IMG/VR virus record: IMGVR_UViG_2861079508_000001
Source: a virus
Taxonomy: Duplodnaviria; Heunggongvirae; Uroviricota; Caudoviricetes
Length of the DNA: 64,000 nucleotides
Reading direction: 5' to 3' (one strand)
Shown here: piece after piece, positions 1 to 64,000 of the stretch
How the letters are laid out: each line of letters starts with the position of its first letter
Numbering within the stretch: the stretch's first letter is position 1
Program-made: the position numbers and the translations under genes
The notes under the pieces: model-generated
The model's input: the letters and a program-made list of their open reading frames with translations, nothing else
Told to the model about the DNA's origin: nothing
Databases searched by the model: none

Positions 1-123
1 TAAATGTGATAGTACCTTCCCTGTACCACATGTTGAATATGCTCCTTGATTTGGTGGGCTATCCTTGCCCACCATTAAGTATGTACCTACTTATTTTTAC
101 CGATATAAATATTTTTTTCTACA

Positions 124-3100
124 TTACAGAAGGCCAATTCTTACTCGTAGGACGTTGTTATCGTCATAAACGTCAATCCGCTGACCATTTATGACCAGTC
201 GCCCATTACCCCCGCTATTACCGTTGATCTCAAGCGTTCCATTTTTGCCGAACCGCCATCCAGATCTACCGCTAACAAAATTGGTAGATTGCAGATCGCC
301 TACTTTTGCATTGGTGATTGTGCCATCCTTGATATACGCACCATTCATATAGGCGATACTGTTTTCGATAACAAATGGCGTGGTGATCTTCCCGTTAACA
401 GAGTTGACCAAACCAAACCTGTCAGCCTGCACCAAAAACTGAGAAAGGCCAGTGGTGTCGATACCAAGCGCAATACCAGCAACATACTTCTGCCCTCCGC
501 TCGTTGAAGTTTCCATTTTCAACGTCCACGCGGTTGACACTTTTTTGTTGGTATCAGCAATAGCTGTTGCCTGCTGTTGAATTGTCGCGGTATTTCCATC
601 CACCTCTGCTTTCAGAGTATCGATTCGCCCACTCAGAGCATTATCTGCCTGCGTTCTCGCTGTCGTTTCAGTTGTTACCGCCGCGGAAATGTTGGCTGCC
701 GTTTGAGACTCTAAGTTTGTGATTTGAGTCGCCAATGCAGCATCTTGCTCTGTACGCGTTTTCGTTTCGGTTGCTACAGCCGCTTTAATATCCTCTTTGT
801 ATTGAGAGGTCAGCTTGGTGATCTGAGACGACAACGCCGAGTCAGCATCAGTTCGAGCCTGCGTTTCAACTGCAACGGCCGCACTAATATCTTTCGCTGT
901 CTGTGCTTTTAAACTTGAAACCTCTTTTGTTAAAGCGGTATCACCATCAGCACGAGCCGTTGTTTCTCTGGCAAGAGATGCCTCGAGATCATTAGCTTTT
1001 GCTGTAAGAGACGAAATCTGAGTGGACAATGCACTATCGGCATCAGTCCTTGCCTTTGTCTCTACAGCAACCGCTGCGGCAATATCAGTTCCGGTTTGTG
1101 CTCGCAGGCTGTTAATTTCTCGTGAGAGCGCCTGGTCAGCACTTGCTCTGGCCTCCTGCTCCTGAGTGATGGCAGCGGATATATCACCGTCAACCTTTGA
1201 CTGAAGCTGGTTTATTTGTTTGGCTAACGCAGAGTCCCCGCTTGCTCGGGCCTCCTGCTCACTACGTATTGCAGCAGAAATATCATCATCAACCTTTGCC
1301 TGAAGTTGGGTGATCTGGCTTGCCAGAGCCGAATCTTCCGTTGCTCGGGCTTCTTGCTCTTCCTTAATAGCTGCGACGATATCGTTGCTTACTTTCGACT
1401 CAAGCTGAGTGATCTGTGTCGTCAGAGCTTCATCGGCAGATGTGCGAGCCTCCTGCTCTGTACTAATCGCCGCGCTGATATCTCCTTCAAACTTAGATTG
1501 CAGCTGAGTGACACGCTTTGCCAACGCTTCATCGCCATCGGCACGAGCGGTGGACTCTTCCAGAATACTGGCCTTAATGTCTTCGCCAATTTCTACGCGA
1601 ATTTCCTCAACCTTCGTGGCCATTGCAGACATATCATCAGCAAAGGTTTTCTGTGTTGTTGCGATCTTCGCGTTATTGACCATCTGCTTGTGCTGGTCTT
1701 CATCTTGACGAAGAGCTAGGTCAATATTTGTTTTGGCTAACGCCTCAATGTTCGTAGTCAGTTCTGCACTGGCACGATCGACCTCTGCAACCGTCTTTTT
1801 CATTTCTTCAACGGCAGCGGAGCTTTCCTCTACCGTTGACTGCAACACTTCCAGTTGTTTAGCGTTTGCAGCATCGCCTTCAACACGAGCCTCGCTTTCC
1901 TTAGCAATAAGAGCCGCCGCTTCATCTCTTGCAGCCTTTATTGCCTCGACTGTATTAGCGAGAGCTTTATCGTGTTCAGATACGGTGTTTTCGATTTCAA
2001 CAATTGCAGCATCAGTAGCATCAATTTTTTCAAACGCTTCATTGACCTTGTCGATCGTTGCCGAAACCTCACCTTTAAGCTCGGTTTGTGCGTTCTCCAA
2101 AGCATCGCTACGCTCGTTGAATTTTATTTCAAAACCCGCGAGGTTATCGCTGAACTGCTTATCTAATTCAGCTATATCTTCCTTAACGTCGTTTACCGAC
2201 CCCTCCAAAGATTCGACGCTCTGGTTGATATGCTCATTTAACTCGTCAACTGCTTCTTGAGAGGCTTTGCTGTTGATGTCCTCAAGCAGAGCCTGACCAA
2301 GCTCGGAAGATGTAATTTTGCCAGCCAGGAACGACAGTACATCGCGAGTTGTCGCCTCTGTACCCAAGTTTGAGTTCGGAGGGCTTAACATACCTCGCTT
2401 GTTCGATGCTCGAACCCAGTAATACCACGTTTCGCTATCCCCAAGACCAGCATGTGTAAAGGTGGTGCTTGCAGACTCTGCGATCAGTTTCGCCGTATCC
2501 AGATTGTTGGTCTGGGATGCGTAAACATTAATGTGATCAAGGTCTACCGAATCTGGATTAACCCAATTCAGTATCACATTACGATAGTCTCCAACGGCCG
2601 TTAATGACGTTGGTGCATCCGGCGGTGTCATTGTGCCCAGCACCTGATAAACGGTACTGATAATTTCTGTTTTTTTACCGTTGAATGAAACCGCATACAG
2701 TTGGAAGTCGTAGCGTCCATTCTCCGCGACATTAACGATTTCGTATTGTTCTTCGGTTACACGCGCCGATTGCCAGTTCGATACATTGTTTTCATCAGAA
2801 CGTCGCCAACTGATCCAATACTCTGGAGATTTCCCTTCCCATGTTGCAGTCAGTTTTACTGACAGGTTGCCCGGGCTTGAGAGGTAAGTCCCTTCAGTGA
2901 TTTGCAAATTAGACGGCTTGGAGTAAGTCGGGTCCAATACCGTCGTATTCTGCGGGATAAGCGTTGCACCATTGTCGATCGCCTCATATTTAGACGGATT
3001 GTTTTCAACAGCGGTGATGTCAAAGCTACCCGACGTTTCCCCCTGAGCGATGTTAACGATGCGAACGCGCATAGGTTCGAGATCTGGTTCTGTAATTGTC

Positions 3101-4842
3101 CAGACACCGTTCAAAACAGGCGTTTCCGCTGACGACAGAGCTTTTGAAAACGTAACCTTTGTTATGTTTTCGCCAGTTTCAAGAACATCGCGCTCAACGA
3201 TTTTGCCTTCCTGATTCAATATCCGAATAAAGCTGCCGCTTTTAGCTAACGACACAGGCGCATCGAGAGTGATGCTGTTTTTGGTAAACTCCACAATTCG
3301 ACCGGAGTTACGTTTACCTGCACGATATTTGTTCTGAATCAGAACGGTTTCACCGGGCATCAGAAATGAGGCGTCTAAGCCGGCAGTAAATGTAATTACA
3401 TCCGACTCCATTCTGGCGGTATACAAAAGCCACAAACCAACTCGGTGAGCCTGGCCTCGGCTTGTACATCCAAATGCTACGACTTCTGTTTTACGCTCAC
3501 CATAACGGCGCATTGCGTCCTGATCTTCAACGTACTCGATGTTTTGCTTATAACCGTCCTCCTTGTTGTTGTAGGTTACGAGCGCAACGGATGGGCGATC
3601 TTTACGCGCAGAACCTTTATAGGTAAACAGTCCATCTTTGACGTTGGAGTTGGTAAACATCATTACTGGATCTGATGGGCTATCCTGCATGATGTTAACC
3701 ATGCCACCAGCCCAAAACACCATGCCGCGGAATGCACCGGCAATATCCTGAATTAATCGGTATGCGTCTTGTCGACTGGTGATCTGCGTATTGATTGCAA
3801 AGCGTTTCTCTTTACCCCCAAAGCCATCATCGACCTCTTCGTCACAATATCGACCAATCTGGTAGAGCTGGCCGAGGTCAATCATGGATTCCGACACAAA
3901 TTGCCCAAGACCATACCGAGTATTGGTAAGCAAATCGTAGAGAATCCACGCAGGGTTTGAAGAAGACAACAGCTTAAAAGTACCGTCCCATACGCCGACA
4001 TAAGTATTGGTGTATTCGTTGTCTCGGATTTTGATACCGCGCACCAAATACGAACGGGAAGGCATTGTGCTACCAAACTGCTCTGAATTGACCTTCAAGC
4101 CAACAAGAGCAGAGTTAGGGTAGTTCATTGGCGTGTCGACAATCTCACCTATGGAATCAACCCATGTGTCGTTGTAGAGGTACTGGCTACTGTTATCATC
4201 TGTAAGACGAATCACCCTAACCTTGTATGCACGACCAGGCTTAGGTAGTTTCAGCTCATAGCTACGGTAATACACGCCGGTTTTCTTTGCCGTTAGCGTG
4301 ATATCAACGCTTTTCTCACCTTCTGCCACTACATCAGAAAATGTTGCGTCTCCGTTGGCGATCTGGAATTTGTACTTCACCGTAGTGCCATTTGTATCGC
4401 CAGAGCTTTTATCAACGCTACGTAAAGAGGGGAATTTCATGATGACACGAACGCGATCAGCTTCATCGTTATCGATTGAAACCGTAACGTCGTGTGTTTT
4501 TTTAAGCTGAATATTTACGGACTTAGGCGTTTCGACAAAATCAAAACCAGCCATTGGCGTCTGGTCTTGTGAGCCGTCACGAAAATCCCATGTAATACCG
4601 CTGAAGTTGGAAGAGCCATCTTCATTCAAGATCGGTAAATCGTCGATGAAGATCGACTTTGCGCCATTTACCAGGCCACCGATAACCCCCTCGCCAAGAA
4701 GGTCGAGGATGGCTGCCATAGCACGAGAATTGACAGTATCATCAGCTTCAACCGGGGTACGGCTGGAGCTTTTACTTTTCTTGCCACCAGCACCGGCAAT
4801 AAGAAGCGGTAATTTTTTCTTCTTGAACTGTTCCATGTCCAA
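124..4842 (-). CDS. central tail fibre / host specificity protein (lambda gpJ-like), 1572 aa, with tandem coiled-coil repeats
   Basis: Size and position at the distal end of the tail module after I/K/L/M-like genes; about 14 tandem ~25-aa repeats (DISAAI..EQEAR..ALA.QI.QLQSKV). Confidence 0.8.
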   Translation of the reverse strand: MDMEQFKKKKLPLLIAGAGGKKSKSSSRTPVEADDTVNSRAMAAILDLLGEGVIGGLVNGAKSIFIDDLPILNEDGSSNFSGITWDFRDGSQDQTPMAGFDFVETPKSVNIQLKKTHDVTVSIDNDEADRVRVIMKFPSLRSVDKSSGDTNGTTVKYKFQIANGDATFSDVVAEGEKSVDITLTAKKTGVYYRSYELKLPKPGRAYKVRVIRLTDDNSSQYLYNDTWVDSIGEIVDTPMNYPNSALVGLKVNSEQFGSTMPSRSYLVRGIKIRDNEYTNTYVGVWDGTFKLLSSSNPAWILYDLLTNTRYGLGQFVSESMIDLGQLYQIGRYCDEEVDDGFGGKEKRFAINTQITSRQDAYRLIQDIAGAFRGMVFWAGGMVNIMQDSPSDPVMMFTNSNVKDGLFTYKGSARKDRPSVALVTYNNKEDGYKQNIEYVEDQDAMRRYGERKTEVVAFGCTSRGQAHRVGLWLLYTARMESDVITFTAGLDASFLMPGETVLIQNKYRAGKRNSGRIVEFTKNSITLDAPVSLAKSGSFIRILNQEGKIVERDVLETGENITKVTFSKALSSAETPVLNGVWTITEPDLEPMRVRIVNIAQGETSGSFDITAVENNPSKYEAIDNGATLIPQNTTVLDPTYSKPSNLQITEGTYLSSPGNLSVKLTATWEGKSPEYWISWRRSDENNVSNWQSARVTEEQYEIVNVAENGRYDFQLYAVSFNGKKTEIISTVYQVLGTMTPPDAPTSLTAVGDYRNVILNWVNPDSVDLDHINVYASQTNNLDTAKLIAESASTTFTHAGLGDSETWYYWVRASNKRGMLSPPNSNLGTEATTRDVLSFLAGKITSSELGQALLEDINSKASQEAVDELNEHINQSVESLEGSVNDVKEDIAELDKQFSDNLAGFEIKFNERSDALENAQTELKGEVSATIDKVNEAFEKIDATDAAIVEIENTVSEHDKALANTVEAIKAARDEAAALIAKESEARVEGDAANAKQLEVLQSTVEESSAAVEEMKKTVAEVDRASAELTTNIEALAKTNIDLALRQDEDQHKQMVNNAKIATTQKTFADDMSAMATKVEEIRVEIGEDIKASILEESTARADGDEALAKRVTQLQSKFEGDISAAISTEQEARTSADEALTTQITQLESKVSNDIVAAIKEEQEARATEDSALASQITQLQAKVDDDISAAIRSEQEARASGDSALAKQINQLQSKVDGDISAAITQEQEARASADQALSREINSLRAQTGTDIAAAVAVETKARTDADSALSTQISSLTAKANDLEASLARETTARADGDTALTKEVSSLKAQTAKDISAAVAVETQARTDADSALSSQITKLTSQYKEDIKAAVATETKTRTEQDAALATQITNLESQTAANISAAVTTETTARTQADNALSGRIDTLKAEVDGNTATIQQQATAIADTNKKVSTAWTLKMETSTSGGQKYVAGIALGIDTTGLSQFLVQADRFGLVNSVNGKITTPFVIENSIAYMNGAYIKDGTITNAKVGDLQSTNFVSGRSGWRFGKNGTLEINGNSGGNGRLVINGQRIDVYDDNNVLRVRIGLL
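590..1700. repeat. tandem ~75-bp in-frame repeats inside the tail fibre gene
   Basis: Periodic nucleotide and amino-acid repeat visible in the ORF translation and the DNA. Confidence 0.7.
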
Positions 4843-4853
4843 AAAATCCTTGA

Positions 4854-5444
4854 TTACATAAGCTGGTCGATGGTGATAGAAGAACTCACGACCTGTGAGC
4901 CAACTAAAATTTCCTCGCCATAGATAAGCTGTACAGGGTTCCCCTGGTTTGTTGTGTTTTGAGGTCCATCAAAGTAATAAGAGTTCGAGTTATCCGCCTG
5001 CCTCACACTTTCGTTAGTGGCTTGCGGAGATATGATTTGCGCTATACCGCCCATCATCAGTGACAAACCGAGAGGCGCAAGAGCGGGCACCCATATCGAG
5101 GCAACCATTAATACTGCTCCAACAACCGTCTGAAACCATCCAAAAGCAGATCCACCACTTCCTCGCGGAACAGGGGTAATGCGGATTTTTGCAATATTGT
5201 CAGACTGCCCCATCATCTGATATTCACTCTCGTCCACAGACCACTTGTGGCCCTGTTTATTGGTGATCTGGATGTGGTATCTGTCATAGGTTTTGATATT
5301 GCGCTTCATCCATGCTTTAAACCCAGGCTTGTTGGCCTCAATTAAATCCAGAGCCTGTTTTGTATTACGCACCTTTAGATGCCAGTGGCGGCCAAAATGT
5401 TTGGCCATAGGGCCGCCAAGCTGCACATGAACTAACTCAGACAC
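4854..5444 (-). CDS. tail assembly protein (lambda gpI-like)
   Basis: 196 aa, hydrophobic C-terminal region, position between K-like and J-like genes. Confidence 0.6.
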   Translation of the reverse strand: MSELVHVQLGGPMAKHFGRHWHLKVRNTKQALDLIEANKPGFKAWMKRNIKTYDRYHIQITNKQGHKWSVDESEYQMMGQSDNIAKIRITPVPRGSGGSAFGWFQTVVGAVLMVASIWVPALAPLGLSLMMGGIAQIISPQATNESVRQADNSNSYYFDGPQNTTNQGNPVQLIYGEEILVGSQVVSSSITIDQLM

Positions 5445-6256
5445 GTCTCATCTCCCTTGAGCAAGTCTCTGTGACGCAAGTGATGCGTCGTATGTTTCTG
5501 ATACATTCCGCCGTAATAAGCACGACAACTTAGGCGGTCGATCTGGTGATGAAGAATCATTCCATCGCCGATATAAACCGCGCAGTGGTCAGGCATTTTC
5601 CCGTATTGGATAAAGAATACGTCCCCACGTTGAGGCTCTGTTCCGGGCGCAAGACGCACCAATCCCTCGTTACGGTAGTTCTGATCGAGAATGTCGTTAT
5701 CGCCGGTGTACCACGATGGAATATGCAGGTGTGCGTTCGGGTTTAGTTCGACGTTAAACTCACGCTTCAAATAGTCCCGACACAACATCCAGCAATCAAA
5801 TACGCCAAATACATACGGTCTGCCCAGGTATGGCATTTCGAAACCATCAGGTGTGATCACATTCATCTCGCTAAAATGGAAAGGGGCATCTCCCTCAACA
5901 TTCTTGCGAATAGCCAGAATCATCCACGGAACTTCCGTCGCTTCGCAGCCTGCACGATCGGCATCAGATGCTTCTGCTGATTCATCAGTATGTGAATGCC
6001 AGATTGCGATAACATCACCCGCATCCTCTGCCGCCATAATGTCGTCAACGTGCATTACAAAAGTGTTCTGCGGGTTCTCCGAAACATTCCGCGCTTCCAT
6101 AAAGCGATATTTGTCGCCATTAGTTCTAACCAGAAAGCCACACGCTTCATTAGGGTAGCGATTTATGGCGCAGAGATAGATTTGCTGCATAACGTCAGAG
6201 CCAAGCTCAGGGATTGCTTTATTACCCATACCGCGTAGCTCCAATAAATCCGCCAA
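5432..6256 (-). CDS. tail tip assembly protein (lambda gpK-like; JAB/MPN plus NlpC/P60 motifs)
   Basis: HSHTDESAEASD metalloprotease-like motif and DCWMLCRDY NlpC/P60-like Cys motif; synteny. Confidence 0.7.
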   Translation of the reverse strand: MADLLELRGMGNKAIPELGSDVMQQIYLCAINRYPNEACGFLVRTNGDKYRFMEARNVSENPQNTFVMHVDDIMAAEDAGDVIAIWHSHTDESAEASDADRAGCEATEVPWMILAIRKNVEGDAPFHFSEMNVITPDGFEMPYLGRPYVFGVFDCWMLCRDYLKREFNVELNPNAHLHIPSWYTGDNDILDQNYRNEGLVRLAPGTEPQRGDVFFIQYGKMPDHCAVYIGDGMILHHQIDRLSCRAYYGGMYQKHTTHHLRHRDLLKGDETCLS

Positions 6257-6953
6257 AATGGATCACACCGTCGGCAAAATAATTCCGACGCGCATTACAG
6301 GCGTCATAACGTTTTGTGCAGTAATCCGCACCAGACATAGACGTCTGCTGGTTATTTTTGTCGAAATATGGACCGGTATAGCCGCATTCTGGCCCTCGGT
6401 ATTTCCACGGGCAGGTGTTTTTAATGATCTGACGATACGGCAGTTGCACCCCCATCAAATCGAACACACTGGACAATTCAAACTCGACAACCTGATGAGT
6501 TTCGAGAGTTTTCTGTTCGATAAACCACATTTCATCCGGGAAATGTTGGTTTGGATCTGCTGTTGGGTTGCCGTCTTTAAAATTAACGGCATCGAGGAAG
6601 CGAGCCAGCGTCATCTTGCGAATAATGCGGCAGCCAACAAGATCGTCGTTCGCCTGAACTTCCGCAGAGACGGTTCCGGCAAAGTTCGATACCTGAATTT
6701 TTGGACGTGGCAACGTTCCCTGGCCCGTTTTGTCAAAGCCTGATGCTTTTATTGGCCACGGCTCGTATGTCACTCCTTGCCAGACGACCGGTTGCATCAG
6801 TTCGTTTGTTCCGGCGTGGAAGAATAGCTTCCCCCCTGAAGTTGTGTTCGACATATCCAGTACGAACAACTCAATGAGTGCAGAGGGAGATAAGCTCTGA
6901 ATATCAGCTTTAATTCCCATTGTTTCATCCTTGAAATAAGTAGGCGCTAACAT
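6222..6953 (-). CDS. minor tail protein (lambda gpL-like)
   Basis: C-terminal Cys motif CPWKYRGPECGYTG typical of gpL family; synteny. Confidence 0.7.
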   Translation of the reverse strand: MLAPTYFKDETMGIKADIQSLSPSALIELFVLDMSNTTSGGKLFFHAGTNELMQPVVWQGVTYEPWPIKASGFDKTGQGTLPRPKIQVSNFAGTVSAEVQANDDLVGCRIIRKMTLARFLDAVNFKDGNPTADPNQHFPDEMWFIEQKTLETHQVVEFELSSVFDLMGVQLPYRQIIKNTCPWKYRGPECGYTGPYFDKNNQQTSMSGADYCTKRYDACNARRNYFADGVIHFGGFIGATRYG

Positions 6954-7002
6954 CCTGTCAGCGCCACAATGATAGTAAATCAGTACTTACTTATCCAGAT
7001 GC

Positions 7003-7338
7003 TTAAGCCTCAAATACTTGTCTGAATGTAGCAGTTAAGACACAGTACCCCTGATATCGCTTGACCGTATGACTGTCACATACAACTACAATCTGCTTGC
7101 CTCTTGGATTAACCCAATAGAACGATTCAACGCCTGATCGCTCAGTCAGGAAGTCATCGATTGCATTAATTTCGTTGTATGATCTGGTAAAGGTTAACGA
7201 CCATTCTTCTTTAATACGATTAAGACCTTGAGCCTGTCGCTGCTCGTAGTCATCACCAAAATTAAGTACCGTTACATTCGGTTTTACGCTTTTTTCAGAT
7301 TCGTAATCTGGATACCAATTAAACGTTTGTCTTTCCAT
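7003..7338 (-). CDS. minor tail protein (lambda gpM-like)
   Basis: 111 aa ORF immediately downstream of tape measure gene; synteny. Confidence 0.6.
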   Translation of the reverse strand: MERQTFNWYPDYESEKSVKPNVTVLNFGDDYEQRQAQGLNRIKEEWSLTFTRSYNEINAIDDFLTERSGVESFYWVNPRGKQIVVVCDSHTVKRYQGYCVLTATFRQVFEA

Positions 7339-7380
7339 CTCACATCCTTGTGAGACTGCCCCGGTCGGGGCAGTCGATAG

Positions 7381-10300
7381 TTAGTTACGTTGAGTGTTTG
7401 GGTTGAGAGATCCGCCAGGGCGTTTCTCTTGAGCGATAGTCTCAAGCGCGATTGCTTTCATCCGTTGAGCGGCATTGTTCCATATGCTTTCTGTATCGCC
7501 GGATTCAGTTGTGCTACCGTCACTATGGACGTTGATCTCAATTGATACCGGAGAAAGAACATTTCCTCCTCCACTCATACCATCGGTACTGAGCGTTACA
7601 GGGATTGTTCGACCATCAGGCAATGGAACATACGCCTCATTCATATCGCCTTCCCCAAACAACGCCAATTGAGGTGAGTTGGCGATACCGCCTTTCTGGT
7701 ATGCCCGGAGCGGGATCACGCCGTCTTTTCCGAATATGCCACCATTTGCAAACTTCGGAATTGCAGGAATACCATTCGTGCCATCGGCAGCAGAACTGGT
7801 CAGATTGTTGAACCCGGAAGTTGAGCCAGAAGAACCGGACATCAATCCATCGAATCCACCACCAGCCCATACTGAAACCAAACCAGATGCAACTGTCGCG
7901 CCGAAATTCAACCACTTATTACCAGAGCCGGAAGCATTAGCTCCAAGCATTGCAAACGCGGCAGACAGAGCGCCGGTAACAGAGCTGAGGTTCTGCATCG
8001 AGAAGATGGAGTCCTTCACTGCTTTTGTCTCAGCATCTTTGGCTTCGGTGCTATCAAATAGCCCCGATACCCAGCTACCAATCGCATTTGTTGCTGTGCC
8101 AATTGCGCTGGTGGTCTGCTGTGTTGTTTGCCCCAATCCAGTTACCGAACTGGACGTCTCCTTCGTGGCTTCTCCTACCGACTTGTCGCCATTAACAGTG
8201 TTGCCCATTCGTACACCTTGATTGGCAACGGCAGAAGCAACTCCAGTGAGCAAATTGCCACTCTGTGAACTACCAGCTGCGGTGGTTCCCATCCCCAACA
8301 TGTTCATTAGAGGCAGCGTGATTTGCGACTTCACGACCATATTGGTGATATCTTTCAAAATGGACTGAGATAGGCTGGAGAAGCTCATCTTCCCGTTAAT
8401 AACGAAATCAGTCAGGACATCAGTTAAGCCACTAAACAAATCAGTCCAGGTGCTTTCGATCTGCTCTGCCAAGTTTTCGTATTCCAGTGCCAACTTCTGC
8501 GTCGCAGTCCCCGTCTCTTTAATAAGCGCGGTATTGCCAGCAGCAATCAGTTGATTGATTTTCTTTGTATAAAGCGCCACAACTTTAGGATCAGACGCCT
8601 TATCACGAAGTTCTATCAACGCTTTGAGATTGCGGTTGTAGGTGTCTTCGAAATCGGCAACTTTCTCTTCGCGAGACGGCGTATAGCCAGCACTAATAAT
8701 GGAATCCGCCTCCGGTGCCCAAGTGGAGATCATCTGCTCAACATTGCGGCGATTAAACATCTCACGATATTCAGGTGTCGCATTTTTGAGGTCTTCAAGA
8801 CGTTTTTTCGCCTTGTCGATCATCTCTTGAGTGATGAACTCGTTAGGAACCGCATTAGCCAAATCTGTCAGCGATTTCGTTGTATCGCGAAGAGACTGAT
8901 CAAACGATACCGTAGCCTTAGAGCTTTCACCCATTTGCCCCATAAGCTGATCGGCTTTGTCCAGAGCCTTCTGGTATCCGGCTGCCAGTTTCTGTTGCGC
9001 TGCCTGTTCCTTCTTGGCCGCACGCTGCGAGGCGTTAGCTGATCGTTGGGCTGCTTTCTCGGCAGCTGCTGCATCCTGTTCACGAGCTTTAGTTAGTGCA
9101 GCAATGGCTGCGGCACGCTCTTCATCGCTCATTTTCTCCAGAGAGCTGGCGCTGGATGCTTTCTGCAAATTAAGCTGCGTCTTGAGTTGTTTAGGCCCAA
9201 TAATCGGCTTACCTTCGAAGTCCATCATCGGAGTGCCGTCAGGCAAAGTACGCTGATAAGTCGCAGAATTCATCTGGTTTCGCATATATTGCGCCAACGC
9301 CTTCTGAGCAGCTTTATCAGTTGTACCTAACCCAAGAACAGTCCCCTGGTTTGACATTACGCCCTTACCAGTTTTGGCCGCGTTATCTCTCTCGAACTCT
9401 GCCTGAGTAAGTTCCTGAGCAACGGCTTCCAAATGCTCCTGATAACCACGAATACTGCCTTGCAGTTTCTGGATTTGCTCGGTATTGCCATCCTTTTTGG
9501 CTTTTTCAAGCTGATCATTAAGAGTCGCGATTTGCTTCTCGGTCGCATTCTTACGAGAAGAAAGTGAATCAACCAGTTTTTGCGCAGGCTCCAGATAGCT
9601 TTTGTTTACCGTTTCACGTAACGGTGCCAATAGCTTGTTCTTTTCGTCATCTGAAAGTGAACCGTCATCATTGATTTTCTGGATCTTATCCAGAGCCTCC
9701 TGCCGGGCTTTCACGAATGTTGCCGCGAAAATCTGGTTTTCCGCTCGAATTTTCTCAATCTGAGATTCGGCAGCCTCTTTAGCCAAACGCTTTGCTACAG
9801 CGCCGTCACCAAGAGCTATCGTGCCGGTTATCTTTTGATACTCTTCCTGATTTTTTTTCAGGCGTGCTTCGATGTCAGCCTTCGACTCTTTGTGAGTAAT
9901 AACACCGGCAGAGTTAGATACGTAATTAACACCCTCACCAGTTTTTAATGCTCGTTGATCAGCAAGAATCTGCTTTTCGAGCTTTTCTGCGCGGTCGGCC
10001 ATTTGTGCACGTTTGGCCGCCGTCATCGCCTCTGGTATTTTCCTAATCTCGTCAACGACCTTTGAAGTTTCGCTGCGGAGCATGGTCATGTACGTGATTA
10101 GGCCAGCAACAGCTACAGTGGCAACTGTAAATGCTGCCCCTATAGGGTTTGCTGCAATGAACGCCGTTAATCCAGCAAAAGCGCCTTTAAGCCCCGTAAT
10201 CGCCCCACGGATGGCGAAAATAAGAGAGGGGATCGGAGCCAGCCCCATACGTGCCGCACGATTGAATCGGGTTACTGCTGTAGCGCCGAGGTTAAATGGA

Positions 10301-11119
10301 GTCTGTATGGCGGTCGCCATCGTGGCAAAGGTGCTAACCATCTGGCTGCCTGCGCCAACTACCCCCATGATCCCTGCTCGCATCAGTTTGAACGCAACCA
10401 TCGCGGCCACGACCTTACCGAGATTAATTACCAGCTCTTGGTTCTTTGCTAACCATTGAGCAAGCTGACGCAACCCATCAATTGCCGTCGTTAACCCCGA
10501 GCCTAAAGAATTGGCAAACGAAATCCCTTCGGCGCTATTCATGATTGAAGCCAGTTCTTTCATCCCCTTCGATAGAGAATCCAGATATCCGGCCTGACCA
10601 ACCCGATCAGCAAATAACGTGAATGACGTCTGAAGTTGCGCCAGCGCACCTGTGTAGGTTTGCATCATGTCTTTCGCTGCGTTCTCATTCTCCGCACGCA
10701 GACCAACAAACATCAGAGACAACGCCTGTTTTGCCTCAACCGTACCGCTGGCAACGGCTTTAGTCAGTTCCCCCATAGTGATGCCTGCGGCGTCTGCCAT
10801 TGCCTGCATCGCGTTAGGAACGGCTTCACCTAATTGCTGACGTAGCTCTTCCATTGACACAACGCCCTTACCGGACATCTGCTGAACGGCCACAGCCGCA
10901 CGTTTCAACAGCTCACTATCACCACCAAAACGAGCAACGGAGTCCACCAGCGCCTTCAGAGAACCATCGGTTGGATCTAAGCCAGCAGAACGAAACTTCA
11001 CGAAGGAATCTGTTAACGCCTGCATCGCGAACGGCGCATTTTGCGCCATGTCTACGATGTACTTCATATCATCAGCGGCAGCCTGGCCAGGGTTGGACTT
11101 CTCCTTATTCAACCCTCGA
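7381..11119 (-). pseudogene. tape measure protein, C-terminal ~1245 codons, 5' part severed by IS insertion
   Basis: Long Ala/Gln/Lys-rich helical ORF ending with Gly-rich C-terminal region; ORF start abuts the IS left end; continues in the N-terminal fragment at 12430-13286. Confidence 0.8.
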
Positions 11120-11173
11120 TGAACCGCCCCGGGAATCCTGGAGACTAAACTCCCTGAGAAAGAGGTAAACAGG

Positions 11174-11500
11174 ATGACTAAAAATACTCGTTTTTCCCCC
11201 GAAGTCCGTCAGAGGGCGATTCGTATGGTTCTGGAAAGTCAGGGCGAATATGACTCACAGTGGGCGGCAATTTGTTCCATTGCCCCAAAGATTGGCTGTA
11301 CACCGGAGACTCTGCGTGTCTGGGTACGCCAGCATGAGCGGGATACCGGAGGCGGTGATGGCGGGCTCACCACCGCTGAACGTCAGCGTCTGAAAGAGCT
11401 GGAACGTGAAAATCGTGAACTGCGCCGCAGTAACGATATCCTTCGCCAGGCTTCCGCTTATTTTGCGAAGGCGGAGTTCGACCGCCTCTGGAAAAAATGA
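11174..11500 (+). CDS. IS3-family transposase OrfA (HTH)
   Basis: 108 aa protein [26 protein letters not shown]... recognised as IS629-type OrfA. Confidence 0.9.
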
Positions 11501-12387
11501 TGCCACTGCTGGATAAGCTGCGTGAGCAGTACGGGGTCGGACCGCTATGCAGCGAACTGCATATTGCCCCGTCAACGTATTACCACTGTCAGCAACAGCG
11601 ACATCATCCGGATAAACGCAGTGCCCGTGCGCAGCGCGATGACTGGCTGAAGAAAGAGATACAGCGCGTATACGATGAAAATCATCAGGTGTACGGTGTG
11701 CGTAAAGTCTGGCGTCAGTTGTTACGGGAAGGTATCAGAGTGGCCAGATGCACTGTGGCACGTCTCATGGCGGTTATGGGACTTGCCGGTGTTCTCCGGG
11801 GTAAAAAGGTCCGTACGACCATCAGCCGGAAAGCCGTTGCCGCAGGCGACCGCGTAAACCGTCAGTTCGTGGCAGAACGACCTGACCAGCTGTGGGTGGC
11901 TGATTTTACTTACGTCAGCACATGGCGGGGCTTCGTCTATGTGGCGTTCATCATTGATGTGTTTGCCGGATACATCGTGGGGTGGCGGGTCTCATCGTCT
12001 ATGGAAACGACATTCGTGCTGGATGCTCTGGAGCAGGCGTTATGGGCCCGTCAACCGTCCGGCACAGTCCATCACAGTGATAAAGGTTCTCAGTATGTAT
12101 CGCTGGCCTACACACAGCGGCTTAAGGAAGCCGGATTACTGGCATCAACAGGAAGTACTGGTGACTCGTATGACAACGCGATGGCGGAGAGCATCAATGG
12201 CCTTTACAAAGCGGAGGTAATACACCGTAAGAGCTGGAAAAACCGGACAGAAGTGGAGCTGGCCACACTCACGTGGGTGGACTGGTATAACAATCGACGA
12301 TTGCTGGAAAGGCTGGGCCATATCCCACCGGCAGAAGCAGAAAAAGCTTATTATGCTTCCATCGGAAACGATGATCTGGCAGCCTGA
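11497..12387 (+). CDS. IS3-family transposase OrfB (DDE integrase domain)
   Basis: 296 aa, DDE-type catalytic domain, overlaps orfA stop. Confidence 0.9.
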
Positions 12388-12429
12388 GTTCACAGATAAA
12401 ACACTCTCCAGGAAACCCGGGGCGGTTCA

Positions 12430-13286
12430 CGAAGCATCACCCGCATACGTTCCATTTCGGCCGCAGCTTCAACAATAGGCTTCTGCCACCCAAACATGAT
12501 GTCAGTAACCGTTCTGGCTGCATCTCCGATCTCGCCAAGCAGGAAAATGTTGCCACGAAGGCCAGAGAACATACCTCCTTCGTTACTTTTACCGCTATGG
12601 CCAGAAGCGCCGCTACGCCGCCCGCTACCACCATCGCCACTTCCAGATGTACGAACGCGTACCGGCTTGCTAATCAGTTGCTGACGTCCGATAACTTCGT
12701 CCATCTGCTCACGAACCTTTTTCAGTCCCTCGGCAGCCTGACTCGTTGTGACACCCCAATTACTGAGTCGCTTCGTCGTGGTATTAAGGCGCGTATTCAT
12801 GCCACTCACGGACGCAGAGGCTTCTTTGACCTCCGTACCAAAGCGGCTTGCGCTTTTGCTTGCATAGGTCGCCCAATCAGAGAAATCATTTAGCTCTGAT
12901 TGCACTTTACGTAATGACGCGGTGAGTTTATCTACTGAAGAAGTTGTCGTATCGACGCGCTCAATCAGGGCTTTAAGACCAGAATTGAGGCTGGTGATGT
13001 TGCCACGCATTTTACGCGTAGCATCTGAAGCAAGCTCAAAACCGGCAGCTACATCCTGTAGTTTATCTGCTGTAGAATCGAGCTTGCTTTCCAGAACGCC
13101 AATGATACGGGCGACCGAACCCAAAGAGCGTTCAAAGGTTTGGATTTTTTGAGCAGGCTTTGTTACCTGCTCACCAAATCGAGTAAGCAGTTTCCCCGCA
13201 CGATCGATTGACGCTGTAAACTGTTTGTCTTCCAGCGACAGGATAAACTCTACGTTTTGTGACATTCCCTTGTCATCCTCTGCCAA
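12430..13286 (-). pseudogene. tape measure protein, N-terminal ~285 codons, truncated by IS insertion
   Basis: ORF reads through into the IS right end and terminates there; frame is consistent with the C-terminal fragment once the IS and one CGA copy are removed. Confidence 0.75.
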
Positions 13287-13542
13287 ATATTTGCATCAGT
13301 TGCTCTTTGGCGTCAGGGTCTGCCTTATCCTGGCTTGGATCGTAGACTTTATCTGTTACGACTGGTCTTCCAATCCTGAGTTGCAAACCCTCCATGAACG
13401 CCTTCACAGCCTCGCCATCCGCCTGGGACGCACGAGCGACTTGTAAGTTGCGGACATCCTCTTCCGCACGCAGACGGTCTATATTGCGACTGAGCATCCA
13501 GAACATCGTGAGAGGAACGTTCAGTAGCTCTAATGGCGACAC
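13273..13542 (-). CDS. tail assembly chaperone extension (gpT-like, probably expressed by frameshift from the upstream chaperone)
   Basis: Small ORF between the G-like chaperone and the tape measure start, overlapping the latter; classic G/GT arrangement. Confidence 0.45.
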   Translation of the reverse strand: MSPLELLNVPLTMFWMLSRNIDRLRAEEDVRNLQVARASQADGEAVKAFMEGLQLRIGRPVVTDKVYDPSQDKADPDAKEQLMQIFGRG

Positions 13543-13622
13543 GGCGTAGTGAGCAACTACACGACTGAAATAGAATCCGAGATCTATTGAGACGGTCCTT
13601 GTCCCGGATTCATCGCGGGAAA

Positions 13623-13940
13623 TTACTTTGCCCCTTCGCCAGCCGCTTTTTCGTTTTCTTCATCAATCACTTCCATAGCGAAGGTGAAGATCTGCTGGAG
13701 TTGCGGAACAGTCAGTTTTTCAAGAACTTCATCAGGCACTGAAGGGATAACCTTACGAACCAGATCTGCATAAGCTGTCACTTGCTCAACAGGAGACATG
13801 TTCATGAGATCTTTGCCTTCCATCTGCTTGATGGAAACGAACAAACCTACCGTCATTTCAACGATGGGATATTCCTGACCGCCAAATTTGATGCTTTTCT
13901 TCGGAGGCAGAATGGAATCGAGATCGAGTAATTTGGTCAT
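13623..13940 (-). CDS. tail assembly chaperone (gpG-like)
   Basis: 105 aa acidic protein directly downstream of the major tail gene. Confidence 0.55.
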   Translation of the reverse strand: MTKLLDLDSILPPKKSIKFGGQEYPIVEMTVGLFVSIKQMEGKDLMNMSPVEQVTAYADLVRKVIPSVPDEVLEKLTVPQLQQIFTFAMEVIDEENEKAAGEGAK

Positions 13941-13995
13941 TGGTTTAAATCCTTTTAAAAGAGAGGCTCATCCTGAGCCTCTGCTTAGTTACTGA

Positions 13996-14742
13996 TTAAT
14001 CTGCGGAGTTAATCGTTACTGACTTAGTAGCCTTCTTAGAACCGCTATTGCTGGTGAAGGAGATGTTTGCAGTACCCTGCGCCACACCGCGCACAAGACC
14101 CGTTTGATCTACCGTGGCCTTTTCCTGGTCTTCGGATTCCCAAACACCGGTTTTGTCTGCGGCATCAGCTGGAGTGATTTCGGCTGTCAGTTGCACAGTT
14201 TCTCCAGCTTTTACGGTTGGAGATTCCGGTTTGATCGACACGGTTTTTACCGGTTTAGGGCCGCTCATTCTTCCCAGAACGCCTTCGTCATCAGGGTACG
14301 CACTGAACTGAACAGAGAACACACGAACATCATCAGACTGGTAAGTCATGGTGAAGTTACCTGCGGTCGCAGCTTTCGGGATGGTCAGAACGTAGTCGGT
14401 AGTGTCCTGCGGAGTCAGAACCAGCTCTTTGGCTACGTCGATCAGGTTGACACCCTGTGCGGAAGTGATGGTCACAGCGTTGTCGTCTTCGTTCAGAGTA
14501 GACCCCGGCATCAGATCGACCATATTTTTCAACACAGACTCGGCCAGCGGCGCAGTAATGGTAATGTTACGACCCTGCACCAGCTCGGACATAATTGTCT
14601 GCCCGTGCTGGTCGACAGTGACTTTCAGCGTTTCAGTGGCTACTTCAACCTGAACACCACCTTTGGTGTAACCCAAATCCACACCACCAAACGACACCTT
14701 ACAGGCACCAAGTTTGATGTTTTTTACATGGGTATTAGACAT
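13996..14742 (-). CDS. major tail protein with C-terminal Ig-like (Big_2) domain
   Basis: Start at ATG (MSNTHVK) preceded by AAAGGAG; C-terminal Ig-like segment similar to repeats in the 17402-18322 protein. Confidence 0.7.
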   Translation of the reverse strand: MSNTHVKNIKLGACKVSFGGVDLGYTKGGVQVEVATETLKVTVDQHGQTIMSELVQGRNITITAPLAESVLKNMVDLMPGSTLNEDDNAVTITSAQGVNLIDVAKELVLTPQDTTDYVLTIPKAATAGNFTMTYQSDDVRVFSVQFSAYPDDEGVLGRMSGPKPVKTVSIKPESPTVKAGETVQLTAEITPADAADKTGVWESEDQEKATVDQTGLVRGVAQGTANISFTSNSGSKKATKSVTINSAD

Positions 14743-14786
14743 TGATGGAAAACTCCTTTTTCCGTTAATTCTACGCATTCATTGCG

Positions 14787-14808
14787 CTAATAGTAAGTAT
14801 ATACTTAC
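14787..14808. promoter_or_regulatory. palindromic motif TAAGTA-N-TACTTA upstream of major tail gene
   Basis: One of about 14 copies of this palindrome found just upstream of minus-strand gene starts. Confidence 0.4.
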
Positions 14809-14816
14809 CGATTAAC

Positions 14817-15173
14817 TTAATTCAATAAATAGCCAGCAAATTCAACAGGAATGCCTGCTTCTATTAATGCTCCATCATTTTTGGGATAAATGATTGGCAT
14901 CGCAATCGGTCGTACCAGTCGAAAATAAACACCACCAGATTCCGTTTCCTCTACTGGAAACATCTCAATGATTTTATTGGCTTTCTCAACCGTCGTAGTA
15001 ATTGACGAACCACGCACAATGATTGTGAATGATTCGTGATAAAAGCCCTGTAGCTCATGATCGATGCTGATACCGGTATTTGGGTTAATAAGCAGGACGC
15101 CAGATTTCACATTGGCAGGCAAGTAGTGACAGAAAATGTCAGTCCCGACCGTGCCAATCTTTGCCTTCTGCAT
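14817..15173 (-). CDS. hypothetical tail/head-tail protein
   Basis: ORF in head-tail joining region; start placed at internal ATG to avoid a 120-nt overlap. Confidence 0.4.
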   Translation of the reverse strand: MQKAKIGTVGTDIFCHYLPANVKSGVLLINPNTGISIDHELQGFYHESFTIIVRGSSITTTVEKANKIIEMFPVEETESGGVYFRLVRPIAMPIIYPKNDGALIEAGIPVEFAGYLLN

Positions 15174-15201
15174 CAAACTTGCAAACGCTTCAATAAACAC
15201 A

Positions 15202-15675
15202 TTAACCTCTCGTAAATCCGGCTTTTCTGGCAGCCTCAAGAATCGCTTCTGAGAACTGCTTCTCGCTAATTTCCACCGCTCTTTCCAGAAAGTGTGGCCC
15301 AACACGGGGTTTAACACCGGCAATTGGTGGGTTTGTCACGTTCTTCATTCGAGAAAGATAACCGAGTCGGTATTTACCCAGCTCCATGTACTTAGCATAG
15401 TCACCTACTTCTACGCCCGGATGCCCCTGACGTGGTTTTGCTCCAGACACAGAAAGCTCAATACGCAGCCCTGAATAACCTTCTTTAATCACCCTGGCAA
15501 AGATGGCTGTCTCCAGAGATCCGGTTTCCAGCGGGGCCATTGCACGGCTGAGGCGCTCAACCAAACGCGCCAGCTTTTCCATGTCCCGAATAAGATATCG
15601 CTTAAATGCTTTCTGGCTGTTGTTGAGTCTATTCCCCGCACGTTTGAACTGATGCGCATCGTATTTCAGACCCAT
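15202..15675 (-). CDS. head-tail joining / tail completion protein (HK97 gp10-like)
   Basis: 157 aa, position and composition. Confidence 0.4.
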   Translation of the reverse strand: MGLKYDAHQFKRAGNRLNNSQKAFKRYLIRDMEKLARLVERLSRAMAPLETGSLETAIFARVIKEGYSGLRIELSVSGAKPRQGHPGVEVGDYAKYMELGKYRLGYLSRMKNVTNPPIAGVKPRVGPHFLERAVEISEKQFSEAILEAARKAGFTRG

Positions 15676-16106
15676 ATATTCGCCCCTACTTCAAGATGCC
15701 CAGGTCTTCCTCGTAGCCCCCAGCGGCGATGAACACTGGACACCTTTAATTTTTGACCTTCAAGGATCAGTACATCATCAAGTTGTACAGCCGCTTCTAA
15801 AGGGACAACTAACACAGCATCAAACAGCTCCAGACTCGCCTTACCACGACTACCAGAGCTATCAGCACGAACTGACGATTTCTCATTACTCTGTTCGAAC
15901 TTAACCACGCCGACATTCGTCTTCCTGACGAATTGTAATTGCGCCTCACCGTAAACGTTCTTTGCGCCAAAGCGGTAGATCGCAATTTCTGTTTGCCATG
16001 AAATATTCATGCTCTCTCCCTGTTGTTGTCGGTCGCTCTCATTACTGGCCAAAAAACCTTTCGACCAAAAGTAAATAATGCGACTGGCGTTACGCACGGC
16101 GAACAA
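15666..16106 (-). CDS. head-tail adaptor protein (putative)
   Basis: position between head and tail modules. Confidence 0.35.
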   Translation of the reverse strand: MFAVRNASRIIYFWSKGFLASNESDRQQQGESMNISWQTEIAIYRFGAKNVYGEAQLQFVRKTNVGVVKFEQSNEKSSVRADSSGSRGKASLELFDAVLVVPLEAAVQLDDVLILEGQKLKVSSVHRRWGLRGRPGHLEVGANIWV

Positions 16107-16923
16107 TCATACGGTTGTTGATGTAACTGACCAGCAAGCGCCAGGTACTACGAGCCACATGCACGTTTGCAGCTTTACCGGTACGGTACATGTTGGTTGT
16201 TTCACCGATGGACTCTGACAAAATGCCATCCTCTCGTGCTGCGGCTACATCATTGCCATTTGCGATCTCACACGCTTCGTTGACAACGGCAAGCATCAAC
16301 GCTTCTTTGAAGTAGTCAGGGAACTCTTCAAACTTCTCCTGCGTCATCTTTTCCCAATCGACTAAATCATGCCGGTACGCTCCATCTGCTTCCCACGGAA
16401 TGTCATACACATTCAGCATATTTTGAGGGCGATCGTATCGGTCAAAGTCGATACGTAGAATTTTGCGGATTGAGAACGGTAAAGTTTTAATTCGTCTGGT
16501 AGCCTCAATGAGACGCTTGCGCATTAAGCCTTCACCATCCGACAGCAAAGTGTCCCCATTCAGCATATCGATCGCCTGCATTTGAGCATCAGCGACAGTT
16601 GCAAACGACTGTTCTGGTATCGACAGTTCAAAACTATTCAGCAGAACATACATTTGCCGCTCTTCATGCGTCAGACCCGATGCAACAGCCTTCACAATGA
16701 CGTACCGCAGATCTCGCTCTTTCTCAGAGAGCTGGTTATATTCAGCCGACACGACAACCGGAATCGACATTTGACCGCTGGTAATTTCTAGCGGCTCGCC
16801 ATCAACGAGAATAGCCCCGGTGCTGTCCTTTACTGTGTAGGTGGCAGATTCGATATCCAGCACGTTGAAGGCAAATGAAAGAGAAACAGCTTCACCGCTA
16901 CGATACGAGTCGATCTGCGCCAT
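16090..16923 (-). CDS. hypothetical structural protein
   Basis: 277 aa ORF in structural module. Confidence 0.4.
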   Translation of the reverse strand: MAQIDSYRSGEAVSLSFAFNVLDIESATYTVKDSTGAILVDGEPLEITSGQMSIPVVVSAEYNQLSEKERDLRYVIVKAVASGLTHEERQMYVLLNSFELSIPEQSFATVADAQMQAIDMLNGDTLLSDGEGLMRKRLIEATRRIKTLPFSIRKILRIDFDRYDRPQNMLNVYDIPWEADGAYRHDLVDWEKMTQEKFEEFPDYFKEALMLAVVNEACEIANGNDVAAAREDGILSESIGETTNMYRTGKAANVHVARSTWRLLVSYINNRMIVRRA

Positions 16924-17357
16924 TACTCACCGCCTTGTGCTTTCAGGATGCCGTCAATCATTTCGACAATTCCTTTCGCTTTGACACCAACCTGATTACC
17001 AATAACTCGTAGACCGGCAATACCTTCGTTGTCTGCAATTGACTCCAGCTCTTCTCGTGTGAAAGTCTGGATCTGTTTGGCCGGTTCATCTGGTGTCCCA
17101 CGTTTCATTGGCACAATGTCAGGCGCTGCTGGCTCGGTAATCAGGTCTGCTGTCAATTCACCACGATCACTGTATGCGGCAGACGGAGAAACATTTTTGC
17201 CCTCTACTGTTGACGCTCGCATTGAAGCACAAATCCTCTGCTGATCGATAAAAGGCAACTCCGCTACGGATACCCCGTTCTCGAACTGAACGCCACACAG
17301 CATTCCCGAATAACCGGAAAATTGCGGTTCTAATAAAACAATTTTTGCTGGTTTCAT
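16923..17357 (-). CDS. hypothetical structural protein
   Basis: 144 aa ORF in structural module. Confidence 0.35.
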   Translation of the reverse strand: MKPAKIVLLEPQFSGYSGMLCGVQFENGVSVAELPFIDQQRICASMRASTVEGKNVSPSAAYSDRGELTADLITEPAAPDIVPMKRGTPDEPAKQIQTFTREELESIADNEGIAGLRVIGNQVGVKAKGIVEMIDGILKAQGGE

Positions 17358-17401
17358 AACGCTTTCTCTCCACTTGGGCGGCGAAAGCCGCCCAATATCG
17401 G

Positions 17402-18322
17402 TTATTCCTGTGCGGCAGTAACTTCTACAGTTGCTGTCGCTTTGTGGCTACCATCTTGGGTAGTAACCTCGATTGTGGCAGTACCAGCCGCAACACCAGT
17501 TACAACACCGGTTTCGCTGTCAACCGTTGCAAACTCGGTATTTTTGGATTCCCAAGTAACGGTTTTATTTGTGGCTCCTGCCGGCTCGACATTTGCTGTC
17601 AGCTGAACAGTTTTGTTTGCCTCAACGGTTGTGCTATTTGGGTCGATTTCGACGCCGGTAACAGCCACAACAGGCGCAGTTACTTCCACCGTTGCAGTTG
17701 CCTTTTTGCTGCCATCTTGGGAAACGATCTCAATCGTCGCAGTGCCAACTTCTACACCAGTAACGTTCCCGCTCTGGTCTACCGTTGCCTTATCTTCATT
17801 TTTGGAAGACCAGGTAACAGCCTTATTCGTCGCATTTGACGGCTGAACATTCGCTTTCAGACTGACTGATTTCCCTTTCTCAACAGACGTTGATTCTGGC
17901 GTTACCGTTACGGATTGAACGGCTACCGGATTTACGGTGACTTCCACTGAAGCGGAAAGCTGGGTTTCCTGATCAGTTGCAGTAATTTTTACTTTGCCTG
18001 GTGCTACGCCAGTTACTAATCCAGTGCCGTTAACGGTTGCAATTTGGTCATTGGCTGACTTCCAGGTGAATGAACTGGCACTCTTACCCATACTAATACC
18101 TGCACTAAGTTGAACAGTTTTCCCAACCAAAACTGACGGTGAAGCCGGGGTTATGTTTACGGATTGGGAGAGGGGAACCGCCTGCAAACAAGCAGATAGC
18201 TGACTTTGTTGCCGCTCGGTTAAAGGTTCATCGGAGATAGAATTGGTAAATCCGGCACGGCACATATGCCCCGTAAAATCCGAAAATGCCTCTTCCGTAA
18301 TCTTCATCTTTTGTTCTGGCAT
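17402..18322 (-). CDS. Ig-like (Big_2) repeat protein, candidate head decoration protein
   Basis: Three tandem Ig-like repeats (ATVDQ.G.VTGV..G.A.I); located right after the major capsid gene. Confidence 0.55.
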   Translation of the reverse strand: MPEQKMKITEEAFSDFTGHMCRAGFTNSISDEPLTERQQSQLSACLQAVPLSQSVNITPASPSVLVGKTVQLSAGISMGKSASSFTWKSANDQIATVNGTGLVTGVAPGKVKITATDQETQLSASVEVTVNPVAVQSVTVTPESTSVEKGKSVSLKANVQPSNATNKAVTWSSKNEDKATVDQSGNVTGVEVGTATIEIVSQDGSKKATATVEVTAPVVAVTGVEIDPNSTTVEANKTVQLTANVEPAGATNKTVTWESKNTEFATVDSETGVVTGVAAGTATIEVTTQDGSHKATATVEVTAAQE

Positions 18323-18340
18323 TTCTCGCTCCTACAAAAA

Positions 18341-18361
18341 GGGTGGGCGTATAGCCCACCC
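18341..18361 (-). terminator. intrinsic terminator after major capsid gene
   Basis: Hairpin GGGTGGGCGTATAGCCCACCC flanked by A-run and T-run. Confidence 0.6.
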
Positions 18362-18395
18362 TTTAACATAGATAACTACTTATCTACTACACTGA

Positions 18396-19271
18396 TTAAA
18401 TTTTTACATTGGTCAGTGCAGCGATAGCCTTATCGTGCTTATTCGCCAGAGAGCAGTACCACTTCACACGGGTACGTACTGCGTCTTTGTTCTGTACAGT
18501 ACCAATGTTTTCAACAACGATACCTGCGTTATCGCCGCCATACAGACCAGTAACGCCGTTCTCTTCTGACAGATGCAAGCAGTAGATGCTTGCTTTGCCA
18601 GAATCAGTCGGGATGAAGTCGTTGATGATGAACGGAACACCGTTATGACACAGCATCGGACGACCGAAGTTCTCCATCATGATTTCAGACGGACCTACGT
18701 TTACTGTACGCAGCAGCGCACGGTAAGCACGAAGGTGCTCTGAACGCATCATGATGCAGTCAGCACCAAGATCTTTCACCGCATCGACCAGTTCGTCGAA
18801 CATAGAGAAAGTCATAGATGCACCGGCGATATCGATCTTCTGATCTGCGTGCATCAGGCGTGGAATGCCGTCAAACGCTTTGTTGTTGGTGCTGGAGTCA
18901 CCCAAAATCAGATTGCGACGGAACGCACGAGCCAGACCTTTAACTTTCTGACGAACCTGAATAGCCAACTGGTTATTGGTGTCGGCCATAGTGGTTGCCA
19001 GGAATTTATCAACGTCTACGTCACCAGCCAGAATACGCAGTTTCGCAACGCATTCTTCGAAGGTTGCTGCACCTTCCGGGATGGTGTCGTTAACGTCGAT
19101 GAAGGTAGCCTCACTCAGCGTTTTTTCACGGTTGTACAGATATGCCTTTGAAGTAATTTTCATAAAAGGCAGGATGGCAAACAGGTCATCGCGATCGATG
19201 ATGGTTTCAATCACGCCCTGTTCAAGTTCGTTGTTAGACAGCTTTTCAGCTTCTTCACGCAGTAATGGCAT
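18396..19271 (-). CDS. major capsid protein (HK97-fold)
   Basis: 291 aa, position after scaffold gene, followed by strong terminator. Confidence 0.7.
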   Translation of the reverse strand: MPLLREEAEKLSNNELEQGVIETIIDRDDLFAILPFMKITSKAYLYNREKTLSEATFIDVNDTIPEGAATFEECVAKLRILAGDVDVDKFLATTMADTNNQLAIQVRQKVKGLARAFRRNLILGDSSTNNKAFDGIPRLMHADQKIDIAGASMTFSMFDELVDAVKDLGADCIMMRSEHLRAYRALLRTVNVGPSEIMMENFGRPMLCHNGVPFIINDFIPTDSGKASIYCLHLSEENGVTGLYGGDNAGIVVENIGTVQNKDAVRTRVKWYCSLANKHDKAIAALTNVKI

Positions 19272-19296
19272 CTATCAATTCCCTTTGATTTAGATG

Positions 19297-20184
19297 TTAC
19301 TTAAGTCCAATTTTCCCCAGACCGGAGGCCAACTTATCCATAGTCGACTTGTTCTTCGGTTGGGATATTGTGTAGGTCGATTTGGAATGTGAGCCTACAC
19401 CCTGCTTGGCTTCGCTACGCATCAATGCGTCAGCTTCCGGATCTGCCCGCACAATGCGTTCAATCGCGGATTCAAACGGCAACGGCTTACCTTCACCGTC
19501 AACCAGAACAGCTCGTTCTTTATGACCTGCCGGTTTGTCATAACCCACTACGCTACCGTCTTCACCCACTTCAAAATGAGAACCGTAGATCACGCGGGCT
19601 TTTGCCGGAGTCATCAGAACTTTGTCACGTAGGAAGAGAGAGTTACTGAAGGAAGCGCCCACGGTCATCTCGACTAATTGAGATTTCAGTGATGCGTTTT
19701 CACTTTCCAGTGCTGCATAACGTTCGTCACGCTGTGCCAGCTCTGCCTGGTGTGCTTCGATCATCTGTTTTTTAACAGCATCGAACTCACCACGACGCTC
19801 CAGTTCAGCTTGCTCCGCCTCACGACGTGCGTTTTCTGCGGCCTGTTCAGCTTCTAAAAGCTGGCGAGCACGCGCCGGGTCGATTTCACCGTACTGAGCA
19901 AGCTGATCGGCCAATGTGCGCTCTTTCTCTTTGCGCTTCATGTTCTCTTTCAGCAGTTCAGCACCAGCTTTCTTGGTTTTGCGAAGTTCGGCCAGTAACT
20001 CTTCATGAGTCATGCCAGCGTATTCGTCATCACCCTTCGGCTGCTCTTTTTGTTCACCCTGCTTGTCAGGATCTTGTGTACTCTGCTCATTATCAGCAGC
20101 TACACCGCCAGCGCCCCCACGCTCATGCGCTTCAGCAACATCCATCAGACCACGACGGGCCAAAAGCATTTGCCACAGTTTCAT
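19297..20184 (-). CDS. capsid scaffolding protein
   Basis: Charged helical protein rich in E/A/R/Q between portal and capsid genes. Confidence 0.6.
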   Translation of the reverse strand: MKLWQMLLARRGLMDVAEAHERGGAGGVAADNEQSTQDPDKQGEQKEQPKGDDEYAGMTHEELLAELRKTKKAGAELLKENMKRKEKERTLADQLAQYGEIDPARARQLLEAEQAAENARREAEQAELERRGEFDAVKKQMIEAHQAELAQRDERYAALESENASLKSQLVEMTVGASFSNSLFLRDKVLMTPAKARVIYGSHFEVGEDGSVVGYDKPAGHKERAVLVDGEGKPLPFESAIERIVRADPEADALMRSEAKQGVGSHSKSTYTISQPKNKSTMDKLASGLGKIGLK

Positions 20185-20205
20185 AAAAATTCCCTTTGTT
20201 ACTTA

Positions 20206-21780
20206 TCACTCGTTCTCTTGAGTAGATGAGTCCCCATTCCCTCGGGGTTGATCTTGCCCGCTTTCTTGGGCTGCACCACGATCATAAGTAAGTACTGACT
20301 TATTTTCAAGGGTATTTAGATCATTTTTTGGCGGAAAATTCAAGAGATCTTTATCAAATTCCTTTTTCATCGCCTCAGTAATGTTCGGGAAAATCTTCTC
20401 AATAAGCATTTCCATCTGGTGACGACGTACAGAGTCCGGTGCCTGAAGTAATGACAGTTTCTCGGCAACAGAAAATTCATCTGTAAGGCCACGAATATCG
20501 AAACTTTCTGGATACGCAATTAAAGAGTGGTCTTCGTCCAGATCTACCCCCATCCATTTCGCAACCAGTAGCATGATTTGGCGTTCAGCCCTTTCCAGAC
20601 GCTCTGCTTTTGTGACAAGCAAGCTATTTACACGCTGGAAGTCATACATTTTTGCGGCACCAGATGAGTTATCAATTCCCTGTGCGTTGTCCTGCTTCGT
20701 TCGCTCACCAGCGACACCAACTGAATGGTAGATTTCGTTAATCACCGTCTTAATCGTAGTGATGATCATCTGAGCTTGTTTCGGGTCTGGTGACAAATAA
20801 AACGGCTGGTTTCCACCTTCAGAATCGTAGGTGAAGACTCGCTTTGTGCCCATTTCAAGCACTTTAGTGTGGTTTTCATCACCAGGTAAAAGCGACTGTA
20901 CTGGTATAGCCAACTGGCTAAATGTCTGATCCTGAATAATGGCATCAAGGTTTGACAGATAGTTTGCAACCGCACGATCAAGATAAGCGATATCATCGAT
21001 CAACGATGGGCTGAAATACGGTGATTCACTTTCTCCAATACAATCAACAGGAAACACAGGAACTACGCTGAGATTATGCTCACCGCTATCCTCTAAAATA
21101 ACTTTTGCCTGACGGCGACCTGCTCCACCAGCGCCCTTCTTCACTTCCTCACGGAACAGATACCACTCGTTTTGTGTCCACAGACGATAACGTTGGTATT
21201 CCTGACCTGTAGAAGTAAAAGGATCTGCGTCATCACGAGCGACTTCCACAATTAACGCCCACAACATATTCCCGTCGTCGTCCCATGCCACATCCAGCAT
21301 TTGCTGAGGTGAAATCCAGTAGGCGTAGGCGCGAGCATCTTTCTTTTTCTCGTCAGCTACTGACTCAACATCACCACTCATCGTGCTATCGACAACAACC
21401 CATATGCGACCGTAAATAGACGACTGCAAATCAATAGCGGCCATAAATGAGTCAATAGAGGCATTCTGGCGAGTCGCACGTTTCCAGAAATTGCGGATCT
21501 GCTCTGGTGCCTCTTCGATATTTCTATGAATGTCTTCTTTAAAGAGATATTTGTTGATGAGGTTTACCACCTCACGAGTGTGGTTGAAGCGATAAGCACG
21601 CTCAACTCGCTCCTTAAACTCCTGATCTCCCTCTTTAAAGTAACGAAAGATATTGTCTGTAAACCAACCACGCCCGCCAGCGTAAGTGCTGGCGAGGAAG
21701 TCCCAATGTTCTTTTTTCTTTTCGTATTCCGGGTGGCGTCGCGCCACCAGATCCTTAATTTGTTTGTCGTTCAATTCCAT
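20206..21780 (-). CDS. portal protein
   Basis: 524 aa ORF between terminase large subunit and scaffold. Confidence 0.65.
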   Translation of the reverse strand: MELNDKQIKDLVARRHPEYEKKKEHWDFLASTYAGGRGWFTDNIFRYFKEGDQEFKERVERAYRFNHTREVVNLINKYLFKEDIHRNIEEAPEQIRNFWKRATRQNASIDSFMAAIDLQSSIYGRIWVVVDSTMSGDVESVADEKKKDARAYAYWISPQQMLDVAWDDDGNMLWALIVEVARDDADPFTSTGQEYQRYRLWTQNEWYLFREEVKKGAGGAGRRQAKVILEDSGEHNLSVVPVFPVDCIGESESPYFSPSLIDDIAYLDRAVANYLSNLDAIIQDQTFSQLAIPVQSLLPGDENHTKVLEMGTKRVFTYDSEGGNQPFYLSPDPKQAQMIITTIKTVINEIYHSVGVAGERTKQDNAQGIDNSSGAAKMYDFQRVNSLLVTKAERLERAERQIMLLVAKWMGVDLDEDHSLIAYPESFDIRGLTDEFSVAEKLSLLQAPDSVRRHQMEMLIEKIFPNITEAMKKEFDKDLLNFPPKNDLNTLENKSVLTYDRGAAQESGQDQPRGNGDSSTQENE

Positions 21781-21806
21781 TTGAATAACCTTAGATAATT
21801 ACCTAC

Positions 21807-23063
21807 CTATCGAGAACCACCAAGAATAACACGGTTTTTGACTGGATACCTACGATGTACTGGATAGCCCAATGCGTCTGCACTATGCTCAATGCCACCT
21901 GTCTTATCCATATCTCGTGTTCCAGGCTTGTAGATGACTTTTTCCAGTGAATCAATCAAATGCTTGCACTTCGGATCGATATACAACCGGATATCTCCAG
22001 ATGCGGTCATCAGCATTCGGTTAACAGCATTAACACGATCCGCAATTGGCGGGTGCTTTTTCGAATAATCGACACGTAAGAATCCCTTCTCTTTGAATAT
22101 GTCGACGTCAGACTCCCCGCGAGCATGTTGGCGATAAGCACCTGCCGGATCTGGAAATACCGTTATCTGTGATTTCCAGCGCCAGAAGCGTCTCTCAAGC
22201 TCATCACAAACCTCTGCCGTGTTAGAGGAAAAGAGCACCAATTCATCAATTGCCCATAGCTCACCATTTGGCTGAGGTTGCAAAATTACTGAAGACATCG
22301 GGTCAATGTTGAAGTCCTGCCCTACCCATATAGGCAACCGAGGGTTGAACTGAAGCGGTTTTACATGCACGTTACGATCGAACGGGTAGTAAACGCGCCC
22401 GGACATGTTCTCAAAGCTCGCCAGGTACTCCTGAGCGAACGATTTCGGGTCCATATCGTTCTTAGCAGCTTCAATTTCCGCCGTAGGCACAAACGGAGAA
22501 TCGGCAGTTACAAACTGCCAGCTCTTCCACTGTCCCTTTCTTTGCAGCTCTACGTTCTGGCCTATAGTCCACAGTTTGTGAAATTCCGAGAAACCTTTTG
22601 GCGTACCAATGATAAGTGCACCGCCGCGTGTCGATGAAAGAGTAGGTCGTAACACCTTGTACCAGGTGTCAGCCTTCATATCCTGAAATTCATCAAGCAC
22701 TACAAAATGCAACGCTACGCCGCGCAGAGTGTCAGGCTTATCAGCACCTTTGAGGGCGATCTCCGAACCGTTCTTCAACACGATTGTCATCGTGGTGTCG
22801 TTCTTTTTCCTAACCCACTTACGAGGCAGAACTTCCTGTAGATCGTCCCACAAAATCTGGCGAGCCATCTGGTAAGTAGGAGCGACATACCAGACCCTTT
22901 GCTTTTTTTCCTTTGCCGCCGCACGAATAATAGTGGAGATCGACAACCGGGATTTTCCCCAGCGTCGACCAGCACAAACAACTTTAAATCGATGCGGAGA
23001 CTGGAAGACTTTCATCTGTCCAGAATGCAGTTGCACAAGACTGAGCGAGGACGGGATTGCCAT
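21807..23063 (-). CDS. terminase large subunit
   Basis: Walker A CAGRRWGKS and Walker B VVLDEF ATPase motifs; C-terminal nuclease-like region. Confidence 0.75.
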   Translation of the reverse strand: MAIPSSLSLVQLHSGQMKVFQSPHRFKVVCAGRRWGKSRLSISTIIRAAAKEKKQRVWYVAPTYQMARQILWDDLQEVLPRKWVRKKNDTTMTIVLKNGSEIALKGADKPDTLRGVALHFVVLDEFQDMKADTWYKVLRPTLSSTRGGALIIGTPKGFSEFHKLWTIGQNVELQRKGQWKSWQFVTADSPFVPTAEIEAAKNDMDPKSFAQEYLASFENMSGRVYYPFDRNVHVKPLQFNPRLPIWVGQDFNIDPMSSVILQPQPNGELWAIDELVLFSSNTAEVCDELERRFWRWKSQITVFPDPAGAYRQHARGESDVDIFKEKGFLRVDYSKKHPPIADRVNAVNRMLMTASGDIRLYIDPKCKHLIDSLEKVIYKPGTRDMDKTGGIEHSADALGYPVHRRYPVKNRVILGGSR

Positions 23064-23695
23064 TATTCGTCCTCCCCTTCACTTCCATCATCTGTCGCAT
23101 CAAATTCGCTTAGAGCTTCTTCTTCCAACGTCTCAAGCAATTCGTCATCGATGATTTCAGGCTCGTCGTCTTCCTGACGTAATTTCGCCACCTGGGAAGG
23201 CGTAAGCTCACCAAATACCAGGTTCGGAATTTCTTCCTCGTCATTTTCCGCATGATCCATGCCCAATGCTTTGGACGAAACTTCAAAGCATTTTGCAAGG
23301 GTATTACTGGCTCTCTGTAAGCTCTTGAGAGAATCCTCAATCGCCCCTAAAGGCTTACCCTCACGTTTGGCCGTAGTGACTTCGACCATCACCATCTGCC
23401 CCAACGCATACGCCCAGCCGTCATAACGTGTACGACGTTCTTCTATCTTTTCCGCACGGGCTTTAGCGCGAAGCTCTGCGTCAGATTTAAGAGACTCACG
23501 AACCATCTTCCCAACAGAGTCCGCGCCTTTCTCTAATCCTCGCTTTTTGAAATGTCTGGAGAGTGTTTCACGACGAATGCCGTACTCTTCCTCCAGCTTT
23601 GAGAGTGTATATTCGCCTGACGTCCATTTGGCTTCAGCTTCGGCCCACTCCGCTGGTGTCAGGCGAGTTTTTACCTCGTCTTTTTCGACCGTCAT
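23063..23695 (-). CDS. terminase small subunit (putative)
   Basis: 210 aa, N-terminal HTH-like region, acidic C-terminus, directly upstream of terminase large subunit. Confidence 0.55.
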   Translation of the reverse strand: MTVEKDEVKTRLTPAEWAEAEAKWTSGEYTLSKLEEEYGIRRETLSRHFKKRGLEKGADSVGKMVRESLKSDAELRAKARAEKIEERRTRYDGWAYALGQMVMVEVTTAKREGKPLGAIEDSLKSLQRASNTLAKCFEVSSKALGMDHAENDEEEIPNLVFGELTPSQVAKLRQEDDEPEIIDDELLETLEEEALSEFDATDDGSEGEDE

Positions 23696-23744
23696 AGATC
23701 CCTCTAAAACACACAGAGCGCGTCCATGCGCTCTAAAACAACTT

Positions 23745-23776
23745 GTTTACTGCATTTTCTAACCAACTTGTTTTCT
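23745..23776. promoter_or_regulatory. two copies of palindromic motif AACAA-N-TTGTT(TTCT)
   Basis: AAAACAACTTGTTTAC and AACCAACTTGTTTTCT upstream of terminase small subunit. Confidence 0.45.
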
Positions 23777-23790
23777 GGGTTGTTTAATTA

Positions 23791-23889
23791 GGTCTGGGCA
23801 TGTCTTATTAAGCCTGCTTCCGTATATATTTAATAAGTTACTTATTATTTATATATACAGAAGCAGGTCTTTAAATAAGCTCCCAGACC
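23791..23889. repeat. long imperfect palindrome (arms GCCTGCTTCCGTATATAT / ATATATACAGAAGCAGG), copy 1
   Basis: Inverted repeat read from sequence; near-identical arms recur at 47965-48035. Confidence 0.6.
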
Positions 23890-23891
23890 GA

Positions 23892-24158
23892 TTACATCAC
23901 CAGTAACTTCGCTTTGGCTCGACCTAAAGTGGTTAACCCAAGAGTTCGGCGGTGATAGCGATTGTCACTGCGTTGGCGCGTATGCCCTTTCTCCACAAGC
24001 CCCTTTTTTATCAGAGCGCGAATTGAGAACTGGATACTTTGCTTGGTTGTCTTGTACGGCAAAACTTCAAGCAATTCGTCCAGATCAAGTAGATAACCTC
24101 GCTCATAACCGAGATTGAGCGTTTTGATGATGTCCTTTTGTTTATCGGTTAACGTCAT
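23892..24158 (-). CDS. small basic protein, possible winged-helix DNA-binding protein
   Basis: 88 aa ORF, composition. Confidence 0.35.
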   Translation of the reverse strand: MTLTDKQKDIIKTLNLGYERGYLLDLDELLEVLPYKTTKQSIQFSIRALIKKGLVEKGHTRQRSDNRYHRRTLGLTTLGRAKAKLLVM

Positions 24159-24167
24159 GGCAAATCC

Positions 24168-25058
24168 TTATGCCGGTAAAGCAATTTCTAACGGTTTATC
24201 CAAAGGTTGTTTGTCGAATGCCAGCAGTGGCAGCGTGTCAGGCAGTCGACGACCAAAGTCAGGGTTTCGATACACCCCATACAACGGAGACGTAAAGCTC
24301 AGGTTGTGAATGTCCTTGAGCAACTTCACAATGCAGGCCTCGTCCACCAGACTGTCGGCAATGTCCTGAATCGTCGTGCCACGATTCCGCCCAGCTTTTG
24401 CCAGGGAACTGTTCTTGTGGTAGTCCGCCACCAGATCACGCAGTGCACGGCGACGACGAGACTCGCTCATTGCGAACAACTCTTTGACGATCGCCTCGTT
24501 ATCACCCGGGTCGGAACGGAAATGGCGCTGGAATACACGCAGTGCACTTTCATAGCTCTTCGGTCGCTCAGGGCGGATGAACTTAAACCCTGCTTTCATG
24601 GCGAAGGGATTGTATTTGCTCATCGAGGACTGGATCTCAATGATTGGCCGGTCATGCATCCTGCTAACCAGGTTAATCATTCGATAAGAGACGCCTACGC
24701 CACGATACTGAGTATCCACAACTGAGCGACTGATCACCGCAAAGTTGTTATTCACGTACCGACCCCAGTACTGGTTAGCCACGGTGGTATTAGTGGTTGG
24801 TTTCAACTTAGGAAACATGCGGTGGCGAGGTGCCAACAGTAGTTTCGGGTAAGCCATAACCACGACGCCCACCAGACGGTCATCAAGTTCGCAGCGATAG
24901 TAAGTTGGCGCGAAAGGTTTGCCGTCTGTTTTGTAGTGAAGCGACTTAAGAGCGTGCCAGTCCTCTACAGTTCCCTTTGTAACAGTCATTCGCTCCAGAA
25001 AGTCCAGATGACGCGGAAACTCTTCAGGGCGGTAGCGTTTAATGATGATGTCCGTCAT
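24168..25058 (-). CDS. GNAT-like acetyltransferase-fold protein with C-terminal extension
   Basis: YRGVGVSYRMI and NPFAMKAGFKFI resemble GNAT motifs A and B. Confidence 0.45.
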   Translation of the reverse strand: MTDIIIKRYRPEEFPRHLDFLERMTVTKGTVEDWHALKSLHYKTDGKPFAPTYYRCELDDRLVGVVVMAYPKLLLAPRHRMFPKLKPTTNTTVANQYWGRYVNNNFAVISRSVVDTQYRGVGVSYRMINLVSRMHDRPIIEIQSSMSKYNPFAMKAGFKFIRPERPKSYESALRVFQRHFRSDPGDNEAIVKELFAMSESRRRRALRDLVADYHKNSSLAKAGRNRGTTIQDIADSLVDEACIVKLLKDIHNLSFTSPLYGVYRNPDFGRRLPDTLPLLAFDKQPLDKPLEIALPA

Positions 25059-25720
25059 GAATGGACCTCATCGTGACTACCATTGTGATATTCCACCTTC
25101 ACGCGTTCTTTGTAGTGCTTGGTGATCTGCATATCCGGGCGCAGCGCGTTCTTCAGGTCTTCGTGAGTCGTCGCCACCATTACCGTCGCACCAACCTTTC
25201 GAGCGGCACGCTGGAGGTTAGACGCCACAACCTGAGCGGTTACACGGTCGAGAACAGCGCCGAACTCGTCAGCAGCCCACACTTTAGCGCCTGACTCAAT
25301 CAGTTTGGCAATCTTGAGACGATATTTCTGGCCGTCTGACATTTCAGAAGGCTTGCGAACAAACAGATATGCATCGTTCAGACCAGCCATAGATAACAAC
25401 CCAAGCGCATCACTGGTCGTTTTGCCCAACTGATCGATGACGTTAACCTCATTATCGAAGGTAAAATCATCGATGGAGGCTACAGACAGCCCTTCATCCT
25501 TCATCTGTCGTTGCAACTCGCGCAGCACAACGGATTTGCCGGAACCGGATTGGCCGGTGATGTACACCACATCGCCCTGCTTCACTTCCAGCTCCAGATT
25601 GTCGTAAAGCGTCCACTCTTTTTCGTCCAGGCCAAGCCCGAACGACTCAGCGATTTCCAACGTGCGCGTGGTTTTATTTACGCGTGTCTGAAACGATACG
25701 TTGATGATGTATTTGCTCAT
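25055..25720 (-). CDS. stand-alone ABC-type ATPase
   Basis: Walker A GQSGSGKS, signature MSDGQKYRL, Walker B VWAADEFG, H-loop TTHED. Confidence 0.65.
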   Translation of the reverse strand: MSKYIINVSFQTRVNKTTRTLEIAESFGLGLDEKEWTLYDNLELEVKQGDVVYITGQSGSGKSVVLRELQRQMKDEGLSVASIDDFTFDNEVNVIDQLGKTTSDALGLLSMAGLNDAYLFVRKPSEMSDGQKYRLKIAKLIESGAKVWAADEFGAVLDRVTAQVVASNLQRAARKVGATVMVATTHEDLKNALRPDMQITKHYKERVKVEYHNGSHDEVHS

Positions 25721-26385
25721 GCAGCCATCTCCCCGGAAGAGATCTTCTCCGCATATGCCACAAATGCGTCTACCCCGCTTTCTCCCGTCATTTCTTCCAT
25801 GTGGGCAAGCAAATCACCAACAACAATGGCAGAGCCAGCAGGGAGCGTTTTAAAGCCCAATACGTCGACAACACGTACTTCTTCCGCTGCAACTTCACGA
25901 CTGATCTCGGTGTGTTCATCCTTCTGTCGTTTAGTTTCTTCGCCAAGATCGATAACTAGCGAGTCGGTGTCCATTTCTTCTGTCATACTGCCAACGAGAA
26001 CATTCAACTCACGCTCTTCAAAGCCGAAAACCTCGATATCGTCCAGAACAAGCGACTCAAGCTCTTTCTGTAGCTTAATTGCATCGTAATCAATGCTGGC
26101 AAGTCGGTTATCTTCAAGGCGCTTCGCACGAACCTCGTCATCACTGAGATCATCGCGAACAATAACCGGTACGCGCTCAAGTCCAGCAAAAATTGCAGCC
26201 TCACGGCGGCCGTGGCCAGTAATAATTACGTCGTTCTTATCGACCGTAATTGGCTGGTCAAATCCGCGCTTTTTAATGGCTGCGGCTAGATCTCGGATCT
26301 GCTGTTCATCATGCTTTTTGGCATTCATCTCATAGGGAATAAGATCTGCCGGGTCGCGATATACGATTTCAAACTTTTTGGTCAT
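25717..26385 (-). CDS. ParB-like N-terminal domain protein 1
   Basis: ParB/Srx motif ITGHGRREAA; start at ATG with AAGGAG; stop overlaps next gene. Confidence 0.6.
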   Translation of the reverse strand: MTKKFEIVYRDPADLIPYEMNAKKHDEQQIRDLAAAIKKRGFDQPITVDKNDVIITGHGRREAAIFAGLERVPVIVRDDLSDDEVRAKRLEDNRLASIDYDAIKLQKELESLVLDDIEVFGFEERELNVLVGSMTEEMDTDSLVIDLGEETKRQKDEHTEISREVAAEEVRVVDVLGFKTLPAGSAIVVGDLLAHMEEMTGESGVDAFVAYAEKISSGEMAA

Positions 26386-27083
26386 TACATACGCTCCTTG
26401 TAGTAGTCGACCAGCCACACCAGAGCCTCACCAGCGTTCTCCATTTCATTACCGGTGTTAATAGCCTGCTCTTTGATGATGTTTTTTATGGTTTCTGCAA
26501 CACGATCTGACGCATCGAAAGTTACTTTGAAGCGCATGGTCTGATGTTCCGCACCCACACGTTCGGTTTTCTCTCGTTTGTCGGTATCGACAGGCTCATC
26601 ACTACCACGAGACAACGCCTCCAGTGCTTCAAGGTCGATTGCCGCCTCTTTTGCTAAAACCATCGAGATTTCGTCGTCATACGGGGCGATTTCAGACAGT
26701 TGATAGTCAAGTTCTGACTGAATTTCTTCAATGAAGCGTTGCAATGCGATTTGGTCGTCTTCACCGTATCGCTCGTTGTCCACCAGTGACATCTGTTTAG
26801 CTACGACATCGCTAATTTTGCCCACAGAAAGCACCGGAACCGTTGAAATTCCTTGCTCAATAGCAGCACGCCAGCGATGTTCGCCGCCGAGGATTTCAAA
26901 AAATCCATCTTCAAGTTCACGAGCCAAAATTGGCTTAAAAAAGCCCAATTTTTCGATAGAACCTTTCAGTTTTTCAAAATTCTGCGCACCAACCGAATTG
27001 GTGTTCCAGGTATTCGGGCGAAGGTTGGCAACATCAACCTGCAAAATCGTGATTTTTACATCCATTTTATTGCTACAATACAC
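26385..27083 (-). CDS. ParB-like N-terminal domain protein 2
   Basis: ParB/Srx motif LGGEHRWRAA. Confidence 0.6.
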   Translation of the reverse strand: MYCSNKMDVKITILQVDVANLRPNTWNTNSVGAQNFEKLKGSIEKLGFFKPILARELEDGFFEILGGEHRWRAAIEQGISTVPVLSVGKISDVVAKQMSLVDNERYGEDDQIALQRFIEEIQSELDYQLSEIAPYDDEISMVLAKEAAIDLEALEALSRGSDEPVDTDKREKTERVGAEHQTMRFKVTFDASDRVAETIKNIIKEQAINTGNEMENAGEALVWLVDYYKERM

Positions 27084-27087
27084 TAAG

Positions 27088-27112
27088 TAACCACTTACTT
27101 ATTATAATAGCC
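27088..27112. promoter_or_regulatory. palindromic motif TAAGTA-N-TACTTA in divergent promoter region
   Basis: CTAAGTAACCACTTACTTATTATAAT between ParB-like gene and helicase gene. Confidence 0.4.
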
Positions 27113-27147
27113 AAATAACATACAAAAGGCACTAAGGAAAGAGGTTT

Positions 27148-28707
27148 ATGACTGTTCGGATTGTATCTAACGCAGTAAATGCGCTTATTTCTGGCGCAGA
27201 TGACAAGGTAAAGCAACTGGTGCAGCAAATGTTGAGCTACGAAGTCGAGACTGGCGACTGGAAGGGCACAAGCACGATGTTCAACTGGAGTAAAAACTCG
27301 TTCCCTGCTGGCTTTGCCAAGCCTGTAGCGGCGAACTTGAACAAGGCGGGCATCAAATGTGTTCATATCCGCAAAGACAAAGCCCCGGCGCTTGGTAAAC
27401 CAAATCCGGCGGTTAACCCATTCCCATACAATCCTGATTATGCGTATCAGGATCAGACTGTGGAAACACTGGTTCGAGAGGGAATGATGATTGCGCAGAT
27501 CGCTACTGGTGGCGGGAAATCTAACGTTGCCTGCAAAGCAGCTGCACGTATCGGTCGAATGACATTATTTTTAACAACCCGCTCTGTTCTGATGTTTCAA
27601 ATGGCCGAAAACTTCCAGAGATCCATCGACTACCGCGCCGAAAATGGCGAACCGTGGTTAAAAGACCAAAAGGTTGGAGTCATTGGCTCGGGTGAGTTCC
27701 AGGTATCACGACATATCAACGTCGCTACAGTTCAAACTCTTGCAAGTTTCCTCGAAGAACCACCACGCGATGCAACACCAGATAAGAAAAGCTACCACCT
27801 CAAACGTCGGGAGTTGGTGAAACGCTTCCTTTCAAGTGTCTCTCTTCTTATTCTGGAAGAGGCGCATGAGTCTTCAGGCTCAAATTTCTATGACATCGCC
27901 AGATTATGTGTGAACGCAGACTATCGTCTGGCGCTTACAGCCACGCCGTTCATGAAGGATTCGACGGAAGCCAACATGCGCCTGATGGCGGTGGCCGGGC
28001 GAATTGAAATTAAAGTCACAGAAAAGTACCTGATTGATCGAGGCATTCTGGCAAAGCCGTACTTCCTTTATCATAAAGTTGCCTACAAGCCAGACGAGGC
28101 CAGAATCAAGGCCGAACTTGCCAACAAACACCTCAATTTTAGAGTTGGTATGAGCACCGCCTACCAAAAGGCTTATCAGTTGGGGATCGTGTATAATTTG
28201 GGACGTAACGAGGCCATTGTTCGCGAAGCATTGCTCTATAAGCAACATTCTCTCAATTGTATGACTCTGGTTCGTCTTAAACGCCACGGGCAAATCCTGA
28301 TGGAAATGATGAAAGAGTCCGGCCTTAGAGTTGACTTCATCTATGGGGAATCTAACCAGGCGACAAGGCAAGCAAAGCTGAACAGTTTAGCGTCTGGAGA
28401 AATAGATGTTTTAATAGGCTCGACTATTCTGGATGTCGGTGTTGATGTGCCAAGCGTTGGTGCGGTCATTCTTGCTGGTGGTGGGAAAGCAGAAGTTGAA
28501 ATGAGGCAGCGTGTCGGTCGTGGCTTACGAGCCAAAAAAAATCAGGCAAACGTGTGTTTTATCACTGATTTCATTGACATTAGCAACAAATACCTGTTGT
28601 CTCACTCTTATGAGCGAAAACACATCATCGACACCACACCTGGCTTTGCAGAAGGTGTATTGCCTATTGATGGAGCATTCGATTTTGGAGTTCTGAAACG
28701 AGATTAG
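27148..28707 (+). CDS. SF2 DEAH-box helicase
   Basis: Walker A TGGGKS, DEAH-like LEEAHE, motif III LTATP, motif VI QRVGRGLR. Confidence 0.75.
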   Translation: MTVRIVSNAVNALISGADDKVKQLVQQMLSYEVETGDWKGTSTMFNWSKNSFPAGFAKPVAANLNKAGIKCVHIRKDKAPALGKPNPAVNPFPYNPDYAYQDQTVETLVREGMMIAQIATGGGKSNVACKAAARIGRMTLFLTTRSVLMFQMAENFQRSIDYRAENGEPWLKDQKVGVIGSGEFQVSRHINVATVQTLASFLEEPPRDATPDKKSYHLKRRELVKRFLSSVSLLILEEAHESSGSNFYDIARLCVNADYRLALTATPFMKDSTEANMRLMAVAGRIEIKVTEKYLIDRGILAKPYFLYHKVAYKPDEARIKAELANKHLNFRVGMSTAYQKAYQLGIVYNLGRNEAIVREALLYKQHSLNCMTLVRLKRHGQILMEMMKESGLRVDFIYGESNQATRQAKLNSLASGEIDVLIGSTILDVGVDVPSVGAVILAGGGKAEVEMRQRVGRGLRAKKNQANVCFITDFIDISNKYLLSHSYERKHIIDTTPGFAEGVLPIDGAFDFGVLKRD

Positions 28708-28709
28708 TT

Positions 28710-28988
28710 ATGAGCGAAAAGAAAACAACTTATTGTCAGGTAGCATTGTCTGATAAGGCCAATGACAAACTTGGAAAGTTTCAAGTGAAACTAAAAGAAA
28801 AAAATATCAAAATGTCTAAGGCTGAAGTCATAAATACCATTCTGGAACAATTGACAATGGCCGACTTTGACAAGGTTATATCTTCTGTCGGGGCTTCCGC
28901 TAAGACTCGTGAGAAAATCATGCGTATCTATGAGAACTCTAATATGACAAAGGAAGATCTCGAAACGCTATTAAGCAGATTAAAATAA
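28710..28988 (+). CDS. hypothetical protein
   Basis: 92 aa ORF, translationally coupled to helicase. Confidence 0.4.
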   Translation: MSEKKTTYCQVALSDKANDKLGKFQVKLKEKNIKMSKAEVINTILEQLTMADFDKVISSVGASAKTREKIMRIYENSNMTKEDLETLLSRLK

Positions 28989-29014
28989 TCACGCTATCAA
29001 TTAGGGAGACAAAG

Positions 29015-29479
29015 ATGAAGTCTCCCATACTGTTCACTTTCTGTTCTAAAACTATCATGAAATACTCGCTTCTCCCTCTACTAACGTTACCAGTGTTGAT
29101 GCTTACCGCGTGCCAATCACGCCCAATATCAATCCATGACGCCAAACCAGCACCGCAGGCCAAAGTGTTCAAGTATCAAAGCGCAGCGCCAGCTACGTTG
29201 GTGGTAATGAGAGACACAGGTTTTGTAGGAGCTGGATGTGATGCTTCCATTTTCATCAACGGCGAAACTGTCGCAAAACTGGCTACAGGCGAAAAAGCGA
29301 CTTTCCATTTAAATGCCGGAGAATTAATTGTGGGTGCATCTCTTGAAGGTGCAGGTTTATGTGCTCTAAACCCCGCTCGTCAAGAGCGAGAAACGACTCT
29401 GAAGAATGGAGACACAAAAGCGTTCAGGGTGTTCACCAGCAATTCTGGTGACATCGACATTCTGCCAACAACTCTGTGA
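29015..29479 (+). CDS. lipoprotein (candidate superinfection exclusion protein)
   Basis: Signal peptide with lipobox LTAC; start may be internal Met (MKYSLL). Confidence 0.5.
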   Translation: MKSPILFTFCSKTIMKYSLLPLLTLPVLMLTACQSRPISIHDAKPAPQAKVFKYQSAAPATLVVMRDTGFVGAGCDASIFINGETVAKLATGEKATFHLNAGELIVGASLEGAGLCALNPARQERETTLKNGDTKAFRVFTSNSGDIDILPTTL

Positions 29480-29483
29480 TGAC

Positions 29484-30008
29484 ATGACAACCAAAGATAT
29501 TACCTACGGTATCCAAGCTGAACTCTGGCCGCGAGATTACACTAACGTTGAAAAACTACTGATGTTCTGGCGCAGAGAACAAATTCCTGTAAGGGTCACT
29601 CTCGAAGATGGCCAGGCGTTTTGCATGTACGTTTATGGCCTCATGCCATCTCGTAACAAAGTTGACCTTTGCCCAGCCCCTTTTGACAAAGAAAATCGTA
29701 TAAGGCTCCCACTTGAACGCATTAGTACAATTGAATCAGGTGTGGTTGACAGTATCGCTCACGATTTCAAAGGTCGACTAACAGTTCACCCTGATTATGT
29801 CGATAATCGGCCATCACGCCGCGATTTTTTTGCAATTTGCAACCAAGCCTACAAAGCAAACAAATCTATAAGGGTGTACATGGCGGATGGCCGTGAAATT
29901 GAGGGGGTGTCAGCAGGCGCAGATGCTTGTCAGGTTACACTACGTGTCGAGAACGGTAGAAAAATAGTTGTTTTGTTCGATTGGGTTGAACGAATTTTGC
30001 CTTTTTGA
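29484..30008 (+). CDS. hypothetical protein
   Basis: ORF 29406-30008 trimmed to first non-overlapping ATG (MTTKDITYG). Confidence 0.4.
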   Translation: MTTKDITYGIQAELWPRDYTNVEKLLMFWRREQIPVRVTLEDGQAFCMYVYGLMPSRNKVDLCPAPFDKENRIRLPLERISTIESGVVDSIAHDFKGRLTVHPDYVDNRPSRRDFFAICNQAYKANKSIRVYMADGREIEGVSAGADACQVTLRVENGRKIVVLFDWVERILPF

Positions 30009-30011
30009 GTT

Positions 30012-30320
30012 ATGAAATCGATATTGTTACCACCATTATTTTTACTTTGCTCAGTTACGGCAAATGCAATGGACTATAAGCCTGTCATTCAGTCGCTGAT
30101 GAATGACGTGTGCTCAACGTCTCAGAATGTATCAGTTTGCATGTATCAATTTTCGGCAGCCGTAAAAGCAGGAAAAGCGATAGGTGAGAATGTGGAACTG
30201 TGTAAGAAAGTGGCAAATGAAGAAAGGGCAATGTTGGATTGCGAATCTAGCGAGTCATCGGCACAGTTCGTTGATGCGCTATTTGACACCAATCGTAAGG
30301 CTGTAGAGTCTGTTCAATAA
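30012..30320 (+). CDS. secreted Cys-containing small protein
   Basis: N-terminal signal peptide ending ANA; 6 Cys. Confidence 0.45.
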   Translation: MKSILLPPLFLLCSVTANAMDYKPVIQSLMNDVCSTSQNVSVCMYQFSAAVKAGKAIGENVELCKKVANEERAMLDCESSESSAQFVDALFDTNRKAVESVQ

Positions 30321-30333
30321 ATCTATAAGGTTA

Positions 30334-30362
30334 ATAACCGGCTAAGTCCGGTTATTATTTTT
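30334..30362 (+). terminator. intrinsic terminator
   Basis: Hairpin ATAACCGG-CTAAGT-CCGGTTAT followed by T-run. Confidence 0.6.
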
Positions 30363-30509
30363 CACATCACTTCTTTATATCTACAAATCAAATAACCTAA
30401 ATATATATAAGGTCTAAAGCCGCAATCGATTATTTATTTAGGGAACACCTTCGACGATCTCGCTTTTATTTCTAGGACTTTCATCCCTGCAAAAAATTTT
30501 AAAAAACAC

Positions 30510-30538
30510 TTGCAATCTATTTTCGCGTATCGATAATT
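30510..30538 (+). promoter_or_regulatory. sigma70-like promoter (TTGCAA - 17 bp - GATAAT)
   Basis: Hexamers and spacing read from sequence, about 65 bp upstream of the 30603 ORF. Confidence 0.5.
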
Positions 30539-30602
30539 GAGCTCGTCGAAAGCGAAGACGCTAACGACAATAAATTTTAAATTTACATAAGGAAAAATTA
30601 TC

Positions 30603-31253
30603 ATGGCTAACATTATCATTTCTAAAAAATCCATCATTGAAGCTGCTTCCATTGTATCCGATGAACTGCGCGAAAAAGCAGATCTGGCAACTCAAACATA
30701 TAACGAACATTATAAAAATGGTACGCACACTAAAGCAGACAAAGCAAATATGCAAGCTGCGACCACTAAACTTGCTTACTTCATCAACAACGTCGTAAAC
30801 GCAGTAGAAGACGAAAAATTATGCTCTGTTTTCTACTATGCGATTAAAGCAAGCAAACAAGCGCCAGAAGTATTTTTCCGTGATGCAATGACTAATAGTT
30901 ATTCTCTGGAAAAACTGGTTTATCTGGTTAAATCAATTAAATCTGGTAAATGCGTTTATTCCATCGCTGATATGTCAGGATCTCGTGTATTCGCTTTAAT
31001 CGATATGATTAACGACGAGATCGACACGTTCACCAATGGCGCTGTTTTCGATTTAATGAATGAAGCTAAAAAAGCGTGCGAAATTAAATTGGACGCTGGC
31101 TATACTCAAGCCAACCAGTTGATCAATCTTTGCGAACGTCTTGGACTTGTTGAGAAAGTCAAAGGAATGGGAAGCGCAAAAGCTGGTACACAGCAATATC
31201 GCTTTATCAAGAATGATTTCTACAATTATTTAGCTGATGCTTTTAAAGCGTAA
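30603..31253 (+). CDS. hypothetical protein, AT-rich codon usage
   Basis: 216 aa ORF with RBS; composition differs from flanking phage genes. Confidence 0.5.
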   Translation: MANIIISKKSIIEAASIVSDELREKADLATQTYNEHYKNGTHTKADKANMQAATTKLAYFINNVVNAVEDEKLCSVFYYAIKASKQAPEVFFRDAMTNSYSLEKLVYLVKSIKSGKCVYSIADMSGSRVFALIDMINDEIDTFTNGAVFDLMNEAKKACEIKLDAGYTQANQLINLCERLGLVEKVKGMGSAKAGTQQYRFIKNDFYNYLADAFKA

Positions 31254-31265
31254 TTAATGGAATCA

Positions 31266-31283
31266 AGCGCCCACTATGGGCGC
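31266..31283 (+). terminator. hairpin AGCGCCCACTATGGGCGCT (copy 1, weak T-run)
   Basis: Inverted repeat; identical hairpin recurs at 31764-31782. Confidence 0.35.
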
Positions 31284-31303
31284 TTTAAAGGAGCTTTAAA
31301 AAA

Positions 31304-31507
31304 ATGGTCAGCTATGACAAGATCCGCGCAAAGTATCGCGCAAAGTATCGCGCTTATAAACTGGAATTAATCGATGATTTGATCGCGCAACGCGACCAAT
31401 TAAATTTTACGTTTTCTGATTTGCTTAACAGCAAGCGAGATTGCAAGCGCAAACGTGAATACTTACGTTTAAGCGCATTAATCGGAAAACTTCAAAATTC
31501 TATTTAA
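31304..31507 (+). CDS. hypothetical small protein (low-complexity N-terminus)
   Basis: 67 aa ORF containing a 12-bp tandem repeat. Confidence 0.3.
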   Translation: MVSYDKIRAKYRAKYRAYKLELIDDLIAQRDQLNFTFSDLLNSKRDCKRKREYLRLSALIGKLQNSI

Positions 31508-31528
31508 TTTTTTTTAAGGAGCTTAATC

Positions 31529-31759
31529 ATGTTTGTTCTTATCGCTGGCGTTAACGTCCATAATGAATATTATGTTAATCGCATCGCTGGGATCGCTGGT
31601 TACGCTGGGCGCGCAGTCGAGCTTATAGATGAAACGACGCGCAAAATTGACTTATTGAGCGACCAGGAGCGAAAAAAAGCAGACGTGAACGACGCTGATA
31701 TATTTTTAATGTTAAAAGCGTTTGTAGAAATGGGATTTAAAATCAGTTTACACAAATAA
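31529..31759 (+). CDS. hypothetical small protein
   Basis: 76 aa ORF with RBS AAGGAG. Confidence 0.35.
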   Translation: MFVLIAGVNVHNEYYVNRIAGIAGYAGRAVELIDETTRKIDLLSDQERKKADVNDADIFLMLKAFVEMGFKISLHK

Positions 31760-31763
31760 AATC

Positions 31764-31789
31764 GAGCGCCCACTATGGGCGCTTTTTTT
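31764..31789 (+). terminator. intrinsic terminator (hairpin AGCGCCCACTATGGGCGCT plus T7 run)
   Basis: hairpin followed by TTTTTTT. Confidence 0.65.
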
Positions 31790-31810
31790 CGTTTCCAATA
31801 CACCTACCAT

Positions 31811-31838
31811 AACGCGCCATCATTGGCGCGTTTTTATT
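31811..31838 (+). terminator. intrinsic terminator (AACGCGCCA-TCAT-TGGCGCGTT plus T-run)
   Basis: hairpin and T-run read from sequence. Confidence 0.55.
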
Positions 31839-32244
31839 GTCTTTAACTCACTCCAACAACATAAAAATAAGCGCCAAAATAACGCCATAGACGCGCTTTT
31901 ATATCCTTACCAGTACATGCCCATTACTTAACACATTAACGCGCTTAAAACGCATTATATTGCGCTATAGAGTATGGTTAATCATTGGCTTTTAGTCTTG
32001 CTATGTGATCCGCGTTTATTTGTCGGTGCGGATCGGCATTTTGTTTTGTTCTGTATCCGCTCGCGTATTATGTGCGCGTAATTTTTCACATAATCACACC
32101 ACTTAATCACGTATGTGATTATGCTACGAAAGAAATCTGGATGTCTCAGGCGACGAAAGTCATCATAATTTCCCCCGCTCACCTGTCCGACAACCGCTGG
32201 TTGGATTCCACCAGCTTCCCGATGTTTTTTCTACACAAAGGCGA

Positions 32245-32340
32245 ATGCAGCCGTTTCCCGAAAAAATCCTGGCCGTTCCCCGTCGGCTCATGAATACGTT
32301 CCTCGCCGTTTCTGAAAATTTCCCTGCGGCAGCTGGTGGC
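32245..32340. repeat. array of GCCGTTTCC(C/T)GAAAA-like repeats ending at a Chi octamer
   Basis: Three degenerate copies plus GCTGGTGG at about 32332-32339; related array at 35380-35520. Confidence 0.5.
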
Positions 32341-32375
32341 TATAGAGAAAGGGCCGTTTCTGGCCCTCTTCTCAG

Positions 32376-32858
32376 TTACACGCCATCAAGGATGTGGATG
32401 CGGTTGCTTGCGTATACATTCAGCATAAAGTTAGCGCAAAACAGTTTCCATGTATCAACGCCAGCGGTATACGTAATGTTTTTGCATTTAATTGCATTGT
32501 TGGCGATCCGCATCCCCTGCGATACTGCTTCATCGTCGGAAAATTTGAACGACGATTGAGTTTTAATCCAGACAGAAATCTGCGTAGCGAACTCAATCAG
32601 CTTGGACTGGCAGAATCGCCCGGAGCGCACCGGAAGGACGAACGTTCCGAATCCAGAATTTACCACATATGCTTTCTCAAATACCCGCGAGTAACGACGA
32701 TTGCCAATGATGTCGCGTGCAATAATGCATTTTTCTTGTGCTGACAGTTCTACCGTCTCATTGTCGCGCCATGCACCAAGTACTCGTTTTTCAATGTCAG
32801 AGAACGTTACAGCGATATTGCCATGTGCGGGTGCGTTTACAGTAGCGATAAAATTCAT
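32376..32858 (-). CDS. hypothetical protein
   Basis: 160 aa ORF preceded by promoter and motif. Confidence 0.5.
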   Translation of the reverse strand: MNFIATVNAPAHGNIAVTFSDIEKRVLGAWRDNETVELSAQEKCIIARDIIGNRRYSRVFEKAYVVNSGFGTFVLPVRSGRFCQSKLIEFATQISVWIKTQSSFKFSDDEAVSQGMRIANNAIKCKNITYTAGVDTWKLFCANFMLNVYASNRIHILDGV

Positions 32859-32876
32859 GATTAATTCCTTATCGTA

Positions 32877-32933
32877 AATAACAAATTGTTTTCTTGTTGG
32901 TGTTAATTATCGTTGTACGAATAAGGCGTCAAA
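32877..32933 (-). promoter_or_regulatory. sigma70-like promoter (TTGACG - 16 bp - GATAAT) with downstream AACAA-N-TTGTT motif
   Basis: Hexamers on minus strand; palindrome between -10 and RBS. Confidence 0.5.
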
Positions 32934-33208
32934 GTGGAAAGTTGCGGTAGCCGGACGGGAACAGGTGGGTTTGTCGGTTGCCTGGAGGTAAGAGGTTGGT
33001 GTTATTAGCCTGAGGGAAACAGGATGGTCATTTAAGACCACCAATGCTGGTGGCCTTAATAATTATCGCCCGATTACGCTAAGGATCTTTTCCTCAACTG
33101 ATTTGTTGTTGCGACTAAACTGCCTTGCGTATCTGATGACAGAAGAGGCGTTTTGCTTTCTGACCATCTCGGCTCTTTCCTTCAGGCGTTTCTTGAAATC
33201 GCCCATAT

Positions 33209-33625
33209 TTACCACCAGGCGCAGAAGGTCAGTCTGTTATTGTGAAAGTCGTGGTTCTTAATCAGATCTTCCACAAGCTCTTTCAACTGCCCCACATCAT
33301 GCCAGTAACCTTCGTCGTACTCCTGACTGCCGAAGAAAAAACCTTCCCGAGTAGGCAAGTACTCTTCGCAATTGCTTTCGTTTATGTGCATCAAATGAGC
33401 TTTCAGAAGACAAATGTCATTCATCGTTAATTCTAAAAGCTCACAATTTTCGACTTCACCTACGTTGCGCTCCATCCACCCAACGAGCGCATTGAACTTA
33501 CGGAAGTAAGCAACCTGCTTTCTGGATGCCTCGTTATTCAGATCGTTTTTAGGCTGTGTCTCGATATAGATATCAAGTCCCATGATGGTTTCCTTATTAA
33601 CTTGCTTCAGTAAAATCATTTTCAC
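33209..33625 (-). CDS. hypothetical protein
   Basis: 138 aa ORF; likely true start a few codons inside. Confidence 0.45.
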   Translation of the reverse strand: MKMILLKQVNKETIMGLDIYIETQPKNDLNNEASRKQVAYFRKFNALVGWMERNVGEVENCELLELTMNDICLLKAHLMHINESNCEEYLPTREGFFFGSQEYDEGYWHDVGQLKELVEDLIKNHDFHNNRLTFCAWW

Positions 33626-33666
33626 AAATCAGATAAGGCAGAAAACAAATTGTTATCTGGCTTAAT

Positions 33667-33692
33667 AAAATGGCGCGGTTTACGCGCCATTT
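33667..33692. terminator. intrinsic terminator hairpin (AATGGCGCG-GTTTA-CGCGCCATT)
   Basis: Hairpin flanked by A/T runs, immediately after a TAA at about 33701. Confidence 0.5.
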
Positions 33693-33856
33693 AAAGAGGA
33701 TTAAGCGAATACGCTTTCAGGGATTAAGGTGTCGGCAGGAATGCCAGAGGTAATGCGCAGGCCGTACTGACCAATCCAGGTAGTGTTGGTATTCAGGCTG
33801 GAGGCGAATACGGTGTTAACCATATTCATCATGGTTTCAAACACCTCTTCATCAAC

Positions 33857-34096
33857 CTAGCGGAAGTAGTTCTCGATTTTCAGCAGCAGCGGGTCAGTTG
33901 CATCGAGAATGGACTGGTATTGAGTCGCGTACTCGCCGCCGGAGGCATCACCTTTACGCACGATCGTACTGGCCTGGACTTCGGCACCAGTTTCGGTGTT
34001 GTACGTAACAACGGTAATTTTTGCCACATTCTTACCTTCGGCGGTTTCAGAGGCATAGTAAACATCAACTGTCAGTTTTTCGCGTTTAACGGTCAT
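33857..34096 (-). CDS. hypothetical protein, apparently truncated (79 aa) by a premature TAG
   Basis: ORF ends at TAG; protein-like reading frame continues about 49 codons to a TAA at about 33701 followed by a terminator. Confidence 0.45.
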   Translation of the reverse strand: MTVKREKLTVDVYYASETAEGKNVAKITVVTYNTETGAEVQASTIVRKGDASGGEYATQYQSILDATDPLLLKIENYFR

Positions 34097-34221
34097 TTCA
34101 CTCTCCGTAGTGTATTGGTTATTTTTATATTCTATAATCGTAAGTATTTACTTACAATACAAAAAGCCCCGTAAGGATGGCGGGGCTGTCGTACTGTCGA
34201 CTAATTGCCACTTGCACATTA

Positions 34222-34533
34222 TCAGGCTATTGCCATCACTGATGCTCTCTGAATTTCTTGCTGGGCCACGCGGTTAACTTCCATCAAGGCCAGTTCGAGC
34301 TGATGTTCCGGCCACATTCTTTGAAACGCCATCCAGCCTTTTCCACGCTGGCGACGAACATTCATTACATAACGAGTAAAGGTGTTTTTATCGAAAGACA
34401 CCGCTGTTTCACGGAACAGACGAATAGAGGTTCCATTGGCAACGATGTCCAGCAAAGTTAATTGAGCAACCAGCGCAGGCTTCTCTTTTCTCTTCTGGTC
34501 TTTGTCCAGACCAAGAACCAATGATTTTTTCAT
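34222..34533 (-). CDS. hypothetical protein
   Basis: Start at MKKSLVLG with RBS GGAG; motif AAACAACTTGTTTTCT immediately upstream. Confidence 0.5.
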   Translation of the reverse strand: MKKSLVLGLDKDQKRKEKPALVAQLTLLDIVANGTSIRLFRETAVSFDKNTFTRYVMNVRRQRGKGWMAFQRMWPEHQLELALMEVNRVAQQEIQRASVMAIA

Positions 34534-34544
34534 CACAACTCCGT

Positions 34545-34560
34545 AAACAACTTGTTTTCT
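34545..34560. promoter_or_regulatory. palindromic motif AAACAACTTGTTTTCT
   Basis: between -10-like TATTAT and RBS of downstream gene. Confidence 0.45.
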
Positions 34561-34687
34561 CAATGGCGTAAATAATACCAATAAGAAAACGGCTACAAAG
34601 CATAATGATCAGGTGCATGAGCGATATGCAGGTTCTTCCCTGCGGCTACAGATTAAGTTAAGCCAGCAATGCTGGCTTTGGTTGGGA

Positions 34688-35017
34688 TTACGCGAATACC
34701 TCAAGAAACTCCTGAACGTCCCAATGCTGGACGAGGTGAAGATAGACCTTAGAAATCACGTCATTTTCGCTATCGCATGTGAAGTAGTACTTCTGGCTGC
34801 GGTTGTATGTGTCCACACAAAATTCGCTCATATCCATAAAGTCAGCATCATCACCCAGGTCGCTAATCATCAAAGCAGGTGCATCATCACGAGTCATCAG
34901 CTCCAGCACCCATCTTGAATTAATCAGAGTGGAAGACCAACCTTCCAGCTCATAAAACTGGTCAAACTCTTTTTGAGTCAATTTCTTAATTTGGTTGATG
35001 TCGATATTTGCAAACAT
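34688..35017 (-). CDS. hypothetical acidic protein
   Basis: Start at MFANIDINQ with RBS AAGGA. Confidence 0.5.
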   Translation of the reverse strand: MFANIDINQIKKLTQKEFDQFYELEGWSSTLINSRWVLELMTRDDAPALMISDLGDDADFMDMSEFCVDTYNRSQKYYFTCDSENDVISKVYLHLVQHWDVQEFLEVFA

Positions 35018-35029
35018 AAAGCAATCCTT

Positions 35030-35045
35030 AAACAAGATGTTTTCT
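35030..35045. promoter_or_regulatory. palindromic motif AAACAAGATGTTTTCT
   Basis: between -10-like GATAAT and RBS. Confidence 0.45.
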
Positions 35046-35379
35046 TAATGGTGTTATTATCGCAATAACGCACAGGCGAAAAAGGATTTTATTCCGGTGA
35101 ATGTGGTTTTGGCAGTGAGTTTTCAGGTTCAGTACAGAGTACACTTTTTACATTATTCTGATTTAGTGGCCGAAGATGGCTGGTGGGCAGAATAATCATC
35201 TCCCCGAAAACCTACTGAAATCGATTGTGACCCGTTGGCTGTCTGGCACAATTACGCTGTAACTGGGCATTCAGAGGGAATCCAGCGGTAAGTAGGTTCG
35301 CCTTCACGTGAGCGCCTCTCTTCTTCCCGCACATTACAGGTGGGTAGCCGCAACTCTCCCTCTCGCTATGCCGGTACGC

Positions 35380-35520
35380 CGCCGTTCCTGAACCGGCATC
35401 GAGCCTTTTCCCGAAATCCACACAGGCAACTCGACCGTTTCCCTGAAAACCTCCAGCCGTTCCCCGAAGGCAACCCAGCCGTTTCTGTAGCGGGATGCAA
35501 CCTTTTCCCTGTATGGACCG
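35380..35520. repeat. array of about 6 degenerate (G)CCGTTTCCC(T)GAA-like repeats
   Basis: Units at about 22-bp spacing read from sequence; Chi octamer at about 35179-35186 nearby. Confidence 0.5.
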
Positions 35521-35619
35521 AAGGCTGACCGTAGGGGTGTTACGGGGGATAAAATCAGGAGTTGAATAAATACGAAAAAGGAGGCGACACCCCTCCTTCC
35601 CTCCCCACTTATACATACC

Positions 35620-36580
35620 TGGCTTCTTCGCTATACATGTTGTGTTTTATCTGTCTCAACCTCTCTATAGGCGTTAATGCTCACTCCTTCCAGAATGTTC
35701 TATACGGCAACTATTTCTGTTGGTGAATTGGGTGTGTTGTTCTCTCTGTCGGTGTATGTGGTTTCGTTCGTTTTGCGGTGGTTCTTCTATGGGGTGTTCT
35801 CGTCGTTTTGGTGATTGTTCTTCTCCGTGTATGGAGTAATGGCAGGTGGGCGATTCCTTTCGTTGTTGTGTTTGAGTTGTTTGTCTGGAGTGTGTGAAAG
35901 GCTTTTGCAGTTATTCGTGTATTGGGTAATGGCATTTCCCGTGATTGTTGTGTTTCGTGTCTTTTGGGATTGAGAGAAACCTTGCGGTTACAGGCTTCGT
36001 TGGGGTTTCAGTGATTCTGGTGTTCTTCGCTGTTTGGGGAATGGCGTGTCGTGGGTATCGCGCGTATGAATGTTTTCGGATTGCCTGTGAAAGTTAGGTT
36101 GGTTGTCCGGTAGCCTGGGGAGAAGAGGTGGGTCTTTTCGGTAGCCTGCCATAAAGAGGTTGGTTGTTTTTGGAAATGGCATTTGTGTTATTTAGTTGTT
36201 TTGTTATGCCTGAAAATAAGTTGTTTATATGGTTGTGTAACGCAACGGGAGCGATTTTGAGCGTGTGTTTTTGTTGGTAGTGTGTTGGGTCGTCTGTGGT
36301 GAAAATTGGACGCTGTGGCGCTGTCTGCTGCGTAGAGTTACGGGTATAAGCAGTGATGTGTGAAAACGTCAATTTTTTAGACCAAATCGGGTGAAAGCGT
36401 TGATGTTTCGTTGATCTGTTATTCAGTTGTTTTCTTGATTGTATAAACAACTATAACTTATTGATATTTAAGGATGTGATTGCGGGTATGGAAGAAGAGT
36501 AGTGGCGATCAACGGATTCTTATAGAAAAGAATCAAATTGTGACCGCCATTATCAACTGATTGATTTGTTTACTTGTGTA
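35620..36580. repeat. ORF-free GT-rich, C-depleted region with degenerate repeats
   Basis: No ORF of 60 aa or more on plus strand; strong G+T skew; repeated GGNAATGGC and GGTAGCCTG...AGAGGTNGGT units. Confidence 0.6.
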
Positions 36581-36581
36581 G

Positions 36582-36980
36582 TCAGTTCTCGAAATGAATA
36601 GGGTCAACGTAATGCCGCTCACCGCTTTTACCATTACACAGCACTGTAACTTTCGCCTTTTCACTCCAGGCTGAGTATAGAAAGTTCCCATCAGGTTGAA
36701 CATGGTAACGAGAGAAGTAAACATCGCCGACTGAGGCGTCGAACATGTTCCTATCTTTTTCACTTTGGGCAAGCGAGATGGATATCACCGAATTCCCATT
36801 TGGGGAAACGATTTTAAATTTATTCCCTATATCCATAACAATATTGTAACCAGGTAATTGCTTGTGTGTTTCCGGATCTATTTTCATGCATCGTGGGTAC
36901 ACGATAGTGTTAGGCTCTTCAACTGGCGTGGCATTAGCAGAAAGCACAAAAAATATTAGTGCCAATGGTGCATATTTCAT
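36582..36980 (-). CDS. secreted/periplasmic hypothetical protein
   Basis: N-terminal signal peptide MKYAPLALIFFVLSANA. Confidence 0.5.
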   Translation of the reverse strand: MKYAPLALIFFVLSANATPVEEPNTIVYPRCMKIDPETHKQLPGYNIVMDIGNKFKIVSPNGNSVISISLAQSEKDRNMFDASVGDVYFSRYHVQPDGNFLYSAWSEKAKVTVLCNGKSGERHYVDPIHFEN

Positions 36981-37274
36981 TTATCCCTCACAATTTCCAA
37001 TTTTCCAGACCATCGTCTATTTCAGCGTCAGGGTGGAATTGTACCGCATCAAATCCTACATCGAGCACCTTTCGAATGTTCTTGATGGTTTGCTATGTGA
37101 CACCGTAATCACGCAGCTTTTCTTCCCTCCCCTGACTCCCCCATACTCCGTTTCTGTACCCAATTGAGTCCGAGATTGTATGGTGCTCGAAACAGATATT
37201 TGGTAGACACTCAGAGTCATGCTGTGTAACGAGGGTAGGGCTACTAACTGTCGTCTTATACAATTTGGTGAGTT

Positions 37275-37523
37275 TCAGCATTTTACCACCCCGTTCGGAA
37301 ACAACTCATTCGCCGTAGTTGATATAACCTCCCAATTAACGCCGACATCAGCGTTATGGCATTGTCTGATTTTTTGCATCACCTGTACGCATTGTTCATC
37401 AGTGAGATCTGTCCTTACTTCAGCAATATCTTCTTTGTGCCACATAACCATGAGTAAGGGTTCGTCTTCTGGATAGTTTTTCAGTTTCTCGATGATTTCT
37501 TTTGCTGTTCCAAACATCTTCAT
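37275..37523 (-). CDS. hypothetical protein
   Basis: 82 aa ORF with motif upstream. Confidence 0.45.
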   Translation of the reverse strand: MKMFGTAKEIIEKLKNYPEDEPLLMVMWHKEDIAEVRTDLTDEQCVQVMQKIRQCHNADVGVNWEVISTTANELFPNGVVKC

Positions 37524-37528
37524 CTCCT

Positions 37529-37593
37529 AAACAATTTGTTTTCTTATATGACTTATTATCTCAATCAACAAAAGGTAGAAAACAAATTGTTTT
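37529..37593. promoter_or_regulatory. two inverted copies of AACAA-N-TTGTT motif; the second is split by the host-segment junction
   Basis: AAACAATTTGTTTTCT and AGAAAACAAATTGTTTT; the latter is completed by TTGTTTTCTAG at about 41159. Confidence 0.5.
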
Positions 37594-37633
37594 AGAGTTT
37601 GTTAAAGTCAGAAGGGGTTGTGTCTATATGAAA

Positions 37634-37656
37634 ATGCCCGGCGTGTTGCCGGGCAT
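37634..37656 (-). terminator. intrinsic terminator downstream of metG
   Basis: Hairpin ATGCCCGGC-GTGTT-GCCGGGCAT followed by T-run on minus strand. Confidence 0.6.
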
Positions 37657-37676
37657 TGCGAAGAGAGGTTGTTTAA

Positions 37677-39710
37677 TTACTTAACCTGGTGGCCAGGTTT
37701 AGCACCAGCATCCGGGCTTAACAGGAAGATATCTTTCCCGCCGGGGCCAGCAGCCATCACCATGCCTTCAGAGATACCGAAGCGCATTTTACGTGGTGCC
37801 AGGTTAGCCACCATAATGGTGTGACGACCAATCAGTGCCTGTGGATCTGGATAAGCGGAACGGATGCCTGAGAAGACATTACGCTTTTCACCACCGAGAT
37901 CCAGCGTCAGGCGAAGCAGTTTGTCAGAACCTTCTACAAACTCTGCGTTTTCAATCAGCGCCACGCGCAGGTCAACTTTGGCGAAGTCGTCAAAGGTGAT
38001 AGTTTCCTGAATCGGGTCGTCAGCCAGTGGGCCAGTTACCGGTGCGGCTGTGGCTTTCACTTCTTCTTTGGATGCTTCCACCAGTGCTTCAACCTGCTTC
38101 ATATCGATGCGGTTATACAGTGCCTTGAACGGATTCACTTTATGGCCCAGCAGCGGTTGCTGGATACCATCCCAGGTCAGTTCTGTATTCAGGAATGCTT
38201 CTGCACGTTCAGTCAGTTTCGGCAGTACCGGTTTCAGGTACGTCATCAGCACGCGGAACAGGTTAATGCCCATAGAGCAAATCGCCTGCAGATCGGCATC
38301 GCGTCCTTCCTGCTTTGCCACCACCCACGGAGCCTGTTCATCAACATAGCGGTTAGCCAGGTCAGCCAGTGCCATGATTTCACGGATAGCTTTGCCAAAT
38401 TCGCGGCTTTCCCATGCTTCGCCAATCACTTCAGCGGCATCAGTAAAGGTTTTGTACAGTTGCGGGTCAGCCAGTTCGCTTGCCAGCACGCCGTCAAAAC
38501 GCTTGTTGATAAAGCCTGCATTACGGGAGGCCAGGTTAACCACTTTGTTAACGATATCGGCATTCACACGCTGAACGAAATCTTCCAGGTTGAGATCGAT
38601 ATCATCAATGCGCGAAGAGAGTTTCGCAGTGTAGTAGTAACGCAGGCTGTCGGCGTCAAAATGATTCAGCCAGGTGCTGGCTTTAATAAAGGTGCCGCGA
38701 GACTTGGACATCTTCGCGCCGTTCACCGTCACATAGCCGTGAACAAACAGGTTGGTCGGCTTGCGGAAGTTGCTGCCTTCCAGCATGGCAGGCCAGAACA
38801 GGCTGTGGAAGTAAACGATATCTTTGCCGATGAAGTGGTACAGCTCGGCGGTGGAGTCTTTCTTCCAGTATTCGTCGAAGCTGGTAGTGTCGCCGCGTTT
38901 GTCGCACAGATTCTTGAAGGAACCCATGTAGCCAATCGGCGCGTCCAGCCAGACGTAGAAGTATTTGCCCGGTGCGTTCGGAATTTCAAAACCGAAGTAA
39001 GGTGCGTCACGGGAGATATCCCACTGTTGCAGGCCAGATTCAAACCACTCCTGCATTTTGTTTGCCACCTGCTCCTGCAACGCACCGCTGCGGGTCCATG
39101 CCTGCAACATTTCGCTGAAAGAAGGCAGATCAAAGAAGAAGTGTTCGGAATCACGCATTACCGGTGTAGCGCCAGAAACCACTGATTTCGGCTCGATCAG
39201 TTCCGTCGGGCTGTATGTCGCGCCGCAGACTTCACAGTTATCGCCGTATTGATCCGGCGCTTTACATTTCGGGCATGTGCCTTTTACAAAACGGTCCGGC
39301 AGGAACATGCCTTTTTCCGGGTCGTACAGCTGAGAGATGGTGCGGTTTTTAATAAAACCGTTCTCTTTCAGGCGAGTATAGATAAGCTCGGACAACTGAC
39401 GGTTCTCTTCGCTGTGCGTCGAGTGATAGTTGTCATAGCTGATGTTAAAGCCTGCGAAATCAGTCTGATGTTCCTGACTCATTTCGCCAATCATCTGTTC
39501 CGGTGTGATACCAAGCTGCTGTGCTTTCAGCATGATTGGCGTACCGTGGGCATCGTCGGCACAGATGAAATTAACCTCGTGGCCGCGCATTCGCTGGTAA
39601 CGAACCCAGACATCAGCCTGGATGTGCTCCAGCATATGGCCGAGGTGGATTGAGCCGTTAGCGTACGGCAGCGCGCACGTCACCAGAATTTTCTTCGCGA
39701 CTTGGGTCAT
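37677..39710 (-). CDS. metG: methionine--tRNA ligase (enterobacterial host-type)
   Basis: 677 aa from [25 protein letters not shown] (HIGH motif), KMSKS motif, C-terminal tRNA-binding domain; near-identical to Escherichia MetG by recall. Confidence 0.95.
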
Positions 39711-39867
39711 AGTAGGCATTACTTCTTTGTAGTGAAAAGGGGCTTGATAGTAACAAAATGGCCTTATGTCTGCCATGTGATAACAGCATTTCTCATAAAT
39801 GATTAAATGTCGTAGCTGGAGTACACTACAAGGCGACAATTGCGCAAATTAAAATAAAGGAGACGGG

Positions 39868-40968
39868 ATGAGCGAGTCCAAATCGCCGGATGCCCTGAGA
39901 GCAATGGTAGCCGGTACGCTGGCTAATTTTCAGCACCCAACCCTGAAACACAACCTGACTACGCTTAAAGCGTTACACCATGTTGCGTTGATGGATGACA
40001 CACTGCATGTCGAACTAATCATGCCTTTCGTGTGGAATAAGCCTTTTGAAGACCTGAAAGAGCAATGTAGTGGTGATCTGCTCCGTATCACTGGCGCAAA
40101 GGCTATTGACTGGAAGCTGTCGTACAACATTGCCACGCTTAAGCGCGTCAAAAACCAACCAGGCATTAATGGCGTTAAGAACATTATCGCCGTCAGCTCA
40201 GGCAAGGGCGGCGTGGGTAAATCCTCCACGGCGGTAAACCTGGCACTGGCGTTGGCTGCTGAAGGTGCGAAAGTTGGTATTTTGGATGCCGATATCTATG
40301 GTCCATCAATTCCAACCATGCTGGGCGCGGAAAACCAACGTCCAACCTCACCGGACGGTACTCACATGGCACCTATCATGTCTCATGGCCTGGCAACCAA
40401 CTCTATTGGTTATCTGGTCACCGACGACAATGCAATGGTGTGGCGTGGACCGATGGCCAGCAAGGCGCTGATGCAGATGTTGCAGGAAACACTGTGGCCT
40501 GATCTGGACTATCTCGTTCTCGATATGCCACCGGGCACTGGTGATATTCAATTGACGCTGGCGCAGAACATTCCTGTAACTGGTGCGGTTGTGGTAACTA
40601 CGCCGCAAGACATCGCGCTGATCGATGCGAAGAAAGGCATTGTGATGTTCGAAAAAGTCGAAGTGCCGGTACTGGGTATCGTTGAAAACATGAGTGTGCA
40701 TATTTGCAGTAACTGCGGTCATCACGAGCCAATTTTTGGCACCGGTGGCGCACAGAAACTGGCCGAGAAATACAACACGCAGTTGTTAGGCCAAATGCCA
40801 CTTCATATCTCTCTTCGTGAAGATCTGGATAACGGAACACCAACCGTTATTAGTCGTCCAGATAGTGAATTTACGGCTATTTATCGTGACCTCGCAGATC
40901 GCGTTGCTGCCCAAATGTATTGGCAAGGTGAAGTAATACCTGGCGAAATCGCATTCCGCGCAGTGTGA
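39868..40968 (+). CDS. apbC: Fe-S cluster carrier ATPase ApbC/Mrp
   Basis: Walker [11 protein letters not shown] and CxxC motif CSNCGH; divergent from metG as in enterobacterial chromosomes. Confidence 0.95.
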
Positions 40969-41266
40969 TAAAAAGGTGGTGCTTTTGCCGTTACGCACCA
41001 CCCCGTCAGTAGCTGAACAGGAGGGACAGCTGATAGAAACAGAAGCCACTGGAGCACCTCAAAAACACCATCATACACTAAATCAGTAAGTTGGCAGCAT
41101 CACCGAGCGCCAGCGGCGAACATATGAGCTTCGGAAATACTAGACATTCTTAACTCCGTTGTTTTCTAGTTGTGGTTATTTTCACAAATAAGAAAAGATA
41201 GAAAACAATTTATTTAAGGCCACAACTTATGGCCTTTATTTATTCATGCCGAAGGATTTGTAGCGT

Positions 41267-41647
41267 CTAATTGCCGGATAAAATGGGGTGAGGTGCTTGC
41301 CAGTAGGCTCCACCGTTCCATGTGAACCCCATGCGAATAAGAGTGTTTATTGCGGCTTTGGTAGACTCCGATTCGACACTGGCTTTACGAAACTCTTGAA
41401 CCTCTTTCGCCAACTTGTATGTAATTGTGCAGGGGACGATTGCAGCCCAGCCTTTCTCATGACTGTTAATGACCATCTGGATGTGACCATCCAGAATAGG
41501 TTGATTAGGCATGTTATTGAAAATGTCTGCCTGTTTTTGAATGTGAAGAAAAAGCCTTGCCAGCGCCATTTGCTCACTACGAGACAAGGGATTATCAAGA
41601 GGGCTTTTTGCAAAAGCTGCTATACGCTGTGCATCAATGCCAAACAT
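41267..41647 (-). CDS. hypothetical protein
   Basis: 126 aa ORF. Confidence 0.45.
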   Translation of the reverse strand: MFGIDAQRIAAFAKSPLDNPLSRSEQMALARLFLHIQKQADIFNNMPNQPILDGHIQMVINSHEKGWAAIVPCTITYKLAKEVQEFRKASVESESTKAAINTLIRMGFTWNGGAYWQAPHPILSGN

Positions 41648-42351
41648 CAGCGCACCTCACCATCTTTATGGCTGGAGTTAACTTCCGTCATTAAATGTCT
41701 GACGTAATCGACAAGAGAGCCGCCTGGTGGAATCTGGCATTCCTCAACTAACTGGAAGTAGATATCCGCTGCATTACGTGTATTGCTACCCGCGCATATT
41801 CTTTCTTCCCGAAGTGCATGAAGCTCGTTGATCAAACGGTCACACTCTCCGTTACGCTGATCCACAACGGCCTCAAGCTCTGCGACGCGTTCACCTGGCG
41901 TCTTACCTTCTTTGCGTTGGATGGTAACGACGAAATCGCCAATTGCAGGGACGTTGTAATCCAGCTCAAGGTAGTTTTTGGCACCGCTGCGGACGAACTC
42001 ACCCGCGAACATGGTGGCGAACATCGCAGAGGCCACTTCTCCGTTGAAAAGTGACTCCAGATCTAACGGAGTCCCGGCAGCAAGAGCCTCTTTTGCTGTA
42101 TCCATTGCATCCATGAACCGATCAAACTCACTAGCGCGCTTTTCCAGGTCTTTCCATTGCTCGCTCCAACGTTTGGCAACGAAGTCTATGAATGTTTTCG
42201 CGGATTCATCAAAATTCCCCTCAAACTTAACGATGCCTTTATCAATAATGATCTGGCCTACCGCATCCTCTGCATAACCTTTCAATGTAAACTTGAAAGG
42301 AAAATCGGAATGGCCTGTGACGTTAAAATGCTCTAACTGGAGGTTGCTCAT
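41647..42351 (-). CDS. hypothetical protein
   Basis: 234 aa ORF. Confidence 0.45.
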   Translation of the reverse strand: MSNLQLEHFNVTGHSDFPFKFTLKGYAEDAVGQIIIDKGIVKFEGNFDESAKTFIDFVAKRWSEQWKDLEKRASEFDRFMDAMDTAKEALAAGTPLDLESLFNGEVASAMFATMFAGEFVRSGAKNYLELDYNVPAIGDFVVTIQRKEGKTPGERVAELEAVVDQRNGECDRLINELHALREERICAGSNTRNAADIYFQLVEECQIPPGGSLVDYVRHLMTEVNSSHKDGEVR

Positions 42352-42412
42352 GTGTTTTTCTCTTATCGTTTAGTAACTACATTCTTACATAAATTAAGTA
42401 AGCATTTACCTA

Positions 42413-44098
42413 TCATTTAACGCGTTTGAAAACGTATACGCTGACTGTGATCCCTGTGTCTTCAAACTCGTTGGTAAACGACTTCCCTCTGGCATAAACG
42501 TAATTATCCATCGTCATCCAGTCCAGTATTGGCGCAGTGCCCGGCAATACTGCTACAAGACGCCCGCCGACTTTCAGATGCCCCAGCGCAGCCAGCGTGT
42601 GCTCTCTATGACGACCAAGCGAGTACGGCGGGTTCATAACGATTTTGTCGAACTGATAACCTGCGTTGTCCTCAGACCACTTTATGAAGTCGCAGCAAAT
42701 CGTGTTCGTATACCCTTTTCCACGCAGGATATCAGCGAAGAGAGGTGCGATTTCTATGCAGGTAACATCTTCCAGATCGGCGTCAATATAGGCCAGAAGA
42801 TCCCCACGTCCGGCTTGAGGCTCCAACAGCTTCTCACCAGGCTTCAATTCAGTGGCTCTTGCAACGTACTCAGCAATCAAGCGTGGGGTAGGGTAGAACT
42901 GGTGTGATTTTGTATCCGGTATTAAACCGGTAGCCACAATCGTATTTAGCGTATGGCCGATGTCATACGGGAACTGCCAGTGCTTTTTCTCCTGCACGCC
43001 GCCAATGAAGCTCAGTGTGCGCTCAAGCTCTTCCACCTGCGACTTCTGGAGAGCTGAATCAGAGAAGTACCATACACCTTTGTCTTTGCTCAATCGCCCG
43101 TCACGAAGCGCAGTGCGAACCGGCACGGAGATCGTCTTCTGGATTAAACCGAACTGCTTTGGTGCCCGTGTTTTTGGCGCAGTTCGGCATGGCGCGGGGA
43201 TTGCAGCAGGCATACTGTAAGCCAGCACCTCATTCAACTTCCAGGCCACGTCAGGATGTATTTCAAAGTGAACGTTGCCGTTCTTGAACATCTTCACGCG
43301 CATCAGATTTCCATCGACGTTCATCCAGTCACCGGTCTGGCAGTCGTTTGCCCGATACGCAGCTGATAGCACCTCAGCAGTGCGGTTGATGGTAATAAAT
43401 TCTTTGTGCGCGAAGAAATGAAGCAAGACACGCAGATCGTCGATGTAGTCCTCTTTGCGATAGTTCACGCTAACGCTGTCCCGCCAGAAATCAGAAATGC
43501 AGTCAGCGATTATCAGCCGCTCGCTGAAACCATTTGTCTTATTTGTCTTGTGCACAGGACTCAGCGCCTTAAACAAGCCATACACGCGCTCAGAGAGATA
43601 TTTGTGCCTGTCATTCAGCAAATTAAGCATCGTGGGTATGACCGTTTCTGCTTTGAACTCCGGTACACCAACGAACTCTTTAACCTTCATCTGGTAGCCG
43701 GTTCTGTCAGTTTTGATGACTTCCTGTTTGCCCTCTATAAACTGCTCGCGCCACTCATCTCGACGGGAAGCTGGCATGATCAGCAAAACGTTAGTCATGT
43801 CCGTGACCTTCCTCCAGTACTCGGCCCAAATATTCTGTTTCACCCATTCCAGATCGACTTTATCCAACCAACCTCGATTTAAACGCGAGCGATCTTCATC
43901 TGGTCGATGGTTTAGTTTCAGCAGGCGATTAATCATGTTGTGGCGTTCGTCGCCATAAACGAAGTTGTGAACCTGATACATGAAGGCGATCTCTTTCTCG
44001 CACTCGGCCACAATTTCGTGGATAACGTTCATTTCCTGACGATAATCGATAGCAGTGTTTGAGCTGGCATCGTCGATGATGGAAAGGGCTGTATTCAT
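42413..44098 (-). CDS. N6-adenine DNA methyltransferase with large N-terminal domain of unknown function
   Basis: C-terminal motifs FYPTP, EPQAGRGD (AdoMet binding) and NPPY (catalytic). Confidence 0.65.
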   Translation of the reverse strand: MNTALSIIDDASSNTAIDYRQEMNVIHEIVAECEKEIAFMYQVHNFVYGDERHNMINRLLKLNHRPDEDRSRLNRGWLDKVDLEWVKQNIWAEYWRKVTDMTNVLLIMPASRRDEWREQFIEGKQEVIKTDRTGYQMKVKEFVGVPEFKAETVIPTMLNLLNDRHKYLSERVYGLFKALSPVHKTNKTNGFSERLIIADCISDFWRDSVSVNYRKEDYIDDLRVLLHFFAHKEFITINRTAEVLSAAYRANDCQTGDWMNVDGNLMRVKMFKNGNVHFEIHPDVAWKLNEVLAYSMPAAIPAPCRTAPKTRAPKQFGLIQKTISVPVRTALRDGRLSKDKGVWYFSDSALQKSQVEELERTLSFIGGVQEKKHWQFPYDIGHTLNTIVATGLIPDTKSHQFYPTPRLIAEYVARATELKPGEKLLEPQAGRGDLLAYIDADLEDVTCIEIAPLFADILRGKGYTNTICCDFIKWSEDNAGYQFDKIVMNPPYSLGRHREHTLAALGHLKVGGRLVAVLPGTAPILDWMTMDNYVYARGKSFTNEFEDTGITVSVYVFKRVK

Positions 44099-44110
44099 AA
44101 TTACACCATT

Positions 44111-44126
44111 AAATAATTTGTTTTCT
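44111..44126. promoter_or_regulatory. palindromic motif AAATAATTTGTTTTCT
   Basis: immediately upstream of methyltransferase gene. Confidence 0.45.
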
Positions 44127-44239
44127 GATTGGTGTAATTATCGCAAACTTGAAAAGGCATAAAAGCTGCATTCATAGGCGTTACAGCAGATTTAAGGCGT
44201 AAAAATGGGGGCTGTCGCCCCCTGTCGACTGGTGCTGTA

Positions 44240-44806
44240 TTAGAGTGCGTATTGCGTTTTGTGCGGCTGCTTATTCAAGTCATGGCGATGCGTGAGCTCC
44301 CGCATCATGTCTTCAAGGCGACTCTTTGTGTCGTCGAGCTGGTCGGCCATTGCACCTAAAAGCTGGCGAACGGCCATCGGATCGTCGCTGTTTAGTGATG
44401 GCATTTTAGAACCTGCTTTAGAAGACATAAGGTTGATTGCAGACATCAACATCGTTAGAGAGGATTTAAGCCCGGCAATTTCACGATCTTTGCTGGCAAT
44501 AATCGTCTCACTTTTGTTACCGTCATCAGTTTCTTGAGTCTCGCTCACCATATCCAAAGTCGCTTGCAACTTATCAGCTCTCTCTTTTTCAGCAAGGTAA
44601 TGAACACCGAAATGGTGTGCCAAAGCTACAATCTGAGTTGGCTCTTCAAAGGTGGAATTAAAATTAAGTATTGTAAACAGTCTCTCAAATATGGAAACGT
44701 CTTCTATTCCTCGAAGAATGGCTAACATTTTGACCAGTTCATTAGCATCCATTTCTTCGAATAAGGCGTTTTGTTCATCAGCTATCGCTTTGCATTTCTT
44801 GCACAT
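44240..44806 (-). CDS. hypothetical protein
   Basis: 188 aa ORF with motif upstream. Confidence 0.45.
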   Translation of the reverse strand: MCKKCKAIADEQNALFEEMDANELVKMLAILRGIEDVSIFERLFTILNFNSTFEEPTQIVALAHHFGVHYLAEKERADKLQATLDMVSETQETDDGNKSETIIASKDREIAGLKSSLTMLMSAINLMSSKAGSKMPSLNSDDPMAVRQLLGAMADQLDDTKSRLEDMMRELTHRHDLNKQPHKTQYAL

Positions 44807-44824
44807 GTGTTTTTCCTAATGCTT

Positions 44825-44840
44825 AAACAAGTTGTTTTCT
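44825..44840. promoter_or_regulatory. palindromic motif AAACAAGTTGTTTTCT
   Basis: upstream of 44240-44806. Confidence 0.45.
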
Positions 44841-45103
44841 TATTGTCTTTATTGTGATGTGGCATAAAAGGGGAGCAAGCTAAACGTAAAGGTGCAAACT
44901 CTCTATTTCGGTCAACGAAACACAAGGGCCATTTGGCCCTTGTCATTAACACTTTGCTTTACGAACTAACGGATAAGCGAAGTAGATCGCCAAACCAATG
45001 AGGACGCCATCAGAAATGACAGACATCATCTTTCCCGTAAAATCCACCAACACCGCCATCACCAGAAGAGCAATGACGATCACAAGCCGGAATCTCTCAA
45101 GCA

Positions 45104-45529
45104 TTAGAGATAAGCATCCAGTGACAACTGAAGCGCCTGGGCGATCTTTTTCAGTGCCTGCTCTTCTTGTTCACCAATGCCGTCCTGATCGGCAATATCA
45201 AGGCACAGACACAGAACATCGACCGCCTCTGGAGTACCCGCAATATCAGACAGCTCACGAATAGCCTGTGCATTAGCAGAACGAGGGGACGCTTCGTAAC
45301 GAGCACGGATATTGGCGCTCATTTGGGCAATTTCACCAGCAAACGGAGAAAACGCAGGCAGAGCTGCAATTGTCTTCTCAAGAATGGCAATTTCTTTTGC
45401 GTCACATGTGCCGTCGGCATAGGAGATCATGTACGCGCCCCACACGGTGGCCTCAACCGCATCACGGTTCTCCATTTTTTTGACTTCGATAACAGCTTTA
45501 CGAGTTTTCTTTTTGAAGAAACCTAACAT
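45104..45529 (-). CDS. TerB-like domain protein (putative)
   Basis: 141 aa, weak resemblance to TerB/DUF533 helical fold. Confidence 0.35.
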   Translation of the reverse strand: MLGFFKKKTRKAVIEVKKMENRDAVEATVWGAYMISYADGTCDAKEIAILEKTIAALPAFSPFAGEIAQMSANIRARYEASPRSANAQAIRELSDIAGTPEAVDVLCLCLDIADQDGIGEQEEQALKKIAQALQLSLDAYL

Positions 45530-45552
45530 GTGCTTTCCTTTTATTATTTGTC

Positions 45553-45569
45553 AAAACAAGTTGTTTTCT
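45553..45569. promoter_or_regulatory. palindromic motif AAAACAAGTTGTTTTCT
   Basis: upstream of 45104-45529. Confidence 0.45.
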
Positions 45570-45622
45570 AATTACATAAATTGCTTACGCAGAGATGGTC
45601 AATGCATATGCACTAACAGCCG

Positions 45623-45811
45623 TCAGAAATAACCAAGTACCGAACCAACTGGAAAAACAAAAATCCCAACTACACGAGCCAAGGTCATGCCAGCCTGAAA
45701 CTGGAGATCGCCAGAGCAAACAAGTTTTATAATGTTCGATACCCAACCGGCGGCCATAAGGGCAAGAATTGCCAGCCAAATTTTTCCAAAGTGATTTGAA
45801 AACCAGTTCAT
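45623..45811 (-). CDS. small membrane protein (two predicted TM helices)
   Basis: 62 aa hydrophobic ORF. Confidence 0.4.
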   Translation of the reverse strand: MNWFSNHFGKIWLAILALMAAGWVSNIIKLVCSGDLQFQAGMTLARVVGIFVFPVGSVLGYF

Positions 45812-45820
45812 ACAACCGCC

Positions 45821-46315
45821 TTAGTCACAGCATGATCCTGAGTAACTGGATGAACTTGAGGTATCGCATCCACCGCCATCCCATCCAGAGTGACAGGACG
45901 CTCCACTGGAGTGGTGGTAATTGTCGTCGACGAAGGTGTGGTGATGGATGAATCCGGCATCAAAAGGCTCTGACCGGCTGGAACGGCTACCGTCGCCAGT
46001 GAAACTATAATGAGAACGTAGGCCATTGGTTTCAGCCTCTTTCTTTGAAAATTTTCCATTCGAACTGTCCTTGTTGTTTTTCTCCTTCACTAAAGGCCGT
46101 GCATTTTTCGCTTCGCGTGAAGAACCAGAGGCAACAATCGCCCCCACGTTCGCAACAACTGACGCTTGATTATCTAAACGTTCATTCAGCAACCGAACGG
46201 TAGTCTCTAGTTCATCAAGGCGTGACATAACACGACCGCTAAATAATTCGGCCAAAATTTGACGTAAAGAACGAGGACGTTTAGTTACAGAAGTGAAATA
46301 GGTTTGACGTGCCAT
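45821..46315 (-). CDS. hypothetical protein (C-terminal part low-complexity; overlapping 83-aa signal-anchor ORF 45808-46059 in another frame)
   Basis: ORF track; overlapping frames. Confidence 0.3.
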   Translation of the reverse strand: MARQTYFTSVTKRPRSLRQILAELFSGRVMSRLDELETTVRLLNERLDNQASVVANVGAIVASGSSREAKNARPLVKEKNNKDSSNGKFSKKEAETNGLRSHYSFTGDGSRSSRSEPFDAGFIHHHTFVDDNYHHSSGASCHSGWDGGGCDTSSSSSYSGSCCD

Positions 46316-46463
46316 GTGGACTCCATCCAGTGTCAGAAAGAGTTGCGGCTGGCGATTGCCAGCCGCCTTTCTCGTTCCATCCTGGAACTGTGTCTTACCG
46401 ACACATTGTCATCCTGACGCCGATAAGATACATGATTTAAAATGATAGGTAAAAACTTACTTA

Positions 46464-47054
46464 CTATTTATTATAAACAAAACCAATATCTTTCTTGTGA
46501 GGCATATCTGCTGCTGAAAAAGCTGCGATCTTCGCGAGTCGATCACATATTTCATTTTCACGATGCCCGGCGTGACCTTTAACCCACTTCCAGCGAACAT
46601 TATGTCGACTTGCGGCCTCATCCAGACGCTTCCACAGATCAACATTCTTTACCGGTTTTTTGTCAGAAGTCATCCATCCATTGCGTTTCCACCATTTCAT
46701 CCACTGTGTCATGCCGTTTTTCAGATACTGGCTATCAGAGTGCAAAATAACGTTGCATGGATATTTCAAACGCTCCAGCCCGATAAGTGCCCCCATCATC
46801 TCCATGCGGTTATTGGTGGTGCTATGAAAACCATCTGAGAACTCGCGTTCCTCACCACGATACTGGAGAACGATACCGTAACCGCCCGGGCCACCCGGAT
46901 TTTTAAGGCAAGAGCCATCACTAAAGATTTTCACGGTTTTAAGCTGGGGATTGAACTCTACGACAGGCGTTGTGGGATTGGTGCGGGGGGAATTTTTGTT
47001 TTTGGCTTTTTTGCGAGTTTTTGCTTGCGATCGGGCTGGTGTCTTCGTCGTCAT
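46464..47054 (-). CDS. rnh: ribonuclease H (RnhA-like)
   Basis: Conserved RNase H motifs (SDGSCL, HSDSQY, KGHAGH); start at MTTKTP with AGGAG RBS. Confidence 0.8.
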
Positions 47055-47138
47055 ATAAACTCCTGAATCAAGCGCCGCGCCGATTTTTCCTCGCGCGTGC
47101 GCACACGCGTGCGTGTTAATAATTATTAAAATAAACAA

Positions 47139-47636
47139 ATTACTTCCCAGAACAGGTTTTTATAAACCTGAACTGAACGAACGAAGTGAGTGAAGTTCAC
47201 CTCGAACGAAGTGAGAGGTTGTCTTTTCAGGTAATACTCTCCCAGGGAGGTGAGTATAAAAATCTCTCACCAACCTGGTCGTTTCATAACCTGAAAAGTT
47301 ATGGTCTAAGTCTACTGCCAGCTTAGACTTGGGAAGTTATGGATGACAGCACCCCAGAACCGAGATCTTCCCACACTTTATGAAGGGGAGTACTGGATTC
47401 AACCTCTCGAAACACCCCAGACTCGACAATCATAAAGTGACCCTTGTCTCTGCTCACTTTGGTTCCCCCTTCCCCGACACCTAAACGGCACCAGTTCTAC
47501 GCTGGTAGTGAGCTTTTTTAAACCTGACGCCAGTGACGCTTACCCCCACCCATCAGGTCGAGTCTCCAGTCTACGACTGGAAACTATCAGATCTTAGCAC
47601 TTACAATTCACTTTATGAATAGTTTGTACTTATCTA
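47139..47636. repeat. ORF-free ~500-bp region rich in hairpins and short direct repeats
   Basis: No ORF of 60 aa or more on either strand; repeats CGAACGAAGTGAG x2, AAGTTATGG x2, several inverted repeats. Confidence 0.5.
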
Positions 47637-47891
47637 TCATTGTGATTGATTATTTTCTCTACCATGTAGTTGAACATTCAAGGCAAACACCTCATTGATC
47701 AACTCACCTAAAAGCTGTTCAACAAGTTCGCGATGCTCGCCAAGATGCAAGCACTTAATTGCCCATTCGTACAAGTTGAAAGCCTGCTCACGATCTTTCA
47801 TCATTTCACGAGCCTGGGCCAGAAAATCGCTCTCTACGAGCGCAACGACATTAGTCGGGTATGACATGTTGGTTTCCTTAAAGTGGTTCAT
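47637..47891 (-). CDS. hypothetical small protein
   Basis: 84 aa ORF. Confidence 0.4.
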   Translation of the reverse strand: MNHFKETNMSYPTNVVALVESDFLAQAREMMKDREQAFNLYEWAIKCLHLGEHRELVEQLLGELINEVFALNVQLHGRENNQSQ

Positions 47892-47964
47892 AAAATCGAT
47901 TTTAAAGCGTCTGGGAAGGGGTTCTAGTGGATTCTGTTGTGATGTTCAGGTCTGGAGTCTCTGA

Positions 47965-48035
47965 TACAAAACAGCCTGCTTCCGTATATTAATAATTAAT
48001 ATGTAGTTATTTATATATACAGAAGCAGGCTAATT
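47965..48035. repeat. long imperfect palindrome, copy 2 (arms AGCCTGCTTCCGTATAT / ATATATACAGAAGCAGGCT)
   Basis: Same arms as element at 23791-23889. Confidence 0.6.
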
Positions 48036-48052
48036 ACAGACGCCAGAACAAA

Positions 48053-48646
48053 CTAAGCAGCCTTCTTTGATGGTCTTTTTTTCCTGATCACATTCGCAGG
48101 ATCATACCCTCCCAGACTTTTCATGACGTCCAAAGGGATCTTGCTTATAGAGTGCCCAGCGTCCTGACAGAATCCTCGAAAAACAACGAGCATACTGCCA
48201 CCTGGGTTGATGTTTACTTCTACCTGACCCAGATTTACGTCAGGCTCGACAAACGCTACGCGGCCACCAGACAGAATAATCGTCTCATTCGCACACTCTG
48301 TTGCACGCTCATACCACTTTGTATCTAGGGATTGAGGAATTAGCATCACTGTTGTAACTCCGCGAGCCTGCTCACGTATAGCCGCATCAATCCAGGGGTA
48401 GATTTTGGAGTAGGGTGGATTGAGGAAGGCAATTGTACCTGGCTGTCCCCATTCAGATTTCAAAGCATCACGCTCAACGCCTATGAAATTAGGCAGCTTT
48501 GCATTGTCCTTGTTGCAGGCAACGTCAACATCAAATGTCACTCCAAGATAACGTTGAATGGCAGAAAACAGCCAGTCAGGTGTTCTCCAGAGGTCACGAA
48601 GAGAGTTGTCACGCTTTCGCTGTTTGATTTTTTCGGCTGCAATCAT
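48053..48646 (-). CDS. dam: phage Dam-type N6-adenine DNA methyltransferase
   Basis: Small MTase with NPPYS catalytic motif. Confidence 0.8.
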   Translation of the reverse strand: MIAAEKIKQRKRDNSLRDLWRTPDWLFSAIQRYLGVTFDVDVACNKDNAKLPNFIGVERDALKSEWGQPGTIAFLNPPYSKIYPWIDAAIREQARGVTTVMLIPQSLDTKWYERATECANETIILSGGRVAFVEPDVNLGQVEVNINPGGSMLVVFRGFCQDAGHSISKIPLDVMKSLGGYDPANVIRKKRPSKKAA

Positions 48647-48712
48647 CTTCTTTCTCGATAGGTAAGTAAATACCTATTTTTGCATTTGATTTTATGTCTG
48701 GCAATCAAATAA

Positions 48713-48755
48713 AACGCGCCAGAAATGCAAACGAGAAGCTCTCTGGCGCGTTTTT
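48713..48755. terminator. intrinsic terminator hairpin (ACGCGCCAGA...TCTGGCGCGT plus T-run)
   Basis: long stem with T-run; intergenic. Confidence 0.5.
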
Positions 48756-48829
48756 GTGGTGCTGGGTATGTGATTGGCTTACCCAGTACTATAAAGCTCT
48801 CTATGGGCTTTATTTTAAGTAGGGGAACG

Positions 48830-49639
48830 TCATCCAATAGTGTACTCCGCGACAAACTTCTTAACGATCGGTGATTCTTCGTTCAATGTTAGATTTCCAC
48901 CGTCTCTAACGGCAATTCCTGTCGCTGGAAATACAGCCATCATTTGCCCAGCCTGAGTTGACGCAGTGTTAAGCGGATACGGTTTTTCTGGATTGCTCAT
49001 TAAAGCAATCTTAATACTATTACTTGTAGCCTTCTTTTCTGTGAGAAGGTGTCTCATGGAAATTACCGTGTAAACACTAATATCTGGACCTCCGCTAAAC
49101 CAATTAAGAAGGTTTAATATCTTATCCTTTGCTTTGACAGGCGCGTTATCGTAAGCGTCTAAGAAAATATCTTTTTCTAAGCCCGCTTTATTGAAAAACG
49201 AATCATCTTTATCACTTAAAGTAAAACGAGGACCTCTTGCAGTACGAGCTTTTTTATTTGTATTGCTATCATTTGACTGTTGAACTTTTAATTCATCATT
49301 AACCTCAACACACTCTTCAACCTCAATAAATCCCAATTGTTCTGGCTCGTTTTCGGCAGCTTCAACACTTTCAGCGTTAATTACGTTTATAGGCTCATGC
49401 GCTAACTCCAACTCATTTAAAGCAGAGCTGAAATCACCTGCTTTTTCTTCATTGAAAAGTTCTTCGGCAACATCATCAGAACTCATGGCTACGCCAGCAT
49501 CTAGGCCGAGCAGCAGATCGTCAATATCATCAGTATTTTCAACCTGTGCAGCTTTTTTTACTGGTTCATCAAGTGATTGCAACATGGCTGTCAGCTCGTC
49601 CAGATCATCATTTGTCATTACATTTTCAACCGAACTCAT
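48830..49639 (-). CDS. acidic hypothetical protein
   Basis: 269 aa ORF with highly acidic N-terminal half. Confidence 0.45.
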   Translation of the reverse strand: MSSVENVMTNDDLDELTAMLQSLDEPVKKAAQVENTDDIDDLLLGLDAGVAMSSDDVAEELFNEEKAGDFSSALNELELAHEPINVINAESVEAAENEPEQLGFIEVEECVEVNDELKVQQSNDSNTNKKARTARGPRFTLSDKDDSFFNKAGLEKDIFLDAYDNAPVKAKDKILNLLNWFSGGPDISVYTVISMRHLLTEKKATSNSIKIALMSNPEKPYPLNTASTQAGQMMAVFPATGIAVRDGGNLTLNEESPIVKKFVAEYTIG

Positions 49640-49797
49640 GTAAGTCTCCTTCTGTTTGGTTACATTTGCGTTTCGATGGCTGCATTTTGACTAAACCTAT
49701 CAGGCGGAAAAGTATTAAATACAGGCAGAAAATGATTGAAAGGCGACTGTTCTTTAAAAAAAAGCCTACTTTAAACTTTTTAAAGTAGGCTTTTGTT

Positions 49798-50355
49798 TTA
49801 CACAATTTCAGAGGGTAATTTAAAAAATCCGTACTTATTACGTGCCTTAAAGAAGCATTGCATCATTAAGTTTGTGTCATATAAGGCACTATGTGCTTTG
49901 GCATGATCGTATATAAAGCCAAGAGAGAAGGCCAACTCTTCAAGGCGGGGACGTTTACCGTCTTCTGTGGCCCACAATCCCGATAACATAGTATCTATAA
50001 CAGGAACTTCTGGCAGTCTTACTCCATACCCTGAAAACTCGTGTCGAATAAATGGTATATCAAATGCTTCGCCGTTATGAGCAACCCACACACTACATGC
50101 CCCCATATAAGCGCCAATTTCGCTGGCATGATTTGACAACAAAGGTTCAGCTGCGAGCTGTTCCAATGAAATGCCATGAACGGCTTGAGCTTTCGGATCT
50201 ATGTTTCTGCGAGGGTTAAAACGCATCTCCAGACTATCAATATGTCTCTGTGTCTCCAGTTCATAGCGGGTAATTGCGATTTCAATAATTTTATGACCAG
50301 CAAGGAAATCCAGTCCCGTAGACTCGATATCGATGCCTGCAACAATCGTTGTCAT
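49798..50355 (-). CDS. DEDD-family 3'-5' exonuclease (DnaQ-like)
   Basis: Exo motifs GIDIESTG, HNGEAFD, HSALYD. Confidence 0.7.
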   Translation of the reverse strand: MTTIVAGIDIESTGLDFLAGHKIIEIAITRYELETQRHIDSLEMRFNPRRNIDPKAQAVHGISLEQLAAEPLLSNHASEIGAYMGACSVWVAHNGEAFDIPFIRHEFSGYGVRLPEVPVIDTMLSGLWATEDGKRPRLEELAFSLGFIYDHAKAHSALYDTNLMMQCFFKARNKYGFFKLPSEIV

Positions 50356-50364
50356 CAGAACTCC

Positions 50365-50784
50365 TTACAACTTCTTAGCGCCCTTAAGTAGTGCGCTACG
50401 TACAAATTGAGCCGCTTTTTTCAAAGTTTCTTCACTGGTTTCACAGACAATCGGATCTTTCCACTTACCTGACACAGTGTTGAGAATATTGATTTGGTTG
50501 CTATCCAGACAAACAGAGATATAAAGCACTGTGCCACCAGCCAGCATCAAATGCATAGGAAACAGAGGCTTTTTACTGCCTTCACTGAACTGAGACATGG
50601 CGATGTTAATGGCTTCACCCACTTGTGTACCAACAAGCCCCTGCGCAGTTTCGAATATGGCACGAATAGCCAGACGAGCCTCTCGATCGCTCATAAGCGA
50701 CCGGGAATGTTCGTCCGCTACACGAATCAAAGCCTCTGTTGTTTTCCGATCCAGTTCATCTTCAAGCAACATTTCACTAAACAT
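50365..50784 (-). CDS. hypothetical protein
   Basis: 139 aa ORF. Confidence 0.4.
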   Translation of the reverse strand: MFSEMLLEDELDRKTTEALIRVADEHSRSLMSDREARLAIRAIFETAQGLVGTQVGEAINIAMSQFSEGSKKPLFPMHLMLAGGTVLYISVCLDSNQINILNTVSGKWKDPIVCETSEETLKKAAQFVRSALLKGAKKL

Positions 50785-50845
50785 TTTTTATCCTTAACCC
50801 ATTTTGAGAGTTTTATTGTCGCAATGTCGAAGAGGCGAACAATTT

Positions 50846-51490
50846 CTAATGAACGGTCACTCGGCCACAGAACCGGTTTTCTATCTTTTCTACAGCGTTA
50901 TCTAGCATTCTCATCACTGATCGGGCTCTTGCTTCAACCGTGCGATATCGGTTGGAAACGACGAAGGTTTGCAGATCTCCCCTTTGCGGATGCAGGTGAA
51001 TTTTTGTCAGTTCCCCGCACATCAACGCATCAATACGAGCGACATACAGACGGTCTAATGATGCTCGTTGTGATCGCAAGTAATCTCGCTCTGAGAGAGC
51101 GACTCCCGGGCGTAAGCCAGCAATGGCGTTAAAGTTTGAAATAGCAGTTTTGTGGCAAAACTTTTCGATATCGAGGGCTAACTCAATACACCGATCTTCA
51201 TTTGTATGGCCGACCAAATCCAACGTGTAGGCCATAACATCAGCAGGTGTGCGATCGATAACAAAGCCTTCAACACCACGCGTAAGTAGCTCTATATGCT
51301 TTGCTATTTCCATTTGAATCTGAAGCCGCTCATATAGAGGCATAGAATCACCTACTCGAACACCGAGGCGGCTCATCAAACTTCCGACACCAGCATCCAC
51401 GTAAGGGATTCCGTAATGTTTGTCGATATATTTAGCCAGGGTTGTTTTCCCACTGCCCTGAGCACCAGTGATCCCAATCCGGTAATCCAT
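50846..51490 (-). CDS. P-loop nucleotide kinase (dNMP kinase-like)
   Basis: Walker A GAQGSGKTT; context among nucleotide-metabolism genes. Confidence 0.5.
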   Translation of the reverse strand: MDYRIGITGAQGSGKTTLAKYIDKHYGIPYVDAGVGSLMSRLGVRVGDSMPLYERLQIQMEIAKHIELLTRGVEGFVIDRTPADVMAYTLDLVGHTNEDRCIELALDIEKFCHKTAISNFNAIAGLRPGVALSERDYLRSQRASLDRLYVARIDALMCGELTKIHLHPQRGDLQTFVVSNRYRTVEARARSVMRMLDNAVEKIENRFCGRVTVH

Positions 51491-51966
51491 TACGACCTTC
51501 TGTATACGATCTGCGAAAAGCCAGGCTCTTCCTCGCTGGCTCGTTGGGTATAAGCTGTTTCAACAGGCACAAAGCCTAAGTTACGCATCATGCTTGCCGG
51601 GAAGAATGCATCGGCGTTTGGTACATCAATGCCGATGTGGGAGAGCCAAATCTCTTCAACATGCGGCATGAATAGCGAGTAAATTTGTTCCCCGCCAATC
51701 ACCCACACAGGCTCTGGTAATCGCAACACATCATCCACACCAGCAGGGTAGAATCCATTTGGTACAAAGCCATGAGAGCGCGTCAAAACGAGGTTATGAC
51801 GCTCTGGAAGAGGGCGTTTGAGACTTTCCATCGTTTTACGCCCCATAACGACAGTGGCGTTTTTGGTGAGTCTCTTAAATAGCTTCAGATCGGTAGAACA
51901 ACGCCAGGGGAGTTCATTCGCTATGCCGATCTCATAGTTACGGCCAACAGCAGCGATCATCTTCAT
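51490..51966 (-). CDS. frd: dihydrofolate reductase
   Basis: DHFR family pattern (ELPWR, VVMGRKT, VWVIGG). Confidence 0.8.
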   Translation of the reverse strand: MKMIAAVGRNYEIGIANELPWRCSTDLKLFKRLTKNATVVMGRKTMESLKRPLPERHNLVLTRSHGFVPNGFYPAGVDDVLRLPEPVWVIGGEQIYSLFMPHVEEIWLSHIGIDVPNADAFFPASMMRNLGFVPVETAYTQRASEEEPGFSQIVYRRS

Positions 51967-52376
51967 TTGCTCACCTCATAGATGACCGGTCGATGGTGAG
52001 AGTCGGCTAAAGCGGCACGGAGTCGAGGATCGTGCACCAGCGCAGCGATAAGCAGATCGCCTTTATGCTCCGCTAATGTGCGCTTAATATGCTTCTCATA
52101 ACTGGTGCCATTCGGTACGAGATGAAGCCAGTCATAATCAACGCCAAAATCTTTCAGCCATCGTTTAGTTGGCGCTTCAAGAGTTTCAGAGCGGCTACTG
52201 ATAAGCACCACTTCAGCCCCTGAGCGAGCAAAACCACGCAACATACGGCTGGTGGGGAAAATGAGTTCATCACCGGCAATGAATTGGCCTGCATCCGAGT
52301 CAGATACAGATTTACGATGGCTGGTATTTGCCAGCACACCTTCAATTTCGCATAAGACATACATACCTCTTGCCAT
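51963..52376 (-). CDS. hypothetical protein (possible HAD-like nucleotidase)
   Basis: ORF 51963-52472 trimmed to internal Met to remove overlap with thymidylate synthase gene. Confidence 0.3.
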   Translation of the reverse strand: MARGMYVLCEIEGVLANTSHRKSVSDSDAGQFIAGDELIFPTSRMLRGFARSGAEVVLISSRSETLEAPTKRWLKDFGVDYDWLHLVPNGTSYEKHIKRTLAEHKGDLLIAALVHDPRLRAALADSHHRPVIYEVSK

Positions 52377-52377
52377 A

Positions 52378-53508
52378 TCACACCGCCACTGGAACCTTGA
52401 TCCACGGTAGAGGGGCATAGCCAAGAATAAGAATCTCGTCCCATTTGAAATCATCCAGCTCAGACCATTCATTAGGGAATATAACGACCGGATCTGAATG
52501 CTCTGGAGCCTGTCGTTGCATTAGCTCACACACACCTTCCATGTGGTTGTTGTACAAATGCACGTCAAAGCCAAAATGCACAAATGCACCGGCCATGTGA
52601 CCCGTAATCTTCGCGAGAAAATGAGTGAGAATGCCATAGCCAGCAATATTGAATGGCATACCAACAAAAGTGTCTACGCTACGCTGTACGAGGCAGGAGT
52701 TGAGGATGCGTTTGGGGATTCCAAGTTCATCCAGTTCAGTTTCAGTAACACTGCCGTCCATCTCCAGATCGTATAGCATCTTGGTGTAGATAGACTCATA
52801 ACCGAGGCGACTGTGTTGAAGACCAATGTCAGTTGCCATCGTTAAACGGGTTTCAAAATCCAGTTCACGACTCCACAAAGAGAAGACAAAGTGGCAAGGT
52901 GGCAGTTTCATATCCTCAAGCTCGCCTACGTTCCATGCGTTAAGCATGATGCGACGATCGGTAGGGTTCGTGCGCAGTGTATCGACAATACGCTGTAGCT
53001 GATCGATTTCACGGGACAGCACTACGCGATCTTCACTGATACCCAGGTATCCCTCGACTTTGTACCCGCGTTCACGGAAAGTAGCGATCTTGCTCAGATA
53101 TTCACTATGGCTCACGATGCGGGTATCTTCCCATCGACGCCACTGCTTACCGTAAACCGGCCCCAAATCGCCATTCTCATCGGCCCATGCATCCCAAATC
53201 TTAACGCCGTTATCCTTGAGAAATTGGATGTTGCCCGTGCCTTTCAGATACCACTCAAGTTCGACAAGCAGTGGCTTAAGATTTACCGCCTTTCCAGAAA
53301 TAAGCGGCACAGTCCCACCAGTAAGCATGTAGTAAGAGGGAACGTAGCAGGTGCTTAAAGTACCAGTGCCTGTGCGATCATCAGCCTGCACGCCGCTTTT
53401 AAGCACCGTCTCAATAACTTTTGCATACGATGCGTTTGTTACCTGACCGTTCGTATGCTCACGATTCAAAAGGAGTGACACAAAAACCTCACAAAGATAA
53501 GTAACCAC
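52378..53508 (-). CDS. thyA: thymidylate synthase family protein with ~50-aa insertion and N-terminal extension
   Basis: DRTGTGT, IWDAWADENGDLGPVYGKQWR, catalytic PPCH, dUMP-specific PFNIAGY; start codon uncertain. Confidence 0.8.
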   Translation of the reverse strand: MVTYLCEVFVSLLLNREHTNGQVTNASYAKVIETVLKSGVQADDRTGTGTLSTCYVPSYYMLTGGTVPLISGKAVNLKPLLVELEWYLKGTGNIQFLKDNGVKIWDAWADENGDLGPVYGKQWRRWEDTRIVSHSEYLSKIATFRERGYKVEGYLGISEDRVVLSREIDQLQRIVDTLRTNPTDRRIMLNAWNVGELEDMKLPPCHFVFSLWSRELDFETRLTMATDIGLQHSRLGYESIYTKMLYDLEMDGSVTETELDELGIPKRILNSCLVQRSVDTFVGMPFNIAGYGILTHFLAKITGHMAGAFVHFGFDVHLYNNHMEGVCELMQRQAPEHSDPVVIFPNEWSELDDFKWDEILILGYAPLPWIKVPVAV

Positions 53509-53555
53509 TTATTCATTAAGTGAGTTTACATTTATTGAGGGAACAAGGCCAGATA

Positions 53556-53574
53556 GATAAAAAAATGGTGGCCA
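53556..53574 (-). terminator. intrinsic terminator
   Basis: Hairpin TGGTGGCC-ATA-GGCCACCA followed by T-run on minus strand. Confidence 0.6.
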
Positions 53575-53652
53575 TAGGCCACCAAAAACGAATAGTTGTT
53601 TCAGAAATTTAACGCGCCAGCGCAATATACACAGATAGATAACTACCTACAA

Positions 53653-54522
53653 TTATTTTTTGATCATTCCGTACATTGCTGAGGCTTTAGCTTGCTCAAC
53701 AAAGGAGGATAAATCGACATCACTATAGGTTGGAGACTTCAGAATCTTTCCATCGGAAATTCGAAAACCGATCATCTTATCGGTGCCATCAGCATGGCGA
53801 AATCCCAGGTCAGAAGAGTCGTATTTGCAGTTGGCCACAGCATGGCGACGCTCTTCGGCATCTGCAGGCCATAATTTTGTCATGTTGGACCGATGAATTT
53901 CGCCAACCAGCTCGACGACATTGATACCGAGAAAATCAGCCAGTCGATAAGTCATCATGCACGCCACATAGATTTTGTTCATTACACGGCGCAGTTCCTG
54001 AATCAGCTCAGAATCCTTAACAGTCTTCTTCTCAAGTTTATCTGCCAGCTCTTCGAGCATACATGACGCCTCACGAGCTTCCTGAAATGGCATTGCCATA
54101 TCATCGAAAACAGTGTTACCAGGCACAAAAATTGTCTGCATAAAGCGATCAATGCTCTGTTCCTGCGTGTAATAAGTCATGCCGGTAGAAATACCACCTT
54201 TGATGGCGACCATCGTACCAACACCAACGTATAAAAAGTCGGCCATTGCATCCAGCAGTTGCTCAATATCCCCATTCATTGCGGCTGGAATACCTTCCAC
54301 TACAGCTTCTTCATGAATCAGGCTTGCACGGAGACGAAGCAGCTCTGGTGTCGGCATAACGCGTCTCGGATGCTGGAAGAGTTCATGAAACTGATCGACC
54401 ATCTTGTAAATACTTTCAGTGGCTACACCATGGCCTTCATGCAATTCATATGGTTCTGGCTTAAATCCAATGAGTCGATCGGTGGCAAGTTTCAGGTGGT
54501 CAGTCAGTTTGGTAAAGTTCAT
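53653..54522 (-). CDS. MazG-like nucleotide pyrophosphohydrolase (putative, tandem domain)
   Basis: EE..E...D helical NTP-PPase-like motif (HEEAVVEG ... DIEQLLDAMAD). Confidence 0.45.
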   Translation of the reverse strand: MNFTKLTDHLKLATDRLIGFKPEPYELHEGHGVATESIYKMVDQFHELFQHPRRVMPTPELLRLRASLIHEEAVVEGIPAAMNGDIEQLLDAMADFLYVGVGTMVAIKGGISTGMTYYTQEQSIDRFMQTIFVPGNTVFDDMAMPFQEAREASCMLEELADKLEKKTVKDSELIQELRRVMNKIYVACMMTYRLADFLGINVVELVGEIHRSNMTKLWPADAEERRHAVANCKYDSSDLGFRHADGTDKMIGFRISDGKILKSPTYSDVDLSSFVEQAKASAMYGMIKK

Positions 54523-54599
54523 GCTAGTTTTGTTCCTTCTTAATTCTTGTGATCCATTGTGGCCCAGCGTTGCCAGGCCACATAATGCTTTGTATCGGT

Positions 54600-55742
54600 T
54601 TACAGGTCTGCAAACTGGCTTAGAGAAGCCTTATCCACGGTAGAATCGATCTGACCTACCAGATATGTGCTTTGCTCTGCCTCTTGTGGTGCAATTTGCA
54701 GTGTGTCGGTTAACAACCACTTGTTCATCCAGACCAGCGGGTCAGTGGTAACTTCTGGAAATAAAGCCTTCAGGCCAAGACGATTCATAGCCAGATTGGT
54801 GCGGTATTTTACATAGGTTTTGAGAATATCCGCGTTTAAACCAATCATCGAACCGTCTTTGAAGAGATAGTCTGCCCAGTTCATTTCTTGTTCGGCGACT
54901 GATTTCATGGTGTCGTAAATGACGTTTTCTTCATCAGCAGCAATCTCTTTCCACAATAAACCTTCGCGACCGGTACGCATGAAGCGGATCATGCGTTCAG
55001 TTCCTTCGCAATGCAGAGCTTCATCACGGGCAATAAAGCGCATAATTTTGGTGTTACCCTCAAGCAACTTCCGTTCACCAAAGGCAAACGTACATGCAAA
55101 ACTTACGTAGAAACGGATCGCCTCAAGCGCATTAATGGACACCAACGTGCGGAAAAGCTGACGATGCAAAGGGTATGGCTCCCAGCCATATTCATTTACG
55201 TACAGACGCTCAAATTCCTTCTCACCTAACGACTGGCGCTCGCAGGTCATCCCATAAAGCCTGTCATATTCAGCAGAGATACTGATCGCTCGGTTGATGA
55301 TTTCTTCATCCGTAACAATACCGTCAAAAACAATGCTCGGATCGTCCACCATGCCACGAATAATGTGGGTGTAGCTGCGGCTATGGATAGTCTCAGAGAA
55401 AGACCACGTTTCAACCCACGTTTCCAGTTCAGGAATAGAGATAAGCGGCAGCAGCGTTGCATTTGGGCTACGTCCCTGAACTGAATCGAGTAACGTTTGA
55501 TAACGGAGATTGCTCAGAAAAATGTGACGTTCGTGGTCCCGCAGCTTCGTGTTGAAGTCGATACGATCGCTCGAAATATCAACTTCTTCCGGCCGCCAGA
55601 AGAAAGACAATTGACGTTCAATCAACTTTTCAAAATCACGGTATTTTTGCTGATCGTAACGTGCCACGTTGACAGATTGTCCGAGGAACATAGGCTCTTT
55701 GGTTGCATCATTAGCACCCAAACGGAACGTTGAATATGACAT
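54600..55742 (-). CDS. nrdB: ribonucleotide reductase class Ia beta subunit
   Basis: About 70 percent identity by recall to E. coli NrdB over full length; start at MSYSTF. Confidence 0.9.
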
Positions 55743-55772
55743 GTGTTTTTCCTTTTTCTTTTTTATGTGTTT

Positions 55773-55804
55773 AAACAAGTTGTTATCTTATTTGTTTAAA
55801 CAAG
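55773..55804. promoter_or_regulatory. palindromic motif AAACAAGTTGTTATCT plus GTTTAAACAAGG
   Basis: between nrdA and nrdB. Confidence 0.4.
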
Positions 55805-55847
55805 GCTTACAAATCAAAGAGAAGGTGGGGATACACCCCACCATATG

Positions 55848-58163
55848 TCAGATTTTGCAGGCTCCGTCGCACTCATCTTCTGGCTCGACGGCTACAGCTT
55901 GCGTCAGTGGATTCTGCGGTTCGTCGTCATCACGCTTTCCTGCCCCATCTCTGGTGTTGTGGTAGTAAAGCGTTTTAACTCCCATCTTGTAGGCGAGAAG
56001 CACATCTGACAGTAGCGTCATCATTGGGACTTTATCGCCTTCAAAGCGAGAAGGGTCATAGTTGGTATTGGCTGAAATAGCCTGGTCAAAGAACTTCTGG
56101 ATGATCGCCACCTTTGTCAGATAGCCGCGGTTGTCCGGCATATCCCACAGGTATTCATACTGTTCCTTCAGTTTTTCAAACTCAGGCACGACCATCTTGA
56201 CGATGCCGTCCTTAGAAGATTTCACTGACACCGGGCCACGAGGCGGTTCGATGCCGTTGGTGGAATTAGTGATCTGGCTGGAAGTCTCGCATGGCATTTG
56301 TGCCGTCAGTGTGGAGTTGCGAAGGCCGTATTTTGCAATACGTTCACGCAGTTCTTCCCACGGCATCTTTAACTCAAAGTTGGTTTCGCCACTTTCGTCT
56401 AATGAAGAACGGTAATGGTCGATCGGCAACTGACCAATTGCGTACTTGGTCTGCTCAAACCAGTCACACTCACCTTTTGCTTCAGCAAGTCGGCAGCTGG
56501 CATCAAGAAGGTAATACTGGATAGCTTCGAACGTTTCATGCACCAGTTTATTGCCAGCGGTATCAGAATAACGAACGCCATTTTTTGCCAGGTAATAAGC
56601 AAAGTTGGTTACACCAATTCCCAAGCTACGACGAGCTTTGGCAGGCACTTCGGCTGCCTCCATCGGATAGTCTTGATAATCCAGTAACGAATCCAGTGCA
56701 GCAACGGCATAGAACGCCACCTCTTTAAGAGACTCCAGTGAACGGATGGCTCCGAGGTTAAAAGCGGATAAAGTGCATAGCGCGATCTCACCGTTCGGGT
56801 CGTCGGTAAATGCCAGTGGACGGGTGGGTAGGGTGATCTCCATACACAGGTTTGACTGGCGGACAGGTGCAAGAGCAGGAATGAAAGCGCCATGCTCATT
56901 AATATGATCGACGTTCGCAATATAAATTCGGCCCGTGGACGCTCGTTCCTGCATCAGAGATGAGAACAGCTCAATGGCAGGTACTGACTTCTTGCGAATT
57001 GAATCATCGGCTTCGTATTTATGGTACAGCTTTTCAAACAGATCCTGGTCTGTGAAGAAGGCTTCGTACATATCAGGCACATCATGCGGGCTGAACAGAG
57101 TGATGTTCTCGCTTCTGACGAGTCGACGGTACATCAGACGGTTACTCATGACACCGTAATCAAGATGGCGAACGCGGTTTTCATCGATACCACGGTTATT
57201 TTTCACCACCAGCAGACTTTCAACTTCAAGATGCCAAATCGGGTAAAACGCTGTTGCTGCGCCACCACGGACACCACCTTGCGAGCAAGATTTAACAGCA
57301 GTCTGGAAATGCTTCAGGAATGGAATAACTCCGGTATGGGTGGCTTCACCATTGCGGATCTCGCTGCCCAGCGCACGGATACGGCCAAAACCAATACCAA
57401 TTCCAGCACGACGTGAAACGTAGTCGATAATTGCGGCTGAAGCTGCACTAATCCCTTTCAGACTATCGCCAGACTCAATCAGCACACAACTGGAGAACTG
57501 ACGGGTTGGAGTACGGACGCCGGCCATGATTGGTGTGGGCAGAGACAGTTTGAACGTACTTGTAACGTCATAGAAACCTTTGACCATCTCCATACGTGTT
57601 TTGCCAGCGCAGTCGTCTTCCCAATTCTGGAACAGACACATGCCCACCAGCATATAGATATGTTGCGGCCCCTCATGAATCTCACCAGTAACACGGTTTT
57701 GAACGAGGTATTTGCTTTGCAATTGCACCGTAGCCGCATAGCCAAAAAGATCGTCACGTTTAGGCTTAATGTAATTGCCGAGTTCTTCGATCTCTTCAAA
57801 TGAATAATGTGTCAGCAAATCCTTGTCATAAACGCCCTTGCTAACGTTCTTGATAATGTGTTGGTAGAAGTTCGGATAGTCGTAACGACCGAAGGCATCT
57901 TTGCGGATTTTAAAAATGTTCAGGCGGGCAGCCACCTGCGAGTAATTTGGTGCATCTGGTGAGATCAAATCAGCGGCAGATTTAACCAAAGCCTCATGCA
58001 ACTGGCTGGTGGTAATCCCATCAAAAATGCTGGCCGCAGCTCCCATTGCTACAGCGGATGCGCTTACACCACGAATGCCTTCTACGCCATACATTACGAC
58101 GCGGTTGTATTTTTCTTCGGATAACGGCTCTGTTTGGCCGTTACGTTTTACGATGCTTATCAT
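55848..58163 (-). CDS. nrdA: ribonucleotide reductase class Ia alpha subunit
   Basis: Full-length similarity to E. coli NrdA including C-terminal CxxC tail. Confidence 0.9.
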   Translation of the reverse strand: MISIVKRNGQTEPLSEEKYNRVVMYGVEGIRGVSASAVAMGAAASIFDGITTSQLHEALVKSAADLISPDAPNYSQVAARLNIFKIRKDAFGRYDYPNFYQHIIKNVSKGVYDKDLLTHYSFEEIEELGNYIKPKRDDLFGYAATVQLQSKYLVQNRVTGEIHEGPQHIYMLVGMCLFQNWEDDCAGKTRMEMVKGFYDVTSTFKLSLPTPIMAGVRTPTRQFSSCVLIESGDSLKGISAASAAIIDYVSRRAGIGIGFGRIRALGSEIRNGEATHTGVIPFLKHFQTAVKSCSQGGVRGGAATAFYPIWHLEVESLLVVKNNRGIDENRVRHLDYGVMSNRLMYRRLVRSENITLFSPHDVPDMYEAFFTDQDLFEKLYHKYEADDSIRKKSVPAIELFSSLMQERASTGRIYIANVDHINEHGAFIPALAPVRQSNLCMEITLPTRPLAFTDDPNGEIALCTLSAFNLGAIRSLESLKEVAFYAVAALDSLLDYQDYPMEAAEVPAKARRSLGIGVTNFAYYLAKNGVRYSDTAGNKLVHETFEAIQYYLLDASCRLAEAKGECDWFEQTKYAIGQLPIDHYRSSLDESGETNFELKMPWEELRERIAKYGLRNSTLTAQMPCETSSQITNSTNGIEPPRGPVSVKSSKDGIVKMVVPEFEKLKEQYEYLWDMPDNRGYLTKVAIIQKFFDQAISANTNYDPSRFEGDKVPMMTLLSDVLLAYKMGVKTLYYHNTRDGAGKRDDDEPQNPLTQAVAVEPEDECDGACKI

Positions 58164-58196
58164 GTATCACCAAATAAAGAGGGCCACTATATTTAG

Positions 58197-58222
58197 TGGC
58201 CCATGTTAATAGATAAGCACTT
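58197..58222. promoter_or_regulatory. palindromic motif GATAAG-CACTTACCTATC upstream of nrdA
   Basis: member of TAAGTA-N-TACTTA family. Confidence 0.4.
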
Positions 58223-58236
58223 ACCTATCAATGAGA

Positions 58237-58806
58237 TCAAATGAGAGACTTGAGAACATCGCGCACCTGGCGAAACTGATCTGTTTGCATACCGGTATGG
58301 ATGGCAGCCACCGCATCAGCCAAATGTTCGTTTTTGTTCACGAGAACATCCTGTCCAGATTGCTTACGACGCAGCCACGGTGCTTTAGGGTGTTTTTTCG
58401 TAGCCCACTGGATAATCTCTTCTTTCGATGTAGTAAGTTTATTGCCAACAAAATGCTTGATTTCGTTTGGAGTGACCTGGATCAATGGCTTATCCACACA
58501 CGCAAGTACACCGATACAAATACCGTAAGACGTCTGCGAACGAGAGTTTTGGCTCCCAACCGGTAGTTCACAAAAAACCATATTCGCCTTATCAATGATT
58601 GGCTTCGCAACACGCCATATTTCACTGGCACGGCGCAGATCGTCACTGTTCACACGAACGGTCTTTTTGTTACTCCCCGCTTTAGTCTCAACAAGAGTAA
58701 GGCCGTGAATCTCAAGTTCGTCCGTTTCAAGGTCTAAAGTGCCCACAGCAAGCCCAAAGTTGCTCATAGAGGGATCAACACCAACTACGCTGATTTTTTT
58801 ACTCAT
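58237..58806 (-). CDS. RuvC-like Holliday junction resolvase (putative)
   Basis: N-terminal VVGVDPS and C-terminal ADAVAAIHTG resemble RuvC-family motifs. Confidence 0.55.
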   Translation of the reverse strand: MSKKISVVGVDPSMSNFGLAVGTLDLETDELEIHGLTLVETKAGSNKKTVRVNSDDLRRASEIWRVAKPIIDKANMVFCELPVGSQNSRSQTSYGICIGVLACVDKPLIQVTPNEIKHFVGNKLTTSKEEIIQWATKKHPKAPWLRRKQSGQDVLVNKNEHLADAVAAIHTGMQTDQFRQVRDVLKSLI

Positions 58807-58815
58807 ATAGTCTCC

Positions 58816-59559
58816 TTACCATGTTCCCCATAGAGGGTTTTCCAATAATCTCGCCTCCAACGAATTGGCTACTATTGCCGTTTGCAACGTTGGTTGGGGA
58901 TAGTTTGCAAAGTCTGAATACTCATTTTCCTGCGTGACACGTTTATCTACGGCATGTTTAACGCCACTTGCTATGAAATGACGCATGATGCCCAACAGCC
59001 TCCGACTGTCTGCACTATCGTTTGCTAAAACATGAGGGAGCTGAAGTTCGATTTCTACCATTTCTCCATACTTACCAACAAACTGTAGTTTGTCCGCACT
59101 GTACTTTTTATCCCTCCTTTGGATAAGGAAACCAGTAAAAGCATCACCTGGCGATGCCAAACTATCCACCCGCTTATTGGCAAGTCGAATAAGGTTCGTG
59201 AAAGCCATACAGTGATGCGCACCCATTCCCCCAAAGAACCCTTCGCTATTAATGTTAAGATCTTCAGTTTCATGGGATGCAATAAACCCAGGCCCGACGT
59301 TGGGAAGATATCCCCCCTCAACAAAAGGATTAATCAGGATCGGCGCAATACATCCAGGTGGTAGTGATTTCAAACTTTGCATCAATGGTGTCTCGGATAT
59401 TAGACCAAGCAACGCGGCGAATTGTACTCCGTCAATATTGTTGCTGCCCCATAGAATACGTGGAGCCGCACCATTGGAAGTATGCCCATTGATCAGTTTT
59501 ATCGACTGCATCACTGCAAATACCTGCAAAAACTGCGAGCGGCTTAATTTAAACGACAT
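58816..59559 (-). CDS. hypothetical protein
   Basis: 247 aa ORF. Confidence 0.45.
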   Translation of the reverse strand: MSFKLSRSQFLQVFAVMQSIKLINGHTSNGAAPRILWGSNNIDGVQFAALLGLISETPLMQSLKSLPPGCIAPILINPFVEGGYLPNVGPGFIASHETEDLNINSEGFFGGMGAHHCMAFTNLIRLANKRVDSLASPGDAFTGFLIQRRDKKYSADKLQFVGKYGEMVEIELQLPHVLANDSADSRRLLGIMRHFIASGVKHAVDKRVTQENEYSDFANYPQPTLQTAIVANSLEARLLENPLWGTW

Positions 59560-61465
59560 AGCTGCGCCCCTCTTTAACTTCCAGCGTAATAGTTTCCCGG
59601 AACCATGACTTCATCTCTTTATGGGAGATAATCAGCACAGTACCTCGCTCGCGAGCTTTGGACTCCAGAATACCCATGAGGCGTTCAAGACCGGCTGTAT
59701 CGAGTGCATCGTCAATTTCGTCGCCGATAAACAAATCGATGTTTTTACTCGCCCGGTTACTAACCAGATCCTGCAATGCCAAAGAACACGCAATGCGAAC
59801 CTTCCGCTTCTCACCACCAGAGAGGGTTTGGAACGACTTACTTGAACCTTTCTTCTGCACACTAATGTTGAATTTGTCGCGATACTCACCTTTTTTAGTG
59901 ACATCCATCGTCGACCACTCAGCAGTAATATTCCCGTCAGACAACGTATTGAGATACTCGGCAGTGCGTGTATTCAGGAAAGGCGTAACAGACGTCAAAA
60001 TATGAGAACGCACCCCGGCAGGAGAGTAGACCTGACGAGCTTTTTCCAATAGCAACGTTTGTTCCTGAATAGCCTTCAACTCATCTTTTAAGGACTTGAA
60101 GGTAGACTTACTGGATACCAGGTTATCTTCGTGTCTGGCGATAAGAGCAATAAACGGATTAATCTCTTTTGATATACGATCGACCTCAGTACGAGCACGA
60201 GTCACAAGAGACTCAATAGCAACAACCTCCTTCTCACGATGACGCAAAGATGAGAGTTGTTTCGTAAGCTCTTCAATCCGGGCAATGATAGCCGTTACAT
60301 CAGGTGTCGTTTTAACAAGGGCAGACTCAATGCTTAACGCTTTCTCAAGATTCGTTTTGTGTTTAGCCATTGCCTCTGCAAGTGTCTTCGCCTGACCAAT
60401 TTCCTGACGTGCTTGTTCAATGAAATTCTCCTTCACCGTTGATAGATCTTCTTCGCAGTAGGCTTTGCCACAAGTAGGGCATGGTGATCCCACTTTAGTA
60501 CCAACCTCTTCTGCTTTGGTCTTAAAATTACGCGCGCGGCTCATTGCATCAGCCTGACTATTTTCTGTAGCTTTGATGCTTGCCCGAATATCAGTTATCG
60601 CACCACGAACTTTGAGCAACTTGGCGTCATGTTCTTCTTTTGAGGCTAACTTTTTGCGCTCACTTTCGATTGCCTTCTCGGTATCACGGCTCTGTTCGGG
60701 AAGAGTGCGGATCTCAAGTTCAACTTCCGTTAACTCAACTTCGGCACTGGCCAGCCCAGCCAGGGCATCGTCATAACGTTTAGAACGCTCTTGCTCCCAT
60801 GATTCAGAGGAGGCTTTCGCTGACTCAATTTCTGACTGTGTTGCCTCAATGGTCGAGATTGTCGACTCCAATTTGGTTTTAACCACATCCATACGTGCGG
60901 CAGCTGCATTAGCTCGCTCACGAGCAATAGCGTAGGCGCGTGTCAGTCTGTCAACGCCAGCGGCTTCTTCTACGATGGTTTTGAGGTTTTTGTCGGACAT
61001 TCCAGGTAAATCTGGCATAGCTTCTTGGCTCGCATAGATGGAAGCCATGAAAACCTCTTTAGATGCACCGATCAGACGCTCGACGAACTCTTGCGTCAGC
61101 GCATCTTTGCCTTTCGTCATATCGCCGTCTTCACCACGAACGATAAGCCGATTTTTGAACTCTTTGTGTTTACGGTGACGAATGATCGCATATCTCTTGC
61201 CTTCATCCTCGATGGTTACTGCAACACGACAGTTCTTTTCATGGTCGGTAGACAACACATCGTCCCCCTTCACACCATGAGCTGTTTCGCCATAAAGACA
61301 CCACATCAGGCTATTCATTAGCGTTGACTTTCCAGAGCCATTACTTGATGCGGAACTATCATCACTATTAACACCCTGAATGAGCACTAAACCACGCTGA
61401 TCTAACTCGACCTCCGCGCTGGCGATAGCCATAAAATTCTCAACCTGGAGCTTTAAAAACTTCAT
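59549..61465 (-). CDS. SbcC/Rad50-like ATPase
   Basis: Walker A NGSGKST, long coiled coil with zinc-hook CPTC, signature LSGGEKRK, Walker B FIGDEID. Confidence 0.75.
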   Translation of the reverse strand: MKFLKLQVENFMAIASAEVELDQRGLVLIQGVNSDDSSASSNGSGKSTLMNSLMWCLYGETAHGVKGDDVLSTDHEKNCRVAVTIEDEGKRYAIIRHRKHKEFKNRLIVRGEDGDMTKGKDALTQEFVERLIGASKEVFMASIYASQEAMPDLPGMSDKNLKTIVEEAAGVDRLTRAYAIARERANAAAARMDVVKTKLESTISTIEATQSEIESAKASSESWEQERSKRYDDALAGLASAEVELTEVELEIRTLPEQSRDTEKAIESERKKLASKEEHDAKLLKVRGAITDIRASIKATENSQADAMSRARNFKTKAEEVGTKVGSPCPTCGKAYCEEDLSTVKENFIEQARQEIGQAKTLAEAMAKHKTNLEKALSIESALVKTTPDVTAIIARIEELTKQLSSLRHREKEVVAIESLVTRARTEVDRISKEINPFIALIARHEDNLVSSKSTFKSLKDELKAIQEQTLLLEKARQVYSPAGVRSHILTSVTPFLNTRTAEYLNTLSDGNITAEWSTMDVTKKGEYRDKFNISVQKKGSSKSFQTLSGGEKRKVRIACSLALQDLVSNRASKNIDLFIGDEIDDALDTAGLERLMGILESKARERGTVLIISHKEMKSWFRETITLEVKEGRSYVV

Positions 61466-61740
61466 ATAACACCTTTGATACCGTGTGTTAGCTTTTGACC
61501 TTCTTTCAATCTGAACTCCGTATGCGCCGGGAAGGATCTGCGCCTCAATACGCCTTTTCTGGTTAACCTTCCAAGATAAAACGCTACGGGATTTCCTTGT
61601 GGCGGGTAGGGCTTGTGAAACATCACCGTCTGGCCTCGTTCAAGTCTTTTCATCGTGATGGCAAAGTCTCGAAAGCTCCCATAACGACTTTGCCTCACAC
61701 AGCCTCCGAACTCTCCGCTTCGGTGAGGATTTCCTGACAC
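61462..61740 (-). CDS. hypothetical small basic protein in the SbcD-SbcC gap
   Basis: ORF track only; overlaps both neighbours. Confidence 0.2.
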   Translation of the reverse strand: MSGNPHRSGEFGGCVRQSRYGSFRDFAITMKRLERGQTVMFHKPYPPQGNPVAFYLGRLTRKGVLRRRSFPAHTEFRLKEGQKLTHGIKGVI

Positions 61741-62780
61741 AAAATATCCAACTTGCTCAGATCAAATCCGCCGTCAGTATCGTGGACAATCTTGCAATAA
61801 GCAGATACCGACTCTCCCAGGCTATCGATTTTGCTGGTTTCCGTTGTGCTTGCTGTCCCTTCCATCATTGATGACTTACGGATGAAGTTGCACACGACAC
61901 CTTTTGCACCCATTGTTTTGAGGATGTTCTGGTACTTAATGCCTTCTTCATCGTTCTCAATTACGGCGCGGAAACGCACGTAGTTGCCGCGAATTTGGTC
62001 ATCGGCAACATAATCTTCCAGGTTAATGAATTTAGGCGCACTGGTTTCGTAGTGACTGAAACTGCCGTCCGGGTTTACGATCATGTAACCAGCCAGAGAT
62101 CCAACATCTCCCCAATTTTGATGGGTCAGCGCACCGACACTGATAACTCCAGGAATGACCTCTTTGTGGTTGTGGTAATGCCCACTAAGCACGAGACGAA
62201 AGCCGATATCCTTTAACTCCTGCGCATCGATACCGACGTCAGGCATTGTTGGAATGGCTTTGTTAATGGATGTATGGATAACAACGTCATGGTTATCACC
62301 TTCTACGCTCTTACGTAATGCTTTCAGATCGCTGATAAGCTCCGCATGATTGTTACGCCAGCTAATCAGGTGGACAGTCACATCACCAATTTTTATTGAG
62401 TGTGGGCGCTTGCCACATACGATTACCACGCCGATAGAACTCAGCGATGCTGCTGCGTTGGCGCTATATACTGAATCGTTGGTTTCAAGATCGTGATTAC
62501 CGGCCAGCATTACTACTGTCAGATCAAGCTCGTTGATAATCCACTTGTACGTTTCAGTTACGTAATGCAAAACAGAAGGGGACACAGTTCCTCGGACGTG
62601 AAATGTATCACCGGCAACCAACATGTACTTACAACCGGCCTTCTTCATGGCGATGGCTGCTTCTTTCGTTGCTTCCAACTGTATTTCAAGTCTGGAGTTA
62701 AGCCCCTCTGCGTTCGTCGTGGAGAACGCATCCCATTTGTGGTAGTGGCAGTCAGAAATGACGCCGTATGGCAAAGTCAT
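61695..62780 (-). CDS. SbcD/Mre11-like nuclease
   Basis: Phosphoesterase motifs DCHYH, GDTFH, GNHD. Confidence 0.75.
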   Translation of the reverse strand: MTLPYGVISDCHYHKWDAFSTTNAEGLNSRLEIQLEATKEAAIAMKKAGCKYMLVAGDTFHVRGTVSPSVLHYVTETYKWIINELDLTVVMLAGNHDLETNDSVYSANAAASLSSIGVVIVCGKRPHSIKIGDVTVHLISWRNNHAELISDLKALRKSVEGDNHDVVIHTSINKAIPTMPDVGIDAQELKDIGFRLVLSGHYHNHKEVIPGVISVGALTHQNWGDVGSLAGYMIVNPDGSFSHYETSAPKFINLEDYVADDQIRGNYVRFRAVIENDEEGIKYQNILKTMGAKGVVCNFIRKSSMMEGTASTTETSKIDSLGESVSAYCKIVHDTDGGFDLSKLDILCQEILTEAESSEAV

Positions 62781-62882
62781 GTGTTTTTCCTTTGTGGTTA
62801 TTTTGATACAAATTTTAAGAGCAATGAGAAGGTAAACAACTATGCATAACGGTATGTTAGGAATGAAACGAGCGTCTTAATA

Positions 62883-62912
62883 TACAAAACTTATAAGTAA
62901 GTATATACCTAT
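62883..62912. promoter_or_regulatory. palindromic motif ATAAGTAAGTATATACCTAT upstream of SbcD-like gene
   Basis: member of TAAGTA-N-TACTTA family. Confidence 0.4.
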
Positions 62913-63034
62913 TTATTGTGGCGCAACTTTGCTTGTCTGTATGACTAAAAATAAGACAGGATCACTGTAGAACGCTATGAGAGCTATTTTGAGGAGGCGT
63001 AGATTCTATCTACGCCAATATACGATCTGGAGGG

Positions 63035-63679
63035 TTACAGCGCGTCAGTGGGCTTTTTACGCGCTGCGTTTATGCTTATGACGCCAGCTTTTGGACGTGG
63101 GTCAACAAGGTTAAGCTCTTCTTCGCTGTGGTATTCGAGGTCGAACTCACGTTTTACATGTCTGATGTAGATTGCGGTGAGCAGGCTATCTTTGGTCAGA
63201 AAGTGTCCGTAGGATTTGCGGATCACTTCTTCTACCTTCTCGATTTTCTCACCACCCATACAGAGATGATTAAACCGGCTGTGTTTCCGCAACATTTCGT
63301 CTACTGGGCCTGAGTAAACCTTGTCTACTTTCCCAAAACGGATGATTTTCCCTGTGTCTGCGGATACGAGGCAAATCAGCTTGTCTGGTGATAAACGATC
63401 TCGCCACGTCACACCTGAACGGAGTGTGTTGAAGTAGGGAGCATCCAATCCGATGATCGGTTTACGAAATGCGAGTAATGGAACGTACCTGATGCAACTG
63501 TTTAAATGAAAATTCACACCAGCCTTATCAAGTTTAATTCTGGTTTCGTAGATCGGGCACTTCGCCGCTATACCGCAGATGTCACAAAGCAACTTCTGCT
63601 TATTCAGGTTGGAATTTGATTCGATAGTGTAGGAGCCGTCTTCAAGACGACGAACCCAGCGCGTGCGTTTTAGATCCAT
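63035..63679 (-). CDS. hypothetical protein with Cys cluster (CDICGIAAKC)
   Basis: 214 aa ORF adjacent to candidate origin repeats. Confidence 0.45.
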   Translation of the reverse strand: MDLKRTRWVRRLEDGSYTIESNSNLNKQKLLCDICGIAAKCPIYETRIKLDKAGVNFHLNSCIRYVPLLAFRKPIIGLDAPYFNTLRSGVTWRDRLSPDKLICLVSADTGKIIRFGKVDKVYSGPVDEMLRKHSRFNHLCMGGEKIEKVEEVIRKSYGHFLTKDSLLTAIYIRHVKREFDLEYHSEEELNLVDPRPKAGVISINAARKKPTDAL

Positions 63680-63776
63680 ATGTCATTTTTCTGTGATTGT
63701 TAGCCGAGGCAACGATAACCCACCAGGTGCGCCGAAGGTAGTAAATGCCTGTTTTAATTATTCACATATCCACAGG

Positions 63777-63833
63777 ATAGATCCTAATAAAGAGATCCAT
63801 AGATAGATCCTTATATAGATCAAATAAGATCCC
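63777..63833. repeat. five (T/G)AGATC(C/A) heptamers at about 11-12 bp spacing (GATC cluster)
   Basis: Direct repeats read from sequence. Confidence 0.6.
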
Positions 63834-63879
63834 CGATCGCTGTAAGCCGCGCCACGACTGGTCTGAAGTCATGTTCATG

Positions 63880-63980
63880 TATGCTGTCAGCGGTAATTGA
63901 TAGTCTGTCAGCGGTTCACCGTATGCTGCCAACTGTTTTTGGTATTCTGTCAGCGGCAAATCAAGTATGCTGTCAGCGGT
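63880..63980. repeat. four to five TGCTGTCAGCGG-like iterons at about 20-bp spacing
   Basis: Direct repeats read from sequence at the window end. Confidence 0.6.
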
Positions 63981-64000
63981 TGAATGACAAAGGTGTCCAC

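Follow-up and report, generated by a model that had tools for sequence, protein, structure and literature searches.

Two intergenic repeat arrays in an SSU5-type phage-plasmid

Which process is served by a short repeat that occurs in two separate clusters of a phage-plasmid genome? The question arises from a 64,000-nucleotide stretch of viral DNA (hereafter the window), for which a preliminary description, made from the sequence alone, reported a related repeat of about 22 bp in two arrays, of about three and about six units. The window belongs to an SSU5-type phage-plasmid and is 97% identical to the Escherichia phages CMS-2020a and Cyrano. Phage-plasmids of this type are frequent in clinical Klebsiella, E. 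coli, Enterobacter, and Salmonella, where resistance genes are possible as cargo, and the family has its own replisome genes (helicase, primase, Pol III alpha and epsilon, a gp32-like SSB, a ligase, and UvsW/UvsY). A full-text search of the literature returned no account of either array, of a lytic origin, or of the termini of SSU5-type phages, and no description of how RepA-driven plasmid replication gives way to phage-mode replication or of the site where the latter starts.

Layout of the arrays

Both arrays were recovered as described. Array 1 (32249..32330, + strand) consists of three co-oriented units and a trailing TTTCCCTGCGG half-unit, with cores starting at 32251, 32273, and 32306, i.e., spaced by 22 and 33 bp. 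Array 2 (35380..35522, + strand) has six co-oriented units, with cores at 35382, 35404, 35435, 35457, 35479, and 35501 (spacing 22/31/22/22/22). Every copy in both arrays lies on the + strand. The core consensus is yCAG-CC(G/T)TT(T/C)CC(C), and about 11-13 bp are conserved in each 22-bp unit. The GAAAA tail that had been proposed as part of the repeat is present in some units and is not a general feature of the unit. The repeats are direct, confined to a single strand, and in a 22-bp helical phase that is also kept in relatives, as expected of iteron-type repeats. The arrays have a G+C content of 53-60%, and the two intergenic sites lie 1.5-4.2 kb apart.

The clustering of the motif is real and non-random. 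The heptamer CCGTTYC occurs 19 times on the two strands of the window, 8 of these inside the arrays. Allowing up to two mismatches, AGCCGTTTCCC has 29 matches (7 of them inside the arrays), compared with 14.3 +/- 3.9 in shuffled sequences, and none of 100 shuffles reached 29. Across the 108-kb genome of Cyrano, the motif clusters at the two array positions only; the stretch of the window at 32.2-36.5 kb corresponds to about 94.3-99.1 kb in Cyrano. The preliminary description had suggested repeat finders as a check; Tandem Repeats Finder reported neither array in the window, a consequence of the partial conservation of each unit. A segmental duplication of an array with its flank was rejected, as the regions 32100-33200 and 35250-36600 share just the two repeat families.

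Open reading frames of 62-134 aa cover both arrays (32245-32559 on the + strand over array 1; 35212-35616 on the - strand and 35340-35528 on the + strand over array 2), and some records annotate them. One might thus take the repeats for coding sequence, or for an artefact of chance or low complexity, but either reading is hardly credible. The overlapping frames are not conserved among relatives, a 22-nt period shifts the frame at every unit, and the clustering is far above chance expectation. Since the annotation of these frames in relatives is inconsistent or missing and the number of units varies, the region is not conserved coding sequence. Array 1 sits in an untranscribed gap between convergent terminators, and array 2 in an untranscribed gap between a terminator-like hairpin and the promoter of a cassette of small genes. 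A search of 31000-37500 against Rfam gave no match at E<=1, and hence no indication of a structured non-coding RNA.

Conservation across the family

The arrays are genuine non-coding elements, conserved throughout a widespread family of phage-plasmids. Motif scans of related phages, also suggested as a check, recovered the repeats: position, orientation, and 22-bp phase are kept in Salmonella SSU5, in four Klebsiella phages, in dozens of IMG/VR contigs, in relatives from Xenorhabdus, and, for array 1 only, in Yersinia pMT1, and the arrays persist while the flanking non-coding DNA diverges. More precisely, the array 1 block (~100 bp) is about 85-90% conserved in SSU5, Klebsiella, IMG/VR relatives, and pMT1, well above its own flanks, with divergent non-coding DNA upstream. 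Array 2 has 3-6 units in relatives, at a constant position and usually 22 bp apart, and the core persists in the relatives from Xenorhabdus. In the collection of plasmids that we searched, the array 1 block was present in 765 and the array 2 block in 712. The Yersinia plasmid pMT1 (55 Yersinia records in this comparison) has array 1 and lacks both array 2 and the G+T tract described below, which suggests that these two elements may be dispensable for plasmid maintenance. Helical phasing, common orientation, location in silent intergenic DNA, and conservation beyond that of the flanks all uphold the earlier view that these are sites of a protein-binding type and not genes.

The arrays belong to a module whose order is conserved from Escherichia to Xenorhabdus: an FljA-like gene, a 216-aa gene, array 1, a 160-aa gene, a 103-aa gene, array 2, a block with runs of C, and a G+T-rich tract. 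The two arrays bracket a variable cassette of small genes.

Elements around the arrays

Repeat searches and a Chi scan showed that array 1 is bracketed by an inverted repeat. Its left arm (32208..32219) contains CCACCAGC, a Chi site on the minus strand, and its right arm (32328..32339) contains GCTGGTGG, a Chi site on the plus strand, and the pair faces inward. The left arm is kept in relatives. The Chi position of the right arm reads GTTGGTGG in SSU5 and ACTGGTGG in pMT1, hence Chi function there is not universally retained. Between the arrays, three genomes have 4-8 Chi sites, against about 0.8-0.9 expected from the density of each genome. In Cyrano and Klebsiella, the best partition of Chi sites falls exactly at the pair around array 1; in SSU5, this interval ties with three others. 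As pointers to an origin, we discarded both the genome-wide switch of Chi polarity, which is not significant (permutation P = 0.14, 0.65, and 0.52 in three genomes), and GC skew, which tracks gene orientation only.

The 160-aa gene ends in a terminator-like hairpin (32343..32372, - strand), conserved as GGGGCGTTTCCAGCCCC in relatives, and the loop of this hairpin, 3' of the gene, holds a fourth core copy near array 1 (CCGTTTC, 32354). To the right of array 2 is a conserved non-coding block (35523..35625; GACCG.AGGG..GTTACGGGGGAT..TTGAATAAATACG..CCCCTCC..CCCACTTATAC) with C-runs on the + strand, which can be recognised in alignments even in Xenorhabdus. The ORF-poor tract (35600..36500, about 0.8-0.9 kb) is 70-76% G+T on the + strand and has equal composition and equal place in SSU5, Klebsiella, and Xenorhabdus. 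It matched no Rfam family, and RNA folding gave no convincing structure. The locus has other repeats, namely AACAAnTTGTT palindromes and 30-nt GGTAGCCTGG..AGGTGGGT repeats.

A further copy of the core lies away from the arrays. This singleton, TCCCTTCCGTTTCCACTTCCAAAAA, has the same sequence in Cyrano, SSU5, and Klebsiella, and is found about 34-35 nt upstream of a -10-like TATCAT/TATGAT, before the genes of a 246-aa protein and a DnaB-like helicase. It overlaps or abuts the -35 region, itself weak, of the promoter of the operon for the DnaB-like helicase and the primase. The distance from motif to -10 is 34 nt at the singleton versus 50 or 72 nt at array 2. Array 1 has only a non-conserved TATAGA as counterpart of the -10.

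Candidate binding proteins

The arrays are almost certainly docking sites for a DNA-binding protein. They form a short, precisely located cis element for which we propose two candidate binders: the product of the 216-aa gene adjoining array 1, and a 246-aa protein whose gene is the first of the helicase operon, at 31328-32068 of Cyrano and beyond the window. Of the 26 SSU5-type loci compared, 24 have the 216-aa gene (30603..31253, + strand; PHROG 1513) upstream of array 1, and the remaining two end before the position of the gene. The gene also occurs in pMT1 and Xenorhabdus, which makes it the sole gene kept beside the arrays over the full range compared. Its product is 83-87% identical across genera and about 36% in Xenorhabdus. 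The densest invariant residues are in a C-terminal helix-plus-hairpin segment, D.G(Y/F)TQ.(N/D)Q..KLCER.G, and DNA binding is a putative role for this protein.

The 160-aa gene (32376..32858, - strand; PHROG 1641) always adjoins array 1 in the relatives from Enterobacteriaceae, and the gene of a 103-aa basic protein (34222..34533, - strand; PHROG 5125) is the other invariant gene between the arrays; neither was detected in Xenorhabdus. Searches of the neighbouring proteins against Pfam, PHROGs, NCBIfam, PADLOC, and PDB gave no match to an initiator, Rep, ParB-HTH, or other DNA-binding family. Comparison with RepA by hhalign, and a profile search that covered 1.84 billion representative proteins, returned family-restricted hypothetical proteins only, and neither of the two structure models led to an informative fold match.

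A proposed role in phage-mode replication

The array-binding protein most likely controls the phage's own DNA replication. In its specific form, to which we give a probability of roughly 0.4, this reading takes the arrays as cis-acting sites of iteron type for one sequence-specific and family-specific DNA-binding protein, encoded by the phage-plasmid itself, that controls replication in the phage mode. Such a protein would set the expression of the phage replisome operon and would assemble cooperatively on the arrays, which would act as the phage-mode (lytic) origin or as its enhancer. Alternatively, a phage-mode origin may be under the control of the arrays through titration and looping ('handcuffing'). 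Distant clusters of sites have parallels in incC/incA of P1, in the distant gamma, alpha, and beta iterons of R6K, and in ori/crr of P4. Under this binding model, changing the core from CCGTTTCC to CCGAAACC would abolish binding.

The preliminary description had mentioned initiator sites, and for the plasmid RepA this is rejected: in Cyrano, repA is flanked on both sides by its own unrelated 21-bp iterons (CTCTATAGTGGAT, also given as CTCTCTATAGTGGATA; 21-bp spacing), beside the gene, outside the window, and about 33 kb from the arrays. We found no Rep-like gene among the array neighbours searched. The idea of initiator sites survives only for an initiator or regulator of the phage mode.

A bolder version, which we consider distinctly unlikely, is that a new kind of phage-mode origin comprises both arrays together with the C-run block and the 0.8-kb G+T tract. 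The 216-aa protein would found a new winged-helix-like family of initiators, possibly acting through a transcript of the tract, and the second array would be a looping enhancer. If true, this would be the lytic origin of a family found in hundreds of clinical plasmids of Enterobacteriaceae, including pMT1 of Y. pestis. An origin of this kind would suit a phage with T4-like UvsW, UvsY, and gp32 functions.

Other possible roles for the arrays

A phage transcription factor could also account for the motif, the arrays being its operators, enhancers, or decoys with no direct role in replication. This factor would activate or repress the helicase/primase operon at the singleton, and the arrays would regulate flanking promoters or buffer the free factor; the promoters concerned would be that of the cassette, left of array 2, and possibly one for a transcript of the G+T tract. 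The position of the singleton against a weak -35 region agrees with this, as do the distance of about 270-300 bp by which array 2 precedes the cassette promoter on the minus strand and the wealth of other regulatory repeats at the locus (the palindromes and 30-nt repeats mentioned above). An ordinary transcription factor would equally well have just one promoter site, which counts against the replication reading. However, the spacing of motif and -10 at the singleton is absent from both arrays, array 1 lies between convergent terminators with no conserved promoter adjoining it, and simple operators do not usually consist of three to six phased sites within silent DNA. We regard a purely transcriptional role as rather unlikely.

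Packaging and partition are both improbable, partition slightly the more so. As a pac site, the arrays would be recognised by the terminase small subunit, and phased direct repeats are what rings of small terminase are thought to wrap; the arrays also lie in silent DNA. TerL matches the T4-type family Terminase_6N, which we take as a sign of headful, pac-type packaging, as well as Terminase_3 and Terminase_6C, and these matches are compatible with headful packaging; the local density of Chi between the arrays also fits. But terS (23063-23695) is 8.5 kb from array 1 and 11.7 kb from array 2, whereas in the well-studied pac phages (P1, P22, and SPP1) pac lies within or beside terS. Moreover, the arrays are two, a terminase site leaves the core copy in the replication-operon promoter unexplained, and, by the orientation rule for the recognition of Chi by RecBCD, the two inward Chi sites beside array 1 would be invisible to RecBCD if it entered where the array is cut. 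The terminase or pac/cos-type site of the preliminary description has gained no positive evidence. The arrays are internal in full-length contigs, and the ends of short loci are storage cuts, which makes the ends of contigs or records uninformative as a proxy for virion termini. In the virome reads of E. coli LF82 (ERR8973296, cited in PMC9928086), Cyrano is only thinly covered. The arrays might instead be centromere-like sites of partition or pairing for a type Ib ParA and its small partner, as are parC1/parC2 of pB171. Centromeres of types Ib and II are typically repeat arrays, ParA and its 119-aa partner are conserved family-wide (79-86% DNA identity), and no repeat array is found beside parA. 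Yet more than 30 kb separate the arrays from parA, and array 2 is missing from pMT1, which is stably inherited. Partners of type Ib normally autoregulate through their own centromere repeats, and the parA promoter lacks the CCGTTTCC core, carrying an AACAAgTTGTT palindrome (AACAAGTTGTT) instead. Finally, the C-terminal segment of the partner (SRTMSLEDEYFELLEMMKF...), read by eye, is putatively ribbon-helix-helix-like, and the sub-sites of such proteins are usually short and arranged in tandem or inverted, unlike a 12-bp core that recurs at 22-bp intervals.

Comparison with known systems

The closest parallels are the iterons of theta plasmids (R6K, P1, and F), which are likewise helically phased direct repeats, about 22 bp long and all in one orientation, in 3-6 copies. 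The gamma origin of R6K has seven 22-bp iterons plus the alpha and beta sites, and P1 (incC/incA) and F (incB/incC) have a second, distant cluster; here too a second cluster of the same motif lies a few kb away. The extra copy at the replication-operon promoter recalls the autoregulation of Rep. Unlike these systems, our arrays have no adjacent gene of Rep_3/RepA type, and the element's RepA uses other iterons. Conservation extends over only about half of each 22-bp unit, and DnaA boxes and an AT-rich element do not adjoin the arrays: the region 31000-37000 has no DnaA box (TTATCCACA, at most one mismatch), no IHF site was found beside the arrays, and the nearest 40-nt stretches with at least 80% A+T are at 32847-32892 and 34108-34166.

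The satellite phage P4 is a replicon of phage type with its own helicase/primase, and its ori and crr are two clusters of repeats bound by the alpha protein, 4.5 kb apart. The resemblance is that a single short repeat forms two clusters with kilobases between them. The repeats of P4, however, are octamers in both orientations, and their binder is the primase-helicase itself. Origins of lambda type, in the O-like genes of lambdoid phages (such as L122, L027, and L031), have 22-bp iterons with the identical octamer CCGTTTCC, in the form GATTCGGCgtTTGtG-CCGTTTCCA, in 3-5 copies beside GATC-rich AGATCTGT repeats. These iterons are inside the initiator gene, whereas our arrays are intergenic. As CCGTTTCC was the search pattern, the shared octamer is probably a coincidence. 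A homologue of the O-like initiator of L122 was sought in the window and in Cyrano, and none was found (best tblastn E 0.28; hhalign probability 0.05%).

Two clusters of repeats that bracket genes are also seen in partition loci, in parC1/parC2 of pB171 par2 and in parC of R1, and pairing mediated by a protein is plausible for our arrays. But the arrays bracket genes other than par genes, the motif is missing from the par promoter, and pMT1 lacks array 2. The ends of Tn7 and Mu, with three and four 22-bp transposase sites, resemble the arrays in the length of the sites and in their numbers, with three sites in one cluster and a larger number in the second, around a variable cassette. We found no transposase among the array neighbours, and the clusters are direct (both arrays on the + strand), not inverted. 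The arrays mark fixed borders of the variable cassette, unusually rich in Chi, and this may explain where the SSU5-type family exchanges its accessory genes.

Two arrays of a conserved core motif

Judged from its annotated relatives, the window is part of an SSU5-type phage-plasmid. The 5 kb around the arrays are 97% identical in the Escherichia phages CMS-2020a and Cyrano and 94% in PhiR41_1, and have matches of 70-80% in Klebsiella phage-plasmids and Salmonella phage SSU5. The window encodes terL (21807-23063) and terS (23063-23695), both on the minus strand, together with two ParB_N proteins, an ABC-type ATPase, and a UvsW-like helicase. The gene at 37677-39839 encodes a full-length methionyl-tRNA synthetase and the one adjoining it a Mrp/MinD-like ATPase; both are also annotated in Cyrano and PhiR41_1 and are apparently captured chromosomal genes. 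Near the window ends (1142-1359 and 63768-63980), Tandem Repeats Finder gives a 99-nt repeat (2.2 copies) as well as 26-nt and 42-nt repeats.

The preliminary description had placed about three repeat units at 32245-32330 and about six at 35380-35520, and both arrays were found, with three and six copies of a core motif. The copies of array 1 are at 32251, 32273, and 32306 (spacing 22 and 33 bp) and those of array 2 at 35382, 35404, 35435, 35457, 35479, and 35501 (spacing 22, 31, 22, 22, and 22 bp), all on the plus strand. The core has the consensus yCAG-CC(G/T)TT(T/C)CC(C). Because only these ~11-13 bp of each 22-bp unit are conserved, the remainder being variable, Tandem Repeats Finder reported neither array in the window. 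The clustering of the core is far above chance. Eight of the 19 copies of CCGTTYC in the 64-kb window sit within the two arrays, an 11-mer search with at most 2 mismatches gave 29 matches (7 of them inside the arrays) where shuffled sequences gave 14.3 +/- 3.9, and across the 108-kb Cyrano genome the core clusters at the two array places only. Since the ORFs that overlap the arrays are inconsistently annotated or missing among relatives, and the number of units per array differs, the arrays are not conserved coding sequence, and the view that they are non-coding, putative protein-binding repeats rather than genes is borne out.

Both arrays recur, in the same place and orientation and usually with 22-bp spacing, in SSU5, in four Klebsiella phage-plasmids, and in IMG/VR contigs (100-110 kb long) by the dozen. 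Array 1 forms a block of ~100 bp that is conserved well above the adjacent non-coding DNA. A search of a plasmid collection found 765 plasmids with the array 1 block and 712 with that of array 2.

Organization of the array region

The order conserved across 26 loci (a few of which end early on one side and so lack the outermost genes) is the FljA-like gene, a 216-aa gene (30603-31253, plus strand), array 1, a 160-aa gene (32376-32858, minus strand), variable small genes, a 103-aa gene (34222-34533, minus strand), array 2, and a G+T-rich tract. The distance between the arrays, 1.5-4.2 kb, is set by the content of this cassette, which in its minimal form comprises the 160-aa and 103-aa genes only. 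Array 1 is flanked by transcription units that converge on it and by a terminator-like hairpin on each side, and array 2 lies between the cassette promoter and a terminator-like hairpin; both are therefore in transcriptionally silent DNA, a location that suits a DNA-level site. The FljA-like protein (29406-30008, 200 aa), conserved upstream of the 216-aa gene, strongly matches Pfam Flag1_repress (E 2.5e-84), the family of FljA, which represses phase-1 flagellin, and has a weak Hfq-like signal. In the window, an in-frame TAG divides the PHROG 2473 gene (33701-34096, minus strand), which encodes 131 aa in Cyrano, into two ORFs (79 and 47 aa); the gene is here a pseudogene or else is read through.

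To the right of array 2 there is a conserved, non-coding C-run block (35523-35625; GTTACGGGGGAT..TTGAATAAATACG..CCCCTCC..CCCACTTATAC, with G-runs on the minus strand), recognisable even in Xenorhabdus (contig L130, ~13045-13170). The ORF-poor G+T-rich tract (35600-36500, ~0.8-0.9 kb) has 70-76% G+T on the plus strand, a GC skew of about +0.45, and an AT skew of about -0.5, with matching composition at the equivalent place in the SSU5, Klebsiella, and Xenorhabdus relatives. GATC is absent from 34607 to 36413, the minus-sense RNA of the tract would be C/A-rich with next to no structure (-117 kcal/mol over 831 nt), and no Rfam family matched at the array region or the tract. The wide clinical distribution of this phage-plasmid family adds to the interest of the arrays, as does this odd conserved tract.

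Two Xenorhabdus contigs, found by way of remote homologues (~36% identical to the window copy) of the 216-aa protein, have CCGTTTCCC copies at both array places and the C-run block after array 2. Plasmid pMT1 of Yersinia pestis (locus L138, NC_004835.1 27824-45973) retains the 216-aa gene, array 1, and the 160-aa gene, along with terL/terS, the ParB_N pair, the helicase, and the FljA-like gene. It is without array 2, the C-run block, and the G+T-rich tract, the expected region being replaced, and of 55 Yersinia plasmids with a match to the array 1 block none matched that of array 2. Array 2 is thus, to judge from pMT1, dispensable for plasmid maintenance, which we count in favour of an origin (see below).

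Several other repeats occur in the region. AACAAnTTGTT, a palindrome that often extends further (AGAAAACAAnTTGTT), recurs 25-45 nt before the start codons of many genes (23737, 32880, 33644, 34546, 35031, 36215, 36421, 37530, 37581, 44826, 45555, and 55774). In the window it precedes terS and every gene of the cassette, and in the Cyrano segment L003 it stands before parA (29260) and the helicase gene (32081). It looks like a global-regulator operator or a shared leader element. A 30-nt family (CGGTAGCCTGG..AAGAGGTGGGT) has three copies at 32941-33028 and two at 36104-36164, each set 600-700 bp right of one array and the first directly before the -35 element in the promoter of the 160-aa gene. 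The window has 16 copies of Chi (GCTGGTGG), ten times the 1.6 expected; four of them are in the inter-array region of ~3 kb (32208, 32332, 33046, and 35179), where the inverted pair at 32208 and 32332 brackets array 1. Chi is dense between the arrays in three genomes, SSU5 and a Klebsiella relative included (5 of 24, 4 of 31, and 8 of 27 sites within ~3-4 kb). A genome-wide switch of Chi polarity at array 1 was not significant and is therefore not counted as evidence.

A core copy at the helicase-operon promoter

In three complete genomes, CCGTTTCC is rare outside the arrays. One syntenic core copy, outside the window, falls within a stretch of 25 nt, TCCCTTCCGTTTCCACTTCCAAAAA, in which Cyrano (31245; L003 31221-31245 region), SSU5 (33550), and the Klebsiella relative CP101896 (reverse complement, 78225) do not differ; the surrounding intergenic DNA diverges. 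Downstream of it, a -10-like TATCAT/TATGAT follows at ~35 nt and a 246-aa gene at 83 nt; this gene heads an operon for a DnaB-like helicase, a primase, and a ligase. Given this conserved copy at the promoter, a putative core-reading protein very probably controls the phage replisome operon. The iteron-binding initiators RepE, pi, and P1 RepA have a single operator at a replication-gene promoter and arrays of the same core elsewhere, a pattern that the arrays and the promoter singleton follow here.

Possible functions of the arrays

The arrays, of which the literature searched has no description, resemble iterons. Our tentative reading, with a probability of roughly 0.4, is that they form an iteron-type locus that controls phage-mode replication or serves as its origin, and that a protein specific to the family reads it. 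The iteron-like geometry, the two clusters a few kb apart, and the core copy at the replisome promoter count for an origin; the element carries its own T4-like replication and recombination genes, for which no origin is described in the literature searched. Counted against it are the lack of DnaA boxes and AT-rich elements beside the arrays, the lack of a known initiator near them, and the comparison with lambdoid phages (L122 4369-5358, L027, L031, L101, and other IMG/VR contigs of 35-60 kb). There, an O-like replication gene has 3-5 iterons of 22 bp (GATTCGGCGTTTGTG-CCGTTTCCA), preceded by three AGATCTGT repeats and repeatedly encoding the peptide ETAQTPNGNG.NAE. The iterons have an octamer in common with the window arrays, but the phages have no protein in common with this element.

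The pattern of the arrays and the promoter singleton is equally that expected of an ordinary transcription factor that has additional sites. A purely transcriptional role is rather unlikely in our view. The silent location would also suit a pac site, but terS is 8.5 and 11.7 kb from the arrays, which makes this reading improbable and leaves the earlier proposal of terminase small subunit binding unsupported. A centromere is likewise improbable, as the arrays are not beside parA, whose promoter has a different element, the palindrome AACAAGTTGTT. Sites for the plasmid initiator, one form of the initiator-site proposal in the preliminary description, are excluded: repA is outside the window, ~33 kb from the arrays in Cyrano, and has its own unrelated CTCTCTATAGTGGATA-type arrays on both sides, with 21-bp spacing. 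The Cyrano repA region (segment L004, 15100-17350) contains >20 such iterons (consensus CTCTCTATAGTGGATA), some inverted, and duplicated GGATCTCTTTGGATCT motifs; RepA iterons also adjoin repA in the published description of Klebsiella relatives (PMC6735626). Transposon ends of the Tn7/Mu type were rejected because both clusters run in the same direction.

The proteins encoded beside the arrays match no known family. The 216-aa protein is 83-87% identical across genera, where neighbouring genes are at 55-70%, and its gene is the sole array neighbour kept in Xenorhabdus. Its family has 23 members among 1.84 billion representative proteins, and no relative was found in the PDB. Among distant homologues, the invariant residues are densest in a C-terminal D.G(Y/F)TQ.(N/D)Q..KLCER.G, followed by a predicted hairpin, and this segment looks like a winged-helix recognition helix. 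An unchanged recognition helix together with an unchanged DNA core would be consistent with binding by the 216-aa protein; the 246-aa protein that heads the helicase operon is an alternative candidate.

Follow-up and report, generated by a model that had tools for sequence, protein, structure and literature searches.

The 64,000-nucleotide stretch of viral DNA analyzed here (the window), an SSU5/pHCM2-type phage-plasmid ~97% identical to Escherichia phage Cyrano, carries a 25-bp two-part motif, GGTAGCCTG-N5/6-AAGAGGTGGGT (the unit), in three phased copies at each of two loci ~3 kb apart (locus 1, 32946-33028; locus 2, 36079-36164). The motif is conserved and evolves in step at both loci, which points to a putative docking site for one DNA-binding factor. 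At somewhat better than even confidence, we favor the reading that the units are double-stranded DNA sites for a single factor, which would be regulatory at locus 1 and would serve as an operator or roadblock, or in looping, at locus 2. To our knowledge, the regulatory circuitry of SSU5/pHCM2-type phage-plasmids is essentially unstudied; a literature search found no description of the motif or of the non-coding region that holds locus 2, and nothing relevant on SSU5 regulation or on FljA in phage-plasmids.

A 25-bp Unit Is Repeated at Two Loci

The window was scanned with the pattern GGTWGCCKG-N6-AVAGGTKGGT, allowing up to three mismatches and taking the expectation from shuffled sequences. 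Eight matches were obtained against 0.09 expected; six of the eight make up the two triplets, and all six lie on the plus strand. The half-sites are two different sequences (GGTAGCCTG and AAGAGGTGGGT on that strand) on either side of a free center of 4-5 bp, which makes the unit asymmetric. Successive units are 30 and 28 bp apart at locus 1 and 30 and 31 bp apart at locus 2, and in the complete Cyrano genome (108 kb) the unit is present only at the two loci, apart from one weak match within a MetRS-like gene. The copies lie where a preliminary description of this DNA had placed them, and the two arrays are the same element. That description had given locus 2 two units with similar flanks; both units are there, without a mismatch, but the flanks are in fact a third, degenerate unit (36079-36103) that had been overlooked, so that each locus has three copies. 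Outside the repeats, locus 1 and locus 2 share no similarity, the likeness being confined to two repeat families. A decayed segmental duplication was rejected on this ground and because a tblastn search of the ORF-free region around locus 2 with the 160-aa protein encoded beside locus 1 returned nothing.

The Unit Is Conserved and Changes in Step at Both Loci

The preliminary description had proposed looking for the motif in relatives, where its conservation proves strong: both arrays are kept across six genera, in relatives from Escherichia, Salmonella, Klebsiella, Enterobacter, Kluyvera and Buttiauxella. Information content, computed on 102 distinct unit copies from 95 viral contigs, is ~1-2 bits at each of positions 1-9 and 15-25, except position 17 (0.73 bits), and 0.26-0.82 bits at positions 10-14; position 15 is conserved despite having been left free in the search pattern. 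The half-sites are thus near-invariant and the center of the unit freely variable, in surrounding non-coding DNA that is merely 65-73% identical. Two divergent genomes, L122 and L127, have the half-site ACCCACCTCTT changed to ACCACCCAA(A/C), and they have it at both loci; the main lineage and L126 carry ACCCACC at both. Conserved half-sites, a free center and the same change at both loci together argue that the units are read as double-stranded DNA, by one factor acting in trans.

The repeat period of L122 is 36 bp at locus 1 and 36, 25 and 29 bp at locus 2. The weight of the concerted half-site change is limited in that it may have arisen only once, should L122 and L127 be sister lineages. 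The distance between the loci ranges from 1.4 to 4.2 kb in relatives, and the core arrangement persists even with one intervening gene. The non-coding region is carried by 838 plasmids in PLSDB; large IncFIB/IncHI1B Klebsiella plasmids that share some of it have only an IS-flanked fragment and are uninformative. Plasmid pMT1 keeps locus 1 and the 160-aa gene and lacks locus 2 together with the whole ORF-free region; it is a stable plasmid despite this, and locus 2 thus appears dispensable for plasmid maintenance.

Locus 1 Lies Upstream of a Weak-Looking Promoter

The features of locus 1, in the order of leftward transcription, are as follows (the units are entered on the minus strand, in the leftward direction).

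33034-33057, minus strand: terminator-like hairpin of the upstream leftward gene, from sequence reading; directly before the locus-1 units
33046-33053, plus strand: Chi sequence GCTGGTGG, inside this hairpin
33004-33028, minus strand: distal unit, degenerate (3 mismatches), at ~-105 to -129 from the inferred start
32976-33000, minus strand: central unit, 0 mismatches, at ~-77 to -101; a perfect copy in every relative
32946-32970, minus strand: proximal unit, 0 mismatches in the window, at ~-47 to -71
32906-32933, minus strand: predicted promoter of the 160-aa gene, inferred start ~32899
32880-32894, minus strand: AGAAAACAAnTTGTT motif at the 5' end of the predicted mRNA, invariant at this promoter
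32376-32858, minus strand: conserved 160-aa gene (phrog_1641, no Pfam family), downstream of the locus-1 promoter
32251-32287, minus strand: two GGGAAAMGG-type repeats at 22-bp spacing, just past the 160-aa gene

The view that locus 1 lies directly upstream of a promoter is borne out, the promoter elements being conserved in all relatives. The hairpin position ahead of the array is kept in most relatives, with a strong GC hairpin and a T6 tail in L122. The -10 reads GATAAT (32911-32906) without an extended -10 TG, and the -35 zone can be read as TTGACG (32932-32927, 15-nt spacer) or as TTTGAC (16-nt spacer); our consensus scanner missed this promoter because of its spacing. The CGATAATTAA block is invariant in 8 relatives, and the -35 is variable and weak. 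An extended TGn occurs in 4 of the 7 sibling leftward promoters and never at that of the 160-aa gene. With no extended -10 and a poor or mis-spaced -35, this promoter is, judged by its elements, weak on its own. In RNA-seq of a Cyrano lysogen, expression of the 160-aa gene is only moderate. The AGAAAACAAnTTGTT motif is a separate family common to many early promoters (25 matches in the window vs 3.6 expected), and the GGGAAAMGG pair belongs to the same family as an array beyond locus 2, described below.

The spacing between array and promoter varies among clades. The proximal unit is degenerate in SSU5, pHCM2 and the Klebsiella and Enterobacter relatives, and the same relatives have 7 additional nt before the -35, so that, from one clade to another, the best-conserved unit stands 7 bp nearer to or farther from the -35. 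Class I activator sites lie on a fixed helical face upstream of the -35, centered at, for example, -61.5, -71.5, -82.5 or -92.5; the unit centers of the window's clade fall at ~-59, -89 and -117 from the inferred start; the other clades are displaced by 7 bp, with the best unit at ~-96. Taken with the repeat periods of L122, this shift suggests that a strict helix-face contact with RNA polymerase has not been kept, and it makes a simple activator model less likely.

Locus 2 Lies in a Non-coding, C/A-Rich Region

Locus 2 is inside a 1.4-kb non-coding C/A-rich region dense in other conserved repeats, whose features, again leftward, are listed here.

36427-36443, minus strand: promoter-like TACAAT (36443-36438), then AAGAAAACAA (36436-27), at the ORF-free region's right edge
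36343-36372, minus strand: conserved promoter-like block TTGACG (36372-36367)-17-TTATAC(C), upstream of locus 2
35602-36350, minus strand: non-coding C/A-rich stretch holding the locus-2 units; leftward-transcribed strand 31% C, 15% G, 40% A
36215-36225, no strand: AACAAnTTGTT-type palindrome (AATAAGTTGTT in the window), in the conserved block TATAAACAAnTTGTTTTCAGG..AAGAAAACAA, ~50 bp upstream of the locus-2 units
36140-36164, minus strand: first unit, 0 mismatches
36109-36133, minus strand: second unit, 0 mismatches
36079-36103, minus strand: third unit, degenerate, 3 mismatches
~36184-36165, 36048-36022, 35937-35911 and 35845-35817: four copies of a ~27-nt repeat, GCCATTACyCAATACACGGAGAAGAAC, in 35602-36350
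35575-35601, minus strand: terminator-like hairpin AGGAGG-7-CCTCCT + T5, weaker in other relatives
35376-35510, minus strand: GGGAAAMGG(CTGG) array of 6-7 repeats, spaced 22, 31, 22 and 44 bp, in a 60% G+C patch

The TTGACG-17-TTATAC block, whose -10 is non-canonical because its final T is missing, received no call from the consensus promoter scanner; it is conserved in 10 aligned relatives, with a variable 17-nt spacer, and is also present in the divergent genomes L122, L126 and L127. Its 72 instances (17 variants) lie 210-240 bp before the first locus-2 unit. The GGGAAAMGG(CTGG) array lies ~600-660 bp beyond the units, a layout that mirrors locus 1. The ORFs called here (118 aa, 36094-36450; 134 aa, 35212-35616) were rejected as coding, since neither frame, strand nor position is conserved, and in none of the 40 plasmid records listed, among the 838 that carry the region, does an annotated CDS fall under it. 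There is no Rfam match at the gathering threshold or at E<=1. In the Cyrano lysogen RNA-seq, which covers lysogeny only, the called ORF overlapping the locus-2 units has the lowest value of the table. A leftward transcript through the ORF-free region, as the preliminary description had proposed, is plausible; its origin would be moved from the units to the promoter-like blocks upstream of them (36372-36344 and ~36443-36427).

Putative Sites for One DNA-Binding Factor

We propose that a sequence-specific factor, most likely encoded by the phage-plasmid, reads both loci. The spacing within an array of up to three units corresponds to about three turns of the helix, which would allow several molecules of the factor to occupy neighboring units. 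The locus-1 array, between the terminator of the preceding gene and the weak promoter, would most likely set the activity of the 160-aa gene promoter, and the sign of this regulation may be either activation or repression. At locus 2, the array would fall, 210-240 bp past the promoter-like block, in the leader of a C-rich transcription unit that is long and non-coding; the factor could act there as an operator or roadblock on leftward transcription, as a long-range partner of locus 1, or as both. The layout resembles that of lambda OL/OR, with three adjacent sites per locus and two loci a few kilobases apart in a temperate phage, one of them adjoining a promoter; this likeness makes cooperative binding and looping plausible. 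The operators of lambda are near-palindromic 17-bp sites lying over divergent promoters, whereas here the units are 25-bp asymmetric direct repeats that lie upstream of a promoter at locus 1 and 210-240 bp past a promoter-like block at locus 2.

Proteins encoded nearby were considered as binders. The winged-helix-like 216-aa neighbor is a weakened candidate: Serratia plasmids have this protein and AACAAnTTGTT but no units, so the protein tracks the palindrome rather than the units. A homolog of FljA is encoded 3 kb away and is an unlikely binder, because FljA is an mRNA-binding repressor. Autoregulation by the 160-aa protein found no support; its structure model is confident, but matched no known fold and no Pfam family.

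Alternative Readings of the Arrays

The arrays might instead be initiator sites of a lytic replication origin and its distant enhancer, the ORF-free region being an origin activated by transcription from the promoter-like block. In satellite phage P4, ori and crr are two clusters of alpha-protein sites 4.5 kb apart, and the P4, P1 incC/incA and R6K systems share with the present arrays a short repeat clustered at two places kilobases apart, with about three copies each in fixed orientation. The two clusters described here likewise lie 1.4-4.2 kb apart in the same orientation, in a large conserved non-coding region that has promoter-like blocks and an iteron-like second repeat family (~22-bp period); a replisome of its own and T4-like UvsW, UvsY and gp32-like proteins are encoded by the element, and the dispensability of locus 2 in pMT1 would be compatible with a role in lytic growth only. 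The hallmarks of an origin are nevertheless missing: DnaA boxes are absent from the region, GATC sites are depleted and not clustered, there is no skew switch, and no marked AT-rich unwinding block lies beside the arrays. Unlike P4-type systems, the region has no recognized initiator gene nearby, and one cluster, locus 1, is in a classical promoter-upstream position and is kept in pMT1 with the 160-aa gene. We consider an origin rather unlikely.

Action at the RNA level is improbable. Here the units would be single-stranded C/A-rich motifs (ACCCACCUCUU...CAGGCUACC) in a long leftward transcript, bound by a protein or pairing with another RNA. Their orientation is always that of transcription, locus 2 is within a probable non-coding transcript (31% C, 15% G), and the FljA homolog has a weak Hfq-like match; to our eye, ACCCACCUCUU may resemble the anti-Shine-Dalgarno end of 16S rRNA. 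Locus 1, however, follows a terminator hairpin (in L122, a strong intrinsic terminator) and precedes a promoter, a position that speaks against transcribed units. A structured RNA or a known RNA family was rejected: there is no consensus fold (-2.98 kcal/mol, 0 compensatory pairs; single-sequence z-score -0.94), and the lack of an Rfam family extends to E<=1. A free center of fixed length between two long invariant blocks, with units of the main lineage phased at 28-31 bp, is what duplex DNA sites typically show.

We also give little chance to the preliminary description's own model, a duplicated activator-binding or UP-like module in which each array would lie just upstream of its own promoter and a second leftward transcript would start near 36.1 kb. 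The position of locus 1, upstream of the -35 of a weak-looking promoter, resembles that of UP elements and class I sites of sigma-70 promoters, and, with respect to leftward transcription, the two arrays point the same way. Locus 2 does not fit: in the 60-80 bp after its units, no -10 or -35 is conserved in 10 aligned relatives, the consensus scanner likewise found none there, the next conserved block is a GCCATTACCC repeat, and the conserved promoter-like blocks are upstream of the units instead of after them. The proposed start near 36.1 kb thus finds no conserved hexamers to serve it. The order of elements is also reversed, from units, promoter and AACAAnTTGTT at locus 1 to promoter, AACAAnTTGTT and units at locus 2, and on this sequence context the locus-2 array is not a promoter-upstream module. 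UP elements are A/T-rich, occupy about -40 to -60 and contact the alpha C-terminal domain of RNA polymerase, whereas the units are G+C-rich and the arrays extend from ~-47 to -129, close to -130; composition and extent both led us to reject this identification. Class I sites differ in addition by the 7-bp distance shift. What survives is the notion of a protein-binding module, which the conservation pattern fits; an activator-binding module at both loci is not supported, as no conserved promoter follows the locus-2 units.

Centromere-like or other maintenance sites (partition or copy number, as with P1 incC/incA iterons or the parC of type Ib/II systems) are very improbable: direct-repeat arrays at two loci, one beside a promoter, would suit an element that lives as a plasmid, but no unit is near parA in Cyrano, the nearby "MinD" is an Mrp/NUBPL Fe-S ATPase, and pMT1 persists as a stable plasmid although it lacks locus 2 and the whole ORF-free region, so that a partition site was rejected. 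RepA iterons were rejected as well, since they differ in sequence (CTCaCTAyAGTGGATA) and location, flanking repA on both sides ~33 kb away in Cyrano, where no unit is found. The IncFIB pHCM2/pKPHS1-type replicon is reported to have iterons downstream of repA (PMC6735626). Direct-repeat arrays upstream of several promoters, where they serve both as operator and as centromere and are recognized by a single small protein, are also a feature of the pSM19035 omega heptads, ParR/parC and TubR/tubC. In those systems the repeats are 6-12 bp, contiguous and beside the par operon, whereas the units here are 25 bp long, spaced at 28-31 bp and away from parA, and locus 2 is dispensable for maintenance.

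Implications for Phage-Plasmid Biology

On the preferred reading, of sites for one DNA-binding factor, the arrays flag a cis-regulatory system that is conserved and for which a DNA probe can be defined, so that the putative factor could be fished directly by DNA pull-down. They would offer a handle on the control of early genes or of lytic replication in the plasmid-to-phage switch of SSU5/pHCM2-type phage-plasmids, which are common in clinical Escherichia, Klebsiella, Salmonella and Enterobacter. More speculatively, and at a confidence well below even, the unit arrays, the paired GGGAAAMGG arrays and the 1.4-kb C/A-rich region may form one previously undescribed control hub, in which a dedicated factor would bridge the loci and switch a long C-rich non-coding transcription unit; lytic replication, or else the variable block of early genes that lies between the arrays, would be switched along with it. 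If true, this hub would represent a lysis/lysogeny or lytic-origin switch of a new kind, specific to a clinically widespread plasmid family.

A Two-Part Unit Repeated at Two Loci

A scan of the window with the pattern GGTWGCCKG-N6-AVAGGTKGGT (≤3 mismatches, shuffles as control) returned 8 matches against 0.09 expected from the shuffles. Six of the eight make up two plus-strand triplets of a 25-bp unit, so the repetition at two loci is real.

Unit arrays in the window
32946, 32976 and 33004 (+): unit starts of locus 1, spaced 30 and 28 bp
36079, 36109 and 36140 (+): unit starts of locus 2, spaced 30 and 31 bp

The preliminary description had counted three copies and two; those five units are right, but locus 2 holds a third, and the "similar flanks" seen there are this sixth, degenerate unit. 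In the complete genome of Escherichia phage Cyrano (SSU5-like phage-plasmid pLF82, E. coli LF82), which is 97% identical over 32.5-36.7 kb, the unit occurs at these two loci only, apart from a single weak match within the MetRS-like gene. At the DNA level, the same region is also recognizably similar to Salmonella phage SSU5, to pHCM2, and to phage-plasmids of Klebsiella and Enterobacter. Both arrays lie within a run of small minus-strand (leftward) genes without known function, adjoined by a ~1.4-kb stretch in which annotations are inconsistent small ORFs or none. One of the window's genes, a phrog_2473 copy at 33701-34096 (-), has an in-frame TAG at codon 80 (the Cyrano homolog is 131 aa) and is a pseudogene or needs suppression. 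Outside the repeats we found no similarity between loci 1 and 2, and no trace in the ORF-free region of the 160-aa protein encoded behind the locus-1 promoter; the loci, alike in repeats only, are therefore not a decayed segmental duplication.

Conservation and Concerted Change

Conservation of the motif, one of the checks proposed for it, was found throughout: all relatives examined carry both arrays with orientation kept (SSU5, pHCM2, PhiR41_1, the Klebsiella phages pJN2-26 and ST13-OXA48phi12.3, two plasmids of Enterobacter hormaechei, and two more E. coli plasmids). Arrays also occur in 95 IMG/VR contigs and in genomes of Kluyvera, Buttiauxella, and Yersinia pestis (locus 1 only in Y. pestis pMT1), and four singleton matches in unrelated phyla are at chance level for the 596 Gb searched. 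Locus 1 holds one to three copies and locus 2 two or three; of 163 close pairs, 160 are spaced 28-31 bp, and the inter-locus distance is 1.4-4.2 kb. A position-frequency table of 102 distinct copies has information-rich blocks at positions 1-9 (GGTAGCCTG) and 15-25 (AAGAGGTGGGT) and an information-poor center (positions 10-14); position 15 is conserved despite being free in the search pattern, and identity of the flanking noncoding DNA in these comparisons is no more than 65-73%. A bipartite, asymmetric site for protein binding on duplex DNA would be expected to show this pattern.

Divergent family members were found via homologs of a neighboring gene. In two of these genomes, L127 and L122 (Klebsiella quasipneumoniae), both loci have ACCACCCAA(A/C) in place of the half-site ACCCACCTCTT (minus-strand reading) and retain the CAGGCTACC-type half, while ACCCACC stands at both loci in the main lineage and in a third genome, L126. 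The same variant at both loci within each genome is what would be expected if one trans-acting factor reads both. Should L122 and L127 be sister lineages, the concerted change may go back to just one evolutionary event. In L122, locus 1 has a 36-bp period and locus 2 has periods of 36/25/29 bp; three-turn phasing is therefore confined to the main lineage. Two Klebsiella IncFIB/IncHI1B plasmids (L009 and L010), which are large and not phage-plasmids, carry at about 4720-5350 a ~600-bp piece of the ORF-free region, with two units and a promoter-like block, beside an IS remnant.

Locus 1 and Its Promoter

Reading leftward, every relative has the same order: a hairpin closing the previous gene, the units, a weak -35, the -10, an invariant AGAAAACAAnTTGTT, an RBS, and the ATG of the 160-aa gene, itself conserved.

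Promoter elements of the 160-aa gene
-35: TTTGAC or TTGACG in the window, TTGGAC elsewhere; weak
32911-32906 (-): -10 GATAAT within CGATAATTAA, invariant among relatives

With the start site placed by inference at about 32899, the three units span roughly -47 to -129. Among the window's seven leftward promoters of this class, four have an extended -10 (TGnGATAAT or TGnTATTAT); because none of the relatives has one at locus 1, this promoter should be weak by itself, which would fit control from the upstream array. A consensus promoter scanner did not call it, owing to spacing, and the putative promoter is supported by comparative evidence. Outside the E. coli clade, the proximal unit of the relatives is degenerate and the distance from units to -35 is 7 bp longer, which would speak against simple activation from one fixed face of the helix. 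CYRAN_111 (the downstream 160-aa gene) has, in the transcriptome of the Cyrano lysogen, a normalized value of 25.5, compared with 57-58 for genes that the transcriptome authors give as six-fold above background. Four Chi sites (GCTGGTGG or complement; 32208, 32332, 33046, and 35179) fall in 3 kb around both loci, one of them inside the terminator hairpin adjoining locus 1; the window has 16, about the density of the E. coli chromosome.

Locus 2 and the ORF-Free Region

The units had been proposed as a promoter-upstream module at both places; the conserved order bears this out at locus 1, but the element order at locus 2 is different, and no conserved promoter follows the units.

Elements around locus 2 and the second repeat family
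About 36443-36427, leftward: promoter-like TACAAT then AAGAAAACAA, before the units
36372-36343, leftward: TTGACG, 17 variable nt, TTATAC(C), strongly conserved, before the units
About 36240-36195: conserved TATAAACAAnTTGTTTTCAGG..AAGAAAACAA block, before the units
35601-35575: hairpin, a good terminator in the window, weaker in relatives
35510-35376, minus-strand reading: six or seven GGGAAAMGG repeats, spaced 22/31/22/44 bp
32287-32251, minus-strand reading: GGGAAAMGG pair, 22 bp apart, behind the 160-aa gene in all relatives

The TTGACG...TTATAC block was found 72 times in 17 sequence variants, at a distance of 210-240 bp to the first unit, and is kept in divergent lineages too; the scanner did not call it, and its -10 is noncanonical. 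Past the units, neither a -10 nor a -35 is conserved; what comes next in the alignment is the conserved ~27-nt repeat GCCATTACCC (GCCATTACyCAATACACGGAGAAGAAC; 4-6 copies in 35602-36350), and the promoter suggested near 36.1 kb is therefore unsupported. Leftward transcription across the ORF-free region is still plausible, but would start upstream of the locus-2 units, where the conserved promoter-like blocks lie, rather than near them. In lysogen RNA, CYRAN_103, which overlaps these units, has the table minimum of 4.99, common to other silent genes, and CYRAN_104, further left, has 14.

The ORF-free region is noncoding. ORFs of ≥70 aa vary in position, frame, and strand across ten relatives; no CDS is annotated under it in the 40 plasmid records listed of the 838 carrying the region; and Rfam gave no match there, even at E≤1. 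Elsewhere in the window, a full-length Rfam match (120 bits) to the ALIL pseudoknot RF01497 at 11455-11571 (+) suggests an insertion sequence around it. From 36350 to 35602, the leftward-transcribed strand consists of C (31%), A (40%), and little G (15%). Keto/amino bias between the strands is extreme in this stretch, with GC skew reaching +0.55 and AT skew falling to -0.6; such C-rich, G-poor composition is that of a Rho-utilization region. Both loci combine the two repeat families in one order in all relatives, units first and GGGAAAMGG 600-700 bp later. The core CGTTTCC of the latter (plus strand) recalls the lambda cosB R sites.

Alternative Readings

A lytic origin with a phage-specific initiator is the alternative that survives best, in weakened form: the hallmarks of a host-type origin are absent, with no DnaA boxes and no skew switch, and GATC is depleted (2 in 1.6 kb versus 4.5 per kb in the window). 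A need for locus 2 in plasmid replication or inheritance is excluded by Y. pestis CO92 pMT1 (3254-4881), which keeps locus 1 and the 160-aa gene and has lost the ORF-free region with locus 2; the loss is an IS1541-associated deletion that joins the 160-aa gene and locus 1 almost directly to SbcCD-like genes and removes much else. RepA iterons are ruled out, as Cyrano repA lies ~33 kb away, outside the window, flanked by CTCaCTAyAGTGGATA repeats, in agreement with the iterons next to repA reported for this replicon type (PMC6735626). A partition link fails, since no unit lies near parA and the "MinD" neighbor is an Mrp/NUBPL-type ATPase. That gene (39868-40968, +; "MinD" in the Cyrano annotation) encodes an ApbC-like Fe-S cluster ATPase and adjoins a methionyl-tRNA synthetase-like gene (37677-39839), a pair unusual for a phage-plasmid. 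Structured RNA is dismissed by a consensus energy of -3 kcal/mol, no compensatory pairs, and a single-sequence z-score of -0.9, and the "UP-like" character first ascribed to the units is contradicted by their composition and extent.

Candidate Factors and Proposed Role

The neighboring small proteins all lack a Pfam family, and no function is assigned to their PHROG families. Across the window, AGAAAACAAnTTGTT (palindromic core AACAAnTTGTT) is found 25 times versus 3.6 expected, usually directly past the -10 of small early genes, and is therefore either an operator or a 5'-UTR element.

Examples of AGAAAACAAnTTGTT in the window
32880-32894, 33640-33658, 34546-34560, 35031-35045, 36427-36436
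37530-37595, 44112-44126, 44826-44840, 45555-45569

Homologs of the neighboring 216-aa winged-helix-like protein accompany it even in Serratia Rep_3 plasmids, which are unrelated, making this protein a candidate reader of AGAAAACAAnTTGTT. Because the Serratia plasmids pair a 63% identical homolog with 8-11 AGAAAACAAnTTGTT sites and lack the units, the GGGAAAMGG repeats, and the 160-aa gene, the palindrome appears a likelier target of this protein than the units. The product annotated as "transcriptional regulator" (29406-30008, +) is a homolog of FljA (Pfam Flag1_repress, PF03614, E 2.5e-84), an mRNA-binding translational repressor, and its C-terminus matches Hfq weakly, below threshold; FljA is unmentioned in the searched literature on SSU5-type phage-plasmids.

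As a whole, the original observation is confirmed and extended, to triplets at both loci and to conservation among relatives. The best-supported reading is that the units are putative duplex-DNA binding sites for one factor reading both loci. The closest paradigms are the lambda OL/OR operator triplets, P4 ori/crr, and multi-locus arrays such as the pSM19035 omega sites, but each fails at least one tested defining feature, and the two-locus element appears to be undescribed so far. At locus 1, the array would probably regulate the weak promoter of the 160-aa gene, by activation or by repression; at locus 2, the bound factor may act as operator, roadblock, or, through putative looping, bridge inside a noncoding transcription unit.

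Follow-up and report, generated by a model that had tools for sequence, protein, structure and literature searches.

On the minus strand of the window, that is, the whole stretch of 64,000 nucleotides that was analysed, we found an ORF of 79 codons that ends at a TAG and is followed in the same frame, from a GTT at 33856 onwards, by a second open stretch that runs to a TAA (table 1). The predicted translation of the ORF is a truncated protein of 79 amino acids. A sequence-only reading of the region had already placed the end of this ORF at the TAG and had described, beyond it, a protein-like frame of about 49 codons reaching a TAA near 33701, with a terminator hairpin immediately after it. The frame, its end at the TAA and the hairpin were all found as described, but the continuation has 51 codons rather than 49. 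The hairpin (33692-33668) starts 11 nt past the TAA and has a G+C-rich stem of 10 bp, AAAUGGCGCG/CGCGCCAUUU, whose folding energy lies well below that of shuffled sequences, the comparison from which the z-scores in table 1 are taken.

Upstream of the ORF there is a promoter-like site that is kept in the orthologues and would work as the promoter of this gene. Its two hexamers flank a perfect palindrome, a candidate operator, that is also kept in the orthologous promoters. The gene that lies upstream has a terminator of its own, and a separate transcription unit therefore begins at the interrupted gene. With a putative promoter, a candidate operator and a predicted terminator, the gene with the TAG (hereafter the amber gene) is, from its layout, a self-contained transcription unit.

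Table 1. Features of the amber gene and of the tape-measure insertion in the window
Feature	Position	Strand	Basis or remark
79-codon ORF with premature TAG	33857..34096 (ATG at 34096; ORF 34096..33860; TAG 33859..33857)	-	sequence, translation
Cut-off part of the ancestral gene, 51 codons and TAA (33703..33701)	33701..33856	-	translation, orthologue comparison
Mutated Dcm site, CTAGG in the window versus CCAGG in close relatives	33856..33860	-	alignment
Terminator hairpin, end of the original gene	33668..33692	-	folding, -19 kcal/mol, z = -5.53
Shine-Dalgarno-like GGAGAG 5' of the ATG	34101..34106	-	sequence
Sigma-70-like promoter of the interrupted gene, TTGTAA-17 nt-TAGAAT	34129..34157	-	9/12 consensus matches
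Perfect 16-bp palindrome GTAAGTA-NN-TACTTAC, candidate operator	34140..34155		between the -35 and -10 hexamers
Terminator of the gene upstream (stem at 34187-34165, T-run at 34164-34160)	34160..34187	-	-19.6 kcal/mol, z = -4.65
IS3-family insertion sequence, 1310 bp	11120-12429		splits the tape-measure gene; absent from pSJC33-2

Taken by itself, an open frame of 51 codons is weak evidence of coding (it would arise by chance with a probability of about 0.09). The stretch past the TAG is identified as coding because the orthologues run through it. In Cyrano/pLF82, PhiR41_1, pSJC33-2, pSTEC388_1 and pTW10722_119 the intact orthologue is annotated as a single CDS of 396 nt and 131 aa, and two CMS-2020a records without annotation share this open frame. 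When the window was aligned, without any gap, to seven reference elements, codon 80 was found to be TAG in the window, CAG in the close relatives and, in a distant clade, AAG. Inside the gene, the only difference between the window and pSJC33-2 is at position 33859, where the plus strand has an A in the window and a G in pSJC33-2 (T and C, respectively, on the coding strand). Because both the close and the distant clade have sense codons here, and because pSJC33-2 differs in the gene at this single base, the TAG allele is, according to the alignment, the derived state, produced by one C-to-T transition that changed Gln80 into an amber codon.

The same conclusion about the gene end is reached from more distant comparisons. 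Between the two clades, codons 84-131 show eight synonymous and no nonsynonymous differences. Full-length homologues have 131 aa in nearby elements and 127-156 aa in an exhaustive search; all of them align to the C-terminus and every one runs through to ...PESVF(A/E). Codon 80 is an ordinary and variable sense position across the homologues (Q/K/S/T), with no stop at this codon in any orthologue or distant homologue examined, and none of the orthologues examined is naturally split. The sequence-only reading had left the choice between a frameshift, a recoding site and a nonsense lesion by which the gene had lost its original end at the TAA, and had admitted a doubt of one nucleotide in its reading of the bases. 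No orthologue examined ends at the TAG, and the nonsense lesion is the alternative that stands. The frameshift is excluded by the translation and by the gap-free alignment, and the doubt about one nucleotide is thereby settled in favour of a pure in-frame nonsense codon.

Matches to a segment of 651 bp around the gene were found in four phage records and in over 200 plasmids of E. coli and Shigella, of about 95-120 kb. With Escherichia phage Cyrano (= pLF82), described as an SSU5-like phage-plasmid (PMC9928086), the gene region shares 98% identity. Over about 48 kb the window is 99.9% identical to pSJC33-2, a plasmid of E. coli from chicken faeces, and this stretch includes genes for terminase, portal, capsid, tail and tape measure, ParB-like genes and a helicase gene. 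By gene content and identity, the window is an SSU5/pLF82-like phage-plasmid of E. coli. Full-length metG (methionyl-tRNA synthetase) and apbC/mrp genes are also found in the window at about 37680-40965, adjoining an IS1 remnant, in a stretch common to the close relatives; because of these housekeeping genes, the window finds a match in almost any E. coli genome.

The intact protein matches PHROG 2473, a family of unknown function, from end to end (E = 4e-56), and an exhaustive HMMER search returned only 30 representative clusters of homologues. The invariant columns of the family, which include W107, G109-Q-Y-G-L-R-I115, P126, E127, V129 and F130, cluster past the stop, in the part of the gene that encodes the W-x-G-Q-Y-G-L-R-I ... 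P-E-S-V-F motifs. An AlphaFold model built from six homologues (mean pLDDT 79, pTM 0.74) predicts four antiparallel strands (residues 8-63), a helix at 69-79, a second helix at 83-100 and a fifth strand at 113-120; the amber codon takes away the predicted helix 83-100 and strand 113-120. Judging from the conserved residues and predicted elements that are lost, the TAG allele is most likely a loss-of-function allele. Nevertheless, the N-terminal unit of four strands could keep some activity, and the presence of the allele on at least four flanking haplotypes (see below) points to persistence or recurrence, which is less expected of a purely deleterious mutation.

Searches in Pfam, NCBIfam and PADLOC returned only sub-threshold matches, to CARF/Csm6-type models over residues 8-66 (E = 0.02-0.04). 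We rejected a CARF/Csm6-type identity, since the model shows an antiparallel four-strand meander in this region instead of a Rossmann-like fold, and the scores are far below the cut-offs. With Foldseek, no match at E <= 0.001 and no TM-score above 0.44 was obtained against the PDB and BFVD. Two of the database "homologues" (P0018 and P0037) showed pervasive T-to-I, A-to-V and R-to-C substitutions, a pattern expected of C-to-T converted reads, such as bisulfite-like or damaged DNA, and not of real variants.

The changed base also has a particular sequence context. The ancestral coding context is CGC-CAG-GTT, and the close relatives read GCCAGGT. If the base is restored in the window, positions 33856-33860 read CCTGG on the plus strand, which matches CCWGG. 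The Dcm methylase of E. coli recognises CCWGG and methylates its inner cytosine, and most E. coli strains are dcm+. Position 33859 is precisely the inner (second) cytosine of the CCAGG on the coding strand. Since only 206 of the 30,016 G:C pairs of the window (0.69%) are such positions, a coincidence is unlikely for a transition that falls at random. Documented amber hotspots of lacI fall on the second C of CCAGG (Coulondre et al. 1978; reviewed in PMC12606429), and 5-methylcytosine deaminates to thymine, which is not recognised as damage by uracil glycosylase (PMC12606429).

We suggest that the inner C of this CCAGG would have been methylated by Dcm in the host, and that the 5-methylcytosine at 33859 would then have deaminated spontaneously to thymine, escaping very-short-patch repair. 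The CAG of codon 80 (Gln) would so have become TAG, and translation would stop after residue 79, leaving a product without helix 2, strand 5 and the motifs that are best conserved in the family. In natural phage-plasmid populations the allele is present at low frequency, with the rest of its frame intact. The site makes deamination of 5-methylcytosine the most likely origin of the TAG, although any C-to-T replication error leaves an identical base.

An exact protein look-up located the 79-aa product on 20 contigs in one count and in 30 index blocks in a second, all of them belonging to metagenomes assembled in ENA or to read runs assembled in Logan; the longest contig has 66.6 kb. Ten loci from different samples, among these samples ERR11768779, ERR2821868 and the runs that underlie ERZ28615289 and ERZ28618143, were read, and all ten have TAG at codon 80 in an otherwise intact 131-codon frame. 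The identical intact protein of 131 aa occurs on at least 1000 contigs. Set against that number, the 20-30 contigs with the TAG product indicate that the allele is natural as well as rare, and it is real.

This look-up was the sole means by which the allele was detected elsewhere. None of 201 RefSeq complete E. coli records and 180 PLSDB plasmid records contains a perfect match to a 61-mer centred on the TAG; the allele is absent from every complete plasmid or phage among the phage, PLSDB and RefSeq complete E. coli records, and exact 33-mer scans of genome, viral and metagenome contig collections gave zero matches. Such absences, together with the fact that the window differs from the nearest complete plasmid by a single base in this gene, are what one would expect if the TAG of the window were an error of sequencing or assembly, or an amber mutant made in the laboratory. 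Both possibilities had been raised by the sequence-only reading, and both are now extremely improbable: the very same allele was recovered in independent assemblies of at least 10 different samples, made with different assemblers and present in both ENA and Logan records, and these are metagenomic samples or public read runs rather than laboratory phage stocks. We consider it very likely that the window carries a natural amber allele of a 131-codon accessory gene of PHROG 2473, which originated at a Dcm site and most likely causes loss of function.

Within 500 bp of the TAG, the contigs that carry it show at least four different flanking haplotypes. In addition to the window type (L009-L011, L013 and L016), there is one that differs from +247 on (L017/L018), one that differs from +197 on and does not have the window-specific variant at +201 (L014/L015), and one with a Cyrano-like upstream flank from -157 (L012). 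Moreover, the TAG site and +247/+258 do not pass the four-gamete test. Recombination among co-circulating phage-plasmids, recurrence at the hotspot or chimeric metagenome contigs can all produce such a mix. We found no complete plasmid with CAG that equals L012 or L014 elsewhere, the best ones reaching 99.0% and 98.7% identity, respectively. Since the rest of the frame is undecayed and the allele is common to several flanking haplotypes, it is, as far as the contigs tell, a polymorphism that is young or keeps recurring, and not a pseudogene of long standing.

The occurrence of the TAG on these haplotypes in at least 10 samples, with a failed four-gamete test, also agrees with the idea that it is kept by selection, either because the loss of the gene is advantageous and the Dcm hotspot, which makes recurrence plausible, keeps supplying it, or because the gene works as two pieces, the 79-aa product and a re-initiated 43-aa one. 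An AAGAGG lies 11 nt 5' of the ATG at 33832 (ATG codons 89/90), from which re-initiation is conceivable, and the 43-aa ORF that begins there was called by gene callers in five of the 10 TAG loci (L009-L013). In addition, the 153 nt 3' of the TAG are unchanged in 10/10 TAG contigs, but there is so little divergence among them that this carries no statistical weight. Mixed haplotypes are equally produced by recombination or by chimeric metagenome assembly, and the L012 haplotype has no near-identical counterpart with CAG. The rarity of the allele (20-30 contigs versus at least 1000, and none of the RefSeq and PLSDB records) and the unsplit state of all orthologues argue in the same direction, and we regard selection or a two-piece gene as improbable. 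A more specific proposal, that the Dcm site in codons 79-81 is a recurrent mutational off-switch, at which the amber codon has arisen more than once and is kept at low frequency by some benefit, is slightly less probable still. If it were true, losing or splitting an operator-controlled gene would benefit the plasmid or its host, for example in E. coli of the livestock gut.

Programmed read-through or recoding of the TAG, giving a short and a long product, was another option of the sequence-only reading. Its appeal comes from the intact in-frame continuation, which ends at a proper terminator, and from the fact that a supE (glnV) host inserts Gln at TAG, so that the ancestral protein would be restored exactly. 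However, supE decoding is a property of the host, and ARAGORN found no tRNA or suppressor tRNA gene in the 64-kb window. The TAG is a rare derived variant, absent from all orthologues and distant homologues examined, at a codon that varies among Q, K, S and T. The case may be compared with the A1 read-through protein of phage Q-beta, in which an in-frame stop is likewise followed by a coding-like extension ending at a terminator. In contrast, the TAG of the window is conserved in no relative, no decoding element of the suppressor-tRNA type was found, and the apparent "extension" is the conserved C-terminus of the ancestral protein. We therefore dropped programmed read-through as a very improbable explanation.

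The amber allele resembles the amber hotspots of lacI, since both involve a change from CCAGG to CTAGG at the second C of a Dcm site that turns an in-frame CAG into TAG. The two cases differ in that the lacI mutants were selected in the laboratory, whereas the present one is a natural phage-plasmid variant from metagenomes, for which methylation and deamination are deduced from the site. There is also a likeness to ordinary nonsense pseudogenes of bacteria and prophages: the in-frame stop is derived, the relatives have sense codons, conserved C-terminal residues are lost and another inactivating lesion on the same element is the insertion that splits the tape-measure gene. The allele departs from such pseudogenes in the absence of any decay in the remaining frame and in the occurrence of the allele on several flanking haplotypes. 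Overall, the TAG is an ordinary, naturally segregating amber allele at a textbook Dcm hotspot, on a phage-plasmid that is probably defective.

The allele illustrates cleanly, in nature, the CCAGG-to-CTAGG hotspot of the textbooks. For annotation, the locus should be described as one 131-codon gene, a pseudogene or nonsense allele by its amber mutation, and not as a 79-aa gene followed by one of 43 or 47 aa. The TAG allele also represents a natural knock-out of PHROG 2473 that can be compared with intact plasmids. Beyond annotation, its significance is small.

Among the 52 genes shared with pSJC33-2, only two are broken in the window, the amber gene and the tape-measure gene. The latter is split at about residue 279 of 1523 by an IS3-family element, presumably IS629/IS1203-like. 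The element has the terminal inverted repeats TGAACCGCCCCGGG, a target duplication of 3 bp (CGA) and two transposase ORFs, 11174-11500 and 11497-12387, which overlap. Because of this insertion, the copy of the phage-plasmid in the window probably cannot make normal tails. Taken together, the amber gene and the tape-measure insertion suggest that this copy is decaying towards a plain plasmid, and the remark of the sequence-only reading that the genome might be decaying fits this second lesion.

As to the function of the amber gene, the sole clue for PHROG 2473 in our data is the putatively regulatory palindrome in its promoter. Twelve copies of GTAAGTA-NN-TACTTAC were found in the window at up to two mismatches, against 0.09 expected. 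Besides the one in table 1, they lie at 14793-14808, 75, 79, 6975, 20284, 20288, 27083, 42373, 46449, 48662 and 62897. Most of them are located in short intergenic spacers just 5' of genes, and the copy at 27083 falls in the divergent ParB/helicase region. Such a distribution may indicate that the palindromes form the operator set of a global regulator. Speculatively, this regulator could be one of the two ParB-family proteins, used in a KorB-like manner.

Some other differences from pSJC33-2 were observed. Both neighbours of the amber gene (window 33209-33625 and 34222-34581) are intact, whereas of their counterparts in pSJC33-2 (L008; 33698-33997 and 34636-34945) one carries a frameshift in the annotation and the other has been made shorter by an indel. 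The indels relative to pSJC33-2 are at window positions 33336, 34346-34347 and 34585, and those in the neighbouring genes are probably assembly errors or lesions of the pSJC33-2 record, not of the window. Finally, an in-frame deletion of 12 bp (four codons) relative to pSJC33-2 was found at position 4023 of the window, in the tail tip fibre gene.

Follow-up and report, generated by a model that had tools for sequence, protein, structure and literature searches.

Clinical E. coli, Klebsiella, Salmonella and Enterobacter commonly harbour SSU5/pHCM2-like phage-plasmids, which carry genes for resistance and defence; to our knowledge, no lytic origin has been mapped in them. The origin of phage P4 consists of ori and the cis replication region crr, both with iterons bound by the alpha protein. 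Transcript-dependent origins include oriF and oriG of T4 (a promoter plus an unwinding element, with the R-loop removed by UvsW), ColE1 with its RNA II, and the lambda ori with its transcriptional activation. Rho-dependent terminators and their rut sites are represented by lambda tR1 and by long untranslated leaders, protein-sequestering RNAs by CsrB and CrcZ, with A-rich Hfq/Crc sites as known motifs. Replication of cluster A mycobacteriophage plasmids depends in cis on a transcribed non-coding region (Wetzel et al. 2020, PMC7157519), and the RNAs of these origins are expressed in lysogens, lie beside parABS and serve prophage maintenance (PMC7157519).

The DNA analysed here, a stretch of 64 kb to which we refer as the window, derives from an SSU5/pHCM2-like phage-plasmid and is not simply the phage as which the first-pass annotation treated it. 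The largest gene-free conserved stretch of these elements is a gap of about 1.5 kb beside the cargo hotspot. This gap constitutes a cis-acting unit that is non-coding and conserved among SSU5-like phage-plasmids, and overall it looks like a switched-off early transcription unit with adjoining protein-binding arrays. A literature search on SSU5/pHCM2-type phage-plasmids and lytic origins found the locus mentioned nowhere, and annotation pipelines leave it blank or fill it with spurious ORFs.

A conserved non-coding unit

The ORF-free stretch described in the first-pass annotation at 35620-36580 is real, although its extent was underestimated: the gap spans 35036-36581 and thus reaches 580 nt further to the left. 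PGAP places no annotation at all within 35018-36581 of the near-identical plasmid pSLy3, and an equally blank gap is present in eight of ten divergent relatives. To one side of the unit lies the hotspot of variable cargo, to the other a series of small early genes. Gap and skew recur in PLSDB, in more than 800 plasmids that represent at least six genera, and the conservation of position, length and composition extends to 242 E. coli plasmids and 12 phage records. Comparison with related phages, which had been proposed as a check, shows that the whole unit is kept across Enterobacteriaceae phage-plasmids, with position, length, base composition and the absence of genes as the conserved features. 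Some relatives lack the region, one of them through an IS3-family insertion.

The borders of the unit are well defined. On the right, a box GTGGCGATCAACGGA...TTGTGACCGCCA (36502-36557) is almost invariant in divergent relatives; homology stops about 10 bp beyond it, where variable cargo begins, many E. coli plasmid matches end at about 36560-36572 of the window, and the genes to its right differ lineage by lineage. The left edge is formed at 35025-35085 by the minus-strand promoter (extended -10 TGCGATAAT) and operator of the next gene (34688-35017). It is followed by a Chi-containing plus-strand repeat GCTGGTGGGCAGAATAATCATCTCCC (35179-35204), whose second copy lies at 33046-33071 and whose Chi octamer is kept in most relatives. 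The boxes GTTACGGGGGAT and CCCTACGGTCAG (35523-35560, minus sense) are likewise conserved and adjoin a 36-bp stretch of about 70% A+T; CCCTACGGTCAG is retained even in the divergent lineage L095. Within the skewed body a deeply conserved core (35758-35802) is the only interior block that still aligns to the most divergent lineage.

The longest open frames in the gap encode 56 aa on the plus and 118 aa on the minus strand. The gap is non-coding, since column variability among 74 unique relatives has no 3-base periodicity (power ratio at most 1.6 everywhere), whereas the neighbouring gene, used as a positive control, is strongly periodic (power 9-19). The earlier view that the region is non-coding and its tracked ORFs spurious is thereby borne out, and a protein-coding gene on either strand was rejected; ORF boundaries are not conserved either.

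A structured non-coding RNA, one of the candidates first put forward and for which an Rfam search had been suggested, did not withstand closer inspection. No Rfam family matched at gathering score, the two matches at E<=10 were at chance level, and a scan for tRNA and tmRNA found none. The 781-nt minus-sense RNA folds no better than its shuffles (z-score -0.49). Covariation was assessed for the left third plus terminator (35174-35639) in 16 diverse sequences, in which RNAalifold supported no structure besides the terminator hairpin and none across the A repeats described below. A structured RNA was therefore rejected, the terminator hairpin being the sole structure supported by covariation in the part assessed.

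Strand skew, repeats and predicted minus-strand transcription

The plus strand had been described as rich in G+T and depleted of C, and this is confirmed for 35620-36350 (T 39.8%, G 31.3%, A 14.8%, C 14.1%). The right 800 nt or so of the gap have a G+T content of 0.72-0.74 and depart by over 7 SD from the mean of the window (0.499, SD 0.030, per 700-nt window across the 64 kb). The skew analysis that had been recommended places the maximum for 700-nt windows here (0.724, start 35714), and nowhere else in the 64 kb does G+T deviate by more than 0.12 from the mean. The left third of the gap (35200-35560) has the opposite GC bias (C > G on the plus strand), no G+T excess and repeats of its own. 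The skew is kept in nearly all of about 80 related loci and persists in lineages too divergent to align. Among rare variants in 24 close relatives, those eroding the skew outnumber those building it (80 versus 53, small numbers polarised by minor allele), which suggests that selection maintains it, if only as a weak hint; mutation bias building the skew left no sign in the same relatives.

The degenerate repeats noted earlier are likewise real and non-random, and comprise three families of direct repeats far above chance. Four C repeats GTTCTTCnCnGTgTATnGgGTAATGGC, of which the previously reported unit GGNAATGGC is the 3' end, lie on the plus strand at 35817-35843, 35910-35933, 36022-36045 and 36163-36180. 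Their core GCCATT occurs four times against 0.14 expected (0 of 500 shuffles); relatives have five to six copies, and L095 retains TGCCATT[AC]CC repeats. Three B repeats, CGGTAGCCTG-N6-AGAGGTGGGT, lie on the plus strand at a spacing of about 31 bp (36077-36164) and form a low-entropy block, in which GGTAGCCTG-N6-AGAGGTNGGT recurs at 36108 and 36139 with a degenerate third copy at 36077. Six A repeats of the form (C/G)RGRAAMGG[C/T], for instance TTCGGGGAACGGCTG, lie 20-32 bp apart on the minus strand (35380-35513), just past the predicted terminator.

The A and B families recur as a pair 3.1 kb away, flanking the gene at 32858-32376. A second cluster of three B repeats (32945-33033, plus strand) stands directly upstream of the -35 of this gene's promoter, and four to five further A repeats (32250-32370, minus strand) directly past its stop codon. 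In about 100 kb of the close relative Cyrano (8.5-108.4 kb) these are the only two loci with A and B. The proposed copy at about 36.06-36.17 kb of the architecture at 32.92-33.03 kb is real because both share the B repeats, with GGTAGCCTG-N6-AGAGGTNGGT at 32946, 32976 and 33003 and a chance expectation of 0.00. Beyond the A/B repeats the two loci share only short promoter-module matches. A decayed paralogue of the gene at 32858-32376 was rejected, as no homology exists between it and the skewed body.

The conserved signals, namely the promoter/operator module, the predicted promoter P2 and the terminator hairpin, all indicate minus-strand transcription, and the transcribed strand is probably the A/C-rich minus strand, judging by these signals. 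At the head lies a predicted early-type promoter with operator, P1/O1 (36416-36455, minus strand), composed of a -10-like TATAGT or TACAAT followed by AAGAAAACAAC. Modules of this type precede about ten minus-strand genes, while here no ORF is found downstream; L095, the most divergent lineage, has a perfect copy of the module, GCAATAACACACACAAGAAAACAACTTGTTT. Two ATCAACG direct repeats 11 nt apart (36398-36415, minus strand), unique in the window and in phage Cyrano and conserved in the alignment and in L095, possibly constitute an activator site. They lie upstream of P2 (36342-36380, minus strand), which combines an A-tract, the -35 TTGACG (36372-36367), a 17-nt spacer and a weak -10 TTATAC (36349-36344), with a PWM score of 6.4 and a predicted start at about 36337. 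Nearly every lineage, L095, L098 and L099 among them, has the pattern TTGAC[AG]-N17-T[TA]A[CT]A[CT] at a constant 62-63 nt after the O1 core, and P2 is the lowest-entropy stretch of the region.

The body of the predicted untranslated RNA (35620-36341, minus strand) consists of 40% A, 31-33% C, 14% U and 13-14% G and contains the two longest C-rich/G-poor minus-sense runs of the whole window. Inside it lies a conserved, operator-like module O2, AAACAACTTATTTTCAGG...AACAAAACAACTAAATAACAC (36185-36226, minus strand), with the equivalent AGATAACAACTTGTTT...CACAAGAAAACAA in L095; enrichment of half-operators in the region is marginal. At the end stands a hairpin resembling an intrinsic terminator (35565-35601, minus strand), with a G-rich 5' arm GGGAAGGAGGGG, a loop, CCUCC and then UUUUUCGUAUUUAUU. 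RNAalifold retains its stem in the 16 diverse sequences through G-C/G-U/A-U changes, with one compensatory pair in four sequences, and its energy is -13 to -17 kcal/mol in the E. coli and Klebsiella lineages. The stem pairs only as minus-strand RNA, because its many G-U pairs would be C-A mismatches on the plus strand. The predicted RNA, A/C-rich and G/U-poor, would be 0.77-0.88 kb long; the edges of the skew (about 35640-36450) coincide with this transcript (36440 or 36337 down to 35565), and B and C lie within the DNA predicted to be transcribed, while A follows the terminator.

In the available expression data the region is nearly silent. In lysogens grown in LB CYRAN_103 has 0 FPKM, and expression of the region ranges from 0 to 14 FPKM across ten samples. 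In macrophage samples P1/P2 stay at 0-14 FPKM, while values for the neighbouring gene rise to about 200 FPKM. Readings for the cargo gene CYRAN_102 in the LF82 data are about 50-580 FPKM, those for CYRAN_103, 110 nt further on, 0-14 (mostly 0-7).

A candidate lytic origin and competing readings

We tentatively interpret the region as a transcription-activated origin for lytic replication, and would give this reading a probability of roughly 35%. On this interpretation the unstructured RNA, the protein-binding array and the replication origin, which had been listed as separate candidates, are parts of one unit rather than alternatives. In the plasmid state the origin would be silent and replication would start from the RepA origin about 33 kb away. 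Once the early promoters fire, P1/O1 and P2, the latter with a strong -35 and a weak -10, would drive the untranslated minus-strand RNA across the repeat-bound DNA; its near two-letter A+C composition would leave it unable to fold until the conserved G-rich hairpin and U-tract at its end. Transcription would halt at this hairpin, beside an A+T stretch and the A repeats, and the halted transcription might open or prime the DNA for the phage's own helicase, primase, Pol III alpha, RNase H and UvsW-type machinery. An auxiliary role like that of crr at the P4 origin may fall to the second A+B pair, 3.1 kb off.

Several observations count in favour of an origin: the conserved non-coding region, a skew that outlives the sequence, the minus-strand signals, the repeats, silence in lysogens and the variant bias toward erosion. 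At least three direct repeats of about 17-31 bp in one orientation, as in iteron origins, are present (chance expectation 0.00-0.14), and P1/O1, P2 and the minus-strand terminator together predict transcription into or through them, as in transcript-activated origins. The annotation of Cyrano includes helicase, primase, Pol III alpha, ligase, RNase H, UvsW, UvsY, a gp32-like SSB and RecA; it names no lytic initiator or origin. The plasmid RepA origin lies elsewhere and has different iterons. The gap itself was rejected as the IncFIB RepA plasmid origin, since the CTCTATAGTGGAT-like iterons, DnaA boxes and GATC cluster of Cyrano sit at repA, some 33 kb from the gap; a single 11-mer is all that the gap has in common with these features, and it contains two GATC sites.

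Other observations count against an origin. DnaA boxes and a GATC cluster are absent from the gap, and IHF sites are absent or trivial. The A+T-rich stretches are modest (36 bp of about 70% at 35550-35585; 75-82% at 36180-36240 and 36415-36480). The cumulative GC/TA skew of the genome bears no origin signature and is swamped by gene orientation. Neither a 700-nt RNA of A and C only nor this particular composition is required of an origin, and, to judge by nearest-neighbour energies, the RNA of neither strand would be expected to favour R-loops. P1/P2 are near zero in macrophages, and some relatives lack the region.

A rather unlikely alternative is a transcription barrier, in which Rho would load over a very long rut zone, with an intrinsic terminator as back-up, and would block transcription from the cargo hotspot or from the upstream 40-kb operon, so that the separately regulated small early genes are shielded. 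Over 700 nt the ratio of C to G in the minus sense is 2.2-2.6. When 78-nt windows are required to have C>=28% and G<=15%, the two longest runs of the minus strand fall here, and the stretch is untranslated and unstructured; compared with the at least about 78 nt of untranslated C>G RNA with little structure expected of a rut site, it offers 700 nt (C 31-33%, G 13-14%, z -0.49). A conserved terminator stands at its end and the cargo hotspot directly upstream, and the drop from CYRAN_102 to CYRAN_103 fits such a barrier. This drop, however, precedes the start of the skewed body. The head of the stretch also has two conserved promoters at fixed spacing, which a barrier could do without; this reading leaves the three repeat families and the second A+B pair around a gene unexplained, and Rho loading does not require that U be depleted as much as G.

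It is likewise unlikely, we think, that the region encodes a trans-acting early RNA, whose four to six UGCCAUUACYC motifs, freed at the terminator, would titrate a single-strand RNA-binding factor, with Rho, a phage protein or a GU-rich small RNA as possible targets. A defined promoter-to-terminator unit without ORF, a short motif repeated in an unstructured setting, and a length and composition that stay constant while the sequence drifts would suit such an RNA. Its level, however, is very low in all available RNA-seq conditions, Hfq-type (ARN)n and CrcZ-type AAnAAnAA motifs show no enrichment over shuffles (1 versus 1.3 and 3 versus 2.3), and no complement or antisense partner of the C motif was found in the window or in about 100 kb of Cyrano (8.5-108.4 kb). 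The B repeats, moreover, also front a promoter, where DNA binding is the simpler explanation. A CsrB/CrcZ-type protein-sequestering RNA was rejected outright ((ARN)4 and AAnAAnAA at shuffle level, 0-14 FPKM in ten samples).

We are more doubtful still about a purely DNA-level array, in which phage transcription factors would bind A, B and C, or these would form a site for partition or looping, and the early genes on either side would be controlled in this way; the strand bias would be a by-product of many G/T-rich sites in one direction. The position of the B repeats relative to a real promoter at the second locus (about -45 to -135), the repeat blocks as the best-conserved parts, and operator palindromes of a dispersed regulon inside the region are consistent with it. 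The skew nevertheless fills the poorly conserved spacers too and persists in L095-L099, where B repeats are undetectable, and the strand-specific terminator and P2 are left unexplained.

Quite improbable is a decoy variant of the RNA reading, according to which an early-lytic, unfoldable RNA of 0.8 kb, almost wholly A and C, soaks up a host single-strand RNA-binding machine, most plausibly Rho. If true, silencing of the phage's long unidirectional operons would be relieved, and the RNA would be a counterpart of the P4 Psu protein.

An RfaH-dependent leader, with the B cores as ops elements on the non-template strand of a rightward plus-sense transcript into cargo such as a DUF262 gene, is very improbable. 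The B core, on the plus strand, matches ops at nine of ten bases, and the two copies of CGGTAGCCTG at 36108 and 36139 keep C3-G8, T11 and G12, which are required for RfaH recruitment and pausing (PMC5995543). Every aligned relative has at least one such copy, and in L013, as in large Klebsiella plasmids, the next gene after the element encodes DUF262 on the plus strand. Against this, the match was spotted post hoc, no plus-strand promoter was found upstream, and the rightward genes are on the minus strand in the window and in most relatives, so that the residues of an ops/JUMPStart leader are there and its place on the non-template strand downstream of a long-operon promoter is not. The copies at the second locus are altered at T11 and A7, positions strongly defective when substituted, even if the bases found here are not exactly those assayed.

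Hidden small genes (hydrophobic peptides on the plus, low-complexity ones on the minus strand), or else a decaying pseudogene or neutral spacer, can practically be dismissed: relatives repeatedly have plus-strand ORFs of 30-120 aa whose products are rich in V/F/L/G/W, one of these ORFs is annotated in two records and indels are partly multiples of 3, but period-3 variability is absent throughout (at most 1.6; control gene 9-19), ORF starts and ends shift from lineage to lineage, starts inspected by eye lack a Shine-Dalgarno, such peptides are the default output of G/T-rich DNA, and neutral decay would not be expected to produce the same extreme skew in non-aligning lineages.

Comparison with known systems

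The region is a concrete and testable candidate for a lytic origin or for early-transcription control in SSU5/pHCM2-like phage-plasmids. Its composition is unusual in that the predicted transcript is almost two-lettered (A+C) and is kept so in lineages beyond alignment; whichever explanation is true would show a use of A+C RNA or of strand-asymmetric DNA.

Compared with rut sites, the predicted RNA is similarly C-rich, G-poor, unstructured and untranslated, but it exceeds a usual rut site about tenfold in length, is equally depleted of U, is equipped with promoters of its own and is packed with repeats. As in CsrB and CrcZ, several copies of a short motif lie in a dedicated, here predicted, non-coding transcript, whereas A-rich Hfq/Crc motifs are not enriched and expression is low in the available data.

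Among origins, P4 offers a parallel in its gene-free cis sites in a plasmid-capable phage and in the same direct-repeat families at two loci a few kb apart (here 3.1 kb). In contrast to P4, no alpha-like primase-helicase is adjacent and the repeat sequences are unrelated, while P4 is not known to have a counterpart of the 0.7-kb strand-skewed body whose transcription and function are predicted here. As in the T4, ColE1 and lambda origins, a predicted promoter points to repeats and an A+T stretch, and the end of the transcript is G-rich. With T4 the similarity extends to UvsW, RNase H, UvsY and a gp32-like protein, all annotated in Cyrano; the RNA, however, is 10 times longer than a T4 origin transcript and C-rich instead of G-rich, and unlike in ColE1 there is no sign of structured control of the RNA I/RNA II type. 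The prophage origins of cluster A mycobacteriophages differ in that the present region is silent in lysogens, which already possess a RepA origin, but share with it the principle of a non-coding phage-plasmid region that is transcribed, here by prediction, and in which no ORF is involved.

Base composition and the lack of coding signal

The plus strand of the gene-free region is strongly skewed. At 35620-36350 it consists of 39.8% T, 31.3% G, 14.8% A and 14.1% C, and G+T peaks at 0.724 per 700 nt against a window mean of 0.499 (SD 0.030); elsewhere in the 64 kb the deviation never exceeds 0.12 in windows of this size. The G+T-rich, C-depleted strand described in the first-pass annotation is thereby confirmed. 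The extent proposed there, 35620-36580, is indeed gene-free, but the true gap spans 35036-36581 and the skew only about 35640-36450. In the left third of the gap (35200-35560) the GC bias is reversed (C exceeds G on the plus strand) and G+T is not in excess.

PGAP calls no genes between 35018 and 36581 in pSLy3, a plasmid 99% identical to the window, and likewise none in most of the divergent relatives; the short ORFs found here are placed by depositor-annotated records. Column variability in an alignment of the gap from 78 loci (74 unique sequences) lacks 3-base periodicity, with power ratios of at most 1.6 in all 90-nt windows, versus a power of 9-19 and codon-position entropies of 0.51, 0.39 and 1.10 for the neighbouring gene of the same loci, which served as positive control. 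Hydrophobic plus-strand ORFs recur among relatives, their starts and ends differing by lineage, and are the default translation of G/T-rich DNA. Because periodicity is absent, ORF ends shift and PGAP leaves the interval blank, the gap is non-coding, as earlier suspected from the lack of a plausible ORF; the tracked ORFs were rightly regarded as spurious.

Genomic setting and anatomy of the unit

The 1.6 kb around the gap match 242 E. coli plasmids and no chromosome, the phages Cyrano, CMS-2020a, PhiR41_1 and SSU5, and 838 PLSDB plasmids from Klebsiella, Escherichia, Enterobacter, Salmonella, Citrobacter, Cronobacter and other hosts. Most matched plasmids are about 105-120 kb, and all 11 PLSDB plasmids with typing read are IncFIB. 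These plasmid and phage matches indicate that the window belongs to an SSU5/pHCM2-like phage-plasmid. In Cyrano, a close relative with annotation, the gap is located towards the end of a block of ~40 kb whose genes nearly all run in one direction (the window's minus strand), about 33 kb from repA.

Several other features of the window deserve mention. Full-length, host-type metG (methionyl-tRNA synthetase; 37677-39839, minus) and apbC/mrp (39868-40968, plus) are annotated as a pair in Cyrano and pSLy3 too. A 131-aa CDS of both relatives is broken into 79-aa and 47-aa ORFs in the window (33701-34096, minus) by a frameshift, a stop or a sequencing error. At 11455-11571 (plus), Rfam identifies an ALIL pseudoknot (RF01497, 120 bits), by which IS3-family insertion sequences direct frameshifting; an IS is therefore inserted in the tail gene region.

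Read along the minus strand, from right to left, the region starts at a nearly invariant box (36557-36502). Lineage homology ends about 10 bp to its right, and unrelated cargo lies beyond (36557-36600 and rightward; L003, L004, L013): a lipoprotein-like gene in the window, a coiled-coil protein in Cyrano, and in other lineages IS1 with an autotransporter, DUF262, a GIY-YIG nuclease and others. We therefore regard this flank as a cargo hotspot. Klebsiella plasmids of 190-260 kb, of which the two checked are typed IncFIB/IncU, share the region's right 460 bp (36108-36569); in them a DUF262 gene lies about 330-460 bp downstream, and the segment was probably carried there along with this gene.

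The promoter/operator module P1/O1 (36455-36416, minus) is shared with about ten minus-strand genes of the window, where an extended -10 (TGnGATAAT type) is followed by AAGAAAACAAnTTGTTTA at about +10 to +25, a ribosome-binding site and ATG. P1/O1 is the sole copy without a downstream ORF, and in the most divergent lineage (L095) the module at this place is a perfect copy. Two ATCAACG repeats one helical turn apart (36415-36398, minus) precede a second, predicted promoter, P2 (36380-36342, minus), composed of an A-tract, TTGACG, 17 nt and TTATAC. The pattern TTGAC[AG]-N17-T[TA]A[CT]A[CT] occurs in nearly all lineages, always 62-63 nt past the operator core, and P2 falls within the least variable part of the region by alignment entropy. 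As its -10 is weak, an activator may be required.

The body (36341-35620, minus) is A/C-rich in the minus sense. Within it lie a second operator-like module, O2 (36226-36185, minus), B repeats in three copies spaced by about 31 bp (36164-36077), C repeats in four copies (36180-35817) and a deeply conserved core (35802-35758). At 35601-35565 (minus) stands a hairpin whose 5' arm is G-rich, with UUUUUCGUAUUUAUU after it. In 16 diverse sequences its stem is retained via G-C, G-U and A-U changes, with one pair altered on both sides in four; since the opposite strand would have C-A mismatches in place of the many G-U pairs, the hairpin is minus-sense-specific. With -13 to -17 kcal/mol, it is stronger in the E. 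coli and Klebsiella lineages than in the Salmonella/Enterobacter lineage; it was not found in L095-L099. Further left follow a short A+T-rich stretch with two conserved boxes (35585-35523), six A repeats, (C/G)RGRAAMGG[C/T], 20-32 bp apart (35513-35380, minus), without conserved RNA structure across the same number of diverse sequences, a Chi-containing repeat (35204-35179, plus), and the promoter/operator of the next gene (35085-35025, minus). Chi octamers (GCTGGTGG) number 16 in the 64 kb (7 plus, 9 minus) versus about 2 expected, a density similar to that of the host chromosome. Three plus-strand copies (32332, 33046, 35179) fall inside 3 kb, and the last is kept in most relatives.

The skew edges coincide with a predicted transcript that starts at about 36440 or 36337 and ends at about 35565. 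This minus-strand RNA would measure 0.77-0.88 kb, with 40% A, 31-33% C, 14% U and 13-14% G, and contain the window's two longest C-rich/G-poor minus-sense runs. The earlier candidate of a structured non-coding RNA loses ground, as Rfam returned no match for the predicted RNA and 781 nt of it fold (-123 kcal/mol) no better than dinucleotide shuffles (z -0.49). A re-analysis of LF82 RNA-seq gives log2(FPKM+5) for Cyrano ORFs (PMC9928086). CYRAN_103, the head of the predicted RNA (window 36094-36450), has 0 FPKM in both LB samples and 1-14 in the other eight, so the unit is silent in the plasmid state; the cargo gene CYRAN_102, 110 nt upstream, has about 50-580 FPKM (PMC9928086). CYRAN_105, just downstream of the gap, reaches about 200 FPKM in macrophages (PMC9928086), and the unit's head is not turned on along with it.

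Conservation and the second locus

Ten divergent relatives (67-76% identical) keep both the gap, at 1.4-2.0 kb, and the skew (G+T 0.65-0.80 across 700-800 nt). Among 84 further loci gathered via the neighbouring gene, nearly all reaching far enough upstream have a 600-nt window with G+T of 0.68-0.75 at the equivalent place. The lineage L095-L099 (31 Klebsiella and Citrobacter plasmids) likewise keeps the skew, while its flanking protein is just 51-52% identical and alignment is limited to the promoter modules and a single interior block of 45 nt; composition and length are thus conserved where sequence is not. In 24 close E. coli variants, 80 rare alleles lower the skew versus 53 raising it, small numbers with polarity taken from allele frequency. 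Purifying selection on composition would give this bias, and these alleles do not suggest a mutation bias building the skew. All or part of the region is absent in four or five loci, replaced by an IS3-family element in L058. SSU5 and one Enterobacter plasmid (2104-2346 in both loci, L009 and L012) have an extra 80-aa plus-strand gene at the equivalent of about 35090-35200; the gap can therefore take up insertions in its left part.

The first-pass annotation had noted that the architecture at 32.92-33.03 kb is copied in the gap, and the B repeats at 33033-32945 and 36164-36077 substantiate this. The former immediately precede the promoter -35 of gene 32858-32376, directly past whose stop codon A repeats recur (32370-32250). 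The layout of B, about 0.6 kb, and A thus occurs twice, at a distance of 3.1 kb, one copy enclosing a gene and the other the non-coding body. Beyond short promoter-module matches the enclosed stretches have nothing else in common, and across 8.5-108.4 kb of Cyrano A and B are confined to these loci. The second A cluster lies in another gene-free stretch of about 600 nt between convergent genes (31769-32374), which also has two Chi octamers (32332 plus, 32208 minus), several palindromes and two terminator-like hairpins.

The operator palindrome core AAACAAnTTGTTT has 23 copies in the window versus 1.2 expected, throughout 23.7-55.8 kb. Most of about ten gene-upstream copies inspected lie just downstream of an extended -10, before a minus-strand gene. 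The set looks like a dispersed regulon, comparable to the dispersed C1 operators of P1. An annotated 'transcriptional regulator' (29406-30005, plus) is a full-length FljA-family protein (Pfam PF03614, E 2.5e-84; repressor of phase-1 flagellin), and its C-terminus gives an Hfq-like match below threshold; the protein is a candidate binder of the palindromes, whether as DNA or RNA.

A possible lytic origin and its alternatives

The pattern supports a dedicated, conserved minus-strand transcription unit without product, interleaved with and trailed by three direct-repeat families. Our tentative reading, at a probability of roughly one in three, is a lytic-cycle replication origin that its own minus-strand transcript would activate or prime. 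The RepA origin serves the plasmid state. We favour this because Cyrano has a large annotated replisome and T4-type recombination set (helicase, primase, Pol III alpha, RNase H, UvsW, UvsY, a gp32-like protein, RecA) without a known lytic origin or initiator, and because the iterons of the RepA origin differ. However, the A+T-rich element is weak, and it is not evident why a lytic origin should have 700 nt composed only of A+C.

That composition is best explained if the body is a Rho-loading stretch halting transcription, which leaves the promoters and repeats unexplained and is on balance unlikely. The promoter-to-terminator unit and the repeated RNA motif would suit a trans-acting RNA, a doubtful proposition given very low expression and the lack of known binding motifs. 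A pure DNA-binding array is rather improbable, as it does not explain the skew in unconserved spacers. An RfaH ops leader is very improbable: the B core agrees with the ops element at each position shown to matter (PMC5995543), probably by coincidence, but is oriented against the predicted transcript, and no promoter for it was found on the plus strand. Hidden genes or a neutral spacer, equally improbable, are ruled out by the periodicity test and the persistent skew.

We class the gap as a phage region that acts in cis, as a control element or an origin, and whose predicted two-letter transcript is unusual and selected. No mention of it was found in the literature on SSU5, pHCM2 and phage-plasmids. 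A lytic origin is further favoured by its parallels: repeat arrays with a distant second copy, such as A and B at their two loci, recall ori/crr of P4, and a promoter directed towards repeats and an A+T stretch is reminiscent of the origin types of lambda, T4 and ColE1. Among published systems, the closest is the RNA-based prophage origin of mycobacterial phage-plasmids (PMC7157519), which is expressed in lysogens and serves plasmid maintenance; the gap unit would differ in both respects.
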